A DNA stretch of 64,000 bases from Leptospiraceae bacterium (lineage in GTDB: Bacteria > Spirochaetota > Leptospiria > Leptospirales > Leptonemataceae): NCBI GenBank assembly GCA_040217195.1, contig JAVJNR010000003.1, forward strand, positions 320,001 to 384,000. Direction: 5' to 3'. Below the pieces are notes generated by a model. The model saw only the letters and a list, made by a program, of their open reading frames with translations, did no database searches and was not told the origin of the DNA. The position numbers were made by a program, and so were the translations under genes. Shown in pieces: positions 1-64,000 of the stretch (positions are counted from its first letter, which is position 1; every line of letters starts with the position of its first letter).

Positions 1-1188
1 TATTCTGTGCAGCTCAATGTCAGCCAGCCAGTTTACGATGGTGGAAAAACGGCTCTTCGAGCGAAGCTGGCCGAATTGAACCGGGCCAGAATCCGAGATA
101 GAAAAATCTTACTTCGAAATGAGATACGTTTTGAGGCCAGAAAGATATATTTGAGCGTTCAGCGCGCAATCGCCCAGCTGGAAATTCAAAGAGCTTCCCT
201 GAAACGAAGTGCAGCTTTATTGGAGCGATCCAGAGTTGAATTGCGAAATGGTTTGATCACACGGCTGGACTATTCGGAAATAAAGAACCGGCATCAGTCT
301 GCCAGACTATCTCTAAAGTCTCAGAAAGAAAAACTGCGACAGGCCGTGCAGGATCTATGCATTCTCACAGGGATAGGCGTTTCCAGATTCCAGGGCATTC
401 GTCTCCTTGATTTGAGCGAATTGCAAATCAACACGAACCGCCTGTCTCATGAAGAATTGAGCGCCAGCGCCAGCAACCAGCATCCTGAAATGATCAAGGC
501 TAGAAGGACCCTATATCAGGCACGAGAAGAGCATGATATCGCAAATAACTATTACTTACCGCGAATCGCCCTCACTGCCAGGTATGGAAAAACTGGTCAG
601 CGCTGGCCTCCGGAAACAGCAGAATGGGGCTTTGGCTTCAGTATAAGCTTTCGCGGTTTGAACAGTACGTTGAGTAATAACCTGGGCTATAACAGAAGCC
701 AGAACGGAACATCCAGAAGTGTCAACTCTGCCGGTAAGCTTGATTTGTTAAATGAATTGAATAATGAATCCAGAATACTTCGCCAGCGCAAGAAGCTGAT
801 GAGTGCCCGGAGAAGAGTCGCAAACCTCCGGGAGCTATTGCCACTACGCGTGAAAAATTTGATTCAGGAATTGTGGCAACGCAGGCGGGAGCTAGACCTA
901 CAAAGAAAGACCGCAAAAACCGGCAAAAAGAGGTTCCAGGCGGACTCCATTCGATACGAGAACGGAAACCTGTCTCTGGAAGAATACCGTGAGGAAGAGA
1001 TGCGGATGATTCGAAGTACTGAGCAACTGCGACAAAAGCAATCCAGTCTTCTTTTATTCGTCGCACGTATGGAGCGAGAACTGGGGCTGTCCCCGAGGCA
1101 ATTGCAGATACTGAAGCCGCATTATTTATCGCAGGCAGATAGTAGAAGGTTTTTTCGCAATCTATTCTCTGAAGGGCTAAATCAATGA
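1..1188 (+). CDS. TolC-family outer membrane channel (5' part outside window)
   Basis: Frame open from base 1; OEP-like repeats (QPVYDGGK...ELRNGLITRLD; YYLPRIAL...RYENGNLSLEE); first visible gene of an adaptor/RND operon; ATGA overlap with next gene. Confidence 0.85.
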   Translation, partial: YSVQLNVSQPVYDGGKTALRAKLAELNRARIRDRKILLRNEIRFEARKIYLSVQRAIAQLEIQRASLKRSAALLERSRVELRNGLITRLDYSEIKNRHQSARLSLKSQKEKLRQAVQDLCILTGIGVSRFQGIRLLDLSELQINTNRLSHEELSASASNQHPEMIKARRTLYQAREEHDIANNYYLPRIALTARYGKTGQRWPPETAEWGFGFSISFRGLNSTLSNNLGYNRSQNGTSRSVNSAGKLDLLNELNNESRILRQRKKLMSARRRVANLRELLPLRVKNLIQELWQRRRELDLQRKTAKTGKKRFQADSIRYENGNLSLEEYREEEMRMIRSTEQLRQKQSSLLLFVARMERELGLSPRQLQILKPHYLSQADSRRFFRNLFSEGLNQ

Positions 1189-2594
1189 AATCAGGTTTCG
1201 CATCCAGAAAGATATCGCTGCCCAATTCCATTTTCCTGATATTTTCCGTAATCTCGGTGTTGTGCTCCGATAGCCAAAAACCCGGAAAGCTGATTCCTGA
1301 GGTAGAGACTATCACCCTGGAAAAAAGGGATCTGGCACGAACCATTGAAAAAGGCGCCTCTGTGGTCTACCTGAACAAGGCCTCCATTTCATCCCCCATC
1401 ACCGGTACCCTTAGCTCGATCAAAGTTCAACCAGGAGATTCCGTTCTTCCCAACCAGCCGGTCGCCCAGCTCGAAACCCTTAAGTTAGAAATAGCTCTGA
1501 AACAGGCTCGCGCGAAGGAATCCAGTGCCCGGTCGCACTGGAAGCTGGCAAAAGTACAACTCTCAGAGTCCAGAAAGGATTCAGAAAAGACCCTGCAATC
1601 CATTGAGGCAGCTCGGGCCGATCTAATCCAGGCCAGAACCGATTTTCTTCGGGCCCGATCCGAACTGAGCAATCAAAGGAAGTTGTTCGAAATTGGCGGT
1701 TTGTCCAGAAACAAGATGAAAGCGGTATATTCCAGGTATCTTGCCGCAGTGAGCCGGTATTACAAAACCAGGCAATCAATTCAAAGCCGAAAGATTGGGT
1801 TTCGCAAGGAAGACCTGCAGAATTCCAATTTGAATATTCCGAAATCCACCAGAGAACAAAAATCCGCTTTGATAGAACTTAATTCCCGATCCGACCGTCG
1901 CTCTCTTGAAGCGGCCCGGGCAAATTACAGAGCAGCTAGAACAAGGCGCGAAACCGCCAGTCGAATGCTACAGGAAGCAACCATACGATCACCATTGAAA
2001 GGTGTGGTGGCCACTCGAAAGAAAGAGCCCGGAGAAGAAGTCCAGGCCGGTAAGCCTTTCCTTACAGTGGTTAGAACCGATAAATTGCTGGTCCAAACAA
2101 GTGTTTCGGAGATGGACCGACCGAATCTACACCTGGATCAGCCAGCATTTGTATCGGTGGATGTGTATCCTGACGTGGAGTTCGAGGGAAGAATTCATCG
2201 CATCTCGCCTGTTGCGAATCCAAAGAGCCGATCATTTCAAGTTAGTGTTCTGGTAAACAATGACAGGGAACATCACATTTCCCCTGGAATGTTCGCACGA
2301 GTTAGGATCAAAACTGCCAGTACCGGAGATTGTCTTTCTCTCCCACTTCGCGCTCTGGACTCCAGAGAGGATTCAATCGCTCCAGGAACCGAGAAAATGA
2401 TATATGTACTGCGCAATGGTCATGTATTTCATCGGCGTATCCAGATTGGTCCCAGGTTCGGAAACCGTTATCGCATTCAGGGATTGAATCCCGGTGATCG
2501 GGTTGTGATATCAAACCCATCACTTTTGCGAGACGGTATGGCTGTAAAAGACATCTCCAGAATGAACAACAAATCAAGAAAGGAGGAGAAATGA
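1185..2594 (+). CDS. RND periplasmic adaptor (MFP) with long alpha-hairpin
   Basis: Lipoyl half-motifs SSPITGTL..VQPGDSV and TIRSPLKGVV; FEGRIHRISP and ISPGMFARV; N-terminal hydrophobic segment ending in Cys. Confidence 0.9.
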   Translation: MKSGFASRKISLPNSIFLIFSVISVLCSDSQKPGKLIPEVETITLEKRDLARTIEKGASVVYLNKASISSPITGTLSSIKVQPGDSVLPNQPVAQLETLKLEIALKQARAKESSARSHWKLAKVQLSESRKDSEKTLQSIEAARADLIQARTDFLRARSELSNQRKLFEIGGLSRNKMKAVYSRYLAAVSRYYKTRQSIQSRKIGFRKEDLQNSNLNIPKSTREQKSALIELNSRSDRRSLEAARANYRAARTRRETASRMLQEATIRSPLKGVVATRKKEPGEEVQAGKPFLTVVRTDKLLVQTSVSEMDRPNLHLDQPAFVSVDVYPDVEFEGRIHRISPVANPKSRSFQVSVLVNNDREHHISPGMFARVRIKTASTGDCLSLPLRALDSREDSIAPGTEKMIYVLRNGHVFHRRIQIGPRFGNRYRIQGLNPGDRVVISNPSLLRDGMAVKDISRMNNKSRKEEK

Positions 2595-4171
2595 ATCTTA
2601 CAGCCAAAAGGTTTTGCATTCGAAATGCCCACCGAAATTCGCAAAGATCTGGGAATGCAGATTCAATGATGAAGTGGATAACGTTCGCCGCTATTTGCAT
2701 TATCTCATTCAGCCCGGCATGCAAGAAGGCCGCAGACATACCCGGACTACTGTTTTCTGATCCAGGGGAACACCCCCGAGTAACCAGATCCAGCCCACTT
2801 CCGGGACAGAATGGCGTGGCCCTGGATACTCCAATATTCATAGAGTTTGATCGCAGTATGGATCGACAATCTGTGCAGGATTCGTTCTCTTTTTCAGGTA
2901 CCGCATCCAGCGAAGGAGAGTTTCGATGGGTGGGTAATCGACTTTACTATGATCTGGACAAACCGCTGAGTCCCGGTGCAAGCTATGAGCTCACTCTGGG
3001 AAAGAATGCCATGGATAAAGATGGCAGAACTCTGGGCATCCCCTATTACCTCTCTTTCTATGCAGGATCCAGAGTGGATGCTCCGGTAATCGAAAGCATG
3101 ACTCCGGCTCCCAGCGCGGATAGCGCCCCGCCAGGAACGGCCATAGAGATTCTATTTTCTCGGTCGATGAATCCGGCTTCAGTGGTGCGAGCTTTCCAGA
3201 TTTCGCCTGCAGTGGAAGGGGCCATTGAGTGGGAAAACCAGAATCAGAAGCTCATATTTATGCCGTACCGAGCCCTGGAAGTGGGCCGCAGCTACAGTGC
3301 AATCATAGCTAAAGGTGCGAAAGATACTGAGGGAATTGAAATCGCCAATCGATTTTCGGCCACCTTTCAGGTTGGTGATGACTTTGATGCGCCAGCGGTC
3401 GTAAACGTCTACGAATCAGGCAATCCGGTATCGATATCAGATAATGGGACTGGTATTCTAAAGAATTCAAAATTCACCATTGAGTTCGATGAACCTATGC
3501 ACTACAAGCAAACGCTTCGAGCAACAAGCATACGGAAGCGAGACGGAGGCCCTGCTTTGAATGCCCAGCTATCCTGGAGCGAAAATTTCAAAGAATTGCA
3601 GATTGATCCTTCGGAGCCCCTGGAACCGGAAACGGAGTACCGAATTCGTATAGGCACATCGGCAACAGATCAAGCAGGAAATCGATTGGAGGATGTATTC
3701 ACACTGGATTTCACAGTAGATAACTCCTCCGGAGGATTTAATTCAAACTTCCTTTCGCTTCTCAGAGTGAAGAAGGTCTATCCAGGAGACATAGAAGAAT
3801 TGAGCAGTAACCAGACAGAGATTACAACCGTTGAATTGCCTTCTGCCTACGGTGGTGGCTGGTCCGCAATTATCCAGCTGGAATTCAGTCATCCGGTGGA
3901 TACCTCCTCTTTACTACCAGAAAACGTAACTATCTCCAGTCTGGCTGGTTCCTTTTCTGGTTCGGTGCACATAAAATCCGTGGAATTCGATGGCACAGAG
4001 TCTTTTTCGGGTAACATCGTTCGCCTGGAGCTACGTAATCTATTTCCCAATCTGTATCGCCTTCGTATTCGCGGTAGCCGCTCAGGAGTTCGCTCCCGGG
4101 GTCGCACCGGCGAATTGTCCACCTGGATGTCCGATGACCGAGTTATCTATTTCCGTCCCGCAGAACAATGA
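2591..4171 (+). CDS. Lipoprotein with tandem SbsA-Ig/Big_5-like domains
   Basis: AGGAGG RBS; lipobox-like FSPAC; three or more repeats of P.V....P.......I.I.F...M ... L.PG..Y...I...A.D..G..L; alternative start 2666. Confidence 0.8.
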   Translation: MNLTAKRFCIRNAHRNSQRSGNADSMMKWITFAAICIISFSPACKKAADIPGLLFSDPGEHPRVTRSSPLPGQNGVALDTPIFIEFDRSMDRQSVQDSFSFSGTASSEGEFRWVGNRLYYDLDKPLSPGASYELTLGKNAMDKDGRTLGIPYYLSFYAGSRVDAPVIESMTPAPSADSAPPGTAIEILFSRSMNPASVVRAFQISPAVEGAIEWENQNQKLIFMPYRALEVGRSYSAIIAKGAKDTEGIEIANRFSATFQVGDDFDAPAVVNVYESGNPVSISDNGTGILKNSKFTIEFDEPMHYKQTLRATSIRKRDGGPALNAQLSWSENFKELQIDPSEPLEPETEYRIRIGTSATDQAGNRLEDVFTLDFTVDNSSGGFNSNFLSLLRVKKVYPGDIEELSSNQTEITTVELPSAYGGGWSAIIQLEFSHPVDTSSLLPENVTISSLAGSFSGSVHIKSVEFDGTESFSGNIVRLELRNLFPNLYRLRIRGSRSGVRSRGRTGELSTWMSDDRVIYFRPAEQ

Positions 4172-4214
4172 AAGCCTTCGAGGCAACGGCCTTCCGTCCG
4201 ACGGCAGATTAATT

Positions 4215-5756
4215 ATGCAGCCAAATATGTACAAAAAGAAACTTCCAGGAATCATGATTCCTGGCGGATTGCTGCTTCCGGTAGTCTTTGCACTCATGTT
4301 TCTACCCGGTGCGTGCAGCGAAAAGGACGTAGCAACGTCCATGCTTCCCGGTTTTCAGGAATCGCCCAGAGTTCTGGCTTCTTATCCTCCGGATGGAATG
4401 GAAGGTCTGGATTCGAACAAGGGCATCTGGGTTCTATTTGATCAACCGATGGATCGAACTCGCACGGAACGTGCCTTTGGACTCACAGGTTCAGCCGGAC
4501 AGGTACCGGGGGCGTTTCGCTGGGATGCTCCCGGAAAGCTAGAATTCTTTCCGGCCAGATCCCTGGATGGGCGCAAATATTTGCTTCGAGTAGGAACCAA
4601 AGCGGAGTCCAGGGCTGGTCTGGATCTGCAGCAGGAGTACAGAGCCCAATTCAGCACCTCTGTGGATTCTGAAGGTCCAGAACTTCTGGACTCGGTGCCC
4701 TCCGACGGACAGCAGGGTGTTAGCAAGGAGGTTAATATTCAATTATCCTTCTCTGAGCCTATTTCTCTGGAAGGTCTGAACGATGGACTGAACCTGAATC
4801 CGTCCATGCGATATCAGTTGGACCTTCAGGATCAAGGCAGGGAAATTATTATTCAGCCGGCTTCGCATCTAATTGTAGGCCAGAGATATACGGTTTCCTT
4901 GAATGAATCCATAGTGGACGTTTCAGGTAATCCGTTAAAGAGTCCTACCAGAATATCTTTTCTGGTAGGAAGTGACCACAATGCTCCAGACATAAGCTCG
5001 GTCCAGGTAGGCGAAGAAGATCTGAGTGAAGGAACAGTCACCGCAAATGTCAGTAAGTATGGGCCCATTAGAATCAGTTTCTCTGAGCCCGTGGACCCTT
5101 TAGCTGCGGAAGATGGTATCCGACTTTCGCCAGAGGCAGAAATGGATATTTCCTGGGATGAATCCAACTCGATTCTAAGCCTTAACCCACAGCCTTCATT
5201 GAGCGGCGAAAGCTACTATGAACTCTCTATTTCCGAAGAAGTGAAAGACCTTGCTGGCAATCCATTGAACAACCCGGGATTGTTCTTCTTTTTGACCAAT
5301 GCCCGGGATTCCACCGCACCCAGGGTATCCATGATTCAGCAGGGAAAGGTGAGCATGCCCGGTGGCATTGATGGTGCAGAACCCGTAACCGAATACTTCC
5401 CGGATCCTGAATTACCAGATTACGGGATCGTAGACACCGCCCAGCTTGCAGATACGGACAACGGAGAAGCCGGGATGCGAGCAGCTCTAGTGTTTAGGAT
5501 CTTATTCACAGAGGATATGCAGCTAACGTCTCTGTACGAGGCAATTCGCTTTATCCCGGTCATTGATACCGGCGGCTCGGAGTTGGAGGTTCACAGTGTC
5601 TCCCGCGGAGCCGAAAAAAACGAAGCCATTGTCCTGGCCTCCTGGACACCGGCCGCAGGGGCCTCCCCAGTCTATGCCCTGGAAATATCAACCCGGGCTC
5701 TGGACTCAGATGGAAATGCCCTCCCTGAGCGATTCAGAAGATATTTGTCCCTTTGA
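4215..5756 (+). CDS. Second lipoprotein with tandem SbsA-Ig/Big_5-like domains
   Basis: Lipobox-like LPGAC; repeats LFDQPMD, FSEPIS, FSEPVD and DVSGNPL/DLAGNPL/DSDGNAL; start moved from the track's 3990 (overlaps upstream gene) to ATG 4215 (4227 also possible). Confidence 0.8.
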   Translation: MQPNMYKKKLPGIMIPGGLLLPVVFALMFLPGACSEKDVATSMLPGFQESPRVLASYPPDGMEGLDSNKGIWVLFDQPMDRTRTERAFGLTGSAGQVPGAFRWDAPGKLEFFPARSLDGRKYLLRVGTKAESRAGLDLQQEYRAQFSTSVDSEGPELLDSVPSDGQQGVSKEVNIQLSFSEPISLEGLNDGLNLNPSMRYQLDLQDQGREIIIQPASHLIVGQRYTVSLNESIVDVSGNPLKSPTRISFLVGSDHNAPDISSVQVGEEDLSEGTVTANVSKYGPIRISFSEPVDPLAAEDGIRLSPEAEMDISWDESNSILSLNPQPSLSGESYYELSISEEVKDLAGNPLNNPGLFFFLTNARDSTAPRVSMIQQGKVSMPGGIDGAEPVTEYFPDPELPDYGIVDTAQLADTDNGEAGMRAALVFRILFTEDMQLTSLYEAIRFIPVIDTGGSELEVHSVSRGAEKNEAIVLASWTPAAGASPVYALEISTRALDSDGNALPERFRRYLSL

Positions 5757-5762
5757 TTCACT

Positions 5763-8700
5763 ATGCTTCGCTTCATTCTGTGCCGACCCATTGCAGCATT
5801 GATGACCACCGGATTTTTGACCCTTGTGGGAATTCTTGGTCTTCATCGCATACAGGTATCCATGCTACCTGAAATTGAATTCCCTCGGATATTTCTGGTA
5901 ACCCACTTCCCGGGCATGGCGCCCAGGGAAGTAGAACAGATGCTTACCATGCCCCTGGAAAAAGCAATCGCAGGGACGGAAGCCATTAACGAAATAGAAT
6001 CTAGAACGGAGAGAGGACTTTCGGTTCTCCGTGTTTCCTTTGACTGGGGTACAGAGCGAGAGCATGCGATGGTTGCACTGCGGCAGCAACTGGACCGCAT
6101 ATATACCACTTTGCCAAAAAACGCATCTCGAACAGAGATATTGCCATTCAATCCTGCAAGAAAACCAATTGCACTACTGCATGCCCGAGATCGGGGCCCC
6201 GGCAAGCGACTCAGATTCTTCATCGATACTGTGCTACGACCCGAGCTCCAGAGGATACCTGGAGTGGCCTCTCTGGAAATTGATGGAGGATTCGAGCGAG
6301 AAATTCAGGTATCCCTGGATCGTCCGCGTCTGTACGGATTCGGTTTGGATATCCGCTCGGTCATTCAATCTCTGAGATCGCAGAACATTACCAAACCTGT
6401 AGGTTTTGTTCGTAGCGGAGATTATGAGAAAACTGTCCGAGTCGATGGCAAAGCCAGAAGCCTTGAATCTCTTTCGAAAATACCTGTTGGCCGAAACGGA
6501 GAATCCATCATTCAACTTTCCGATTTCGCAAACATTCAGGACGGATATGCAGACCGACAGGGGCAACTACTGCTGAATGGAAAACCTGCTGTGCTCATCG
6601 GCCTGCGCAAAGAGCCATCCGCAAATACTCTGGCAACAGCAGAGAGAATTCGAAAAGCCGTACAGAGGTTGAATCGTCAATACCGAAAAAGCCTTGAGCT
6701 AAAGATGATTGAAGACAAGTCCAGAAAAGTCAGTGAGTCCATCCGTTCCATACGGAATGCTGCAACCCTGGGATCCATTCTGGCCTTCGCATTGTTATTG
6801 TTTTTTCTAAATAACCTTCGAACATCTCTCTTTGTGGCATTAACGATTCCCCTTTCTGTGCTCATATCCTGCGGCGCATTATTTCTTCTGGACGTATCTC
6901 TAAATATGATGAGCCTGGGAGGTCTCACTCTGGGAGTGGGCATGCTAATAGATGGTTCCATCATGGTGACTGAATCTATCGCACGCAGCTCTGACCATGA
7001 CCTGGATTCTGGAAGCATTACCCTGGAAAAGGTTTATCGCGGCACTTCCAACGTCATAGGCTCTCTGTTTGCTTCCTGCTCCACAACGATAGTGGTTTTC
7101 TTTCCTGTTGTTTTCTTGTCCGGCATTGCCGCAGCACTCTTTCGGGACCTTGCCATTGCAGTTATTGTTTCTACTATTGCCGGTCTTTACTGCTCTACCG
7201 TCTTCATACCTGTTTTAACTATCCAATTTAATAAATCGAAGGATCCGCCCATAAAGGATGAGTCTATTGGAAAGACCCAGATGCCACAGACCGGCGAAAA
7301 GCAATACGCTGCACAGAGTAAAGCGGCTGCTTTGAATACTATGTTAGAGTTCCGGTACAGGAAATTGATTGGCCAAGCACTCAGACGACCTGGCCCGGTA
7401 CTGGTTTCTGCATTCACAATATCCATTCTGGCAATATTTCTTCTGGCCCTGCTCCCACGGTCCGTAATGCCTGAGCCCGAACCGTCAGCGCTGGAAGCCA
7501 ACATGACCTTGCCCGCCGGGAGCAACTTCCAGGCCACGTCTGATGTTGCCAGATCAATCTACCAGGGAATCTCAAAGCATCCAGGATTGAAATCATCTGT
7601 GATTCGAGTGGGTCAGGAAGGCGATGATCATTCAAAACTGGCCCTGGGTCCCAGGCCAGGCAACGAAGCTGATTTTGTTTTCTTTATCAAATCAGGCTTC
7701 CCCGGTAATTCCCTTCTAGCGACCCTTCGAAACCTGATTCCAGAGGATCAATCTCTTTCCTTGCAGATCCGGCGGCGGCCAGGACCGATCCATTCCATTC
7801 TGGGAGAAGGCAGCAATCAGTACCAAATCTACCTTTCGAAAGTTAGCGATGATCTGGCCCACCAGGTATTGGAGGAAGCCTCCAACAGGCTTAAGGGTTT
7901 ACCAGGTGTGATCTTCGTTGATGGAGATTCTCTGCAGACCAGCCCAGTTCTAGACATTCGTGTGGATCGTAAGCAGGCAGCCCATTCGGGGCTTAACACC
8001 CTGCAAATAGGAAGGCAATTGAGGAGCTCTGTTCATGGGAACGTTGCATCCTTGTTTCGTGAAGGAGATCGCAGCATCGATATCCGAGTTCGTCTGGCGG
8101 AGCGATTCAGAAATAGGAAGGAACATCTGAGTCAAATTCGAATGAGCGGAAGGAAACATCAGATAGCCCTGAAAGGACTGATCAATACTCGGCAGAACTC
8201 CGAAAAGCCCGCACTCAAGAGACTCAATCAAAAGCGGATTCACAGTTTACGATTCCGAATAGCACCGGAACGAAAGGAGGAAACTCTCGAGGCCGTTTCT
8301 AATCTTCTGGAACAGATCATAGAATCCAGTACGGCCCTGAACGATCGCGCTATCTATTCAGTGACGCCGGCCAATACTAAAGCTAAGGAGTCGCTTAGAA
8401 GTCTTATCTTTGCATTCCTGTTCTCCGGAATTCTAATCTTTCAACTAATGGCTGCCCAATTCGAGTCACTGAGCCAGGCACTGGCCTTAATTCTCACTAT
8501 TCCCTCAATCCTACCCGGAGTGGCATTTGCTCTACTTATTACGGACCAGGGACTGAACATTAGTTCAGCCATTGGAATCATTCTTTTGGCCGGAATCGTA
8601 ATCAATGCATCCATCGCATTACATGAAGCCATCCAGTTGCGGATCAGGCAAAGAACGCCCAGGAATGCTGCCGAATTGAAGGAAATCCTGGGCGCTGCCG

Positions 8701-8909
8701 GAGCTGTGCGAATCCGGCCAATTCTTTTAACGGCTCTAACGACCATGGGCGGGATCCTCCCACTGGCTCTGGGACTGGGTTCCGGTGCACAGAATCAGCA
8801 ACCGATGGCCGCAGCCATGCTGGGCGGCCTGGCATCCGGAACCTTCGCATCGTTGATTGTATATCCAACTCTATACTATATCCTGGAGCGGCGCAGATTT
8901 ATAGCATGA
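5763..8909 (+). CDS. RND (AcrB/AcrD/AcrF family) permease 1
   Basis: 1048 aa; LPEIEFP, PGMAPREVEQMLTMPLE, SLNMMSLGGL, GMLIDGSIMVTE, MAAQFES, RIRPILLTALTT. Confidence 0.93.
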   Translation: MLRFILCRPIAALMTTGFLTLVGILGLHRIQVSMLPEIEFPRIFLVTHFPGMAPREVEQMLTMPLEKAIAGTEAINEIESRTERGLSVLRVSFDWGTEREHAMVALRQQLDRIYTTLPKNASRTEILPFNPARKPIALLHARDRGPGKRLRFFIDTVLRPELQRIPGVASLEIDGGFEREIQVSLDRPRLYGFGLDIRSVIQSLRSQNITKPVGFVRSGDYEKTVRVDGKARSLESLSKIPVGRNGESIIQLSDFANIQDGYADRQGQLLLNGKPAVLIGLRKEPSANTLATAERIRKAVQRLNRQYRKSLELKMIEDKSRKVSESIRSIRNAATLGSILAFALLLFFLNNLRTSLFVALTIPLSVLISCGALFLLDVSLNMMSLGGLTLGVGMLIDGSIMVTESIARSSDHDLDSGSITLEKVYRGTSNVIGSLFASCSTTIVVFFPVVFLSGIAAALFRDLAIAVIVSTIAGLYCSTVFIPVLTIQFNKSKDPPIKDESIGKTQMPQTGEKQYAAQSKAAALNTMLEFRYRKLIGQALRRPGPVLVSAFTISILAIFLLALLPRSVMPEPEPSALEANMTLPAGSNFQATSDVARSIYQGISKHPGLKSSVIRVGQEGDDHSKLALGPRPGNEADFVFFIKSGFPGNSLLATLRNLIPEDQSLSLQIRRRPGPIHSILGEGSNQYQIYLSKVSDDLAHQVLEEASNRLKGLPGVIFVDGDSLQTSPVLDIRVDRKQAAHSGLNTLQIGRQLRSSVHGNVASLFREGDRSIDIRVRLAERFRNRKEHLSQIRMSGRKHQIALKGLINTRQNSEKPALKRLNQKRIHSLRFRIAPERKEETLEAVSNLLEQIIESSTALNDRAIYSVTPANTKAKESLRSLIFAFLFSGILIFQLMAAQFESLSQALALILTIPSILPGVAFALLITDQGLNISSAIGIILLAGIVINASIALHEAIQLRIRQRTPRNAAELKEILGAAGAVRIRPILLTALTTMGGILPLALGLGSGAQNQQPMAAAMLGGLASGTFASLIVYPTLYYILERRRFIA

Positions 8910-11900
8910 GACACCGCAGCCCTGATCCCGGTAATTCCCGGAAGAACAATATCTTCCTGGCAATAGTGTCTCGACCTACGGCCTGTTTGATGATAGCTGT
9001 GATACTGGTGCAGGTAGGCTGCATATCTCTGTTTCGCATACCCCTGGGATTAATACCCTCTTCGGAGAATCGGGCTATCACAATAGTTACTCGATATTCG
9101 GGAAAAGATCCAGAAACCATCGAGCGACTGATTACCAGGCCGCTGGAAGAGTCTCTCAGTGATCTGCGGGGCCTGAAGCGTACTACCTCGGAATCAAGAG
9201 AGGGAGAATCCAGAATCAATGCCTGGTTCAAAAGGAATGTGCCAATTGAGCTTAGAATCAATGAAACCAGCGAAAAGATTCAGCCATTGGTCGGTAACTT
9301 CCCATCAGACGTAAACCGTCCTTACATCATAGAATACAGTAATAATGATAAACCTGTATTTGCTTTTTCCTTACAAAGTGATTCCCGGAGTCTTTTCTCT
9401 ATTAGAAGCTTTGTCGAAAGCCAGCTCAGTCCGGAACTAAATCAAATTCCAGGAGTGGCGGATGTATCCGTTGTGGGCAGCACCCCTGAAGAGATTCAGA
9501 TGATCCTCGATCCGTTGCCTCTATTCTCCAGTAAAGTCAGACCCGGAACGATCGCCAGCCTGGTCCGGCAGAATATGAATCAAACAGTGGTCGGTCAAAT
9601 CTGGGAACCAACAGTACGGACTGTGCGAATCGATTCATCGATCGATTCCGTAGCGGAACTGCGCCGACTGAATCTTTCTGGTTCATCAAACTCAGTTTCC
9701 CACTGGGCGCAAACTCGTCGAGGCTCCAGAAGGCCTACCAGTATCTCTCGCACCGATGGACATCGCCGAGTATCAGTTTTCTTAAGCAAGAAATCCTCGG
9801 GCAGTATCCTCAGAATTGCAGAAGAGGCCCGGTCACTTCTGGAAAGCAAATCGTTACCGGAAGATCTTCATAGGAGCATTGTCCTGGACCGGGGGATACT
9901 TGTTCGTGAAAGCCTGCATTCACTTCTGGTAGCATGCCTGTTCGGATCGCTGATCGCCGCCGGCACCATGTTTCTATTCATCCGAAATCTGGTCCTTACC
10001 CTCATTGCATCTTTGAGCATTCCGTTCTCTATAACTGCATCGTTTTCCTTTTTTCTTTGGTCCGGCATTGAGCTCCATGCAATTACCTTCAGTGCGCTGG
10101 CTCTCAGCACTGGCCTTTTAATAGACAATGCAATTGTGGTCACGGAACGCATACATTCGCTTTTCGAAGAGGGAACAAATTCCATAAGCAATTGTGCAGA
10201 ATCGCTAAAGGAGTCTGCAGGTGCGCTATTTGGAGGCACGTTCAGCACGATGGTGGCCTTTCTTCCGGTACTCTTTCTGGAAGGGTCCCACCGCCAGAGG
10301 TACCTGGATTTCGCTCTGTCTATTAGCTTCCCGTTAATACTCAGTCTGTTCTTTGCATTGGTAGTTTTGCCCGGAGCTCTCAGGCGGCAGAAACGTTACA
10401 GAACAAGACCAGAGAAGCGCAAGACCTTTCTTTTAGAAAAACAAATTCTGGTTCTAACCAGAAATTGGAGACTGGTCGTTGCGATAAATCTGGGTTTGAC
10501 CCTGTTGCTCATGATTCTGCTCTGGCAGACTCCTATTATTTCAACCAATTCAGATTCTCCGGATCAAATTCATGCCCGGGTAAGCCTGCCCACAGGGATG
10601 CATTTGCAACGAACCGCTGAGATCTTCAACTCTCTGGAGAAGAAGGCAAAATTCCATCCCATGGTCCGAAATGTGGATGCTCGAATTGAAAAAAACCAGG
10701 GGGATCTGTATCTGTCATTGGTCCAGACCGCTGCCCTGCACCGGGTAATAGAGGACTTAAGGATGTCGTTAAACCAGGTTCCCAGGGCTTTCGTCCACTT
10801 TCGCAGCACTGATTCAGGGCTTGATCATAAGATTCGCATCAATTTTCTGGGAAATGATTTTGCCCGGTTGCGAGAGGTGGTACGATCCTTTGCGCAAGAA
10901 GTGCGAAAACCAGGAACAAGAAGAGTGATATTTCATTTTAGAAAGCCAAGGAAGTATCTGGATTTTCGGCCTTCCCTGGAGGTCCGGTCCCGGGAATCTC
11001 TGGCACCGGCCAGGCTTGCCGGCCTTCTGAAGATCAATATGCAGGGAATAGTAATCTCCAAGTTGCACCTGGATCAAAAAGAAATGGATCTTCGTCTGAT
11101 GGGGGATTGGAGTCCAGCCAACGGGCTCTCGGAATTAGAGAATTTCCCCATTCCTCATGGTAGCGATATTCGCTCTCTAAAAGAACTGGGACGATTTAAG
11201 GAGTCAATGGGAGAACCGGCAATCTGGCACAAAAACAAGCGTAGATCACTATCGCTCACGGTAGAAATGACGGAACCAGAACATGAAACTGTGGTGGAGC
11301 GACTTCATTCATTCTTTCAGAGTAAAGTCAGGGATCGGAACATTGGCTTTTCTCTGGGTCGCAAGTATCGGCAAGCCAGAAATCAGGGTTATGAGTTCAT
11401 CCTTTCCATATTTGCTGCGCTGCTATTGATCTACCTCTTTCTCGGTGCACTCTTTGAAAGCTTCAAGATTCCACTAATTATTCTATTTAGCATCCCCATT
11501 CCAATAGTTTCCGCACTATTAGCCCAGGTACTGGTATTTGGCAGTCTATCGCAAGTTGCATTGTTTTCTCTGATGATGCTCGGAGGGTTAACAGCAAATG
11601 GGGGGATCTTGATGGCCTCCACAATCAAAAACCAGAGTTTGCTTCGGGAGTCGGCCGCACCGGAATGCTTTCGAATCATAGTGCGAGCCGCACAAATGCG
11701 CCTTCGTCCGGTACTTCTTACATGCATTACCAGCATAGCCGGTATGCTACCTCTGCTCTTCAGTTCAGGCTGGGCATCCAATCTGTGGAAACCGGTGGCA
11801 CTTATTACAATTACAGGCACGCTGGTGACCATTCCCACCGTCCTCTTTCTCATCCCCGCGGCATATTACGTCCTTATCTCTCGGGCAGCTCCGTCGAGAA

Positions 11901-11944
11901 AATCAGCCGGAAACAAAAATCATCCATTGGAGGAAACACAATGA
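8906..11944 (+). CDS. RND (AcrB/AcrD/AcrF family) permease 2
   Basis: 1012 aa; IERLITRPLEE, GLLIDNAIVVTE, LGALFES, RLRPVLLTCITS; ATGA overlap with permease 1. Confidence 0.92.
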   Translation: MRHRSPDPGNSRKNNIFLAIVSRPTACLMIAVILVQVGCISLFRIPLGLIPSSENRAITIVTRYSGKDPETIERLITRPLEESLSDLRGLKRTTSESREGESRINAWFKRNVPIELRINETSEKIQPLVGNFPSDVNRPYIIEYSNNDKPVFAFSLQSDSRSLFSIRSFVESQLSPELNQIPGVADVSVVGSTPEEIQMILDPLPLFSSKVRPGTIASLVRQNMNQTVVGQIWEPTVRTVRIDSSIDSVAELRRLNLSGSSNSVSHWAQTRRGSRRPTSISRTDGHRRVSVFLSKKSSGSILRIAEEARSLLESKSLPEDLHRSIVLDRGILVRESLHSLLVACLFGSLIAAGTMFLFIRNLVLTLIASLSIPFSITASFSFFLWSGIELHAITFSALALSTGLLIDNAIVVTERIHSLFEEGTNSISNCAESLKESAGALFGGTFSTMVAFLPVLFLEGSHRQRYLDFALSISFPLILSLFFALVVLPGALRRQKRYRTRPEKRKTFLLEKQILVLTRNWRLVVAINLGLTLLLMILLWQTPIISTNSDSPDQIHARVSLPTGMHLQRTAEIFNSLEKKAKFHPMVRNVDARIEKNQGDLYLSLVQTAALHRVIEDLRMSLNQVPRAFVHFRSTDSGLDHKIRINFLGNDFARLREVVRSFAQEVRKPGTRRVIFHFRKPRKYLDFRPSLEVRSRESLAPARLAGLLKINMQGIVISKLHLDQKEMDLRLMGDWSPANGLSELENFPIPHGSDIRSLKELGRFKESMGEPAIWHKNKRRSLSLTVEMTEPEHETVVERLHSFFQSKVRDRNIGFSLGRKYRQARNQGYEFILSIFAALLLIYLFLGALFESFKIPLIILFSIPIPIVSALLAQVLVFGSLSQVALFSLMMLGGLTANGGILMASTIKNQSLLRESAAPECFRIIVRAAQMRLRPVLLTCITSIAGMLPLLFSSGWASNLWKPVALITITGTLVTIPTVLFLIPAAYYVLISRAAPSRKSAGNKNHPLEETQ

Positions 11945-12936
11945 GTATTAATAACAGTTCGCAGAAACGTAAGCTTGCTTCGAAAAACGATACTCAGAAG
12001 AAGTCGGAAACGAGAAAGAAACAGTCAGGCACTCCAAAAAGCGAAACCGGAATCTCCAGAGCCGCCAGTAATAGCGTTCCGGGTCTAGAGAATAGGGCCA
12101 GGCAGGAGCGGCAAATACAAACGGATCTGGACCCGGAAAGTGCTACTAGAATCTTCGATACTCCCATCCCCGGAAGAAGAGATACACCATTCGAAGAATT
12201 TCGAGTCTGGATGCATTCGGCCAAAGGATGGATTTATGCTCTGGTACTGGTGGCTATGATTTATCCGGCCATTTACAGTTTAGGGAAGCTTCGCGACCCC
12301 GGTATCGAAAAGGCCCTGGAGGGCTACTTTGCCAGAGAATTCACTGAAGCAAAGGTTGGCACCGGCGGATACATGATTGGCGATCTTCATAGAAGCAAGG
12401 ATCATATCTTGAATACTGTGAAAGCAATACGACTGCTAACCTACGGATCGAATGCGGCTCAGCTACCAATTGATAAATATCACTTCCAGCGTTTCGCGGT
12501 AAGGCAATATCAAAATGATCTGCTGGCCCGAGCCGCGCTACGAATGGACTTGTTGCAGAGACCTGAAATTCGTCGTTTTGTAGTCAATGAAACCAGAAAC
12601 TCCCTTGCCAGAGCCTATGTTCTATATTCAATTCGAAACGATCTACCAAACAGGCTGTATCGACAGTCGGAGGATGGAGACAAAGACAAAGACAAAGCCA
12701 AAGCAAATCGGAAATCGCATGCAGATGGGCTCTCCCTCAACTCCTCCAGCAAGCGGTGGAGTAACAAAGAGCGAAGAAAAATGAAAGGAAATTCGAACAA
12801 CCGAAAGCACCAGGTTTTCCAGGAACAAACCCTTTCTACTACAGAGTTAGAACGTATAAAAAGAATTCAGCGGCAGATAGTAGAGCATCGCAAAAAACTG
12901 ATTCGAAAGGAAAGGCTACACCAGTCCAGCGAGTAG
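11941..12936 (+). CDS. Single-TM protein resembling SurA/PrsA-type foldase N/C helices without a parvulin domain
   Basis: GGAGG RBS and ATGA overlap at 11941 (track start 11665 lies inside permease 2); TM WIYALVLVAMIYPAIYSL; LLARAALRMDLLQRPEIRRFV...SLARAYV resembles the foldase N-domain. Confidence 0.55.
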   Translation: MSINNSSQKRKLASKNDTQKKSETRKKQSGTPKSETGISRAASNSVPGLENRARQERQIQTDLDPESATRIFDTPIPGRRDTPFEEFRVWMHSAKGWIYALVLVAMIYPAIYSLGKLRDPGIEKALEGYFAREFTEAKVGTGGYMIGDLHRSKDHILNTVKAIRLLTYGSNAAQLPIDKYHFQRFAVRQYQNDLLARAALRMDLLQRPEIRRFVVNETRNSLARAYVLYSIRNDLPNRLYRQSEDGDKDKDKAKANRKSHADGLSLNSSSKRWSNKERRKMKGNSNNRKHQVFQEQTLSTTELERIKRIQRQIVEHRKKLIRKERLHQSSE

Positions 12937-12979
12937 AGAGAATCCAGTAATCCCGATTTGTATGCAGAAAGCAGGTTGA

Positions 12980-14758
12980 CTAAAGCTTAAAGAACTCAGT
13001 TTCCTTGATAAGTCCTTCTGCTTCCTGCGAAAGCTCTCCGGATATTTCCCGAAGATTCTGAGACACTGCAGTGATAGATTCCGTACGCCTTGTGATTTGA
13101 TCCAGATTCTTGGTCATCTCCTGGAATGCCTGGGTTTGCTCGGATGTGGCCTCGGCAACAAAATTCGCATTTCTCAAGACACCCTGAAATGCCTCGCTAA
13201 GTTGATCTCCGGCCTTTCTCTGAGAGGCTGCCTGGTCACCCAGCTTACGAAACAATTCGAATTTGGATGAAATCTCATCTATATACTGAATCATTGTATG
13301 CGAAGCATCGCTCACCTGCTGCAATCCGTTTCGAATTGTATCCGAGGAGCCGGAGGTAAGATCCTGGATATTTCCCAGATACTGTCTTGTGCGATCCGCC
13401 AATCTAGAAATCTCACTGGCAACCACTGCAAATCCTCGGCCGTACTCACCGGCCCGGGCCGCCTCAATACTTGCGTTCAGAGCCAGTAGACCTACCTGGT
13501 CTGCAATTTCTGCAATGCTATCCACAGCTTCGATAATATCCCCGGTGGCCTTTTCCACATCCTGCATGGATTGAATGGATCGAGCCATCATGGTTTGCCC
13601 CTCTTTCGCGCGACCCTGGGTGCTATTCACTTCCTGCGACACCAGCTCCGTTTCCTGTACCGTAGATTCCAGCTGGCGATGCAGGGTATCCAGAATCCTC
13701 TCCACTTCCCGGGCCGAGTTGGTCTGCTCTCTGGCATTTCCTGCTATGGATTCGGCAACACTGCCAGTTTCCTCAATGGATGCAGAAATCTCTTCTACGG
13801 CCGCTGCATTCTCCTGGGATTCTTGAGCCAGGGTATCTCCGGATTCGGTAAGTGTATCCGAGCGTCGATCCAGATCCTTTGCCGTAATAGTTAGAGAAGT
13901 GGCTGTAGTATGAAGCGTTCGAGCCAGTCGACTGATGGATTGAGCCATCTCTCCGAGTTCATCGGATCCCACAGTAGGTGTGGATCCTCTTAAATCTCCT
14001 GTGCCCAGGGTTTCCAGGCTGCCAATCACAGCTTTTACATTGGTTCCCATGCTACTTGCATAGCTTCCCGCAGTGGTTGCTCCACAGATCAACAGGATAA
14101 TGGAAAGCATTCCCACATGTAGCTCCGGGTTGTCAGAAGTAAGATTGCCGGTTGCAAATGCAAAGGCTACAGAGCCCAGAATCATCAGGAAGGCCATCCC
14201 AATGCTCACCTGGGTGAGCTGGGTTCGCCACCACAGAGGAAATCGTACGATCTGCTTTCGTTCCAGTGGAACAGAGGCAAGCTCCGGACGGGCCAGAAAC
14301 TGTGCGAAATATTTTTCAGCGAAGAAATAATAAAGACAGGCGGAAATGGGAAAGCAGGCCAGAAAGACTATGCCTACAGTAAACCATATCCAGGGCCGAA
14401 ACCCGGTCATCAGGGTTAAGACGCCGGCCACAGTGCTCACTCCAAGAAACCATCGGAGGGAGATGTTCAATGCTTCCTTGCCCGGAGAGTTCAAAAGATG
14501 CAGTTTAAGATTCTTTCTGGAATCTTCATTAATCGACTGAGAACTGAATAACGGCAAAGCAGGCTTCACCACCTGAAAGTATCGCGCGATGTTACCGAAA
14601 AGCAAAGTGACCACAATTGCAGTCGGAAGGGCCGCAATCAGGAATGCTTTGAGCTCTGCATCACTGAATCCGGTGAAGAAAATAAGAAAATACACTGCCA
14701 GTCCCACTGGCAGGGAATATACGATAAGATCCAATCTAAGAATTAGCTGTGTTTGCAT
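12980..14758 (-). CDS. Methyl-accepting chemotaxis protein (multi-TM, HAMP)
   Basis: About six N-terminal TM segments; HAMP GDL...DELGEMA; signalling hairpin [37 protein letters not shown]. Confidence 0.95.
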
Positions 14759-14824
14759 GTTTAGCCGCTAAAGAGTCACAATTGATTTCGGGTCCGAGAC
14801 CAGGTTAGAGAGCCTCAGTTTAAA

Positions 14825-14832
14825 GTATCGGC
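14825..14832 (-). promoter_or_regulatory. Possible sigma28 (FliA) -10 element GCCGATAC upstream of MCP
   Basis: Minus strand reads GCCGATAC (consensus GCCGATAA) about 66 nt upstream of the MCP start; no good TAAA -35 at canonical spacing. Confidence 0.25.
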
Positions 14833-14907
14833 AGTTGATGCTAGCAGAGAATTTCCCTTCCTCATATTACTTACTAAAATGAAGACCAAGGGTACACAAA
14901 GCTACAT

Positions 14908-15126
14908 TCAGACCAAACTGTAGTGTTTCAGCCAGGATAAATATTAGTCAACGAGATTGTATACGGGAGTAGACTTGGAACTTAATGTCCACCGCAGTAC
15001 TGACGGGCCCCTTCCAGGTTGTACTCAGACAGAACTGCATTGTCTCCGCCGGGATATATTGCAGTCAATGAGATTGTACACTGGATGAGATTTCGACTCT
15101 AAAGATGGCACCCCAGTACAGACGGG
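14908..15126. repeat. Degenerate tandem duplication, about 100-bp unit, 117-bp period
   Basis: 14908-15007 vs 15025-15126: 57/78 identical ungapped by hand count, then caccgcagtactgacggg vs caccccagtacagacggg. Confidence 0.8.
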
Positions 15127-15139
15127 GAGGCCCGTACTG
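15114..15139 (-). terminator. Bulged hairpin downstream of the subtilase operon
   Basis: cagt(acag)acggg-gagg-cccgt-actg, 21 bp past the operon's last stop; no clear U-tract. Confidence 0.35.
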
Positions 15140-15160
15140 CGGCAACCGAATAATTCTTAT

Positions 15161-15514
15161 CTAGAACTTCTGATATAGATAGTTCGGATCAACACTGATC
15201 ACTCTCGGAGATGACTCCAGAGCAGCCTTTATGGCTTCCAGGCCGGGATCAGGGTCGAACATCAGTTTATAGTGATTGGAGCTAGCCGAAACCAGCTTGA
15301 TTTCCTTTAGCGGAAGGTCTGCCAGTTCATTTTCCAGCAAGGATTGAGCTCCCTCCGAATCCATTTTCTCAAGCTTGACTATATACTCACCGGGTACCCG
15401 ACGAGGCGGCATTTCTTTGCCGCCCGGTCCTGGTTCTGACATTGGTTTATCCGGAGATGCTCCCATACAGAAAGGTAATAGGAACATCCCCGCAATTATC
15501 AACCGTTTCGTCAT
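15161..15514 (-). CDS. Stand-alone subtilase propeptide-like (I9/fervidolysin pro-domain-like) exported protein
   Basis: Signal peptide with possible lipobox LLPFC; VPGEYIVK...SPRVISVDPNYLYQKF parallels the adjacent protease's pro-domain VPGEVIVK...DPMVEYAEPNYLYQKF. Confidence 0.75.
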   Translation of the reverse strand: MTKRLIIAGMFLLPFCMGASPDKPMSEPGPGGKEMPPRRVPGEYIVKLEKMDSEGAQSLLENELADLPLKEIKLVSASSNHYKLMFDPDPGLEAIKAALESSPRVISVDPNYLYQKF

Positions 15515-17520
15515 TGTAGAGTTGCCGTTACTCCCGTAACCTGATCCAGATCCCGCATGGAGTTATCTGCATTTATAGACACTCCATACTTGGTATTGGC
15601 CGCAATATCCGTGGCCGCTTCGCCACCATCGATGATCTTCTGGATGGTATCCGCAGCATCATAGTCCGGATTATAGGCCCGCAAGAGAGCTGCCAGACCA
15701 GCTACATGAGGTGCAGCCATGGAAGTTCCGTCCAGATAGGAATAGGCGGTGTTACTGGGTTCCCAGGTCGTAACCACCATGTCTGCCACAATCGCTCCGG
15801 GCCGATTAGCTGTAACATCGCTGAAAATCTGGTATCCAACGGTGCAATTGGTGCTACCCAGACAATTCTCCAGAAAGTGGTTCCCGGAAGCCACAAACCT
15901 GGTTCCACCATCTTCGCAGAAATAGGTCGTATATTGCCCCCTATTGAAATCCGGCAATTGGAGAAACGTCCCCGAACCCACCGGATCCCCCGTAGAGGAG
16001 GAATATGCTGCCCGGGTATAATCGTAGCAGTAGGGAGAAGATGGCCTATCTTCGCCATATGCCACGATGGTATGTCGCAGACCTATATGCGTTGCACTGG
16101 AGCTAACGGAGAAGTTTCGGTAGATGCGTCGATCTGCACTGGAGGGCATAACCGTCACTGTGGAAGTTTCGCCTACCAGGAATTCCCAGAAAGAACAATC
16201 GGGGACCGTAAGCATATCCAGCGCATTGGCACCTGTACCACATTCATCGGAGATCCAATCAGCAGCCGGGCCTGTTCCGGCAGTCAGCCAGCTGGAGTAG
16301 ACGGTACTACCGGAAAGCTCCGTTTCTATACCATAGGCGCTCATGATGTTGGTTCCCGGGGCACCCAGGTCCACCGCCCGCAGAGACTGACTGGATGTAT
16401 CAAAGTTTGAGAAACTGGCTCGATCGAAATCCTGGTCCAGGGCAGCCACACAGAGGATGTTGCTATTCGTTAGCTCGCAAGGATACACATTGTTGGATGC
16501 CAGATCCTGATTCGAATTTCCAGCAGCAATGATTACTACCACATCGTTGGATTCTGCATAATCAATGGCATCCTCCATAAGAGAACTGGTGGAACCACCG
16601 CCCAGGCTAAGGTTAATCACCTTGGCACCGTTGCGCACTGCGAATTCGATCCCCTGCGCAATATCGTCCAGAGCGGCACCCTCATGACCAATAACTCGAA
16701 CTGCCATGATATCTGCGGTCTGGCAAACTCCGGAGATGCCTTTGTTATTGTTACCCACCGCGCCTATTGTAGCAGCCACATGGGTTCCATGCCCTTCTTC
16801 GTCCGCTGGATCGTTATCATCGTCCACGTAGTCCCATCCGTGGTTAGGACAGCCACCGGAGACGGTAGTACCATTTTCATCCACGCAACCCGTACCATCC
16901 CACATGTTGGCCGAAAGGTCTTCGTGGGAATAGTTAACGCCGGTGTCGATCACAGCTACTGTAGTGGCACTACAATCTGTAGTCACATCCCAGGCATTGA
17001 GAATATCAATGTCCTTTCCGGATGTTCCCGGATTGTTACTGGTGTAGGATGGACTGCTGAGGGTCTGCCCGGTGTTTTCGAGGCCCCATAGATTTCCCCA
17101 CTGTGTGTCGTTGGGTGCGGGAGCAAACTTCTGGTAGAGGTAGTTTGGCTCTGCATATTCCACCATGGGATCACGGTTTAACCGGGCCACTGCCTGCTCT
17201 ACAGTTTCACCTGTGAGAATTCGGGCCTTCCTTGCCTTTAGTCGCGGCATGCGAATAGAGGTCTGTAATCCCAGCCCGGTGGTTCTTGCAGTTTGAGCAT
17301 GCTCACTGAGGCCGGGCTTGTATTTCACAATCACCTCACCGGGAACATACTCTTGCCTCTGAAATACCTTTTTATAGGGCTCATTGAATGGCTTATAAAC
17401 CGGTTCTTCTGCGTTTGGTCCGGCAAGAAGTGTACTGGTAAGCAAACCTGCCACAACGAGCCCGAGGGCAGCACCTAGCTGCCTGGTTCTGAAAACATTG
17501 TTCATTTTCTTATCTTTCAT
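15511..17520 (-). CDS. S8 family serine peptidase (subtilase) with internal insertion
   Basis: AGGAGG RBS; signal peptide; triad motifs VAVIDTG, HGTHVA, GTSMAAPHVAG; oxyanion AAGNS. Confidence 0.95.
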   Translation of the reverse strand: MKDKKMNNVFRTRQLGAALGLVVAGLLTSTLLAGPNAEEPVYKPFNEPYKKVFQRQEYVPGEVIVKYKPGLSEHAQTARTTGLGLQTSIRMPRLKARKARILTGETVEQAVARLNRDPMVEYAEPNYLYQKFAPAPNDTQWGNLWGLENTGQTLSSPSYTSNNPGTSGKDIDILNAWDVTTDCSATTVAVIDTGVNYSHEDLSANMWDGTGCVDENGTTVSGGCPNHGWDYVDDDNDPADEEGHGTHVAATIGAVGNNNKGISGVCQTADIMAVRVIGHEGAALDDIAQGIEFAVRNGAKVINLSLGGGSTSSLMEDAIDYAESNDVVVIIAAGNSNQDLASNNVYPCELTNSNILCVAALDQDFDRASFSNFDTSSQSLRAVDLGAPGTNIMSAYGIETELSGSTVYSSWLTAGTGPAADWISDECGTGANALDMLTVPDCSFWEFLVGETSTVTVMPSSADRRIYRNFSVSSSATHIGLRHTIVAYGEDRPSSPYCYDYTRAAYSSSTGDPVGSGTFLQLPDFNRGQYTTYFCEDGGTRFVASGNHFLENCLGSTNCTVGYQIFSDVTANRPGAIVADMVVTTWEPSNTAYSYLDGTSMAAPHVAGLAALLRAYNPDYDAADTIQKIIDGGEAATDIAANTKYGVSINADNSMRDLDQVTGVTATLQ

Positions 17521-17531
17521 GATTTCGCCTC

Positions 17532-19043
17532 CTACTGTGGCACTGCCACTGATTGTTGAGAGGATGGAGGACCTCCATCGGTGTTGAATCCGGCGAAGGC
17601 ATAAACCTTAATATACCATGTGCCATGGTAATTCACCGTAATCACTTTTGATGTGGCAGTATCTCCGGATCCTGGCCAGGAAACTAGATCGCAAAATATA
17701 GTTGATCCATCCACGTCTGCAGGATCGAATCCGGAGGTCTGGCTATAGCATACGGCATATCCGCCGCCTGTATCGCTCACTCCTTGCTCTTTCGCTGCAT
17801 CCCATTCTACCAGTATATCTTTTCCAGAATGACCGGTTCCGCTCAAATTCAGGGACACAGAAGAAGCAGAACCATCGTCGCCATCGGCACTCTCTATATC
17901 CAGAGTGGCCGATTTAGAACCGATTGTGTCTGGTTCAAAGGTAACATTGAAGCTAATGGATCCGCCAGGAGCGATGCTGGTTCCAGTAAGTGCAGTGCGC
18001 ACAAATTGGGAAGCGTCGCCTCCACCGATGGATACGTCCAGTCCGGTTAGAGTCTCTGTTCCAATATTTCTGACAATAATGGTTTTGGAGGAGCTCACAT
18101 CGTCGGGCCAAACCGTTCCGAAAGTTGGAATGGATCCACCGCTGGTGTAGTCCACGCTATTGTGCTCGATTTGAATCATAGGCTGAGGCTCCGGCGTGGA
18201 AGTCCCTACCAGATCCAGCTCAAACGCAGGATAATCCGGATCGTTCGTTTCGATTGTCAGCGTTGCCGTTTTGGAACCGTCCACCGTTGGCTCGAAAGTT
18301 ATCGTAAAGGTTCTGGAATTTCCGGGAGTCAGATTCGCATTGGATGGCTGACCGATGGTAAATTCCGTATGATTGGTGCCCGCTTTTGAAATTGCAGGAC
18401 TGTTGGTAAAAGTCAGATTCTGACTTCCGGTGTTTGTTATAGTAAATGTACGGGCCGAACCACTCTGGTTTTCCTGTACACTACCCATGTTCAGCTCCGC
18501 ATTATGCGAGTAAGTAGTTGATCCTTCAGTGATAGCCATCCTTGGCGCAGCCCCGGATCCTTCACCTGTAAGGTCTAACTCATAGGTTGGTGTTCCATTA
18601 TCGTTACTATCGATGGTAATGGTGGCCGTGCGAGTACCATTCGCTCCCGGAACGAACGTTATGGTGAAGCTGGTAGAGCCCCCTCCCGATATTGTCGTTG
18701 CGGATGGCTGAGCGATTGTATAGTCAGAGGCATTGGAGCCTGTTTTGTCTACAATCGGTGTGCCCGTTAGCTCCAGGGACTCATCTCCGTCATTGTGGAT
18801 TGTTATGGTGTAAGTTTTTCCACTGCTGGCGTTGGTAATTTCAGAACCAAAATCCAGAGTGTTGCCGCTTCCGTAATCACTTCCCTCGTAGGACACCCGC
18901 ATAGATGGGGCCTGCCGCACTGGCGGCTCTCCACCTAAAAACAGGAAAGCCAGGCCATTGTTTCCCCCGCCACTGGGCGGGCAATGCAGTGCAAAAAGGG
19001 ACACTGCGACTACGGAAAGTAGTCTTCCGTATTTGAGTATCAT
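17532..19043 (-). CDS. Surface lipoprotein with three ASH/choice-of-anchor-D-like Ig domains and a C-terminal FN3-like domain
   Basis: Lipobox-like FALHC; three repeats of TI.N.G...L...F.I.F.P...G.K.AT..I.SND...L.G.G; C-terminal ILVEW...GYAVCYS...WYIKVYA. Confidence 0.8.
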   Translation of the reverse strand: MILKYGRLLSVVAVSLFALHCPPSGGGNNGLAFLFLGGEPPVRQAPSMRVSYEGSDYGSGNTLDFGSEITNASSGKTYTITIHNDGDESLELTGTPIVDKTGSNASDYTIAQPSATTISGGGSTSFTITFVPGANGTRTATITIDSNDNGTPTYELDLTGEGSGAAPRMAITEGSTTYSHNAELNMGSVQENQSGSARTFTITNTGSQNLTFTNSPAISKAGTNHTEFTIGQPSNANLTPGNSRTFTITFEPTVDGSKTATLTIETNDPDYPAFELDLVGTSTPEPQPMIQIEHNSVDYTSGGSIPTFGTVWPDDVSSSKTIIVRNIGTETLTGLDVSIGGGDASQFVRTALTGTSIAPGGSISFNVTFEPDTIGSKSATLDIESADGDDGSASSVSLNLSGTGHSGKDILVEWDAAKEQGVSDTGGGYAVCYSQTSGFDPADVDGSTIFCDLVSWPGSGDTATSKVITVNYHGTWYIKVYAFAGFNTDGGPPSSQQSVAVPQ

Positions 19044-19490
19044 TGATCATCTCCCAATATCTTTTTTTATCCTCAGGAATCGGTGGCGGGAAATGACCAA
19101 GGCCTTACTCCCCGCTCTATATGTTTATTGGTATACTGTTTTTTGGGGGTACAACAGGCCGGCAGTTCATTTTTTTATAAAAAATTCGCATTATATTCAG
19201 TCTATAACACTCCTGAATCGTCTCCTTACAGAAACTTTATTAACTGATTGCGTAAGATTACGAGCAGATAGTATGCAACCCAGGGCAGAAAGAGGAGAAT
19301 TAAGCTGACACAGCGTTGGGTAACAAAGTTCGATCGACCCACCGGGGCCTGGAATCTACAAATTGTTGAGCCGGCTAGAATCAGGGAAAACCGGGAAAGA
19401 CGGGGAGACTCCTTCTAAAACTGGCCTTTTTTAGGCGAATTCGCTTATAGAGGAGGTGAGACCTGCTAAGTGAAAAGGGTGAGGAAGTGG

Positions 19491-19518
19491 GTCTGCCGGC
19501 TCAGATGAACCGGCAGAC
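19491..19518 (-). terminator. Inverted repeat downstream of the AIM24 operon
   Basis: gtctgccgg-N10-ccggcagac, 12 bp past the stop of the last TIGR00266 gene. Confidence 0.6.
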
Positions 19519-19530
19519 AGATTCTATCGA

Positions 19531-20211
19531 TCAGGAATTGCTTCTCTGAACTCTACGATAGGCGTTGAGAAAACCGGCCAGCGGATACACCTGACGGGTC
19601 TGAATCCAAACCTTACCATTCCCCGAAAATCGACAAACCAGACCTTCACCGGAAAGAAATAACGATTTATAACCGCCAACCTTGGTGATATTGTAGTCCA
19701 GTCCTTCTGTAAAAGCTACAATGCAGCCTGTATCCACCACATATTGATCTTTCACATCGATTTCGATGATGGCTCCGTATGAGTTGAACCACAGATCCCC
19801 GGATCCGGTACATTTGATCAGAAACAGTGACTCTCCTGAGAAAAATCCCTTTGCCAGTCCCTGCCATTTCGTCTGCACTTCTACTCCCATGGTAGAAGCT
19901 ACGAAGGCAGAATTTTGCAGAAACATGGTTTCATTGTTCAGGTGCACATGAAACAAATCTCCGGGGGGCCCTGGAGATACTGAGACACTGCCATTTCCGC
20001 CTTCAGCGGTAAACTCATTGATAAACAGAGACTCTCCGGTGAGAAATCGGGAAAACCCACCTTTGAACCTGGTCTTCATTTTGACATTGGTGTCCATGGC
20101 AGCCATGGCACTCGCTTCCACTTTCAGGGTCTGCCCTGCAGGAACGTCGATTATAGCCATGGAAAAGTCCGGACGACCTTCCATTTTAAAATTCCAGCTT
20201 TGTCCTTCCAT
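19531..20211 (-). CDS. TIGR00266/AIM24 family protein (3rd)
   Basis: EASAMAAM, GESLFIN, GESLFL..G.G, VVDTGCIVAF, GEGLVCRFSG.GKVWIQTR. Confidence 0.92.
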   Translation of the reverse strand: MEGQSWNFKMEGRPDFSMAIIDVPAGQTLKVEASAMAAMDTNVKMKTRFKGGFSRFLTGESLFINEFTAEGGNGSVSVSPGPPGDLFHVHLNNETMFLQNSAFVASTMGVEVQTKWQGLAKGFFSGESLFLIKCTGSGDLWFNSYGAIIEIDVKDQYVVDTGCIVAFTEGLDYNITKVGGYKSLFLSGEGLVCRFSGNGKVWIQTRQVYPLAGFLNAYRRVQRSNS

Positions 20212-20238
20212 AATATTACTCCTTTCGCTTAATCTGGA

Positions 20239-20922
20239 TCAGCCTCGACGGGGTCGCAGATGCGGGGTCATGGCCGCGCCAAAAGCGGACGGGTTATGGG
20301 ACTGACAATACAGCTTACCTTTGCCAGAGAATCGACATACCAGGCCTTCTCCACCCAGGAAGGAACTGATCCAGCTCTTTCCGGCTTTGGAGATCTTGAA
20401 GCTCAATGTCTCCTGGAAAGCTACAATATGCCCGGTATCCACAATGAAATCCCCATCCACATCTACAGAATAGATAGTGCCAAAGGAATTCATTAGAAGC
20501 TTGCCGGATCCTTTCATGCTGATCCAGAAAAGGCTCTCTCCGGAAAACATGGATTGAAAACCTTGCCAGTTCATATCCATATCGATGGAAGGCTCTGCTG
20601 CCATAAAGGAACCACCCTGAACGATAAGAGTCTCCTGATTCAGGGTAACCTCTTCAATATCGCCGGACAGCGTTGGAGCTACCCAGACATGGCCGCCATT
20701 GGCACCAGCTGTGTAATGGTTCAAAAAGAGAGATTCACCTGTGAGCAATCGCTTCAGCGATTTGAGCAAGCTTCCCTTTCCTTTTTTATGGGTAGTGGTT
20801 TCTATCTGCATGTCGCCGCTCATGGCAATCATGGAACCACCCTCTGCAGTAAACGATTCGCCTGGAGCAAGATCAACGCGGGCCGCTGAATTTCCAGGTC
20901 TGTAGTGTATTTCCGTATTCAT
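20239..20922 (-). CDS. TIGR00266/AIM24 family protein (2nd)
   Basis: AEGGSMIAM, GESLFLN, IVDTGHIVAF, GEGLVCRFSGKG. Confidence 0.92.
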   Translation of the reverse strand: MNTEIHYRPGNSAARVDLAPGESFTAEGGSMIAMSGDMQIETTTHKKGKGSLLKSLKRLLTGESLFLNHYTAGANGGHVWVAPTLSGDIEEVTLNQETLIVQGGSFMAAEPSIDMDMNWQGFQSMFSGESLFWISMKGSGKLLMNSFGTIYSVDVDGDFIVDTGHIVAFQETLSFKISKAGKSWISSFLGGEGLVCRFSGKGKLYCQSHNPSAFGAAMTPHLRPRRG

Positions 20923-20943
20923 AGTACTATCTACTCCTGATTA

Positions 20944-21609
20944 TCAGCCCCAGAAGAATGGGTTGATCCATCCGGCCATGCCGCTCAGACTTCGGGTCTG
21001 AAGCACAACTCGGCCTTTACCTTCCAGACGGGTCACCAGTCCTTCTCCGCCAAAAAAGCTTGAGAAGATTCCGCCGGCCAATTGCATTTTGAGTTTGATA
21101 CCTGGATCGTAAGCCACCAGATGGGATGTATCTACGATATATTCACCATCCAGCTCTTTATCAACGAAAGCTCCGTAAGCTCCATAATAGAGTTTACCAG
21201 TTCCGCTCACTTCCAGCTTGAACAGACCTTCGCGGCCAATAAAGGATGCGAAACCTGCCCATGCTAAACCGAGCTTGAGGTCCGGGGTGGATGCGATATA
21301 AGCACCAGGCTGCAGACAAAAAGTTTCATTGTTCAGTTCAATCTCTCGAATATCTCCGGGAGTGGCCTGAACCAGAGAACATCTGGCTGGTTTATCTGAA
21401 TTATTTGTGAACTCGTTCACAAAAAGGGACTCTCCCCCGAGGAATTTCTTAAGGGGAGCACGAAAAAATCCACCGTTTAGTTTGGCTTTCATATCCAGAT
21501 CAGCTTCCATGGAGGCCATGGCACCTGACTCTGCGATAATGGTTTCGCCTGGTTCTAACTCGACGTGGATGGACGCGAATGCGGGAGCACCAGTGATTTC
21601 ACTTTTCAT
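20944..21609 (-). CDS. TIGR00266/AIM24 family protein (1st)
   Basis: AESGAMASM, GGESLFVN, EGLF, IVDTSHLVAY, GEGLV..LEGKG.V.LQTR. Confidence 0.92.
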   Translation of the reverse strand: MKSEITGAPAFASIHVELEPGETIIAESGAMASMEADLDMKAKLNGGFFRAPLKKFLGGESLFVNEFTNNSDKPARCSLVQATPGDIREIELNNETFCLQPGAYIASTPDLKLGLAWAGFASFIGREGLFKLEVSGTGKLYYGAYGAFVDKELDGEYIVDTSHLVAYDPGIKLKMQLAGGIFSSFFGGEGLVTRLEGKGRVVLQTRSLSGMAGWINPFFWG

Positions 21610-21612
21610 AGG

Positions 21613-22761
21613 CTATTCTGGGAGGCTGATCCTCCGCTGAATTTTCTGAATGTCCAGCGGAATTTTTTGAAAATTTCGATCTGCAGGTAATTCGTCGATT
21701 TTTTGTTGAATAAACTCAATACGTTCGTCGGTGGCAGGATGAGTTCCCATGATGGCCATTGCACTTTGCTCAGTATCCGACATTTGTTCTTCCTGAATCT
21801 CCTGGATTCTTCTAAAGAAAGTTAGCATTCCTCGGGGATCGATACCCGCTTTTACCAGAAGTTCGAAGCCGGTTTCATCCGCCTGGCGTTCAAAGTCCCG
21901 GCTGAATTTTTGAGAAAGCAAGAACCCTCCCTGATCGGCCAGTGCAGCGATCAATCCCTGGGTATCTCCAAACACGGCTCCTACCAGCACATACAGTCCA
22001 ATTCGACGAACCATCAGCTGAGTGCCATGCCGATGAATTACGTGGGCCATTTCATGAGCCAGAACTCCTGCCACTTCCTCGGCGGAGTCCGCTTTTTCCA
22101 ATAAAGCAGAATGAATGAAGATGGATCCGCCAGGTAAGGCAAATGCATTCACATCTTGATGATGAACCACTTGAAATTTGAATGGAAAAGGCGAATCGGC
22201 CACCTTCAGGAGTGGCCCGGTCATGGTTTCAATACCTTCGTTCACTACCGGATCTTTGACTACCGACATGGTGCTCATCATGTTTTCTTCCACCAGTTCA
22301 CCCAGTTTAACTTCCGCGTCCGGTGGAATCTGATCAATGGCAGCCTGAAAAAGAAGTCCACGGCCCACCCAGGCAGCCGCCACCAGGCCCAGTGTAACAA
22401 GTGCCAGGGTCCAGTAGCCACTTTTCACTCTGCGATGCCGACCTACGATCTTCTTGATAGCCGGTTCCAGTTCAGGTTTCTGCAAAGCCCTCTCTTTAAG
22501 AATCGCTCTGTCCGTAGTGTACACAGATATGCTGGCACGAACGGGACTTTTGAAATAGATCAATCGGTTTTGATTTCCACCGGCGGTGATTTCCAGTTTT
22601 TCCAGTGGCAGCTGTATAGGATTTTCCGAGGAATTGGGCCTGAACTCAAGGGTTCCTTCCATGACTCGAAGCATGCCGGCCACCCGGCTACCGTCCTCCA
22701 GAAATGCTGCTCCTTCATAAGTTGCTGAGACTTCGCCTGCACGAGCTGTAAGATCTTCCAT
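21613..22761 (-). CDS. M48 family zinc metallopeptidase with N-terminal beta domain and one TM
   Basis: VNAFALPGG, VLAHEMAHV, FSRDFERQAD, THP..ER. Confidence 0.93.
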   Translation of the reverse strand: MEDLTARAGEVSATYEGAAFLEDGSRVAGMLRVMEGTLEFRPNSSENPIQLPLEKLEITAGGNQNRLIYFKSPVRASISVYTTDRAILKERALQKPELEPAIKKIVGRHRRVKSGYWTLALVTLGLVAAAWVGRGLLFQAAIDQIPPDAEVKLGELVEENMMSTMSVVKDPVVNEGIETMTGPLLKVADSPFPFKFQVVHHQDVNAFALPGGSIFIHSALLEKADSAEEVAGVLAHEMAHVIHRHGTQLMVRRIGLYVLVGAVFGDTQGLIAALADQGGFLLSQKFSRDFERQADETGFELLVKAGIDPRGMLTFFRRIQEIQEEQMSDTEQSAMAIMGTHPATDERIEFIQQKIDELPADRNFQKIPLDIQKIQRRISLPE

Positions 22762-22818
22762 ATGTACCGGGATAATACATGAATTGCACTGTCAGCCAAG
22801 CAAAATTACCCTGACTTG

Positions 22819-23901
22819 ATGAAATCCTTTCTAATCTACGGCGCCAGCGGATATACCGGGGAACTAATAGCAAATAAATCCAGGGAACTGGGATATCCTG
22901 CAATCCTTGCCGGGCGAAACGCAGACAAGATTCGCCCACTGGCAGAAAAACTCGACCTACCGTTTCGAATATTCGATCTGGAGAGCTCGGATCGCATAGT
23001 ATCTTCTATTAAAGACTGTTTTGCTGTGCTCCATTGTGCAGGCCCTTTTATTCATACAGCAAAGCCCATGGCCGCTGCCTGCATAAAGGCTGGAGTCCAC
23101 TACCTGGATATTACTGGAGAGATACCGGTCTTTCAGAGTATTCAAGCCCTGGATTCCGAGGCCAAATCGGTCGGCGTAGCGCTGATGCCAGGCACAGGAT
23201 TCGATGTTGTACCCACAGATTGTGCTGCCGCCATGGTAGCCGAACTCTGTTCCGATGCGACAGACCTGGACATCGCCTTTTTCTCCCTGGGTAAGATGTC
23301 CCGTGGTACCATGAAAAGTGCACTTCTTCAAATGCCCGAGGGAAATAAGATCCGAAGAAATGGTGAGCTGAAGTCCGGACCCCTACTGAAACTGAAAAAA
23401 ACGGTGGAACTGGCTGGAAAGCCTCGCACCGGATTCAGTATACCCTGGGGTGATGTATTCACGGCCGGCATCTCCACTGGCATTCCCAACATCACAGTCT
23501 ATTCCATGGTTCCCGGATTACCGGTTTTTATGGCTCCGGTCATTCGGCCCCTCACTGGAATTCTTAAAAGCGCCTCCGTGCAGTCATTTCTGCGGAATCG
23601 CATTGATGCGGGTGAGGCAGGCCCGGATGAAAACACCAGACAATCCCAGAAAAGCTACGTATATGCGAAAGCCTGGGATGCAAAAAGTGTGTCCGGTGGT
23701 AAGCCAGAAAGATTCGCAGAAGTGGAGCTGGAAACTATGGAGGGGTATCGATTTACTATCGAATCAGCTCTGGCAGCACTGAAATCCCTGGATGAGTCTT
23801 CAGGTCTTAAGGGTTTTTTGACACCATCCATGGCGTTTGGAAAGGACTTTGTTCTGGGGCTGCCAGATACAAGATTGATACGAACCAAAAAGAACGGATA
23901 G
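22819..23901 (+). CDS. Saccharopine dehydrogenase-like NAD(P)-binding oxidoreductase
   Basis: IYGASGYTG, AGRN, HCAGPF, HYLDITGE, GFDVVPTD, TPSMAFG. Confidence 0.9.
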   Translation: MKSFLIYGASGYTGELIANKSRELGYPAILAGRNADKIRPLAEKLDLPFRIFDLESSDRIVSSIKDCFAVLHCAGPFIHTAKPMAAACIKAGVHYLDITGEIPVFQSIQALDSEAKSVGVALMPGTGFDVVPTDCAAAMVAELCSDATDLDIAFFSLGKMSRGTMKSALLQMPEGNKIRRNGELKSGPLLKLKKTVELAGKPRTGFSIPWGDVFTAGISTGIPNITVYSMVPGLPVFMAPVIRPLTGILKSASVQSFLRNRIDAGEAGPDENTRQSQKSYVYAKAWDAKSVSGGKPERFAEVELETMEGYRFTIESALAALKSLDESSGLKGFLTPSMAFGKDFVLGLPDTRLIRTKKNG

Positions 23902-24240
23902 TCAGTAACCCCGGAATAAATTCTGTTTTTTTTAATGCATCGCCCTTGATTCAAAATCATTGATCATCGGCACTCCATTTAGCACTGCCAACCAGGGTTT
24001 CATTCCTGATCGACTTTCATTCATTCCACACACCCCTGGAGCCGGGCCCAGGAGTTTGGCCGGCAGACAATATTCGCAAAGAAATAGTTTGAATCCGGGC
24101 TAAATCTGTCACAGTCCTCTGCTACAATGGCTACAGGTTCAGGTAATCATAGATGGCAGGGCCTGAGGCCTGAAAATGCTTTTATAAACCGGGCAAGGGA
24201 TGGCCTGCAGACAAAGCTTCTCACTGAAATCGGAGGGATC

Positions 24241-24801
24241 ATGAAAACACAGTATTACACAGCCACTACCCTGGATGGATTCATTGCCACCCTGGACCAT
24301 AGCCTGGAATGGCTATTCCCTCTCGGTGACATCGCAGACACGGGGTACGATGCATTCTTTGCCGATGTAGGTGCTCTGGCCATGGGATCGGCGACCTATG
24401 AATGGCTGATAGCCAACCATTTAAGACCGGGCACAGAAGAGGAAAAACCCTGGCCATATGAGAGCCCGGTCTGGGTATTCAGCAATCGATCCTTTTCTTT
24501 TCCTGAAGGAGCTGATATTAATACCGCGAACGGAGATGTCCGCCCGGTTCATGAAGCGATGAAGAAGGCTGCAGACGGCAAAAACATCTGGATTGTAGGT
24601 GGCGGTGATCTGGCAGGGCAGTTCTACGATGCTGAACTACTCGATGAAATGATAGTTACAGTTGGATCCACGACCCTGGGCCGGGGTATGCCTTTATTTC
24701 CCCGGGAAACCCCGCCCGGGCGGTTGAAATTGCAGGATGCCAGGCCGATGGGAACAGGATTCGCGGAGCTACGCTACGAAATTGATTACGGAGCTGTATA
24801 G
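24241..24801 (+). CDS. Dihydrofolate reductase-like (RibD C-terminal) protein
   Basis: ATTLDGFIA, MGSATYEW, NIWIVGGGDLA, LGRGMPLF; GGAGGG RBS before ATG 24241. Confidence 0.88.
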   Translation: MKTQYYTATTLDGFIATLDHSLEWLFPLGDIADTGYDAFFADVGALAMGSATYEWLIANHLRPGTEEEKPWPYESPVWVFSNRSFSFPEGADINTANGDVRPVHEAMKKAADGKNIWIVGGGDLAGQFYDAELLDEMIVTVGSTTLGRGMPLFPRETPPGRLKLQDARPMGTGFAELRYEIDYGAV

Positions 24802-25007
24802 CCTCCGAACTAGCTGTTCATCCTGGGCATCTATTTCGATGCCCCCCCGGGCAAAAAATCGCGGAAAGGCTCGAATGTTCGGAGGAAGTGTTCGGATGTT
24901 CCCCGGAAAGAAATATCTGTTTTGCCATTCGTTTACATGGCACAGTATTTCAGCGGACAATGACTCGGGGGCCTGAGAGGGTTCAGCCTGAATCCGGAAT
25001 ACTATCT

Positions 25008-25874
25008 CTATCTGAACAGATTAAACGGGAACGTGGGCAATACCAGTTTTCGAACCGGTACCGCGATCTGGATGCCTGCCTTTTGAAGTGCATTGTGTAA
25101 TGCCAGCAAGCCTTCATGCTTTGCCTCGAAGTAACCCTGCTGGTTGGGGTATTCAATCCAGTAACGAGCAATGACCTTCATTCCGTATTCGCCAGCTTCA
25201 TCCAGTAGAACGCTAAACTCTGTTTCCGGCTTTCGCCTGGTAAGCTGTTCCAGGGCCCGCTCCATGACTTGTTTTGCCCTTTCCAGGTCACAGTGAAATG
25301 GAAGAACTAAAGGAAGATCGATTCTTCGTAATCCGGTACGACTGAAGTTCTTCAGAGGCTCTCGGTACACCTCCCTGTTTGGAATCACAACGATCTGTCC
25401 CTGGGGAGTTCTTAGATCTGTGGCGCCCAGCCCTACTTTAACAATTCCACCAAAGTGACCTCTAATTTCTACGATATCTCCCACAACAAAGGGACGTTGA
25501 AAAGCCAGTATGATTCCACTCAAATAGTTGGAAGCCACTTCTCTAAAAGCGAAACCCAGAGCCAGACCAATGATTCCTGCACCGGCCAGTAAACTTGATA
25601 CCGCTCGATCCAGCTTGAGAACTCCCAGAGCTACAAAAAGGCCAATGACAATAATCGTAATTTGAACAATCCCGCCCAGGATATAGACCAGGTTCGCATT
25701 GCTGGAAAACCGCTTTAACAGGCGGACAGTGGTACGACGAAGTAGTTTTGCAAAAACAAAAAATAGAAGCAGAACCACGATGGCTGCAATCGCATTTGGC
25801 AGACTGACAATTAATGCATCGGCCCAGTCCAGTAATTTTAACTCCAGAAGGCTGTAGACTCTTTGCAAATCCAT
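25008..25874 (-). CDS. mscS: Small-conductance mechanosensitive channel (MscS family)
   Basis: LLAGAGIIGLALGFAF..VASNYLSG....RPF.VGD.VE, VVIPN. Confidence 0.9.
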   Translation of the reverse strand: MDLQRVYSLLELKLLDWADALIVSLPNAIAAIVVLLLFFVFAKLLRRTTVRLLKRFSSNANLVYILGGIVQITIIVIGLFVALGVLKLDRAVSSLLAGAGIIGLALGFAFREVASNYLSGIILAFQRPFVVGDIVEIRGHFGGIVKVGLGATDLRTPQGQIVVIPNREVYREPLKNFSRTGLRRIDLPLVLPFHCDLERAKQVMERALEQLTRRKPETEFSVLLDEAGEYGMKVIARYWIEYPNQQGYFEAKHEGLLALHNALQKAGIQIAVPVRKLVLPTFPFNLFR

Positions 25875-25918
25875 CCCGGTTAACTTAGGAAGTCACAATT
25901 AAAAGTCCAGGGGAATAA

Positions 25919-27358
25919 ATGATTCCGGAACCCGGATCCGGAAAGCCCGCGAATAACCAGAAGCCGGATTCCTTTTTCTTGCCAGAAAAACTGCTTTCGA
26001 ATAGGTTGATGGATTCCATGAAATTTCCGTTTTCTGTCAACGCTGAATTCTTCCGGCTTCCGGTGGGTCTACTAGTGGTACTGACCGCGTATCTTATTTA
26101 TCAACAGGCAGAATTTGGTGGAACCATGGATACTTATCTGCATTTGCCTATCGCATCGACGCTGGTGGATTCAGGAACCATGAACATTGACATCTGGCGA
26201 AACCATAAGTTCATGGATCCTCTATTCGAAATGCAGTTCTGGATGATCCAGAGAGACGGTCTCACGTATAGCTACTTCCCCTTTGGCAGTAGCCTCATGG
26301 CCGTACCCTACGCACTATACATCGGACCAGTGCTCATTCAGACTCCAGGTTTCGACCACCGGAACGCACAGCAGAACTTTGCCAGCTTGCTTGCCGCCTG
26401 GAGCCTTCTTTTTATTTACCTGACTCTACTGAGGGTATCTGGCAGGATTTTGATTTCAGCATCCGGAACCGTGGCAGTGGCATTTGGGACAACTATCTAC
26501 AGTACCGCGGCCGTCGCAATCTGGACCCATACTACAGGTCTGCTGTGCCTATCCTTTGGGCTTTATTGTCTGACAACCACGGCGTATTCCAGGCATAACA
26601 ATCGAACGTGGCATTTGCTACTCTGGCTACCGGCTGGAATTCTTGCGGGAATAGCCTGCATCATTCGTCCTACGAACATCGTCTTTCTGTCTTCCATGCT
26701 CCTGTACTGCACATTGACACGACAGTGGAAGGCTCTCGGTCTTGCAGTGCTAGGAGGCACACCTGCTATTCTATGCGGGCTCCTTCTAAGCAAGTTAACC
26801 TTCGGAACCTATCTCCCTCCGTACATTGGGGAGCAAGGTTTAACCGGCCTCATACCGGAGGCTTTGCTCGCTTACCTGATAAGTCCAGGTCGGGGATTAT
26901 TCATCTATATGCCTTTTTCGATTCTTGCCCTTTTCGCAATGCCTCAGATTCTTCGAGGTATCCGGGCAGCGACGGTTCTTCGTTTCCCCCGCCGAAATCT
27001 AATTCTACTTCTTTGCGCTGGCAATACAACAATTGGTTACCTGATTTTTTGCTCCTGGAGTGGGTGGTGGGGCGGCTGGAGCTACGGTCCTAGATTCTGG
27101 ACGGAAGCGGTGCCCTTTCTAGCTGTTCTATCCACCGCAGGCTACATGCAAGCTGAATCTACCTTTTCCAGATCCCAACCCGGATTCAGGCCTGCGCTTC
27201 GATTGATCCTATTTTTTCTGTTTTGCTGGTCCCTGTTTGTGCATTCTGTGGGCGCGAATTCTCGAAAGGCCATGATATGGAACCAGATTCCGCCTCACCT
27301 TGGCATTTCTTCAGACCGGGTTTGGGATTGGAGGGACCCTCAATTCTTCGCATTCTAA
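25919..27358 (+). CDS. Polytopic membrane protein, probable GT-C fold glycosyltransferase
   Basis: About 10 TM segments; YSYFPFG, IRP, LISPGRGLFIYMP, WWGGWSYGPRF; start may be 26009 or 26018. Confidence 0.6.
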   Translation: MIPEPGSGKPANNQKPDSFFLPEKLLSNRLMDSMKFPFSVNAEFFRLPVGLLVVLTAYLIYQQAEFGGTMDTYLHLPIASTLVDSGTMNIDIWRNHKFMDPLFEMQFWMIQRDGLTYSYFPFGSSLMAVPYALYIGPVLIQTPGFDHRNAQQNFASLLAAWSLLFIYLTLLRVSGRILISASGTVAVAFGTTIYSTAAVAIWTHTTGLLCLSFGLYCLTTTAYSRHNNRTWHLLLWLPAGILAGIACIIRPTNIVFLSSMLLYCTLTRQWKALGLAVLGGTPAILCGLLLSKLTFGTYLPPYIGEQGLTGLIPEALLAYLISPGRGLFIYMPFSILALFAMPQILRGIRAATVLRFPRRNLILLLCAGNTTIGYLIFCSWSGWWGGWSYGPRFWTEAVPFLAVLSTAGYMQAESTFSRSQPGFRPALRLILFFLFCWSLFVHSVGANSRKAMIWNQIPPHLGISSDRVWDWRDPQFFAF

Positions 27359-27415
27359 GAGTCAGGCCACCGGAACTCCAGGCACTGTAAGTCATCCTCT
27401 CAAGAAAGAATAACC

Positions 27416-29992
27416 CTATCCTTCCTCTCGAATCAACTGGACTGGAGATGTATGAAAAACCTCACGACTAATCCATAGACCAATCAGGATATTTAACACG
27501 ATAGTTCCGGCAAAAAGCAATCCCAGGGAAAGGTAAGGCACCGCTGCATCGCTTTCGAAGAAATAGGAAAGCACCGGCCGACTTACAACTTCTGCCAGTA
27601 ACCAGCCAACCACACAGCCAAGAAAACTGAGTATTCCGTATTCGTATGTGAGAATCTTTCGTATGTCTGTTGCGCTGGCCCCCAGAACTTTAAGTAGCAT
27701 ACTTTCTCGAAGTCTTTGAAATCGACCTGCTGCCACCGCTCCTACCAGAATTACAATACCATTGGCCAGAGTCATATAGGAAAGAAATTGAATCACTACA
27801 CTGATTCTGCGCATGATGTAGCTAGCATTTCGCACAGCTTCTGAAATATCGATTATTGTTAAATTCGGGAACTCCTGCACCATGGATTTCTGAAAATCTA
27901 CAATGTCAGACTCCAGGCGAAAGCTGGCAATGGTCATGCCCGGAGCATTTTCAAGAAGTCCTGGAGAGAAAACAAAATAGGAATTTGGCTTTATGGCCTG
28001 CCATTCCACTTCCCGCAAACTGGTCACTTCTGCATCCAGAGGAAGTCCCTGAATATCCATGGTGATTTGATCCCCCACTTCTATGTCCAGCTGCTCGGCC
28101 AGGTCTTCGTCAATGGATACCTGCTGATTGGAAGGTATGCCGTTCCAGAAATCCCCATCGGTCACTTCTTCAGAAGAAATAGTATGATCACGATAGGTAA
28201 CCCGATACTCCCGGGTCAGCAATCGATCTTCCCAGCTACGATTCACCGAGTCCGGATCCACCGCTGACTTGTCCAGGGCCTGGCCATTGATGGCCTGCAG
28301 TCTGGCAGGAATCATAGGAGCCATAGATATATCCTTCGCACCCCTGTTTTCAATAAATCCCTGGAATTCTGAGAGCTGATCCTTTTGCAGATCGATCACA
28401 AATACATTCGGTAGATCTTCTCTGGTTTCTACATTGATCTCTTCCTGAATGGAGTTTTCCAGGATGTATACGGAGCTTAATAAGAGAATGCCCAGACCTA
28501 TGCTGGTCAGGACGCTGGCGGTTTGATTCCCCGGACGATACAAACTGGCAATACCATAAGAAGCATGTACAGACTGAGCCGGAACAATCCGTGCCAGTCG
28601 CATTACTCCCATGGCAAAAAGAAACAGAAGTGCGATGCAACCGGCGATGGCCGCAGCAAACCCTATGGAAGCCCCCGCCGATTCGGTTTGCCAGTAAACA
28701 ACGGAAATAACAGAGATCACGGAAAGCACCGCCACTCCCAGAATAATCAGCAACCGACTTCTACCTTGCTCCTCCTCGGCGCTTTTTCGGATGACCCGAA
28801 GAGGCGAAACATTTCGCATCCTGAATACCGGAATCAACACAAATATGGCACAGGCTACAGTACCTATGAGCACAGATTGAAACAATGTTAGCCAGGAGAA
28901 CTGTAGCTGAATCTGAACTGGCAGTAGTTCACTACCCAGAAGTGACTTCAGCCATTCAAAGGCCAGAGGAGGAATCAAGCTTCCAGGAATGGCCCCAAGT
29001 AAAGAGCCCAGAATTCCGGGGATCATAGACAGGAAAAAGTAAATGGCAAACACCTGGGCTGGAGTGGCTCCCAGGCTTCGCAGTATGGCCCCATGCTGAA
29101 TCCTATCCTTTAGGAAAACACTGATTCCAGAACCAATTCCCAGTCCGCCAAGTATGAGAGTTACAATGCCTACGATGCTCAGGAAATCTGCCACAATGCG
29201 CAGAACTCTTCTGAGGCTATCCGCCCCTTCCTTCGATGTGCTGATCTCTAAATTCTCTTCCCGAAGAGCTGCAGAGAAATATTTGGATTTCACATCCTCC
29301 GCGGACATGGCTTCCGGAAGAATAAACATCTCATGATAGCGAACGCGGCTTCCTCGTTGCAGGAGTTCCGTGGACTCAGCAAAACGTGAGCCAATGTACA
29401 GGGTTTTTGCATATCCAAAGCCGGACGCTACGGTTCCGGGCTCCGGGACAAAAACAGCCAGCATGCGAAAATCTCTGGAACCCAGGCGAATCGTATCCCC
29501 CGGCTTCACTTCCATGGATTTGGCCAGATCTGGATCCAGAATAGCCCCGGGCATTCCACCCTGTTCGGCCTGAAGCTCTGTCCAGGCTCCGGCCGGCTCG
29601 GTCTGCACTCTTCCGTAGAATGGAAATCCGGGCCCGATAGCTCGAACCCGGGCCAGTGCCGTGGACTTTACCTCATCACCGGCGGAATTGCGATGCTGGG
29701 CCATGGTATTGAATTCCAGCAATGAAGCAGAACGAGCCCCGGTATCCAGCAATTCCTTCTTAATCTCATTAGCTCTGGGTCCGTCCTGCTTTCGCGTAGA
29801 CTCCAGAATCAGATCCGCGCCTACCAGCCGGCGAGTCTGGGATTGGATACTCTGTTCCACTCCGTCAACCGTGGTTTGAATCAAGGCAATGGCCGCGGTG
29901 CCCAGGGCAATACTTAGAAAACAAAAAGCGAGCTTTCCCCTGGAGTTTCGGGTTTCTTTCCAGGCAAGCTCCAGTCCGTAACCGAGCTTCAT
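27416..29992 (-). CDS. ABC transporter permease, YbbP-like (two FtsX domains)
   Basis: 858 aa; FPFYG, ILRSLGA, PNVFVIDLQ, LLKVLGA. Confidence 0.9.
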   Translation of the reverse strand: MKLGYGLELAWKETRNSRGKLAFCFLSIALGTAAIALIQTTVDGVEQSIQSQTRRLVGADLILESTRKQDGPRANEIKKELLDTGARSASLLEFNTMAQHRNSAGDEVKSTALARVRAIGPGFPFYGRVQTEPAGAWTELQAEQGGMPGAILDPDLAKSMEVKPGDTIRLGSRDFRMLAVFVPEPGTVASGFGYAKTLYIGSRFAESTELLQRGSRVRYHEMFILPEAMSAEDVKSKYFSAALREENLEISTSKEGADSLRRVLRIVADFLSIVGIVTLILGGLGIGSGISVFLKDRIQHGAILRSLGATPAQVFAIYFFLSMIPGILGSLLGAIPGSLIPPLAFEWLKSLLGSELLPVQIQLQFSWLTLFQSVLIGTVACAIFVLIPVFRMRNVSPLRVIRKSAEEEQGRSRLLIILGVAVLSVISVISVVYWQTESAGASIGFAAAIAGCIALLFLFAMGVMRLARIVPAQSVHASYGIASLYRPGNQTASVLTSIGLGILLLSSVYILENSIQEEINVETREDLPNVFVIDLQKDQLSEFQGFIENRGAKDISMAPMIPARLQAINGQALDKSAVDPDSVNRSWEDRLLTREYRVTYRDHTISSEEVTDGDFWNGIPSNQQVSIDEDLAEQLDIEVGDQITMDIQGLPLDAEVTSLREVEWQAIKPNSYFVFSPGLLENAPGMTIASFRLESDIVDFQKSMVQEFPNLTIIDISEAVRNASYIMRRISVVIQFLSYMTLANGIVILVGAVAAGRFQRLRESMLLKVLGASATDIRKILTYEYGILSFLGCVVGWLLAEVVSRPVLSYFFESDAAVPYLSLGLLFAGTIVLNILIGLWISREVFHTSPVQLIREEG

Positions 29993-30837
29993 CGGGCCAC
30001 CCTTCCTTTACTGGAGGAGGCAGATCGTTTCTTTTCGGCGGATCTCTTACTGGAATTTGTCCTGGCGGAAGATTTCTTGCTGGCCTTCTTCTTATTCGTG
30101 GCAACGGCCCGCCCCTGACCGGACGAATTCTTCTTACGAACGGTACCTCTACCGTTCCCAGAACTTGTCTTTCTGTGTGTTACTATATCTGCTACCCGGC
30201 CATCCAGTAATCGAATTTCTCGATCCGCAAGACTAGCCAGTTCAGGGTTATGAGTTACCAATACCAGAGTGCAATGTTTTTTAGTTTCCATCAAAAGATC
30301 AATCACCCTCTCTCCGCTTGCAGTATCCAGGTTACCGGTGGGCTCATCCGCAAATAGAATAGAAGGTGCTATTACCGAAGCCCTGGCGATGGCCACTCTT
30401 TGCATCTCACCACCGGAGAGCTGTGTGGGATAATGATTCAGACGATCTGTCAGCTGGACTCGATCTAGCATTTCTCTGGCACGTGCATCTGCATCCGGCT
30501 TGTCCTGCAGTCGTAAAGGTAGGCTTACATTCTCCAGAGCTGTAAGAGTAGGCACAAGTTGAAAGTTCTGAAATACAAAGCCAATGCGACTGCCTCTAAA
30601 TCTCGATAGACTGGTTTCATCCATCTCATTCAGACTCTGTCCTGCAAGATGGACACTGCCCCGGGTTGGTCGGTCCAGACCTGCCAGTAAGCCCAGAAGC
30701 GTTGACTTACCGCTTCCGGATGGGCCCGTTATGGATACAAACTCTCCGCTATCGACTGTGAAGCTTACATCATCCAGTACTGTTAAGGCTCTTTCCCCTC
30801 GAATGTAATCTCTACCAAGGCTTTTTGTTTCGATCAT
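29989..30837 (-). CDS. ABC transporter ATP-binding protein, YbbA/LolD-like, with Lys/Ser-rich tail
   Basis: GPSGSGKST, LSGGEMQR, ADEPTGNLD, VTH. Confidence 0.93.
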   Translation of the reverse strand: MIETKSLGRDYIRGERALTVLDDVSFTVDSGEFVSITGPSGSGKSTLLGLLAGLDRPTRGSVHLAGQSLNEMDETSLSRFRGSRIGFVFQNFQLVPTLTALENVSLPLRLQDKPDADARAREMLDRVQLTDRLNHYPTQLSGGEMQRVAIARASVIAPSILFADEPTGNLDTASGERVIDLLMETKKHCTLVLVTHNPELASLADREIRLLDGRVADIVTHRKTSSGNGRGTVRKKNSSGQGRAVATNKKKASKKSSARTNSSKRSAEKKRSASSSKGRVAR

Positions 30838-31117
30838 GTTCAGATGAATAAAGGCATTCATTCTCTACCGGTCAAGTAGGGAAAAATTGAAACCGTTTCT
30901 CAGTTTCATATATAATCACTGCGTAAATGGTGTTTAAACCGAAACTCACTTGCTAGCAATGTTGCGCGAAGTAAGAAAGACAAGAATCCCCTGGAATTCC
31001 TGGCTGTGCACTCATGAAAGAGGAACTTCGCACATAGATATACCGGACTCCAATCCGGCAGCGAAAGGGTGCATGCCAGACCTGGAGATTCTTACCTGAT
31101 TCCCAAGAGGACCCAAC

Positions 31118-32566
31118 ATGCAGGAACAGACCAACATTGCCGGCCCGGCGCCGGATTACGATAACCAGATCGTTCGCTGGTGGGTGCTTAGCACCATTTT
31201 TTATGGTGTGGCAGCCATGCTCATGGGCGTAATAGCAGCATTTCAGATGGTTTATCCATCCTGGAATCTGACGCACATTCTGCCCCATCTGAGCTTCGGA
31301 CGAATCCGCCCCGTTCATACAAACGGGATTATCTTCGGATTTACACTGAGTATTATCTTCGCGACGATGTACTATTCCATCCCGCGTTTGCTAAAAACCT
31401 CCGTCTGGTCACGAGCCCTGTCTCGCGTCCATTTCTGGATGTACCAGGTTACACTACTGGGAGCTGTGGTTACTTTGCTTATGGGTTTCACTCAGAGCAA
31501 AGAATACGCAGAACTGGAATGGCCCCTGGACCTGATTATCGCCGTCTGGTGGGTGATCATGTCTTTGAACTTCTTCATGACCATCAAGAATCGTCAGGAG
31601 AAGCACATCTATGTGGCTATCTGGTTCTACATTGCTACCTGGGTAACCATCCCAATCCTGTTCATTGTAAACAACCTGGCCATTCCTTCTGGACTGTTTA
31701 AATCCTATTCTATCTTCAGTGGAACGACGGATGCAAACATTCAGTGGTGGTATGGACACAATGCTGTGGCTTTCGTACTTACAACACCCATTCTGGGAAT
31801 GATGTATTACTATCTGCCCAAGCATGCCAGGGTTCCTATTTTCAGTCACAGGATTTCCATTATTCACTTCTGGTCTTTGATTTTCATCTACATCTGGGCC
31901 GGACCTCACCACCTTCTGTATTCACCTATACCGGACTGGGCTCAAACCCTGGGCATGGTGTTTTCCGTGGCCTTGATCGCACCGTCCTGGGGCGGTATGC
32001 TAAACGGATTTCTCACTCTGACTCAGTCGAAAGAGAAAATCCGAACGGATGCGGTAATCAAATTCATGTTGGTGGCACTCACCTTTTACGGTATGTCTAC
32101 CTTTGAAGGACCTATGATGTCCGTGCGTGCTGTGAACACTATTTCGCACAACACAGACTGGACCATCGGACACGTTCATGGTGGTGCTCTGGGATGGGTT
32201 GCCGGTATGGCCTTTGTAGCAATCTACTACCTGGTGCCTCGACTGTGGAACACCAATCTGCATAGCGAAAAACTGGCAGAAGTACACTTCTGGATGGCTT
32301 TCGGAGGAATTATCCTCTACGTAGTTTCCATGTGGGTATCCGGTGTTACCGAAGGCCTGATGTGGAGAGCGGTGGATGCTACAGGCGCACTGCAGTACGA
32401 TAAATGGATTGAGATTGTTGAGATTCTGCAACCCTATCGCTTAATTCGCGCCCTGGGTGGAACGTTGTTCCTGGCAGGATTCCTGCTTCTGATCTATAAC
32501 GTCTGGATGACAATACGAAACGCCGGTTCTGGCTTTGTAGCTGTGGATCTGCGAGAAAAGGCTTAA
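31118..32566 (+). CDS. ccoN: cbb3-type cytochrome c oxidase subunit I
   Basis: RIRPVHTN, KEYAELEW, QWWYGHNAV, YIWAGPHHL, WTIGHVHGGALGW. Confidence 0.97.
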   Translation: MQEQTNIAGPAPDYDNQIVRWWVLSTIFYGVAAMLMGVIAAFQMVYPSWNLTHILPHLSFGRIRPVHTNGIIFGFTLSIIFATMYYSIPRLLKTSVWSRALSRVHFWMYQVTLLGAVVTLLMGFTQSKEYAELEWPLDLIIAVWWVIMSLNFFMTIKNRQEKHIYVAIWFYIATWVTIPILFIVNNLAIPSGLFKSYSIFSGTTDANIQWWYGHNAVAFVLTTPILGMMYYYLPKHARVPIFSHRISIIHFWSLIFIYIWAGPHHLLYSPIPDWAQTLGMVFSVALIAPSWGGMLNGFLTLTQSKEKIRTDAVIKFMLVALTFYGMSTFEGPMMSVRAVNTISHNTDWTIGHVHGGALGWVAGMAFVAIYYLVPRLWNTNLHSEKLAEVHFWMAFGGIILYVVSMWVSGVTEGLMWRAVDATGALQYDKWIEIVEILQPYRLIRALGGTLFLAGFLLLIYNVWMTIRNAGSGFVAVDLREKA

Positions 32567-32586
32567 GCTGAGCCAGGAGAACGAAT

Positions 32587-33450
32587 ATGTCAGAAGAAAA
32601 TAGCAGAATACCAAAGGAATTAACCTGGTACGAAAAGCTCAGCTCCAAAGTTGAATCCCATGGATTGAAGCTGACTATCTGGACCACCATCGCCATCTTG
32701 ATTGGTGGCCTGGTGGAAATTCCTCCCTTCTTCATGATGGGAGACGTTAAGAAGATCGAATCCGTGGCTCCATTCAGCGCTCCGGAACTGGCAGGTCGTG
32801 ATGTGTATCAGGCAGAAGGTTGCTTCTATTGCCACACTCAATTGATTCGCCCGTTTCGCTGGGAAACTCAGCGATGGGATCCAAACCTGGCATACGGAGA
32901 GGCTCCCTATTCTAAAGCCGGTGAATTCGTTTATGATCATCCATTTCTATGGGGATCCAAGCGAACCGGTCCGGACCTTTCCCATGAATCCAGTATTCGC
33001 CCAAGTGCAGCCTGGCATGCAGAGCACCTGATCAATCCCAGGGATGCAGTGGACAATTCCCCAATGCCGGCCTATCCCCATCTCTTTCTGGAGCCTGTGG
33101 ATGCTGAGCAGACAATTGCCAACATGCGGGCGCTCCAAACCATCGGGGTACCCTACAATGCGGGTCACTTTCAGGCTGCCAAGAACATGCTGATCAAAGA
33201 ATGCTCGGTGCAGGATCAGAAAAACATGAAGCGAGCCATGGTAGTGAAAGGCTACAGCGAAAGCGAAATTGAAGCCAATGTCTGCAAGCTCGGCGAAGTT
33301 GTACCTATGACCAAGGGAGATGCCCTGGTTAGCTATCTGCTGAAGCTGGGTCGAGACACTACGTCTGTGGCCATGGAAAAAGCTGAAGAAGCCAATGAGT
33401 CGGATGTGGCTGACGCTTCCGATAACCCGGAGGCCAACGATGGAAAATGA
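32587..33450 (+). CDS. ccoO: cbb3-type cytochrome c oxidase subunit II
   Basis: GRDVYQAEGCFYCHTQLIRP, LWGSKRTGPDL, SPMPAY. Confidence 0.95.
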   Translation: MSEENSRIPKELTWYEKLSSKVESHGLKLTIWTTIAILIGGLVEIPPFFMMGDVKKIESVAPFSAPELAGRDVYQAEGCFYCHTQLIRPFRWETQRWDPNLAYGEAPYSKAGEFVYDHPFLWGSKRTGPDLSHESSIRPSAAWHAEHLINPRDAVDNSPMPAYPHLFLEPVDAEQTIANMRALQTIGVPYNAGHFQAAKNMLIKECSVQDQKNMKRAMVVKGYSESEIEANVCKLGEVVPMTKGDALVSYLLKLGRDTTSVAMEKAEEANESDVADASDNPEANDGK

Positions 33451-33640
33451 AATCTGGATGGGGATCTATAAAGGCATGCGCCTTCCCCTGCTGGGTATGA
33501 TACTTCTCTTCATTGCCTGGTACGTTTACCGACCGGGCAAAAAGAAGGAACTGGAAGCGGCCAAGTATGATATGCTGGACGATGAAATCGATACCGGCCT
33601 GTCACAGGAATACCGCAACCGGGATAAGGAGGCTGTATAA
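33440..33640 (+). CDS. ccoQ: cbb3-type oxidase small subunit
   Basis: Single TM then WYVYRPGKKKELEAA...LDD; lies between ccoO and ccoP; GGAGG RBS before ATG 33440. Confidence 0.8.
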   Translation: MENEIWMGIYKGMRLPLLGMILLFIAWYVYRPGKKKELEAAKYDMLDDEIDTGLSQEYRNRDKEAV

Positions 33641-34188
33641 TGGCAGATTTTCAAGAAGTAAGAGATGATGAAGAGATATACGAAGGACGGGGCTGGCTAC
33701 CTACCTGGTGGACCCTGATGCTAATCGCAGGAATCGTCTTTGGCGTAGTCTATGTACTCTGGACCCATGGCCTGGAAGGCTGGGATCAAGAAAAGGGCTA
33801 TGAGCAGGAAGTGGCCGATTACCAGAAGCAGTTTCCTGAAGCCATGAATTTGAACAAGGTTACTCTCACCGAAGAAGGCATCAACCCTCTGCGCGGCGAT
33901 GCAGAGGCTGTGAAAGAAGGCGAAAGCCACTTCCAGTCCAAGTGCGCCGCCTGTCATGGAAATGATGGTACAGGTAGAGTGGGACCAGATCTAACAGATG
34001 CTACCTGGTTGCATGGTAATTCGGATGCAGTGGTCTTTGGTCTGGTAATGAATGGAATTCAGGGCGAACAAAAGAAACTGGATACCGGCGGAAACATGCC
34101 GGCGCACAATCGTAGCCTGGGAAGTACAAAGGTGCTTCAGGTGATGGCCTGGCTGTCCAGGATGAATCCGAGTCTCAAAACAAAATAG
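33640..34188 (+). CDS. ccoP: cbb3-type oxidase subunit III, short monoheme form
   Basis: LPTWW N-terminal motif, one TM, single CAACHG..G.G..GPDL.D..WLHG and MPA. Confidence 0.88.
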   Translation: MADFQEVRDDEEIYEGRGWLPTWWTLMLIAGIVFGVVYVLWTHGLEGWDQEKGYEQEVADYQKQFPEAMNLNKVTLTEEGINPLRGDAEAVKEGESHFQSKCAACHGNDGTGRVGPDLTDATWLHGNSDAVVFGLVMNGIQGEQKKLDTGGNMPAHNRSLGSTKVLQVMAWLSRMNPSLKTK

Positions 34189-34235
34189 TTTCCAGAGACA
34201 TAGTTTCCTTATCAAAGAAAGATACCTTTATTAAT

Positions 34236-34263
34236 AGCGGAGGGTTACCCTCCGCTTCCTTTC
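34236..34263 (+). terminator. Hairpin between ccoP and ccoG
   Basis: agcggaggg-tta-ccctccgct followed by tcctttc. Confidence 0.6.
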
Positions 34264-34300
34264 GGAAGAGCAAAAATACAATCCCGCCTGGGAGGAAAAC

Positions 34301-35635
34301 ATGGTCATTGCAAGGCCTATTGAAGGCAAGCATCGAACGATTAAGAATCGCATCAACATTGCACTTTTTGCATTGTTTCTGGTACTCCCCTTTATTCGAA
34401 TAAACGGACACCCTTTCCTTCTTCTGGATATCCCCCAGAGAACGTTTCATGTTTTTGGCCTTACTATCTGGCCCCAGGAGCTTTATTTCTTACATGTAAT
34501 ACTGCTGACCATGGGTTTTATGCTACTGTTTTTCACCGCTTTGTTCGGTAGAATCTGGTGCGGCTATGCATGTCCTCAGACCATATTCACTGAAGCCTAT
34601 AACTGGGTAGGAAAGCTGGCTGGCGGTAGTTCTTATGGAAAGCCTACCATGAAGAAATCGCACTGGGCACGGGTCATACCTGCCTGGGTCCTGTTGTCTT
34701 TTCTTTTCTCTTTTGTATTCGCAGCCTACTTTGTAAAATACGAAGATATGCTGCTTAACCTGATCACAGGGAAGATATTTGCCTTCGATGATACCTACAG
34801 GCCTGCTGCCTGGTTTATTTTCCTGATGGCATCCACCGGCACTGCCTTCTTCAATATGGTATACTTTAGAGAAAACCTCTGCAAATATGCCTGCCCCTAC
34901 GGCCGATTCCAGGCCGCGCTGATAGACCGACACAGTCCTATTGTAATGTATGATCAGGATCGTGGCGAGCAACGAAGACAGAAAGGCCAGAAGGTAGGCG
35001 ATCATGCAGGCGATTGCATCGATTGTCATCTTTGCGTTCAGGTATGTCCCACCGGAATTGATATTCGAGACGGACTACAGATTGGCTGCCTTTCCTGTGG
35101 ACTATGCGTGGATGCCTGTAACAGTGTACTCCAGAAATTCGATAAGCCTACTCTAATCGACTACAGCACCATTGCAGAGTCAGAGACCCATAAAGTGGAC
35201 CATAAAAGCAGGCCCTATGTCCGCCCCAGAACTGCAATATATGGAGCTGTGGTGGGTGCATTGATAGTGGTGTTCACTACCTTGCTCATTCTTCGCACTC
35301 CCATCTATGCAAGTATTCAAAGGGATGCAGAACTGCGAAACATAAAAGCAGCTCAGGGCTACCAGAACGGCTACGAATTACACGTGGGCAATATGTCCTA
35401 TAGCGGGTTAAAACTGAATGTTAGCGTACAGGGCGATGGACCGTTCGAGATTATTTCTCAGCCTGGAACCATTGCACTCAATCCTTCGGAGCACAAAGAA
35501 CTACGGTTGATCGTAGCTTACAAAGCGGAGAAAGCTCCTTTAAGGCCCAGAGAGCTAACTTTCATTGTTACCAGTGCTGAGGATCCTTCCATGAAGCAAT
35601 TAGTGGAAAGTAAATTCACATTCCCCATCGAATAG
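34301..35635 (+). CDS. ccoG: Cytochrome c oxidase accessory protein CcoG/FixG
   Basis: GRIWCGYACPQT, CKYACPYGRFQ, CIDCHLCVQVCPTGIDIR, CLSCGLCVDAC. Confidence 0.95.
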   Translation: MVIARPIEGKHRTIKNRINIALFALFLVLPFIRINGHPFLLLDIPQRTFHVFGLTIWPQELYFLHVILLTMGFMLLFFTALFGRIWCGYACPQTIFTEAYNWVGKLAGGSSYGKPTMKKSHWARVIPAWVLLSFLFSFVFAAYFVKYEDMLLNLITGKIFAFDDTYRPAAWFIFLMASTGTAFFNMVYFRENLCKYACPYGRFQAALIDRHSPIVMYDQDRGEQRRQKGQKVGDHAGDCIDCHLCVQVCPTGIDIRDGLQIGCLSCGLCVDACNSVLQKFDKPTLIDYSTIAESETHKVDHKSRPYVRPRTAIYGAVVGALIVVFTTLLILRTPIYASIQRDAELRNIKAAQGYQNGYELHVGNMSYSGLKLNVSVQGDGPFEIISQPGTIALNPSEHKELRLIVAYKAEKAPLRPRELTFIVTSAEDPSMKQLVESKFTFPIE

Positions 35636-35653
35636 AGGAAGGAGCAAGAATTA

Positions 35654-36160
35654 ATGTCAGAATCCATGAAAACAGCCTTCTGGCTAATTGGCATCTTCTT
35701 CACGTTGATGCTGATTGCCCTGGGCTACACTTTGAAGCTGGCTCTGGATAATGCAGAGCCAATATTGGATGAAACTTATTATGAGAAGGGTCTGGATTAC
35801 CAGGCCCACATAGATGCCCGGGAAAAAGCGGAAGATCTGGGATATAGAATCCAGGGAGACGTCTTTGAAGCGGATCTACTTTCTAGAGGTAATCAGAGCA
35901 TCTCCTGGACGCTGATTGTTCCAGAGGGCCAGAATCTAAATCCTGAAGATGTAAGCTTTACCCTGGTTCTGGATCAGCCTGCCACCAGTAGATACCGCCA
36001 GATTGTGAAGATGGATGCAAAAGACATTCAGATTCAGCAAAACAACCTGGTATTCCAGAAAGAGATAACCATTCCCAGACCTGGATACTGGGATGTAATC
36101 GTAGACGGAAAAGCTGGAGAACTGCGTTTTTATCGCAGTCAGAGAGTTGGAGTAGAATAG
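35654..36160 (+). CDS. ccoH: FixH/CcoH family protein
   Basis: N-terminal TM, YYEKGLDY motif, C-terminal PGYWDV; position after ccoG. Confidence 0.8.
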   Translation: MSESMKTAFWLIGIFFTLMLIALGYTLKLALDNAEPILDETYYEKGLDYQAHIDAREKAEDLGYRIQGDVFEADLLSRGNQSISWTLIVPEGQNLNPEDVSFTLVLDQPATSRYRQIVKMDAKDIQIQQNNLVFQKEITIPRPGYWDVIVDGKAGELRFYRSQRVGVE

Positions 36161-36427
36161 ATGGCCGGTCTGTTAATCACCTTACCGATTGCAGCTGTAA
36201 TTGCCCTGGCATTCCTGGGATTCTTTCTCTGGAGCGTGCGAAATGAGGACTACGAAGACTCGGAAATGATCAAGTATCGCATGCTTTTGGATGAACAGGA
36301 TCAGGCAGATCGAAGCATTCAGCCCAGAAAAGAAAAACCGAAGAATGAAATCCCTGCTGAATTTGGTGCGTCGCCAGACTCAGTGGCTGCCAACGCCGGT
36401 GCAAGGCCGAGCCATAACGGCCTTTAG
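36161..36427 (+). CDS. ccoS: cbb3 oxidase maturation protein CcoS
   Basis: TM then FLWSVRNEDYED...RMLLD. Confidence 0.85.
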   Translation: MAGLLITLPIAAVIALAFLGFFLWSVRNEDYEDSEMIKYRMLLDEQDQADRSIQPRKEKPKNEIPAEFGASPDSVAANAGARPSHNGL

Positions 36428-36435
36428 GATCATCC

Positions 36436-37164
36436 ATGAACGGCATCGAAAGCGCTGGCTTCTGGGCTGCGGTCTCTGTAGCTTTTATGCAGGGCTTCGT
36501 AGGCTCTTTACATTGCGTGGGAATGTGTGGACCTTTTGTACACCTGCTCAATGGCAGAAGAGATTTACCAGGAAGCGAAGACTCCGAATCCCAGGTCCGG
36601 ACCGGCAAGAAGAATCCCCGGATCGCCATCAATTTAGTATATAACTTGATGCGATCACTTTCCTATATGTCTGTAGGATTCTTTCTGGGTCTGGCCGGAA
36701 AGACAATCAATCTATATGTAGTTAACTCCATTGCAGCGATCCTGGGCGCATTACTGCTACTCTACTTTGGTCTGAGTTTTCTTTTTCCATCTTCCATCCC
36801 TGGATTTCATGGAATTCGAATGCCAGGCTGGTTTAATCGTTCCATTGGCCAACTGCTTCGAGGCAGAACCAATCCAGTGGAAAATGCAGCCCTGATGGGT
36901 ATGGTATCCGGTCTGCTGCCCTGCGGCCTGCTCTATCCTGCCTACGGACTTGCTCTGGGCACCGGGGAGCCCCTGGCCGGTGCTTTTACGATGTTTGTAT
37001 TCAGCCTGGGTACCTATCCTGCATTGATGGTTATCGGTTTGGCCAGCTCCAAGCTCTGGGATTTCTTGCGTGCCAGATGGCCTGGTCGAATCCTGGGAAT
37101 TGCAATGATTCTTTATGCAATCTTCATTGTTTATAAGCGTTGGAGCCATGCCGGAGCCCTTTAA
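36436..37164 (+). CDS. DsbD_2 / TauE-SafE-like membrane protein of cco clusters
   Basis: GSLHCVGMCGP, YNLMRSLSY, GLLPCGLLY, FSLGT.P. Confidence 0.88.
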   Translation: MNGIESAGFWAAVSVAFMQGFVGSLHCVGMCGPFVHLLNGRRDLPGSEDSESQVRTGKKNPRIAINLVYNLMRSLSYMSVGFFLGLAGKTINLYVVNSIAAILGALLLLYFGLSFLFPSSIPGFHGIRMPGWFNRSIGQLLRGRTNPVENAALMGMVSGLLPCGLLYPAYGLALGTGEPLAGAFTMFVFSLGTYPALMVIGLASSKLWDFLRARWPGRILGIAMILYAIFIVYKRWSHAGAL

Positions 37165-40003
37165 AGAAATCAGCCAATCTTCGACCGCGGTCAGCCGGGA
37201 CTCACTCTGTTTTCATTGCGGACTTCCCCTGGACGAAAGACCCATCCTTCGAAGCGACCATGCATTTTGTTGTCAGGGTTGTGCCGGTGCGTACGAGTTA
37301 ATCGCTGGTTCCGGGATGCTGGACTACTATGAATTCAGAACTGAGTATGCGCCCAGACCAGAAGACCAGACCAGCGATGAAATCTGGGAGCTAATAGAAA
37401 AACAATCCAGTCAGTATTCACAGCCCATCCAGACTACAGAGTCCGACCAGGTATCCAGCAACGATTCAAAGTCCATTCCAGACGAAAGGGGCCCTTCAGA
37501 CCAGATCCCAACCGTAGAAAACTCTTCAGGTGCGGAGAATTCAAAACAGAATCTGGTCAATGGAAGAAGCAACAGTTTCGATACCAGCGTAGCCCAGGCC
37601 AGCGATCCTTCCAGACCTGCGATGCAACCTACATCCCAGAAATCGAACGCAGCGCAATCTGATTTTCTAATCGAAGGAATCCATTGTAGCTCCTGTGTCT
37701 GGCTCAATGAAACCATGCTGCGTTCGGTGCCCGGGGTCCTGGAAGCCTCCGGGAACCTGGCCACCAATCGCCTCCGCCTGGCCTGGAATCCTCAGGTAAT
37801 CAAACTAAAAGAGCTGGCCCATAGAATTGAAAAACTGGGCTATCGCCTGCTACCCCTTCGTCACAGCGATTCCTCCGAAGCGCAGAAGAATTATGCCAGA
37901 AACCTGCTTAAACGAATGGTCGTGGCCGGATTTTTTGCAGGAAACATTATGCTGGTCAGCGTTTCCCTCTATGCCGGATATTTCGGAGTCATGGACCGAT
38001 TTACCAGGAACTTCTTTCACCTGGTCAGTTTCGCATTTGCCACACCGGTAATGCTCTATAGCGCCGCAGTGTTCTTTCGCACAGCCTGGGCCTCCCTGAA
38101 GCATGGAGTTCTATCCATGGATTTGTTAACATCCTCAGGTCTGGCCATTGCCTTTTTCTATAGTATCTACGCTGCATTCTTCGAAGCCGGAGAAGTGTAC
38201 TTTGATTCCGTTTGCTTTGTCACCTTTGCAGTGCTTGCAGGTCGATATCTGGAGAGCCGCTTAAAGCTTCGAAGTCTATATCTAATCGATAACCTGCAGC
38301 AGGCCGAGTCTCCCTTTGCACGTAAAATTCATTCGGATGGCCAGCAAGAAATTGTACCTTCCGAAAGTCTGCTGGTAGGAGATATAATTCTTTTGAAGCC
38401 CGGAGAAAGTCTGCCCTGCGATTCAGTTCTTCTCGACGATTCTGCAGAAGTGGAGCAATCCCTGCTTACAGGAGAGTTTGAACCAATTACCAGAAAAAAA
38501 GGAGATCTATTACTTTCAGGCATTAAAGCCATCGGGGAGATGAAACTGGAGGTGCGCAGAAAAGGCGATGAAAGTGCGCTACGACAGATTCAGACTATGG
38601 CCTCTGAAAGTTTGAATGATTCACCCAGAAGTCAGAAGTTTGCAGAGATGGCAGGACGATATTTTGTAGGATTCGTTCTAATTGCTGGAATAGCAGCCTT
38701 TTATTATCACTTTCAGTTATCTGGTCTTTCCCAGGCGATCATAGTCACGGTCACTCTACTGATTGTGGCCTGCCCCTGCGCTCTGAACCTGGCCATACCC
38801 ACAGCCTTTATTGCAGGTATCCAGCGCTCCTACAGTTCTGGAATATTATATAGAAATGGTCAGCATCTGGAAACCGTGGCCAGAGCCCGGCATATCATAT
38901 TCGATAAGACCGGTACACTTACGGCCGGGCGGATGGAAATCTCCAGGGAATTCTTTGCCTCAAATCAGGATCTGAATCAGCTGCGAAGCCTGTGTCGTAA
39001 CATGGAGTCCCGGTCCGGAATTCAGCATCCAGTGGTCCGGGCTTTCGAATCCACTTACGGCAATTTACCAGAAACCAGGTTCGATGGCAGAAACCTAAAA
39101 TATCATCCTGGCCAGGGACTCTCTCTGACGGTAAGTGATTCCTGGAGGTATCTGCCCGATGACTTGGACGGTACAGTGTACTATCTGGGATCGTTTTTCT
39201 GGCTTCAGATGATGCAGAAAAAGAAACAATCTGCATTCGCTTCAGAAATCCCTTCGAATGCACAGGAGATATCACCAATCTTCCATTCCTATTTCCCTTC
39301 TACAGAGGAGGCCCAGGATTCGCAGCCCATTGCTCAGGATGGTTTTAACCTGGATCAAATTCGCGATGCTTCAGAAGCACAAAGAGAGACTGCCATAGTT
39401 CTATTTCGTAAAATGCCGGGTGGATCGATTGAGGCTCTTGCAGTATTCCTCTTACACGATTCGCTGCGTCCGCAGGCTCGGCAAACGGTAGCAGCACTGA
39501 ACAAACAATACAAGCTGACCATTCTAAGTGGTGATTCGAAAGCACATGTAAGCGCCCTGGCTGAGCAGTTAGGTATCCAGGATTTCCATGCTCAACAGAG
39601 TCCACAGCAGAAACGAGATTTTGTAAGAAAGGCCGCCACTGAAACAGAAGTAATGATGGTTGGTGACGGAATCAACGATAGCGCAGCTCTGGCAAGTGCC
39701 GATGCAGGCATTAGCTTCGCAGGAGGAGCCGGTCTTGCTTTGAACAGCTCGGATATACTTCTGTTAAACAACAGACTTCAGGATCTCAGTCGAATGATTT
39801 TGATTGCTCGGTCTACAAGATCAAAGATCATTCAGAATCTGATTCTAGCATTCTCCTACAATATTCTGCTTCTGCCCATTGCATTCGCTGGATATATCAG
39901 TCCCTTTCTGGGTGCTCTATTTATGAGCTTATCTTCCATCACTGTGATCGTTAACTCAGTCTTCGCAGGTAGAATTCCTCTGCAAAAGACCAGAAGACAA
40001 TGA
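37148..40003 (+). CDS. ccoI: P1B-type copper ATPase CcoI/FixI
   Basis: CFHCG..FCCQGC, GIHCSSC, LTGE, ACPCAL, FDKTGTLT, GDGINDS, YN; GGAG RBS close to ATG 37148. Confidence 0.93.
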   Translation: MPEPFKEISQSSTAVSRDSLCFHCGLPLDERPILRSDHAFCCQGCAGAYELIAGSGMLDYYEFRTEYAPRPEDQTSDEIWELIEKQSSQYSQPIQTTESDQVSSNDSKSIPDERGPSDQIPTVENSSGAENSKQNLVNGRSNSFDTSVAQASDPSRPAMQPTSQKSNAAQSDFLIEGIHCSSCVWLNETMLRSVPGVLEASGNLATNRLRLAWNPQVIKLKELAHRIEKLGYRLLPLRHSDSSEAQKNYARNLLKRMVVAGFFAGNIMLVSVSLYAGYFGVMDRFTRNFFHLVSFAFATPVMLYSAAVFFRTAWASLKHGVLSMDLLTSSGLAIAFFYSIYAAFFEAGEVYFDSVCFVTFAVLAGRYLESRLKLRSLYLIDNLQQAESPFARKIHSDGQQEIVPSESLLVGDIILLKPGESLPCDSVLLDDSAEVEQSLLTGEFEPITRKKGDLLLSGIKAIGEMKLEVRRKGDESALRQIQTMASESLNDSPRSQKFAEMAGRYFVGFVLIAGIAAFYYHFQLSGLSQAIIVTVTLLIVACPCALNLAIPTAFIAGIQRSYSSGILYRNGQHLETVARARHIIFDKTGTLTAGRMEISREFFASNQDLNQLRSLCRNMESRSGIQHPVVRAFESTYGNLPETRFDGRNLKYHPGQGLSLTVSDSWRYLPDDLDGTVYYLGSFFWLQMMQKKKQSAFASEIPSNAQEISPIFHSYFPSTEEAQDSQPIAQDGFNLDQIRDASEAQRETAIVLFRKMPGGSIEALAVFLLHDSLRPQARQTVAALNKQYKLTILSGDSKAHVSALAEQLGIQDFHAQQSPQQKRDFVRKAATETEVMMVGDGINDSAALASADAGISFAGGAGLALNSSDILLLNNRLQDLSRMILIARSTRSKIIQNLILAFSYNILLLPIAFAGYISPFLGALFMSLSSITVIVNSVFAGRIPLQKTRRQ

Positions 40004-40111
40004 TTTCTCCAAACCATCCGCCAGCTATGCGAATTTGTTTTCCATTCTGGCACGGTCCAAAAACGCCATTTAGATTTCTGGTGCCCTCGAATCTGTAGAA
40101 TGGCCCCGGAT

Positions 40112-40152
40112 ACTTATCATCCAGACTTATCATCCAGACTTATCATCCAGAC
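40112..40152. repeat. Perfect 13-bp tandem repeat (acttatcatccag) x3
   Basis: Copies at 40112, 40125 and 40138; the third overlaps the stop codon of the HAD gene. Confidence 0.9.
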
Positions 40153-40757
40153 GTTTCCTTGAAGCTTAACTTTAGCTCTCGACCCAATTCCAGAAAGTCC
40201 CTGGCACATATATCTGCCAGATGCCGAAAAGGAAATTCGCCGGTTGGGTCTATATATACAGTGGAAGTTCCAGCCGCCCGACCCGCCTCCAGATCGTACT
40301 TGAAGTCACCTACCATTGCAGTTTCCTCTGGACGACGATGAAATAAATTCAAGAGTATTTCGATTCCTTCTGGATGCGGTTTGGGTAGTGCTTTTTCCCT
40401 GTCCACGATGTGTTCGGCTGCGAAGAATTCCTGCAGGCCTGCCCGTCGCAAAGTTTCCAGTGCAACATCGTGACGATTTCGGGTCAGAATTCCAAGACTG
40501 CATCCTTTTTGCAGCAGATTGATCAAGAATTCATGAATGCCGGCCGCAGGTCTGGCCAGGGCGGCCAGGTCCCATTCAATGCTATCCAGCTTTTTTTTCA
40601 GTCGTTTCGCCTCGTCTGGCTGCGCTTTTTGAATGGAATCCAGGATGGGAGCGTCGGGTGAAAGTCCCAGGGATTGTCTAATTTGTTGGAAATCATGGAC
40701 GGCTTCCGTAAGGGTTCCGTCCATATCGAATATCCATAGAGGCCTGTTCAGGGGCAT
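40143..40757 (-). CDS. HAD family hydrolase (subfamily IA)
   Basis: IFDMDGTL, ILTRN, PKPHPEG, MVGDFKYD. Confidence 0.9.
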   Translation of the reverse strand: MPLNRPLWIFDMDGTLTEAVHDFQQIRQSLGLSPDAPILDSIQKAQPDEAKRLKKKLDSIEWDLAALARPAAGIHEFLINLLQKGCSLGILTRNRHDVALETLRRAGLQEFFAAEHIVDREKALPKPHPEGIEILLNLFHRRPEETAMVGDFKYDLEAGRAAGTSTVYIDPTGEFPFRHLADICARDFLELGRELKLSFKETSG

Positions 40758-40835
40758 TATACCAGCCTCAGGAGCAATTTAAAGACCGCCACGAAAATTT
40801 CTTTACCTATGTACTATCTTTGGTGGGTTTCAACC

Positions 40836-41864
40836 ATGTCCTCCGAAGAAATGGAACGGGCTCTAAAAGAGAAAGAGCAGGAACTGGAGCGCCTGAAGAC
40901 TTTGCTGGGAGCCTATGAAAAGGTCACTGACCTTTCGAGAAAGGAACTCGTAGATGCAGATCAGACCATCCATGCTCAGGAAGTGGCCCAGGAATTGTCC
41001 CGAGCAGAAATCATGGGACTGCAAAACCAGGTAAAAGAGCTGGAAACCGGGCATGCAGACCTGGTGGACCTAATTCGCCAGATTCTGGATGAGGACCCGC
41101 TCAGTGAAGATCGAATACTGAGAAAATTTGAAGCCCTCCGAGATAATTCGAATAGCGAGTTTTACGTAGATCTTTTTCGAGTTCTTCTGCATCATCGATT
41201 TGATCCCGGAGTGGCCCAGGATCACTGGAAAGAAATTCTTCAACATTCCCGAGAACTGGAGCGAAAGCTGGATCGTCCCATTGGCTTTCGCGTGGCCATG
41301 CTGGACTACTTCATTAACCTGAACAAAATTCTTAGAAATCCAATCATCATCGAGATCTCCGTTGTAGATGAAATGATGAAGAACTCCATGACCGATGAGC
41401 TGACCATGCTCTATAATCGCCGGTATTTTGACCGATGCTTGCGAAGGGAGATGAAACGGGCGGAAAGACATCAGGTGCCGGTATCACTTCTAGTGCTGGA
41501 TCTGGACGATTTTAAACAAATCAATGACAATTACGGACACTCCGCCGGGGATATGGTCATGCGAAAGGTAGGACAGGTTCTGAAGTTAATGCTCCGACAG
41601 GAGGATTATCCATGCCGCTTTGGTGGTGAGGAATTTGCCGTGGTTTTGCCCCATACAGGCCCGGAACAGGCATTGCATGTGGCCGAACGATTTCGAGAGG
41701 CCATTGAAAGAGAAGACTTCGAAGGGATTCAAATCACCTGTAGCGGAGGATTGGCCAGCTATCCGGACCATGGTAGTAACGGATCTGAGATATTCGAACG
41801 GGCAGACAGGGCCCTTTATGAAGCAAAAAAATCTGGAAAGAACTGTATCATACTGGCCTCCTGA
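40836..41864 (+). CDS. Diguanylate cyclase (GGEEF) with coiled-coil N-terminus
   Basis: DELTMLYNRR, DLDDFKQIND.YGH..GD, RQED I-site, RFGGEEF, AD.ALY.AK..GKN. Confidence 0.93.
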   Translation: MSSEEMERALKEKEQELERLKTLLGAYEKVTDLSRKELVDADQTIHAQEVAQELSRAEIMGLQNQVKELETGHADLVDLIRQILDEDPLSEDRILRKFEALRDNSNSEFYVDLFRVLLHHRFDPGVAQDHWKEILQHSRELERKLDRPIGFRVAMLDYFINLNKILRNPIIIEISVVDEMMKNSMTDELTMLYNRRYFDRCLRREMKRAERHQVPVSLLVLDLDDFKQINDNYGHSAGDMVMRKVGQVLKLMLRQEDYPCRFGGEEFAVVLPHTGPEQALHVAERFREAIEREDFEGIQITCSGGLASYPDHGSNGSEIFERADRALYEAKKSGKNCIILAS

Positions 41865-41892
41865 TCTGGCCGCCAGAATCTATTCCTGCTGA

Positions 41893-42693
41893 ATGAAATT
41901 CAAAAAGGGAAAGACCTACGAAGCAATTTTTCTGTCCGATGTTCATTATCTTACCTATAAGAAGATTAAGAACCATCATCACCAGGACTTGTTTCGAGTA
42001 TTGAATAGCTTCCGGAAACGGGGAGTTCGCTTTCGCTCACTGTATCTCGTGGGGGATATACTGGAGAACTGGTACTTTGATTCAAGTGCTCGACTTCGCA
42101 CCAGTGAGAAGAAATTCAATAAGCTATTTGATCGACTGGATGCAATCTGTATTCCCGGGGCTCTAAAGTATTTCATTGTAGGCAATCACGATACCACCAG
42201 CTTTACAATGAAGCTTTCTCCGGAAATCACATCATTTCTGGAGAAAAGGGAATACAGAATCCTGGAACGATTTGAGAGTTCAGAGATGGTAGTCATCCAT
42301 GGCCACCAGGGACAGTACAATCGTTTCACCTGGGCTCTGGATATTTCTATTGTGCGAATACTTTACTGGATGGCCTCTCTTGTCCCTGGATTCTTCAAGA
42401 AGGCAGAGTCCTTTTACAATCGTCATTTAAACGGAAGAGATCCTACAAACTACAAAGAGCGGCTAAAATATTACGGAAGACTGAACCGAATCACCAACCA
42501 GGGAAATAGAGTACTGATTTCAGGTCATACCCATCAATTCCTGCATATGCCAGAAATAGGAGTGATCAACACCGGAGACTGGGTACACAGTCGCACGTTG
42601 CTGGTTCAAAATGGCCGGAACCTCATTGGTCTAAAAATGAAAACACGCAAAAAGTGGAAGAAGGAATTTGTTCATTCTCTGAGCCGACAATAG
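41893..42693 (+). CDS. Calcineurin-like metallophosphoesterase (LpxH-like)
   Basis: SDVH, VGDILE, GNHD, HGH, GHTH, NTGDW. Confidence 0.85.
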   Translation: MKFKKGKTYEAIFLSDVHYLTYKKIKNHHHQDLFRVLNSFRKRGVRFRSLYLVGDILENWYFDSSARLRTSEKKFNKLFDRLDAICIPGALKYFIVGNHDTTSFTMKLSPEITSFLEKREYRILERFESSEMVVIHGHQGQYNRFTWALDISIVRILYWMASLVPGFFKKAESFYNRHLNGRDPTNYKERLKYYGRLNRITNQGNRVLISGHTHQFLHMPEIGVINTGDWVHSRTLLVQNGRNLIGLKMKTRKKWKKEFVHSLSRQ

Positions 42694-42922
42694 ATCGGCT
42701 GGACGCCTGGCTCTGTGTCATAGACCGCCCTCTATTCGATAGCACTTCTTACATGCAAGATGCCTGGTTTCTGTCCGGGCCCATTTATTGACTTCTGGCT
42801 TTTCATAAGAAACCTGAAAAAGGACCTCAGAAGAATTCAAAAAAGAGACTGTGCAGCCCAGCTTCCTCCGATACCTCGTTTTCCGGAGTAACCTTCTGCT
42901 GAAATCCACGAAATCATTATCG

Positions 42923-43489
42923 ATGGATACCAGCACAGATCGATATTACACTTTATCATTAGAAGAAAAATGGGCCCGGCTCCCGGCAAGCTTCGCCGGA
43001 GTACTAACATTCATGCTTCTTGCATTGTTGGCACTTCCTCTGTCGAACTGTACCGGTTCTTCGGATGCAAGCCCGACAAATATGGAAAACAAAAGCTTTG
43101 CTGTGGAAAAAAGTCCGGAGCAGTGGCAGTCCCAGCTGGGAGAGCAGCGCTACAGAGTGATGCGACTCCATGGAACAGAAAGGGCCTTCTCCGGCGAATA
43201 CCATGATCATAAAGGTACAGGTGTCTATGTTTGCGCGGCCTGTGGACAGGAATTGTTCAGTTCATCCACAAAGTATGATTCCGGAACAGGCTGGCCCAGT
43301 TACTATGAGCCAATAAACGATGAGGCTGTAGGCGAAAGTCGAGATGAGTCCTACGGCATGGTTCGCACCGAAGTGCACTGCGCCCGATGCGGAGGACATC
43401 TGGGGCATGTATTTTCAGACGGACCGCAACCAACAGGCCTGCGATACTGCATTAACTCCATTTCACTGAATTTTAAACCATCGAACTGA
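42923..43489 (+). CDS. msrB: Peptide methionine sulfoxide reductase B with lipoprotein-like N-terminus
   Basis: GTERAF, CAAC, KYDSGTGWPSY, RTEVHCARCGGHLGHVF.DGP.PTGLRYCINS; LLALLALPLSNC; start uncertain (42923 or 43013). Confidence 0.93.
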   Translation: MDTSTDRYYTLSLEEKWARLPASFAGVLTFMLLALLALPLSNCTGSSDASPTNMENKSFAVEKSPEQWQSQLGEQRYRVMRLHGTERAFSGEYHDHKGTGVYVCAACGQELFSSSTKYDSGTGWPSYYEPINDEAVGESRDESYGMVRTEVHCARCGGHLGHVFSDGPQPTGLRYCINSISLNFKPSN

Positions 43490-43520
43490 GGCCGGGGCCG
43501 GGGCCAATCAGATGGCTGAC

Positions 43521-45071
43521 TCAGCGGTCATCGACAATCTTAAAGTAGTTTCCCCCTGGCAGAGTCTCATATTTTGCAAAGTCCAGCTTTCGACCCCTGG
43601 GTCGGTATGGACCATACCCCGGTTTCTTCAGTTCAAGACCGGCAAACAACGAGTAGATACCCACTGCCAGACTTATAGCCACTTCTTCCCTTTGATCGAT
43701 CACCATTCTGCGATCCCTCCAGACGTTTAGATGCCCTACCTCCAGAAATGCAACAATTGCATTTGTATAGGTCGGTAACGTGTAGGTGCTAACAAATGGA
43801 TCCAGGATAGGGCCCAGCTTGTTGGATGGACGTTTCTCGGGCACCTGCTGCCGAACGCCAAACTGTATAAAACGCATCAGTTCATTTGAGGCCAGATGAT
43901 TATCGCCTCCGTAACTTATACCGCTACCAGATACCGCCGCTTCCCGGCGCCAGAGCTCTGCCTTACTTCGCTCTCTGTCCCAGAATCTTCCTTCCGGTTT
44001 CCATTTGCTGTAGATCATGCTATATGGGCCTGGAGACTTCCTTTCTTTCAGGGCCGTCTTTTCCCAGCCTGGAGGATCCGCATATCTCCACTGAAATAGA
44101 TTATGACGAAAGCCACGTGCCTTTTTGTACCAGGGCGCGGTTCCACTCTTATTACTCCAGTACCCGTTCATATAAACCCAGGCATCGGCTCTGGCCGCCT
44201 GCAGCTTACTCCATCCAGGTTCTGTACTGAGCCAGTGTTTTGCCCAGGGTGACTTGTAGAATGCACTGGCCGGTTTTTGTTTCAGAGACACCTCCCTTAG
44301 CATATTAAAGGTTTCCCAGCCCGGGGCCAGCACGGCTGCCATACCACCGGAATGTTTTGGAGGTGCCGGATTCAAATGAAGAGATAGTACCAGATACGGT
44401 TCTTTATCATTGATCTGTGAGATTCGTCCTTTCTGAATCCGTCCGGTCTTTCTGTCCGGATAATCGTATAATCGATAGGGTGCATTTACATCTGGATGAC
44501 TGTCAGGCAATGAACGATCCTTCCATCCATCCTTTCTGCTTAAATGGGAATTAAACTTGATTCGAATGAATTTCTCCTGGGGAGAGAACTGAGCCAGTAG
44601 CTCTTCAAACTTCTTCCAGCCAGCGTCGGTCTGAGTCAGCTGCAAATAATGATGCACACGAAGAGCCAGCTGAAGCATTAACTCATGCTCGGTATATTTC
44701 GTATATCGCGTGCCGGTCAAATAAGAACTGAGGTATTTTCTGGAAATGGGATCCCATCGATCATCCCTGCGATGCACGATGGCTCCTCCATGACCCGCAT
44801 CTACCACAACCGAATATTCAGGGATGGGTACATTTACTGGAGCCGGAGATTCAGCAATGACAGAAGCAGAAGCAATAACGAGAATCCCAGGAATTAGCCA
44901 GCCCAGGAGCCATCCCGGCAGAGATGATACACTGTTGAGCGTTTTGCAATTGCTGAAAACAGCGATGTTGTATTGTCCCGGGCTACACCCCTGGACATTT
45001 TTAAAGCCTTCTATTTTTGAACGGGACAGGTTTGTGGAATCCTGGAACTGAAATCTGGGAAAATACTTCAT
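43521..45071 (-). CDS. N-acetylmuramoyl-L-alanine amidase (Amidase_3) with large insertions
   Basis: VVVDAGHGG, TEHELMLQLA, VLSLHLN, AFLEVGHL; N-terminal hydrophobic segment; start uncertain. Confidence 0.7.
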   Translation of the reverse strand: MKYFPRFQFQDSTNLSRSKIEGFKNVQGCSPGQYNIAVFSNCKTLNSVSSLPGWLLGWLIPGILVIASASVIAESPAPVNVPIPEYSVVVDAGHGGAIVHRRDDRWDPISRKYLSSYLTGTRYTKYTEHELMLQLALRVHHYLQLTQTDAGWKKFEELLAQFSPQEKFIRIKFNSHLSRKDGWKDRSLPDSHPDVNAPYRLYDYPDRKTGRIQKGRISQINDKEPYLVLSLHLNPAPPKHSGGMAAVLAPGWETFNMLREVSLKQKPASAFYKSPWAKHWLSTEPGWSKLQAARADAWVYMNGYWSNKSGTAPWYKKARGFRHNLFQWRYADPPGWEKTALKERKSPGPYSMIYSKWKPEGRFWDRERSKAELWRREAAVSGSGISYGGDNHLASNELMRFIQFGVRQQVPEKRPSNKLGPILDPFVSTYTLPTYTNAIVAFLEVGHLNVWRDRRMVIDQREEVAISLAVGIYSLFAGLELKKPGYGPYRPRGRKLDFAKYETLPGGNYFKIVDDR

Positions 45072-45372
45072 ACAATGGATTCATAATGAATGAAAGATAC
45101 GCCCCGGAGTCAAGTATGAAGCTTATCGTCCAGAAAACCATGGAACCAGGCTTTTCCGCAGTACAGGAATTTCCAGGGGCAACGCAGGTCAGGGATTATT
45201 TCGTATGGCAGTAAGCGGCTGGAATTAATTACCAGATTTTTCAAAGCCAGCCATTGCTCTTTCGCGCCGGATTAAACTGAGCAGCAGGTATCAGCAGCGC
45301 GCGAAATAGAAATTAAAATCTGATTGATTTGCAGCCGGACTGGTACGCTTACATCGGATATTGCAACTTAGT

Positions 45373-46707
45373 TCAAACCAATCCCAATCTTCTGCCAATG
45401 TCTGATTGATACATATTGTTCGGGTCATACTTTCGTTTAACTTTTTTCCATGCATCCAGTTGAGAATACATGGAAGCGAACGATTGAGCATCCAGAGTAG
45501 CGTCCTTTCCGGCATAGATCCTGCCACCAGCATCCAGGACAAGAGCATCCAGTTTTTTCAGAAAAGGGAATAGTTTCCGAGAAATAGGAAAGTCAATTGC
45601 AAATGTATACCCGGGCATGGGAAAGGAAAGATAGTTTGTTCCTTTGCCAAACTTCTTAAGTACATTCAGAAACGGTTTACATCCGCCAGTTCCAATTTCC
45701 TCCATGATTCTTCGAATGGACTTACGAGCACCCTCCTCCGGAACTACAAACTGATACTGAGTGAAGCCGCGTTTTCCGTAACCCCGATTCCAGTTATTAA
45801 TAGCATCCAGAGGATAGAAAAACGAGTCGTAGTGGCTATAGGTGGCAGCATGGGATTGCACATAATCGATCACGCCATTCAGGATTCGCATGGTCAGAGC
45901 GTTCAGCGCAAATCCTGGCATAAAGAACGGAACATTCAAACTGGATTTATCTGTGATCCTCAATGGATCCTTCTTTAATCCTGGAGGCAAGTCTTCCAGC
46001 CTGGCATGATTACCAGCTGTAAGAACCCCCTTGCCCAGGGATTTACCTCTGGCCAGAGGATTCACCCATGCGACTGAATAGGGAAATTCTCGATCTTTTT
46101 CATCGATGAGATCCAGCATTTCGTTTAGATTCTTCGCACGAAATGATTGTTGCTTAAAATATGTAGTTTCGATCTTTCGCAGCTTGATTTTGGCTCGAAG
46201 TATTAATCCAAGCAACCCCAGCCCGCCAAAGTTAGCATGAAATAAATCCGAGTGACTCTTGCGGCTGGCTGTAACTATTTTACCGCTGGCCAGAAGTATA
46301 TCGAAGCTTTCCACGCAGTTTTTGAAGCTTCCATCTTCATGATGAGCCTTTCCATGTACATCATTGGCTATAGCGCCTCCCACGGTTACGAACTTTGTAC
46401 CTGGAGTGATCATGGGAAAGAATCCTCTGGGCCCCAGGGTTTGGATAATCTCAAAAAGGGAAAGCCCTGCTTCGCACTCTAATTGGCCAGATTTTTCATC
46501 AAAAGATAGAAATCTCTTTCGATGAGTAAATGGTACTACGTAGCCCCTGGAATTCATGGCCTGATCGGCGTAGCTTCTACCCAGTCCTCGAGGGACCACA
46601 TCCAGGTAATCCGAAAGCTCCGATTCCAGGTTCTTGCCGGTAAGAACTGAATTCTCCGCAGATGGATACAGTCCCCAGCCTGTTACTGTTTCTCTTTGTT
46701 CTATCAT
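45373..46707 (-). CDS. FAD-linked oxidoreductase, DprE1-like
   Basis: TGWG, PRGLGRSYAD.A, PGTKFVTVGGAIANDVHGK.HH, FFYPLD...WNR.YG.RGF.QYQ, GRIY..KD; start reassigned to ATG 46707. Confidence 0.88.
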   Translation of the reverse strand: MIEQRETVTGWGLYPSAENSVLTGKNLESELSDYLDVVPRGLGRSYADQAMNSRGYVVPFTHRKRFLSFDEKSGQLECEAGLSLFEIIQTLGPRGFFPMITPGTKFVTVGGAIANDVHGKAHHEDGSFKNCVESFDILLASGKIVTASRKSHSDLFHANFGGLGLLGLILRAKIKLRKIETTYFKQQSFRAKNLNEMLDLIDEKDREFPYSVAWVNPLARGKSLGKGVLTAGNHARLEDLPPGLKKDPLRITDKSSLNVPFFMPGFALNALTMRILNGVIDYVQSHAATYSHYDSFFYPLDAINNWNRGYGKRGFTQYQFVVPEEGARKSIRRIMEEIGTGGCKPFLNVLKKFGKGTNYLSFPMPGYTFAIDFPISRKLFPFLKKLDALVLDAGGRIYAGKDATLDAQSFASMYSQLDAWKKVKRKYDPNNMYQSDIGRRLGLV

Positions 46708-46762
46708 TTCAGGTAAGGTCAGAAAATATTGCAGAATATTGGACGCAAAACCTTTTCGCACT

Positions 46763-47455
46763 ATGAATTCAAATCGAACATCGGCCATTGAAGCAGTGGT
46801 ATTCGATATGGATGGCCTGCTCATAGATTCAGAACCTATCTGGCAAAACTCGGAGATGCAAATATTTGGCAGATACGGTCTGGAATTGAGCCGCTCAGAT
46901 TGTATGCAGACTATGGGCCTGCGCATCGATGAAGTAGTTGAATACTGGAAGAAGAATCGAAATTTCCATCCTCCGGTTTCGGATTCTCAAGTCGTTCAGG
47001 AAGTACTCCAGGAAGTGAAACATCAAATCCAGAGGGGCGGCCAGGCAATGCCCGGAGCTGTAGAACTGGTGGATCGATTGAGTGGTATGCCTCTGGCTGT
47101 GGCATCGTCTTCCTATCCAGAGATCATTGAAGCGGCATTGAAACGTCTGGAAATCCACTCTCTTTTTCAGGTAATACATTCAGCTCAGCAGGAGAAACTG
47201 GGGAAACCGGCGCCTGACGTCTATCTTACAGCCTGCCAACAATTGAAATTGTCTCCGGATCAGTGCCTGGCTATTGAAGATAGCCCGGGAGGAGTGAAAT
47301 CAGCTCTGGCTGCCGGAATGTGGGTAATGGCGGTGCCCGAAGAGTCGCACCTGAATCATCCAGAAATTCAAAAGGCTCACCTTGTTCTAAACAGCCTGGA
47401 AGAAGCCTCTTTTGGGCCAGATGATCTCAGGAATGGAATCAAGATACCGAACTGA
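46763..47455 (+). CDS. HAD sugar-phosphate phosphatase (HxpB/YniC-like)
   Basis: FDMDGLLIDSEP.W, VASSS, GKPAPDVYL, EDSPGG. Confidence 0.88.
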   Translation: MNSNRTSAIEAVVFDMDGLLIDSEPIWQNSEMQIFGRYGLELSRSDCMQTMGLRIDEVVEYWKKNRNFHPPVSDSQVVQEVLQEVKHQIQRGGQAMPGAVELVDRLSGMPLAVASSSYPEIIEAALKRLEIHSLFQVIHSAQQEKLGKPAPDVYLTACQQLKLSPDQCLAIEDSPGGVKSALAAGMWVMAVPEESHLNHPEIQKAHLVLNSLEEASFGPDDLRNGIKIPN

Positions 47456-47479
47456 GAATCAAAAAAACCTTTTCCGCAG

Positions 47480-47941
47480 ATGGCTTCAGACCTTTCTTAT
47501 CACTCAATGCACGTTGGCCCCGTACATCAGAAACCAGAAAATCCGGGAATCGAACCTGGCCCTGAAAATACAGTTCATATATTCTATCGCGCTTTGCCAC
47601 AGACTACATTTGAAGAAGCGGCCACCACATCCTTCCAGATGGTATTGCAGGCACAAAACGATTATCCGGGTCACACCAGGGTATTCTATCTGGAAATAGA
47701 AGGGCATAGCGGCCCTCAATTTGGCTTTGATGCAGATTTTTTTGAATTCCAGCAGGAATTCTTGCAGGGTTTCCTGGGACCATTTCTCAGCGCCCTGGAT
47801 TTACCGTTGCTCTCTGTATTTAATCCAAAACCTCAGAGAAACGATTTACCGGATAAAATAGAAGTGGATGGACCGACCGCCGGTGGATTTCCTTTTCCTC
47901 TGAATAGCTCTTCGCAGAAGCCTTCCTCTCCTTCGAACTAG
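47480..47941 (+). CDS. Hypothetical protein
   Basis: 153-aa ORF co-oriented 24 bp after the HAD gene; no recognisable motif. Confidence 0.65.
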   Translation: MASDLSYHSMHVGPVHQKPENPGIEPGPENTVHIFYRALPQTTFEEAATTSFQMVLQAQNDYPGHTRVFYLEIEGHSGPQFGFDADFFEFQQEFLQGFLGPFLSALDLPLLSVFNPKPQRNDLPDKIEVDGPTAGGFPFPLNSSSQKPSSPSN

Positions 47942-47964
47942 AGTTTACCAGAAAAAACCCAGCG

Positions 47965-48951
47965 CTATCGTTTTCCAAAAAGCCCGGAAAGCCAGCGTCG
48001 AAATCGTCGCTTCTTAACCTGCATTTTTTCAAATGCTTTCCGACCTGCTTCCAATCCCATATCCACAACTTGATTCAATACCTGTTCATTGGTGGTAACT
48101 ATCTTCATGGGTAAACTCATGGGCGGATCCACAATATGCACTTTAACCCCTGGCGGAGGATGATTGATTATTTCTTTGGCCCTGTTGTACTGCAAATGAT
48201 ACTCATGCCTGACAAATCGGGCCATGGAGCGGTTGTAGGGAAATGAAAGAAAACTAAGAAATCGGCCGGTGCGCCCTGTAATATAGCTGCGAGGATAATT
48301 CAGTACGACGGTAATGTCGGTATAGCCTGCTTTAATAACAGCTTCCACAGGTATGGGATCCGTCACAGCTCCATCAGTATAGAGCTCATTTCCCAGACTG
48401 CTTCTGCCTTTTGTTGCAATCGGCAATGCAGTGGCCGCCTTTAATAATGGCAGAGCATTTTCCGAGGTGGCCCGGACGTATTCCGGTTTTCCAGTGGAAA
48501 GATTACTTACTACAACGTAAAGGGGCGTGCTTTTTGGGCTATCCAGTCTTTCCATTTTCAATCGGTATCGATTCCCAAATAAGTGATCGATCAGATAGGT
48601 CTGATCCATCAAGGTCTTCTTTTGCCCAAAGATTCGTCTGCGGGCTATGAATCGTCCATCGCTCAATTCCCATCGCCATACATTCAAATTCTTTAAAGTA
48701 GCTTCCAGGTCATTGGGCGATTCGGTCACATAGTATGCAGCGGAGCAACTTCCGGCAGATACACCTACCACTAGATCAAATCTACGAGAGGGGTAGAATT
48801 GATTCATGGCGGCCAGGACACCACCGGCAAAGGCACCTTTCATTCCTCCACCTTCCACAATTAAAACTCGCCTCTTCTTCCCTCTGGCCGGTGGTAGGGT
48901 ACGAGAGATCTGGCCAAATTGTTGTTGCGACTTTTGCTTTCTACGGGGCAT
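47965..48951 (-). CDS. Patatin-like phospholipase
   Basis: EGGGMKG, GVSAG nucleophile elbow, DGA; start reassigned to ATG 48951. Confidence 0.9.
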   Translation of the reverse strand: MPRRKQKSQQQFGQISRTLPPARGKKRRVLIVEGGGMKGAFAGGVLAAMNQFYPSRRFDLVVGVSAGSCSAAYYVTESPNDLEATLKNLNVWRWELSDGRFIARRRIFGQKKTLMDQTYLIDHLFGNRYRLKMERLDSPKSTPLYVVVSNLSTGKPEYVRATSENALPLLKAATALPIATKGRSSLGNELYTDGAVTDPIPVEAVIKAGYTDITVVLNYPRSYITGRTGRFLSFLSFPYNRSMARFVRHEYHLQYNRAKEIINHPPPGVKVHIVDPPMSLPMKIVTTNEQVLNQVVDMGLEAGRKAFEKMQVKKRRFRRWLSGLFGKR

Positions 48952-48967
48952 GGTCTTGCCCAGCAAT

Positions 48968-49900
48968 ATGAAACGAATCGCTGCAAACAACGCTTTTTCC
49001 CGTCTGTCCGTTACAGTCTTTTCCGCCCTGATTGGACTGGCGGCCTGCTCCTCCCCGGATGAACCAGAGGAGCCACATGCTGTGGAAATTGTATCTAGCA
49101 TCCTGAAAACTCGCGATGCACTGCAAAAAGAGCATTGCAGCGATGGTTGTATCTTTCTGACATTCTGGGACTTCGATGGAACGATTTTGAAAGGAGACTG
49201 CTCGGAAGGACTCAGACAGGACGGAAAAATCGTATATCGCGGTTTGGTAGAATTGACCATCGAGCAGGGATTTTCTTCGGTATTCCGACGGGATGAAGCC
49301 CGGAAGTTCGAAGAGGAGTATCGTCGCCGGGATCGGGAACTGGGTCATAGAAATGCCTATACCTTTCTCACTACTCAGTATGGAGGAGCCGACCCGGAAG
49401 AAATCACTGCCTTCGCAAAGAAACGATTCGAACTTTATCAAAACTACTATTTTCGCAGCTCGATCCAGATCTGGAAGGCCCTGGAAGAAGCACAGATCCA
49501 GAATCACATTATTTCTGCCAGCCCACATTTCTTTGTTCAGGGCGCCGCCGAATCCCTGGGTATTTCCGGAGAACGCATCAATGGAGTCCGTCTGCAGCAA
49601 CGAAAGGGTCAGCTTCTGCCCACACTGGACCCTCCTCTAACCTATGCCGATGGCAAAACCGAAACTCTGCAATCCATAGTGAAGCGCCTTCAGGAAGAAA
49701 ACCCATCCAAACAGGTATTCGTCCTGGCTGCCTTTGGAAACAGCTATCATACAGATGGCCATTTCCTGGAATTTGTGCATTCGGCGGAACTTCCGGCGGG
49801 GAAAACACTGTCGGTCATGATAAATGGAGGCGAATCTCCGGAAGAATATAACGATCGTTTCCTGGAAGTGACCCAAAACAGGACGTTAGGCGATGAATGA
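48968..49900 (+). CDS. Exported HAD-family phosphatase (lipoprotein)
   Basis: Lipobox LAAC; FWDFDGT, IISAS, GK, FGNS..TD. Confidence 0.8.
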   Translation: MKRIAANNAFSRLSVTVFSALIGLAACSSPDEPEEPHAVEIVSSILKTRDALQKEHCSDGCIFLTFWDFDGTILKGDCSEGLRQDGKIVYRGLVELTIEQGFSSVFRRDEARKFEEEYRRRDRELGHRNAYTFLTTQYGGADPEEITAFAKKRFELYQNYYFRSSIQIWKALEEAQIQNHIISASPHFFVQGAAESLGISGERINGVRLQQRKGQLLPTLDPPLTYADGKTETLQSIVKRLQEENPSKQVFVLAAFGNSYHTDGHFLEFVHSAELPAGKTLSVMINGGESPEEYNDRFLEVTQNRTLGDE

Positions 49901-50589
49901 ACCTGACGTTGCTGCGCGAAGGCGATTTTAAAAAAAATGACTTGCATTGCCCTGAGACTCTGCCTTACTCTATGAAAGCGACAGGGGGTAGACAAATGAG
50001 AACAGGAGAAGAAGAACCAGAAAGACAACACCTGGAGCCAGATACTGATTTATACGCTGAAGTAATTTCAAATAGTATTCTGGGCTGGTCCCTATTTGTG
50101 GACACAGCAATAGAAAGTAATATATACCAGGTAGCCCGGGAGAGCTATCCGCCCCAGAAGGCGGCCCGTATTGCTCTTTTTCGATTGTATCTAGAAAGCT
50201 TCACTCCAGCCGAAAGACAGGAATTACTGGAAAAGCCAGACTATTTCCTGCAGTACGCCTTTGGAGTAGTTCGAGAGCTTTACCCTCCCCATCCTAAAAA
50301 TCGAAGAACCATTGTTCACAATCGACTGGTCTTCATGTCATCGATCAGGCAATTCCTGGACAGTGAACGGCAAATCTCCGCCCACCGATGCAGGGAAGCT
50401 TCGCAGATTCTTCGCGCTGCAAGCCAATTGTCTCGATCTGTGGAAGAAATAGTCCGAGCCAGGGACCTCTATAAAGAGTTTCAATTTCGCATTGCTGCTC
50501 AAAGAGATCAAGAATGGCTGTATTCGTTTGAGGCATTGCCATTGGAGCTCACAGGCTATAGAGAATCGTCGGAAGCTTCGCCGGCCTGA
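49897..50589 (+). CDS. Hypothetical helical protein
   Basis: ATGA overlap with upstream gene; alternative start 49996 with a G-rich RBS. Confidence 0.6.
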   Translation: MNLTLLREGDFKKNDLHCPETLPYSMKATGGRQMRTGEEEPERQHLEPDTDLYAEVISNSILGWSLFVDTAIESNIYQVARESYPPQKAARIALFRLYLESFTPAERQELLEKPDYFLQYAFGVVRELYPPHPKNRRTIVHNRLVFMSSIRQFLDSERQISAHRCREASQILRAASQLSRSVEEIVRARDLYKEFQFRIAAQRDQEWLYSFEALPLELTGYRESSEASPA

Positions 50590-50793
50590 GATTGTCGGTG
50601 CTTCAGGAAGTGCAATCCTTCCGAAAGTAGAAATGGCAATGGAAGGTCTTGCTGCATTGGCCCTTCTGCATCTGCTTTTTTCCCTCCACATGAATTCGTA
50701 AACTGCAGAGTGTCGGTCATTACGGTTTTTCGTTCTGCATTATGGCATTTTTTCAATTAGAAATCTGATCTTTTTACCGGTTCATTCGTCCCA

Positions 50794-52752
50794 TTGAGTG
50801 GAAGTTTCGCCCTCATGGATCAGTTACTCAGTGTCATTCCCACAGGATTCGTTCGCGTAAACCTGGCAGGTGAGATTACTTTTGCCAACGAAATGGCATG
50901 CCAGATCCTGGATTTGACCCAGGATGAGCTTACACAGACCTACTTTCAAAGTACCGATTTCGGGCAGGTTGGTCTGGATGGAAAACCCATGGATCCATCG
51001 GAGCTGCCACTGGCCATAGCCATGACCGAGAAAAGAGCGGTGAAAGATATGGTCCACGGAATCACCGATCCCAATACAAAGGAACTCCGATGGCTGTCTG
51101 TAAATGCGGCCCCGGAACTGGACAGGGAAGGAAATCTGGAAAGCGCCGTGGCCAGCTTTTCGGACATTACCGATAGAATTAAGAAAGACCAGATCTACCG
51201 AAAGATCATTGAAAATAGCACGGATATGATCTGCTTTCACAGGCCCGATGGCACCTATGAATATGTTAATCCTGCTGCCCATCGAATGCTGGGGTATGAA
51301 GTGCATGAGCTCATTGGCCGGGATCCGTATGAACTATTTCATCCGCAGGATGTAAAGCGAATTCGAGAGCTAAGTCATATTCCAGCCCAGCAGGGGCAAA
51401 GCGAACTGGGCATCCGGTATCGTATTCGACACAAGAATGGCTCCTACGTATGGTTGCAGACCACCACCCATCCAATCACAGATCCGGCCGGCAATGTTAC
51501 CGGTCTACAGACAATCTCCCGGGACGTGGGTAAAGATGTACAGAGAGAGCAGGAAATCCTGAGAGCCAGACTCCTTGCAGAGAAGGCCAATCAGGCCAAG
51601 AGCGAATTCATCGCCAATATGAGTCATGATATTCGAACTCCCATCCATGGAATCCTGGGCCTTACGGAAGTATTACTGGAGGATCCCGGCAATGAATCCC
51701 AGCGCGAAATGCTGGAAATGGTGGATCGGTCCGGACAAAATCTGCTAAACATCATAAATGATCTTCTGGATGTGTCCAAACTGGAGTCAGGTCATGTTCA
51801 GCTACGATATGGATGGTTTGGCCTGGAAAGCTTGATCCACTCTTTGCAGACTCTGTATTCCTCGGAGGCCCAGAGTAAGAACCTGGAGCTTAGTATCGAG
51901 CTATCCGGACATCATGATGGCTTTTTTCTAGGGGATGAAAACAGAATCATTCAGGTACTGGGAAATCTAGTATCAAACGCTTTGCATTACACCCAGGAGG
52001 GAAGCGTTAACGTTACCATACATAGTACGCCCGTGGCTAAGGACCGATGTTTTCTAACCATGATTGTAGAAGACACTGGCCCGGGTATCCCCAGGACCGA
52101 GCAGGAACGGATTTTTGATCGATTTGTACATCTGGACGTGGGCCCTACCCGAAGCAAAGGTGCGGGGCTGGGTTTATCTATCGCTCAGCTACTACTTAAA
52201 GAAATGAACGGTAGAATCTCTCTGGATAGCGATCTGCAGCAGGGCTCCCGGTTCACTGTTGAAATAGAGCTGGAGCATCGCCATTCTGTAATGGAATCAG
52301 AAAGCGCTCAGGACGCAGATCCCTGGAAGGAAATCTCAGCCAGACCATTAAACCTGCTGCTGGCCGAAGATGCTCCCGAAAATCGCATTCTATTAAATCG
52401 ATTCCTGGAACATACCTGCTGGACTCTGGATTTCGCAAAGGATGGGCTGGAAGCCCTGGAGAAAGCGAAACAGAACGATTACGACCTTATCCTGCTGGAC
52501 ATTGCCATGCCTGAAATGAATGGCCTGGCAGTAGCAACGGAGCTCCAGCGCCGATGCAGTCTATCCGGTAGAAAGTTACCTCCTCTAATAGCATTAACAG
52601 CCTACGGTTCAGAAGAGGACTTCGAACGCTCAAGAGAAGCCGGCTTTTCGCTTCATCTAACCAAGCCCTTTAGTAAGTCAAAACTCATCCGAGCCATTGC
52701 CTCCATGCTTGAGGGAAATGGCTCCAGAGATCGTGCCACCGTTAACAGATAG
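50794..52752 (+). CDS. Cytoplasmic PAS-PAS hybrid histidine kinase/receiver
   Basis: Two PAS/PAC domains; MSHDIRTP; NLVSNA, DTGPG, GAGLGL; receiver AED...LDIAMP...TKP. Confidence 0.93.
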   Translation: MSGSFALMDQLLSVIPTGFVRVNLAGEITFANEMACQILDLTQDELTQTYFQSTDFGQVGLDGKPMDPSELPLAIAMTEKRAVKDMVHGITDPNTKELRWLSVNAAPELDREGNLESAVASFSDITDRIKKDQIYRKIIENSTDMICFHRPDGTYEYVNPAAHRMLGYEVHELIGRDPYELFHPQDVKRIRELSHIPAQQGQSELGIRYRIRHKNGSYVWLQTTTHPITDPAGNVTGLQTISRDVGKDVQREQEILRARLLAEKANQAKSEFIANMSHDIRTPIHGILGLTEVLLEDPGNESQREMLEMVDRSGQNLLNIINDLLDVSKLESGHVQLRYGWFGLESLIHSLQTLYSSEAQSKNLELSIELSGHHDGFFLGDENRIIQVLGNLVSNALHYTQEGSVNVTIHSTPVAKDRCFLTMIVEDTGPGIPRTEQERIFDRFVHLDVGPTRSKGAGLGLSIAQLLLKEMNGRISLDSDLQQGSRFTVEIELEHRHSVMESESAQDADPWKEISARPLNLLLAEDAPENRILLNRFLEHTCWTLDFAKDGLEALEKAKQNDYDLILLDIAMPEMNGLAVATELQRRCSLSGRKLPPLIALTAYGSEEDFERSREAGFSLHLTKPFSKSKLIRAIASMLEGNGSRDRATVNR

Positions 52753-52889
52753 ATGTTATAAGAACTAACCATTTCTTTGGCACCATTTAGTCCCTGGCAG
52801 CATGCTGGCAGAGACTGGCACAGCAGACTCAGTAAATCTGAGCCCACTGTATTGCTGGTTCTATCTGGACCGGCCGGATAAAAAGAGCC

Positions 52890-54017
52890 CTATTGCTGAA
52901 TCTGAAAAGCAGGCAACCATTCAGTACCATTGTGGAAATAGCCCTGGTCTCCATTCAAAGGTACGGCCAGAAATTCATTTCGCGTCGGATGTTTCAGGAT
53001 AATATATTTTTCATCCCTTCGCGCTTCCTGATATTTCTGCTTGCCCGTAAGAGCGCTTTCCAGAATCCAATCGTTGCCTTCTTTGTAGAATTTGGCCTTG
53101 ATTTGAGCCGCATAGCTATCGCTGCCAATTACTTCCGGTGGATCCGTATCCTCACCGCTGCGTGCAAATGGTGCGATGGCAGTAAGAAAGCTGCTTTCCT
53201 GCCTACCAATGCCGCCATCCTTAATGATTTTTCCGGAAGGATCGGCCACCTTCATGGTCGGGTATCCACTAAATTGAAATTTACTTTTATCCGAGTTTGT
53301 ATCCAGAATTCGCAGAGCTACAAATCCGCTATTCAAAGCCTGGGCAACAGAACTCTGGGAGAATACATCTCTTTCCAGGTAGCGACAATAACCGCACCAC
53401 TCCGGGGCCGTAATTACAACAAAGACGTTCTTTCCGGAACTGCGAGCCTTCTGAAACGCTTCATCGTAAGATGTGACCCAATTGATATTTGATGTGGAAC
53501 GAAATTGAACGTTTTGCTTCTTGCCGGTTATTTTGATTCTAAGAAGCTTTTTGAATTCCTGCGGTTTATAGCAAACATTGGTTTTGGAGTTACACATCTG
53601 AGTCTTAATGACTATTGGAACAGCATAGGTTTTGGGCCCTGCATCTCGCCCCTTCTGCTCAAAGATGGAGAGTTCATATCTTCCGGCGGATTGGGCACGA
53701 CCCTTGCCTCGAAGAATAAAATCGGTTTCGTACTTTTCGCCTTCCGGTGCACTCTTAACTTCAACACCAAAGCCCTGGTCCTCTGGAATGTGAAATGAAG
53801 TGACAATATTAAAACTCATGGAAGTGGCATTCCGAAGATAGATATGATGATCCTCCGGCAGTTTGACATCCAGCGCTATTGTAGCGGTTCCGCCCGGGCT
53901 GATCTCCAAATTGCCCGCTTTGTCTACCAGCTCAAAATCTGTGGGTAGCTGCCTGGCCTCCAGACCGGTTGCGGCCAGGACCAGAAATGACAGAACCCAG
54001 ATTAATCGATTTTTCAT
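52890..54017 (-). CDS. Exported DsbD-alpha-like plus thioredoxin-fold protein
   Basis: Signal peptide; HHIY and QMCNSKTNVCYKP (DsbD N-domain-like); APEWCGYC..L and cis-Pro GYPT. Confidence 0.75.
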   Translation of the reverse strand: MKNRLIWVLSFLVLAATGLEARQLPTDFELVDKAGNLEISPGGTATIALDVKLPEDHHIYLRNATSMSFNIVTSFHIPEDQGFGVEVKSAPEGEKYETDFILRGKGRAQSAGRYELSIFEQKGRDAGPKTYAVPIVIKTQMCNSKTNVCYKPQEFKKLLRIKITGKKQNVQFRSTSNINWVTSYDEAFQKARSSGKNVFVVITAPEWCGYCRYLERDVFSQSSVAQALNSGFVALRILDTNSDKSKFQFSGYPTMKVADPSGKIIKDGGIGRQESSFLTAIAPFARSGEDTDPPEVIGSDSYAAQIKAKFYKEGNDWILESALTGKQKYQEARRDEKYIILKHPTRNEFLAVPLNGDQGYFHNGTEWLPAFQIQQ

Positions 54018-54140
54018 ATTGTTCTCCTTATTTTCAGGACCAGTGTACTTCTAATCAGATCCACTCTATTGATGGTTTCAAATTGGACCGGTTTTTTCTA
54101 AATTCCATTACCGGTTCCAGGCATTCATCCCTATGCAATT

Positions 54141-54860
54141 CTAATCCTTTGGACGATGCATGGGAGCCAGGGTTGTCATGTCTTTTTCGTCTTCCGGTGG
54201 TATGGCGATGGGCTCTCCCAGAAATCTGGGATTGGTTCCGAGGAAAAATAGATCCACCAGAACCAGGGAGCGAGCAGGAATCTCTCTTAGATAAGTCTTA
54301 ACCCCTTCACCTATGTATACATCTCTGGCGTTGAAACCAACTATATCGATTCCATGGTGTAATCCAATGAGTATAGCCCGTTCGTTGTGAAATCGCTGTG
54401 AAATAACGGTTAGCGAAGTCTGTCCGAACACCTGCCTGGCTCGTACCACTGAATCCAGAGTTCTAAAACCAGCAAAGTCCATTACGATGCGATTCGCAGG
54501 TACACCCCGAGCCATCAAGGCATCTTTCATGGCCCTGGGCTCATTGTAGCTATGGGTACTGTTATCTCCGCTTACCAGGATGTAATCAATCTTGCCCTGG
54601 TTAAATAAGGCCATGGCAGCCTCAATACGATAAATAAAGAACAGGTTTCGCTGACCTCCCCGCACATATCGAGAGGTGCCAAGTACCAGCCCAACGCGAT
54701 TCTGAGGGACAGCTGACGGGGAATCAAAAATTCTGGCTCTAACAGTATAGGAGACCCAGAAGTAACTTGCATACAGAGCGCCGGAAAGGAACAAGAAGGT
54801 CAATGCGGCCAGCAGCAAAGAGATCTTTATTCGCAAGGACACAGGCCATTGTTTGAGCAC
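54141..54860 (-). CDS. sanA: SanA/DUF218 family protein
   Basis: GLVLGT, VSGDN...YNEP..M, DFAGFRTLDS, SQRFHNERA, LRE..AR. Confidence 0.9.
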   Translation of the reverse strand: MLKQWPVSLRIKISLLLAALTFLFLSGALYASYFWVSYTVRARIFDSPSAVPQNRVGLVLGTSRYVRGGQRNLFFIYRIEAAMALFNQGKIDYILVSGDNSTHSYNEPRAMKDALMARGVPANRIVMDFAGFRTLDSVVRARQVFGQTSLTVISQRFHNERAILIGLHHGIDIVGFNARDVYIGEGVKTYLREIPARSLVLVDLFFLGTNPRFLGEPIAIPPEDEKDMTTLAPMHRPKD

Positions 54861-57314
54861 ATGGAGCCAGCCCGCAAACCAAAAAGCTCAGCCCTCGCCC
54901 CCGGAATTTTTTCAGGGAGCCCGGGGACGGCCCTTCTTTTTTCAATTCTGATTCTAATATCTGGATGCGGAGGGCCCGGACCGGCCAGTCTGGTCCATGA
55001 AGGCGAAGCTACGATCCATTTCGCCAGCCTGGAAAAAGAAGGTATTCGGAATCTACATGGCAAATGGGCTTTCATTCCCGATGGTCGGCCAGGACCGGAA
55101 GCGCTTCCCACGGAGCGGTTCGCAACGGTTCCTGGGACCTGGACTGCGGATCTATTTGATGAACAGTCCACCCTGACCCATCGCAAAGGACTCTATCAGC
55201 TGCAACTGCAGCTGGATCGAATGGAACCCATTTCCTTGCGATTCACCGAAATAATGACTGAATCCTGTATCTACCTGGACGGAAAAAGAATCCACTGTCA
55301 GGGAATGGTAGCTCCAGACGCTTTAGATTCCATTCCAAATACAAGTCCATTCACCCTGGTCATGGTTCCGGAGCGTCTGAACCCGGTGCTTCATATTGAA
55401 GTTTCAAACAATCACCATAGGAAGGGCGGAATCTTCGGAACGGTGGCCGTTGGAACTCAGGAGCAAATCCAGCAACTGGACCGTTCTCGCATGAGCCGCT
55501 ATTTGCTCGTGGCCGGAGCCTTACTTCTAACCGCCGTCTATTTTGGTCTGGTAGGACTTGCCGAGGGCCGAGCAGAAACGAATCTTTCCCTGGCTTTGTT
55601 TTGCGCCATTGCCATGGTTCGGATTATGACAGCGGGCGAGAAACCAGCCGTTTCCTTCTTTCCGGACCTCTCCTACTTTGTATACCTCAGATTGCAGTAC
55701 ATCACATACTTTCTTAGCGTTGCCAGCGCGCTTCACTATCTGTACACAATGTTTCCTGCGGATGTCCACCGCGTACTGGTCTATGTATCTTTTGCGGTGG
55801 CCGGCGCATTTTCGCTATTTGCAATTTTTGTAAGCACGACTTTACTCTCCTACTCTCTGAGCTACTATGCTTTCTTTTTCTTTTCCGTGGTAGGATACTG
55901 TACCTATGCAATACTTAGAGCCAGCTATTACAGAAGAACTGGATCCTGGTTTGTTCTTGCAGGGATGATGTCCCTACTTGTCGCAGTGATCGTAGATTTC
56001 CTGCGAGTCTATGAAGTTGCTCTCGTGCAGTACCTCGTAGGAGATGCCATTTTAATATTGATCTTATGCCAGGCGGTGGCCACCAGTTTGCAGAACAGAA
56101 ATGTTCATCTACGCATGGGTCAGCTGCAAACTGAAAAGGACCAGGCAGATGCTGCCGCAAGAAATAACCGTGAATTTCTATCCCGGATGAGCCATGAGCT
56201 TCGTACCCCTCTGCATTCCATAGTTCATATAGGCCACCTCCTAAAGGAGGAGAAGGATCCGTCCAGAGCCACGGACTATGTAAATACATTGCAATCTGCT
56301 TCCGACCATCTCTTAACACTGGTAAATGACGTTCTAGACTTTAACCGAATGGTTCAGGGAAAACTGAAATACCAGGAAGGATCCTTTTCTCTGCGACTAC
56401 TGTTAAATCGAGTGATTGTAATACACAGGGAAAGGGCTTTCGGCAAAGGACTGGATTTGCATCTGGACCTATCAGATGAAATACCGGACCGCTACCTGGG
56501 GGACTCGCATAGAATATCTCAGGTACTGCATAACCTGATTGGTAATGCAATCAAGTTCACATCCGATGGACAGATTACAATCTCGGTCACACCTGCTCAA
56601 GAAGAGGGCCAGTCTGGACCGCTCGATTTTTCCGTAAAAGACACTGGCATTGGAATGTCTGCAGATCAGCTTCCCATGATTTTTGAAAGCTACTTTCAGG
56701 GCGGATTTAACACGGATCGCAAGCATGAAGGTACCGGTCTGGGACTTGCCATTTCCCAGGAGCTTGTGCGACTGATGGGAGGCGAACTCAAAGTAGATAG
56801 CGCTCCGGGTCAGGGTTCCACTTTCTCATTTTCGCTTCCACTTTCTCTGGACCCGGAAGGAGACAGGCCTCCCGAGCTATCCGAGATTTCAGAAGCGCTT
56901 TCCGTGGCCGGGGCCGGACTAACTGAATCCCGAGCCTTTCGTCAGGAATTGATCTTTATTGTGGATGATAACCCGGACAATAGAAAGCTCACAAGCCGCT
57001 TTCTAGAGAAATGGAATTTGCAATACATGGAAGCGGCCAGCGGACGAGAAGCTCTGACTTTACTTGGAAAACATTATCCGCATCTCATACTATTAGATTT
57101 GCATATGCCGGACATGGATGGTTTTGCAACTTTGAATGCTCTCCGGGCCAAAGACTATGCCGGTCCCATCATTGCAGCTACTGCAGATGTAAGTAATGAG
57201 ACCAGGCAACGTCTGGTCGAGGCAGGCTTTGATGGCTTCATCGGAAAGCCATTTTCACCGGCGAATTTTCACCAGATTCTGGCCGGTTATTTGAACGCTG
57301 GCCTGAGTCGCTAA
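54861..57314 (+). CDS. 7TM-DISM-type hybrid histidine kinase/receiver
   Basis: Extracellular beta domain (LHGKWAF..VPG.W), seven TM segments, MSHELRTP, GNAIKFT, DTGIG, GTGLGL, receiver DD...LDLHMP...KP. Confidence 0.92.
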   Translation: MEPARKPKSSALAPGIFSGSPGTALLFSILILISGCGGPGPASLVHEGEATIHFASLEKEGIRNLHGKWAFIPDGRPGPEALPTERFATVPGTWTADLFDEQSTLTHRKGLYQLQLQLDRMEPISLRFTEIMTESCIYLDGKRIHCQGMVAPDALDSIPNTSPFTLVMVPERLNPVLHIEVSNNHHRKGGIFGTVAVGTQEQIQQLDRSRMSRYLLVAGALLLTAVYFGLVGLAEGRAETNLSLALFCAIAMVRIMTAGEKPAVSFFPDLSYFVYLRLQYITYFLSVASALHYLYTMFPADVHRVLVYVSFAVAGAFSLFAIFVSTTLLSYSLSYYAFFFFSVVGYCTYAILRASYYRRTGSWFVLAGMMSLLVAVIVDFLRVYEVALVQYLVGDAILILILCQAVATSLQNRNVHLRMGQLQTEKDQADAAARNNREFLSRMSHELRTPLHSIVHIGHLLKEEKDPSRATDYVNTLQSASDHLLTLVNDVLDFNRMVQGKLKYQEGSFSLRLLLNRVIVIHRERAFGKGLDLHLDLSDEIPDRYLGDSHRISQVLHNLIGNAIKFTSDGQITISVTPAQEEGQSGPLDFSVKDTGIGMSADQLPMIFESYFQGGFNTDRKHEGTGLGLAISQELVRLMGGELKVDSAPGQGSTFSFSLPLSLDPEGDRPPELSEISEALSVAGAGLTESRAFRQELIFIVDDNPDNRKLTSRFLEKWNLQYMEAASGREALTLLGKHYPHLILLDLHMPDMDGFATLNALRAKDYAGPIIAATADVSNETRQRLVEAGFDGFIGKPFSPANFHQILAGYLNAGLSR

Positions 57315-57422
57315 ATGTTCTATAATCCAACGTCCTAATCACACTTTTTTGCTTCGCATGATGGACAAATACCTTCCCCTCCAGAGTTCAATTAAGAAAT
57401 TATGACTCTCTGCGCTCCCAGA

Positions 57423-57600
57423 GTAAAAAAACTCGCGGAGCCCCACCCATCTACCTGGCCCTGCCTTCGAGGAAGCTACCGGTCGTTACGATCTTCAATC
57501 ATACACCGGGACCTTCCAGGGTTGCAGAATTCTACGAGCACTGGCCTATGTCGCACGTTACAAGAAATTTCTCTCCAATCTGAACCGAACTGCGAACTTG
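57423..57600 (-). ncRNA. Candidate structured non-coding RNA (unassigned)
   Basis: Four nested helices in 57461-57527 with G-U pairs favouring the minus strand, possible closing stem, 3' U7 run; no Rfam family recognised. Confidence 0.3.
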
Positions 57601-57702
57601 CTTCTTTTTTCGCATCCGGTAACTGCAACACCTCAAATTTCGGTGGCAATCCTGAAGCATTATTCGTCTAAATTCTATAAGTCTCGATCTACTGGAGAAA
57701 GA

Positions 57703-58338
57703 ATGATACCCTGGAAAAACGCTTCCAAATTGCTGCTTTCGGCGGCCTGCATATCGGTTCTTGGTGCAATGACGCTTTCAGCCACCTGCGGACAAAAACC
57801 CGGCGAAGGAAGAGAACTGGATTTTAATAAAGAAAGCTTGAGCGATTCCAGGGTCGTCTGGAGCGAGACTGCAAAACGCCTGGGCAACTCATATACCTAT
57901 ATCAGAGTACAGGGAAGTATGACCGGCGAAACCTACATTACACTGGTTCGCTTCGAAAAGGGAGAGCTCACGGCCCGTATCTATAAAAGACTCAAGGTTG
58001 GAGTCAAAGATGGAAAACGGCAGGTAGAAATCCGAGAAGCCTGGATGGCAACTAAAGGTATGAAGCGACTTTCTGGCGGCGAAGGCGGCTTTCCCGGAAT
58101 GTCCATGGACGAGCTCTACAAAGCCTGTGAAGAAGAGATTATGGGTCGAGATCCGGAAAAGAACCATGTTGCACTGGCTGCCGATGAGCGTGGAGTCCTG
58201 AAACGTTGCTACTATTCCCCCAGACTCTGCGCCGATGACTGCGGCAAAAGCTATGATGTTAGTCATTTTTATGAGAAGGCCATAAGTGATGAAGTTCTTA
58301 ACGACTATGTTAAGGGACCTGAAATAGAACTAAAATAG
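57703..58338 (+). CDS. Hypothetical exported Cys-containing protein
   Basis: GGAG RBS; signal peptide; MDELYKAC...CYYSPRLCADDC. Confidence 0.7.
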   Translation: MIPWKNASKLLLSAACISVLGAMTLSATCGQKPGEGRELDFNKESLSDSRVVWSETAKRLGNSYTYIRVQGSMTGETYITLVRFEKGELTARIYKRLKVGVKDGKRQVEIREAWMATKGMKRLSGGEGGFPGMSMDELYKACEEEIMGRDPEKNHVALAADERGVLKRCYYSPRLCADDCGKSYDVSHFYEKAISDEVLNDYVKGPEIELK

Positions 58339-58364
58339 ATAACTACCTGAAAGAAGAAAAAAGA

Positions 58365-58381
58365 CCGGGAACTCTTCCCGG
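58365..58381. terminator. Hairpin upstream of the astacin genes
   Basis: ccgggaa-ctc-ttcccgg preceded by an A-rich run (U-tract on the minus strand). Confidence 0.4.
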
Positions 58382-58399
58382 CGCGAACGGAGTGCAAGC

Positions 58400-59488
58400 A
58401 TGAAAGACATCGGAGAAAAGCTGATCAAGATTACCCTGGCATTATTACTATCGCTGGGACTGGGACTGCAATTGAATTGCAGTCCCGAAGAACTGGCTGC
58501 CCTTCAGGGCGAAGAAGAGGAAGAAGAAGATCCGTTGGATCAGCTGATTCAGGAATGGTTACTCTACGAACTATTTGATATTGGAAACGGTGCCTGCAAT
58601 GTGCAGCAGGGATTGCTGCTGGAGACATTGATTGCTCAGTATATTGCAGAGGGGGGTACCTCAAATGACCAGGCGGCTTCTGCCTCGGATCCATTCTACG
58701 ATCCCATTGGGGACCAACCGCTTCCGGATCTTGGCCCGCCAGTCCAGAAATATATTCTTGGGCCTTACGGTCCGCAGCCAATTACTGTTTTTGAGTATGA
58801 GCCCGGTGTCTATATGAAAGAAAGCGACATGCTTTTCAAAGAAGACCAATTATACGATTATCCGGATACTGCGGAGTCTGCATACCTGAGCTCCGGATAT
58901 GCCACCGACAACTCCGATCGCTGGCCACAGGACGGAGCCACCTTCAAAGTACCGTACACAATAGATAGCTCTTTACCGGCGGAAACCATAAATGAGATAA
59001 ACCAGGCCATTGCCCACTGGCAGGAGCGAAGCTTTTTCCGATTCGTTGCGAGGAACGGAGAAACGGATTTTATTCATTTCCAGGACGGCAGCAGTGGTTG
59101 CAACTCCTTCGTCGGCAAAAGGGGTAGCCAGCAGAATATTAATCTGGCTCCCAATTGTGGGTTCGGAGCAGCAGTCCATGAAATTGGTCATGCACTTGGG
59201 CTCTGGCATGAGCAGAGCCGCACAGACAGGGATTCCTATGTTGTAGTTTACCTTGATCGAACAGATGGAGACTCCAATTATGATAAGGAGAGTAGCCATG
59301 ATATTGGTCCGTATGATTATGAGTCCATCATGCACTATGGTTCATTCTACTTTGCCACCAGTGATCAACCAGTAATGACGAAGACAGATGGGAGTCTAAT
59401 TGAGCCGAATCGTCGAGCGCTAACTGATTGCGACGTTACAGGGGCACAGACGATTCACTCGGACTCCACTTACAACAGCAATCTTTGA
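58400..59488 (+). CDS. M12A astacin-family metallopeptidase, lipoprotein (copy 1)
   Basis: LQLNC lipobox; pro-motif ESDMLF; RWP..VPY; GCNSFVG; HEIGHALGLWHEQSRTDRD; Met-turn SIMHY. Confidence 0.93.
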   Translation: MKDIGEKLIKITLALLLSLGLGLQLNCSPEELAALQGEEEEEEDPLDQLIQEWLLYELFDIGNGACNVQQGLLLETLIAQYIAEGGTSNDQAASASDPFYDPIGDQPLPDLGPPVQKYILGPYGPQPITVFEYEPGVYMKESDMLFKEDQLYDYPDTAESAYLSSGYATDNSDRWPQDGATFKVPYTIDSSLPAETINEINQAIAHWQERSFFRFVARNGETDFIHFQDGSSGCNSFVGKRGSQQNINLAPNCGFGAAVHEIGHALGLWHEQSRTDRDSYVVVYLDRTDGDSNYDKESSHDIGPYDYESIMHYGSFYFATSDQPVMTKTDGSLIEPNRRALTDCDVTGAQTIHSDSTYNSNL

Positions 59489-59507
59489 CAGGGCAATACT
59501 ATACTCT

Positions 59508-59533
59508 GAACCTGTGCCACTCGGCACAGGTTC
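59508..59533. terminator. Perfect 11-bp hairpin between the astacin paralogs
   Basis: gaacctgtgcc-actc-ggcacaggttc; no U-tract. Confidence 0.55.
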
Positions 59534-59560
59534 CGTCCACGATCTGGTACCAAGGATCCC

Positions 59561-60610
59561 ATGAACGGCATAAAACCAAAAATACTTCGCACTACGGCCG
59601 GCCTCTTGCTCGCAGCCAGTCTCAATTGCTCGTTGCCTGGACTAATTGAAGAAAAGGAGGATAATAGCGATGTATTGGCTGCCCTATTACTTTTCGAGGC
59701 TAACCTTGGTCCCGAATGTAGCAAATTAACCAGTTCGCTGGACTTTCCGGCAAAAACCTTTGCGATTTCTGGCCCTTCCTATCTCAATGACTCTCATCCG
59801 GACGGAGCGGCATTAGATGCTGATTCGGCCCCGGTTTTCAAATTCGTGTTGGTCCCCGGGGGTTGGACCTATGTCGCTCTACAGCAATCCAGGGAGGGAT
59901 ACCGGTGGGGAGATATGATCTTCACTGAAAAGAATGTTTCAGATTATGCGCCCATCGGAACTGCAAACAACTCCGGTGTGAACAAATATAACGGTCTTGC
60001 ATGGAATGATGCCACTCTTCGCTGGCCTATCAGCAACGGAAAAATTCAGGTCCCTTACATCATCGATGGTAGCGCGAATGCCACAACAATTGCAAAAATC
60101 AACTCGGCGATTGCCCATTGGGAACGATACGCTCAAATAGATTTTTTCGAAAGGACCGCCGAGGCCGGTTACATTAACTTTATTCAACCAACGTCCAGTT
60201 CCACATGTAGCGCCGTTGTCGGGTATCAAGGAAATGCACAGGAAATAAATCTGGGCACTGATTGCAGCGCAGGAAATGCAGTACATGAGATTGGGCATGC
60301 CCTGGGCCTCATGCACACTCAACAGAGAAATGATCGCGATAACCATGTAAGGGTTTACACAGACAACATCCTATCTGGCTATGAGTTCAATTACTCGAAG
60401 CTTGGCACTTATGGCCTGGACATTGGCCGCTACGACATCGAATCCATAATGCACTATGGATCATTAAGCTTCGCCAAGAGTGTTAGCCAGCCTGCTATGA
60501 CAACATTGGACGGTAGCTTATTCGGAGCAAATCGCTCAGCTCTGACCACCTGTGACGTCTATGTGGCGGAAACTATCCACATGGACGGACGTTTCAACTC
60601 AAAGCTCTAA
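59561..60610 (+). CDS. M12A astacin-family metallopeptidase, lipoprotein (copy 2)
   Basis: ASLNC lipobox; WGDMIF; HEIGHALGLMHTQQRNDRD; SIMHY. Confidence 0.93.
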   Translation: MNGIKPKILRTTAGLLLAASLNCSLPGLIEEKEDNSDVLAALLLFEANLGPECSKLTSSLDFPAKTFAISGPSYLNDSHPDGAALDADSAPVFKFVLVPGGWTYVALQQSREGYRWGDMIFTEKNVSDYAPIGTANNSGVNKYNGLAWNDATLRWPISNGKIQVPYIIDGSANATTIAKINSAIAHWERYAQIDFFERTAEAGYINFIQPTSSSTCSAVVGYQGNAQEINLGTDCSAGNAVHEIGHALGLMHTQQRNDRDNHVRVYTDNILSGYEFNYSKLGTYGLDIGRYDIESIMHYGSLSFAKSVSQPAMTTLDGSLFGANRSALTTCDVYVAETIHMDGRFNSKL

Positions 60611-60681
60611 TGCCCCTGTGAGCACCGAAAGTCATCAAATTCGCAAAACCACGGCAAATTGAAGCAGTTAATCAGCCGAAC

Positions 60682-61461
60682 CTACCTTTCCCCTTCCTTC
60701 GCAATAATGTACACATATCGATCTGCCGGACGGCTTTCGCTACTTTCATCACATTGCCGAACATTTCTGTAGAGCACCTCTGTATTCGATTTAGAAACTC
60801 CCAGGCTGACGAGCATCTTAATTGCATAATCCGCCCTTTCCTGCATTAGTCTCTGATTTTCGTCTGCATCGCCTTCGCAATCAGCACTTACAGCAACAAG
60901 AAAGCGGGCATCCGGTTGATTCTGGATCCGCTCTTTCAGTCCTGCCAGCGGTGCTTCCGATGTAGCCCTGGAGCCCACGCCGGTTTCGAACCGGAATCGA
61001 AATACCCCGACCTGCTGATTGCCCTCCAATGTGGCCCCGGACTGGAGAATCTCTGTGTCCGCTGCGGCCATTTCTCCACATTCAGCGATTACGACTGTAT
61101 CGGTGATTACACCAAACAGGAAACCCAGAGCTGTGTAACCAATGTCTGACCATCTCATGGATCGATACTTGACCAGAATTGCATCTGAATTCGAGCTCCG
61201 TGGCCTGAGAATCGGCTCATTCAATGGCAGCACAAAAGGAAAGTGAACTACATGGCTTTCCTGGAGAACCTTGCAGTTTTCGTAGGATCCATTGTAGGAA
61301 GCCAGCGATCGTTCCATAGCTGTGGGAGTCTCGGTAATATAGGGCGCTGAACCTGTGGGATCCGTACCGGTTGCACAACCAACGTTCCAGATAAGGACAC
61401 AGGAGACTAGAAGACTAAATGGGCTAAAATCGCTGGACTTTGGTACTATAAACTTTTTCAT
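60682..61461 (-). CDS. Lipoprotein with divergent OmpA-like C-terminal domain
   Basis: NVGC lipobox; F.F..G...VSADCEG..ENQRLMQERA.....L...GV...ADRYV. Confidence 0.65.
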   Translation of the reverse strand: MKKFIVPKSSDFSPFSLLVSCVLIWNVGCATGTDPTGSAPYITETPTAMERSLASYNGSYENCKVLQESHVVHFPFVLPLNEPILRPRSSNSDAILVKYRSMRWSDIGYTALGFLFGVITDTVVIAECGEMAAADTEILQSGATLEGNQQVGVFRFRFETGVGSRATSEAPLAGLKERIQNQPDARFLVAVSADCEGDADENQRLMQERADYAIKMLVSLGVSKSNTEVLYRNVRQCDESSESRPADRYVYIIAKEGER

Positions 61462-61523
61462 GCTTTCCATTACAATTTCTTAACAGATAAAATATTGATT
61501 CGTTCAGAACCGGTGCTACAATT

Positions 61524-64000
61524 ATGAAATCAAGAACTATTCGCAGAATTAAACAGTCCGGATTACTCCTGCTGCTGGCAGGAATCCCATTTCTATCTGC
61601 CTGCATTGCATTTCTTCCTTCGGCCACAAGCAAATCAGAAGAAGAAAGAAAATGGTTCTTGCTGGATCTGGTATCATCTCCGGAGCAGAACGCATTAATC
61701 TCAAACCCGCCGACAGTAGGCGCCGATGGATACGATCCGGCTCTGTTTACTGTGGACCAGAGAGTAGATCCAGAAGAGATTGCAGTGCCCGTTTACGGCA
61801 AACATTACGTTTCTGTTGGTCATATCTTCGACATTGATGTAGATACCTCCAGGATTCCCGGGGCTCCTGAAGAATATGAAAGTGTATTCATGCCGGAAGG
61901 ACATGTGGCGAAAATCACCTACGAATACGATGAGCGAATGCTCCGGGAAAGGGGACTCATCGAAGAGTTTCAGGTGTATTACTACCACAAAGGAAGTGAC
62001 CGATGGTACCCACTTTCCGATGTAGAGGTGGACCTGGAAAACAATCGAGTTATTGCGCGCACAAATCACTTTACTCCATTTGTGCTTACTGCATTGCCGC
62101 AGCCAGCGGATAGTGGAGTATTTAATCCTCCCCAATGCATTGTGGATGCTCTGGACGATCCAGCCGGGAGCATGGCCGGACCAAAGTGGAGTCGCCTGGA
62201 CGTTGGTTTCAAATATTACCTGGATCGAGGGTATACGATTAAGCATACCGATTCCTTCTACGATTTAGAACTCAATCAAGCCCTGGGTATCGCCACCTGC
62301 AACGGAGGGACCCATGCCTCCTCCAGTATTTTCTGCGGTCCCCAGGGACAGCATAAATATAACACTGACCCCAACTACCTGGACTTCTCGTTGCCGTTCG
62401 ATGCTAAAGTATATGTCATGTACGATCACCGCGGAACGGAGCGAGCGGGATGGCTTTCCGATATGGGATTCGCTCAAGTTACCGATACTTTCGTTGAAAC
62501 CACGGACAGTGTCGAATATTATGAGGTCTATGAAAAGGATTATACATCTGGCTCTCAGGTGACTTTGCCGGGCAATCACTACGATCTTGCTAATCCCAAC
62601 CAGATCGATACCAACTATTTCGTAGCTGTGTTACCTCAGGGCGACTGGGCCACCGATGCAGGAATTGACTGCTCCGGGGAGCCTCTTCGCCCGGCTTCGC
62701 CGGAAGGAATTTCTCTCATTCCTGGCTCTGATCAGGTATCCATTGTTCTGGATCAGACTATAGATCGGGATGTAACCGGGCTTATTGTGCGACGACGTCT
62801 GCAGGAACCTTCTCTCTCGCCCGAATACGGTGAAGCCGTCGGTCTTGCCATCGATGAGCCCGGATACATCATTGATACCGGCCTCACTGAAGGTATGACC
62901 TATTATTATAGCTTTTTCGCAGTCACGGACAGCGGATTGTATTCTCCTCCTCTGGTAATTGAGCTTCAAACTGGACCGGATGATGATGGAGATGGTCTGG
63001 CCAACTTTTACGAAAACAATCCTTCCATTGTTTACTACGGGGGCGATGGAACCAATAGTAATCTGGATGATACAGATTCGGATGGAATTGACGACCTTAC
63101 TGAGATTCTGAACCTTACAGATCCCACACACAGTGATCATACAAATCCTGTGATTACAACCTTTGAAGACGATGGTACCATCAATACCATTCCTGTAGCT
63201 CGTTTCAGTATTCAAGTGGATGATGCATCCCCGATTACTGGCTGGTATCTATCCACAGGAACAGAGCCTCCGCCCAATGATTCCACGGATTGGCTCACCG
63301 AAGAACCCACAACATGGGATGTTCCACAGATTGGCGAGCTAAGCCTCAACCTCTGGGTCCGGGATGAAGCAGGTAATGTAAGCGAAATGGCCACCCTGGA
63401 ACTGGATTTTCCTTATCTCAATTACAGCAATCGCTTCATAATCTTTGATCCCAGAGATGATGATTTTCAGACTACGACAACTAATCCAACGGATCTGGCC
63501 TATTATCTGGAACAGACCGGCACCGATGCAACAACCAATAGCTTCGGGAAGAATTACTTGCTTTCCATTTCCGGTGGCCAATCGGTATTCGTGCAGCATG
63601 CTGGGAATACTGGCACAGCCGATTATGATTTTAGCGGAAGCAGCCCGCTGCCGCCCGGTTCGGTGATCTCTTCCTTGGAATACAACTCAAACCAGGATTA
63701 CTGGCTGGTTTCCTATTTCATTAGAGAGGGATACTCGCCTACTACGGAATGTCCGGTGGTCAAGCAAGCTCAGTGCTTCATGACCCTTAGATACAATGAG
63801 TCCACTGATACTCTGGTGACCCTGGATTCCGCGCATATAACAATTCCAGACGTCGCGACCCGCTGGGGGGATCCGGGGGAAATCATCCCGGATCCATCAG
63901 GGCCGGGCTTCCTCATGGCTATGAATGCTCAATACGTCCTGGAAAACGTTGATACTTCCATTAACCAGTACCCCTGGCATGAGTATGTAATTCTAATTCA
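61524..64000 (+). CDS. Large modular surface lipoprotein (>825 aa, runs off window; absent from ORF track)
   Basis: Hand translation open from ATG 61524 to window end: FLSAC lipobox (C27); RTNHFTPF; FN3-like IDTGLTEGMTYYYSFFAV; DDDGDGL/DTDSDGIDD acidic repeats; Ig-like WVRDEAGNVS. Confidence 0.9.
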   Translation, partial: MKSRTIRRIKQSGLLLLLAGIPFLSACIAFLPSATSKSEEERKWFLLDLVSSPEQNALISNPPTVGADGYDPALFTVDQRVDPEEIAVPVYGKHYVSVGHIFDIDVDTSRIPGAPEEYESVFMPEGHVAKITYEYDERMLRERGLIEEFQVYYYHKGSDRWYPLSDVEVDLENNRVIARTNHFTPFVLTALPQPADSGVFNPPQCIVDALDDPAGSMAGPKWSRLDVGFKYYLDRGYTIKHTDSFYDLELNQALGIATCNGGTHASSSIFCGPQGQHKYNTDPNYLDFSLPFDAKVYVMYDHRGTERAGWLSDMGFAQVTDTFVETTDSVEYYEVYEKDYTSGSQVTLPGNHYDLANPNQIDTNYFVAVLPQGDWATDAGIDCSGEPLRPASPEGISLIPGSDQVSIVLDQTIDRDVTGLIVRRRLQEPSLSPEYGEAVGLAIDEPGYIIDTGLTEGMTYYYSFFAVTDSGLYSPPLVIELQTGPDDDGDGLANFYENNPSIVYYGGDGTNSNLDDTDSDGIDDLTEILNLTDPTHSDHTNPVITTFEDDGTINTIPVARFSIQVDDASPITGWYLSTGTEPPPNDSTDWLTEEPTTWDVPQIGELSLNLWVRDEAGNVSEMATLELDFPYLNYSNRFIIFDPRDDDFQTTTTNPTDLAYYLEQTGTDATTNSFGKNYLLSISGGQSVFVQHAGNTGTADYDFSGSSPLPPGSVISSLEYNSNQDYWLVSYFIREGYSPTTECPVVKQAQCFMTLRYNESTDTLVTLDSAHITIPDVATRWGDPGEIIPDPSGPGFLMAMNAQYVLENVDTSINQYPWHEYVILI

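Follow-up and report, generated by a model that had tools for sequence, protein, structure and literature searches.

How can a secreted protease that cuts off its own N-terminus stay on the cell? Such an enzyme needs another means of attachment, and two adjacent genes in the window (the whole 64,000-nt stretch of Leptospiraceae DNA analysed here) suggest one. The first encodes a putative lipoprotein ending in an FN3 domain, which we call the socket; the second encodes an S8 subtilase (Table 1). We find it quite likely that the two form a two-gene plug-and-socket anchor, in which the tail of the protease completes the FN3 domain of the upstream lipoprotein and tethers the enzyme. The elements of this reading, namely the missing strand, the tail, the gene linkage, the lipobox exclusion and the predicted interface, were seen in the sequence or obtained by computation.

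Table 1. Coordinates of the anchor locus within the window
Feature	Position	Strand	Description
Socket (anchor) lipoprotein gene	17532..19043	-	503 aa; lipoprotein signal Cys21, three ASH domains, C-terminal FN3
Stalk, three ASH / choice-of-anchor D domains	17832..18908	-	approximately residues 46-404
FN3 domain without strand A	17535..17831	-	residues 405-503; strands B, C, C', E, F, G
11-nt gap with AGGAGG (Shine-Dalgarno-like)	17521..17531	-	AGGAGG overlaps the socket gene's stop codon
S8 subtilase gene	15511..17520	-	669 aa; signal peptide, prodomain, catalytic domain, donor tail
Insertion within catalytic domain, ~190 aa	15751..16329	-	residues 398-590
Donor tail of protease	15514..15549	-	residues 658-669, LDQVTGVTATLQ; modelled as FN3 strand A
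Free-standing prodomain copy, probable lipoprotein, 117 aa	15161..15514	-	accessory

The upstream protein appears to be a lipoprotein: it has a lipobox-like FALHC at residue 21, and this Cys column is conserved at 90% or more, as a motif only, among 107 aligned socket rows. Its stalk matches NCBIfam NF012200 (157.7 bits, cut-off 45), and the Pfam Cep192_D4 match within the stalk reaches residue 404, at profile position 111 of 112. HSGKDILVEW starts at residue 405, and the socket domain then runs to the stop. Folding from the single sequence gave a pLDDT of 46.6, and an alignment-based fold was used instead; in that model, the last 99 residues form strands B-G of an FN3 domain (pLDDT 90.7). FN3s give the best structural matches, in alignments that begin at strand B and reach Z up to 9.7 (for 1fna residues 14-96, Z 8.7, rmsd 2.8, 80 aligned). 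The topology of the FN3 beta-sandwich and its Trp/Tyr core are present, the full set of seven strands A-G in one chain is absent, and the model has the open groove of an incomplete Ig-like fold. The earlier note had described this domain as lacking strand A, and this stands, as both the model and the structural alignments start at strand B and the domain modelled alone is not complete. Its count of five strands, B-C-E-F-G, has to be revised to six, B-C-C'-E-F-G.

Profile matches in the wider family are consistent with a missing first strand. Pfam fn3 matches 39 of the 107 socket family members, the window's own copy not among them. In a scan of 32 proteins, 11 of 12 socket-domain matches to fn3 begin at profile position 9-16, and two complete FN3s used for comparison begin at position 2-3. 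The twelfth match (P0020) begins at position 4, and this socket may carry part of strand A in cis. Could strand A come in cis more generally, from lipoprotein residues upstream of strand B? P0020 and the long upstream regions of some members speak for this, but in the window the residues in question form the final strand of the third ASH domain, covered by the Pfam match to 404. Moreover, upstream segments are unrelated among members and are often Gly/Ser runs, and the shortest members leave just 11-12 residues between the lipobox Cys and the strand-B Trp (16 or fewer in 14 of 156). We therefore consider a cis strand A extremely improbable.

The 107 aligned socket relatives, of up to 180 aa, share the motif W-x-A-N-R-E-x-A-V-N-x-x-G-G-G-Y, and most consist of a signal peptide, a linker and the domain. 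In many relatives, the ASH stalk is missing or swapped for other Ig-like domains. Judging from these architectures, the Ig stalk is optional and many sockets would be just a lipid anchor plus the domain. Thus, the Ig stalk named in the earlier proposal is not essential; the completion of the FN3 domain by the protease tail is supported in silico. Identification of the socket with NCBIfam invert_tail (NF058595) was rejected as spurious: 10 of the 107 relatives match weakly relative to the cut-off of 37 bits, the match that was inspected (20.7 bits) spans the signal peptide and a Gly linker, and there is none in the window's own genome.

The downstream gene encodes an S8 subtilase. It matches Peptidase_S8 with 174.4 bits (Pfam cut-off 21.8), and the Asp/His/Ser triad and oxyanion Asn (D192, H244, N335, S600) are invariant across 54 aligned protease rows. 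The protein has a signal peptide without a lipobox and a fervidolysin-type prodomain at residues 54-132. As the earlier note had stated, the gene lies 11 nt downstream of the socket gene and its product ends in a strand-A-like tail, DLDQVTGVTATLQ, directly before the stop codon. The family consensus of this tail, Y-I-x-x-P-T-G-V-T-A, resembles FN3 strand A. A complete FN3 following a family protease was not found, at least among the candidates listed, including one comparison spanning 1172-3345 aa; these are weak tests. For the insertion within the catalytic domain (398-590), the best Atlas scores are 0.78 or lower, which gives a lead only.

AGGAGG in the gap between the two genes overlaps the stop codon of the socket gene. 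Translational coupling seems plausible from this layout, and the spacing, the one indication of co-transcription, suggests that the genes share a transcript. A promoter/terminator scan of the locus did no better than shuffled sequence (6 vs 5.5 and 3 vs 4.4). Fusion of the two products by stop read-through is out, as the 11-nt gap shifts the frame and the protease is made with a signal peptide of its own. A third gene, absent from the earlier note, shares an ATGA overlap with the protease stop. Its 117-aa product ends in PNYLYQKF, as does the protease's prodomain, and is probably a cognate inhibitor or chaperone of the protease.

The pairing extends well beyond this locus. Across 190 genomes of the class, the protease lies directly downstream in 75 of 76 socket matches, the exception being at a contig end; the linkage counts in these genomes are 75/76 and 75/83. 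The same arrangement is seen in 40 of 50 metagenome loci, with no downstream DNA in the other 10. Conservation on this scale indicates that the pair is linked beyond chance. A tail-like segment is present in all 65 partnered proteases and terminal in 64, and 63 of the 65 end 68-71 residues past the catalytic Ser motif (69 in the window). In one of them, L079 (979 aa), the strand is degenerate and an extension of 360 aa comes after it; another sequence (L104) has no tail, but its gene is broken by several frameshifts. Conversely, the tail is absent from 17 of 18 partnerless proteases, and the lone carrier sits at a contig edge. Hence, tail and truncated FN3 co-occur in homologs in both directions.

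Of the partnerless relatives without a tail, the ten closest bring a lipobox-like Cys of their own. Among the 65 partnered proteases, a lipobox was flagged in two and by eye neither is one; these calls were made by eye with a heuristic that combines hydrophobicity and a Cys, in place of a trained predictor. On these calls, a protease-borne lipobox and socket/tail pairing are mutually exclusive. Since maturation would remove such a lipobox along with the prodomain that bears it, the argument that it is an alternative anchor is indirect. One caveat to the co-occurrence is that relatives are non-independent, and few events may underlie the pattern: a quick tree requires 3 label changes, only 1 of which is forced by strongly supported branches.

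In the predicted complex, the tail occupies the strand-A position of the socket and forms a beta-strand there. With this, all three outcomes that the earlier note had named as refuting its reading were checked in silico, and none came out against it. Socket plus protease scores an ipSAE of 0.80, vs 0.01 for the best of 3 controls; of 157 solved complexes 116 attain the mark used, as do 2 of 215 mismatches, and these counts are only rough with the alignments used here. Runs share 98% of contacts, and partner pLDDT is at least 91. In the model, the tail pairs antiparallel to strand B (G663-D415, V664-W414, T665-E413, A666-V412, T667-L411), with a second contact patch at 178-179 and 616-624. Because the complex is in effect a split FN3, it may reach this mark through likeness to solved FN3s.

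It is also conceivable that socket and tail are remnants of a gene that was split or permuted and that they no longer interact, with the socket stable by itself or as a homodimer and serving another role. The six-stranded model is confident without the tail, and one protein sequence (P0172) is a natural in-frame fusion of socket, prodomain, protease and tail. High pLDDT, however, is no proof of stability; tail length and strand pattern are kept among proteases down to 32% identity; the tail goes missing where the socket gene is missing; and the interface residues of the model coincide with conserved motifs. We give this explanation little credence.

Tethering by the tail is the reading we prefer, and it would proceed as follows. 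The lipoprotein would be exported and lipidated, presenting an FN3 domain with an empty strand-A groove. The subtilase would be exported by its ordinary signal peptide and then cut off its own prodomain, so that nothing at the N-terminus could hold it. Its last ~10 residues would take the place of strand A, running antiparallel to strand B, and complete the fold, and the end of the catalytic domain would also rest on the conserved BC loop of the socket. The active protease would then be bound stably but non-covalently to a lipid anchor, with the optional Ig-like spacers setting the distance. As to the membrane face, the outer surface is our guess.

The same sequence and model evidence is compatible with transient binding, in which the lipoprotein serves as an adaptor for folding, piloting or secretion and passes the protease on, for instance to an outer-membrane secretion machine, with the enzyme set free in the end. 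A precedent of sorts is the dentilisin lipoprotein PrcB, needed for PrtP expression according to PMC8167434. Against this, genomes with 2-3 paralogous operons still have one socket gene per protease gene, which fits a stoichiometric partner; long Ig spacers ahead of the socket fit display; and no sortase-like third enzyme is seen among the neighbouring ORFs listed. Transient binding is in our view unlikely, though less so than the relic or cis-strand explanations.

At 50% identity, the socket family falls into at least 150 clusters, whose annotation is hypothetical or choice-of-anchor D protein. Its members occur in many Leptospira species and among proteins labelled Oligoflexia, Bdellovibrionia, Bacteriovoracia, Burkholderiales and Gammaproteobacteria. 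In a phylum-level sample, 7 of 401 genomes match; one matches strongly and carries the full module at a locus in another phylum (L160), and the other six are weak matches to other FN3 types, with the family protease absent from the stretch examined. The evidence is about evenly balanced on whether there is a general bacterial tag-and-catcher route, with a ~10-residue C-terminal FN3 strand A as a portable address and strand-A-less FN3 lipoproteins as sockets; the locus here would be a dedicated protease-display module whose spacers are swapped freely and which alternates with direct lipidation. If the anchor is real, it adds a compact surface-anchoring mechanism to sortases, T9SS and direct lipidation, and assigns a role to the socket family. 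It might also yield a natural, genetically encodable tag/catcher pair for protein display, with small binding partners (a 99-aa domain and a 12-mer peptide).

Several known systems are comparable. In deseasin MCP-01 and further S8 subtilases, Ig-like or FN3 domains stand at the C-terminus of the same chain. Deseasin MCP-01 is the best solved relative of the catalytic domain of the window's protease (3vv3, E 9e-80); the window's protease, in contrast, has just one FN3 strand and the catalytic insertion. In the pili of the chaperone-usher and Bacteroidia type V classes, another polypeptide donates the one strand that an Ig-like sandwich is missing, and chaperone-usher pilins carry both the groove and an N-terminal donor extension. 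The window's system differs from pili in its FN3 fold, its missing strand A, its donor (the C-terminus of an enzyme) and its 1:1 tether in place of a polymer. Groove and donor belong to two separate proteins, neither of them a pilin, and no chaperone or usher gene was noticed among the neighbouring ORFs.

Dentilisin (PrcB-PrcA-PrtP) of Treponema denticola is likewise encoded by an operon of a spirochaete, in which lipoprotein genes precede the subtilase gene. As described in PMC8167434, activation frees the acylated N-terminal part, and contacts of PrcB/PrcA with PrtP are proposed to retain the enzyme at the surface; PrtP itself is acylated, with a C-terminal domain of ~250 aa, whereas the window's protease has no lipobox. 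The latter scores 69.8 bits against denti_PrtP (cut-off 300), outside dentilisin PrtP, and profile searches gave no dentilisin family (PrcA/PrcB) among the NCBIfam matches of stalk or socket.

The closest precedent is provided by the gingipains Kgp and RgpA of Porphyromonas gingivalis. In these proteins, ABM1 and ABM2 together probably form an FN3-like fold. As proposed for the window's protease, a short motif directly behind the catalytic region keeps these secreted proteases at the surface without a covalent bond. Deletion of ABM1 releases Kgp (PMC3677877, PMC10319874), and the partner of ABM1 "may be" ABM2 (PMC10319874); passages of PMC5266723 mention ABM1/ABM2 and not an FN3 fold. To our eye, the ABM1 sequence in PMC3677877 reads like FN3 strands A and B. 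The earlier note knew of no description of this arrangement, and our literature searches, mostly outside subscription journals, found no paper on this socket/protease pair; a related logic is known from ABM1/ABM2. Pfam and NCBIfam find only S8 and ASH domains here, and none of the parts of a gingipain-type C25 polyprotein (ABM motifs, adhesin domains, T9SS CTD). Gingipains are cysteine proteases, cut from one polyprotein and exported by the T9SS; in the window, by contrast, protease and lipoprotein anchor are encoded by separate genes, and the protease is an S8 serine enzyme that would donate a single strand.

Here, we present the geometry, gene linkage, exclusion pattern and predicted fit shown by a two-gene module that is real and conserved, and which very probably serves as a naturally occurring split-FN3 tether that holds a secreted subtilase. 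In the window, the module belongs to a closely packed set of three minus-strand genes, each present once in the genome, and the nearest named relatives (Leptonemataceae and Spirochaetaceae MAGs) carry the same set. The subtilase, whose nearest solved enzyme is deseasin MCP-01, has a prodomain and an intact catalytic triad and ends in DLDQVTGVTATLQ. The anchor lipoprotein contains three ASH/choice-of-anchor D domains, the third matched up to residue 404; its final 99 residues, termed here the socket, have no Pfam or NCBIfam match.

Features of the locus and its surroundings
Feature	Position	Strand	Remarks
Anchor lipoprotein, 503 aa	17532-19043	-	ORF
Subtilase, 669 aa	15511-17520	-	ORF, 11 nt past lipoprotein gene
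117-aa ORF (third gene)	15161-15514	-	start overlaps protease stop
Cys-rich insertion, ~190 aa	15751-16329	-	in subtilase catalytic domain; no family match
Three similar tandem genes, 221-227 aa	19531-21609	-	first is AIM24
Probable metalloprotease gene context	21613-22761		past AIM24-type trio; synteny preserved in loci L001-L003

Modelled with 107 aligned relatives, the 99-residue socket folds into six long strands (pLDDT 90.7). FN3 domains top the structural matches, and the entire model covers their portion from strand B onward; in fibronectin FN10 it aligns with residues 14-96, residues 6-13 being strand A. The earlier note had proposed a strand-A-less FN3 domain in the stalk and an 11-bp gap to the subtilase gene; the six-strand model and the alignments beginning at strand B bear out the first, and the ORF map reproduces the second. 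Pfam fn3 matches 39 of the 107 family members. When 32 proteins were scanned singly, it matched 12 socket domains, starting at profile position 9-16 in 11 and at 4 in database protein P0020; by contrast, two complete FN3s start at 2-3. The family comprises 150 representatives at 50% identity, most of them consisting of the domain preceded by a lipoprotein signal and a Gly/Ser linker, with unrelated Ig-like spacers in other members. A Cys follows a hydrophobic stretch in 156 of 179 short motif-bearing proteins. The Cys-to-Trp distance is at most 16 residues in 14 short sockets and 11-12 in the shortest; such sockets leave no space for a strand. That the two pieces are a relic, or that strand A is filled in cis, seems very unlikely.

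A search of 190 genomes from the class gave 76 socket matches (E below 1e-10), spread over 66 genomes. The family protease lies directly downstream on the same strand in 75, and the remaining match is at a contig end; conversely, a socket gene lies upstream of 75 of the 83 family proteases (E below 1e-100), counts that leave out three weak socket matches and 16 weaker protease matches. Most of genomes G084-G147 match in these searches, and none is listed for G061-G083 (family f2), many of which have incomplete bases, so that absence is not implied. In 50 metagenome loci retrieved with the socket motif alone, the protease adjoins the socket in 40, and the other 10 have at most 419 nt of downstream DNA. 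One genome of another phylum (L160) also has the full module. Loci L059 and L067 each hold a tandem pair of complete operons with differing tails, and genomes G131 and G141 have three operons each, providing natural material for specificity tests.

An alignment of protease ends covered 83 distinct complete sequences from the collected loci. Excluded were ORFs with an open end, a sequence containing N bases, proteins shorter than 400 aa or with no recognisable catalytic motif, and short loci L013-L042. The Ser motif lies 68-71 residues from the C-terminus in 63 of the 65 proteases adjoining a socket gene (partnered), and 81 residues in another, because of an internal insertion. These 64 all carry a tail of the pattern P/V-x-x-hydrophobic-x-hydrophobic, with YIxxPTGVTA as consensus, which is how strand A of an FN3 domain typically reads; 55 of the 65 satisfy a strict regular expression. 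The last, L079, has a degenerate strand at the tail position and then 360 more residues; this 979-aa minus-strand protease has a repeat-like extension. The tail is absent from 17 of the 18 proteases lacking a socket gene (partnerless); the sole exception, L138, has its upstream DNA off the contig. A partnered, tail-bearing protease at L096:2299-4287, among those left out, has no canonical GTSMA motif by the pattern used, and is possibly a variant or inactive member.

Lipobox-like Cys, called heuristically, occurs in the ten closest partnerless short-ended relatives (L004, L006, L009, L133-L137, L139, L140) and is lacking in 63 of 65 partnered proteases, the two flagged ones not being lipobox-like by eye. 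Anchoring in this family thus seems to go either through a lipid on the protease itself or through tail plus socket. The tail, socket and lipobox counts are not independent, the proteins being related: a quick tree built from 80 catalytic cores, with 4 skipped, requires three label changes, with five partnerless proteins inside partnered clades at moderate support, and is compatible with a single change.

The third gene encodes a stand-alone version of the prodomain (29% identity, E 9e-9; last eight residues identical). Found after 20 of 44 partnered proteases and adjoining three partnerless ones, it probably encodes a cognate inhibitor, outside the tether. A single database sequence, P0172, is an in-frame fusion in the order socket, prodomain, protease, tail; it could be a sequencing artefact.

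The mature protease (135-669) and socket, modelled together with a 54-row alignment each, scored 0.80, versus 0.01 for the best of three controls. Among solved complexes, 116 of 157 attain the mark applied, as do 2 of 215 mismatched pairs, figures that are only roughly valid here. Contact agreement between runs was at least 98%, and partner pLDDT at least 91. In the model, the closest contacts place tail residues 663-667 antiparallel on strand B (415-411), in strand A's place in FN3, and V661 packs against W414, V480, A482 and S494. Protease residues 178-179 and 616-624 form a second predicted patch with the socket, and part of the conserved BC loop (417-422) lies within the modelled interface; the tail is predicted to dock even with the protease's own 190-aa insertion present. 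Since split-domain halves tend to score well through likeness to solved structures, the model speaks to fit rather than binding. The earlier note had asked, as checks, whether the tail docks as a beta-strand and whether it is kept only beside a truncated-FN3 gene; the predicted antiparallel docking agrees with the former, and comparison of the 65 partnered with the 18 socket-less proteases revealed the co-occurrence.

By analogy with subtilase and lipoprotein biology, both proteins would be exported, the prodomain would be cleaved off after YQKF (132), and the enzyme, once mature, would remain attached via its last strand. Stable tethering of the protease by its tail in the socket is likely; that the lipoprotein is a transient adaptor for the protease is improbable. 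As to the role of the tethered protease, nutrient proteolysis at the envelope is a guess.

FN3 domains in some other loci also start at strand B. A 117-aa secreted protein in a polysaccharide locus (L153:1450-1803, same as L166:1893-2246) has a signal peptide, strands B-G and, right after strand G, a strand-A-like C-terminal tail; because this tail is at the wrong pole for closing its own domain, its subunits could be linked head to tail. In L161, L162, L163 and L165, more distant domains likewise have strand B as their first strand, preceded by a signal peptide or linker, and the DNA stretch examined at each shows no family subtilase; they are possibly sockets for other cargo.

We found no description of the socket-lipoprotein/subtilase pair in the literature covered, most subscription journals lying outside it. 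The pair works like donor-strand complementation, yet it is not a pilus. In function it comes closest to the gingipain motif ABM1 of Porphyromonas gingivalis, whose deletion frees Kgp from its complex at the surface (PMC3677877, PMC10319874). Gingipain parts derive from one polyprotein, whereas the pair in the window comes from two genes. Dentilisin (PMC8167434) is a spirochaete parallel built of different parts.
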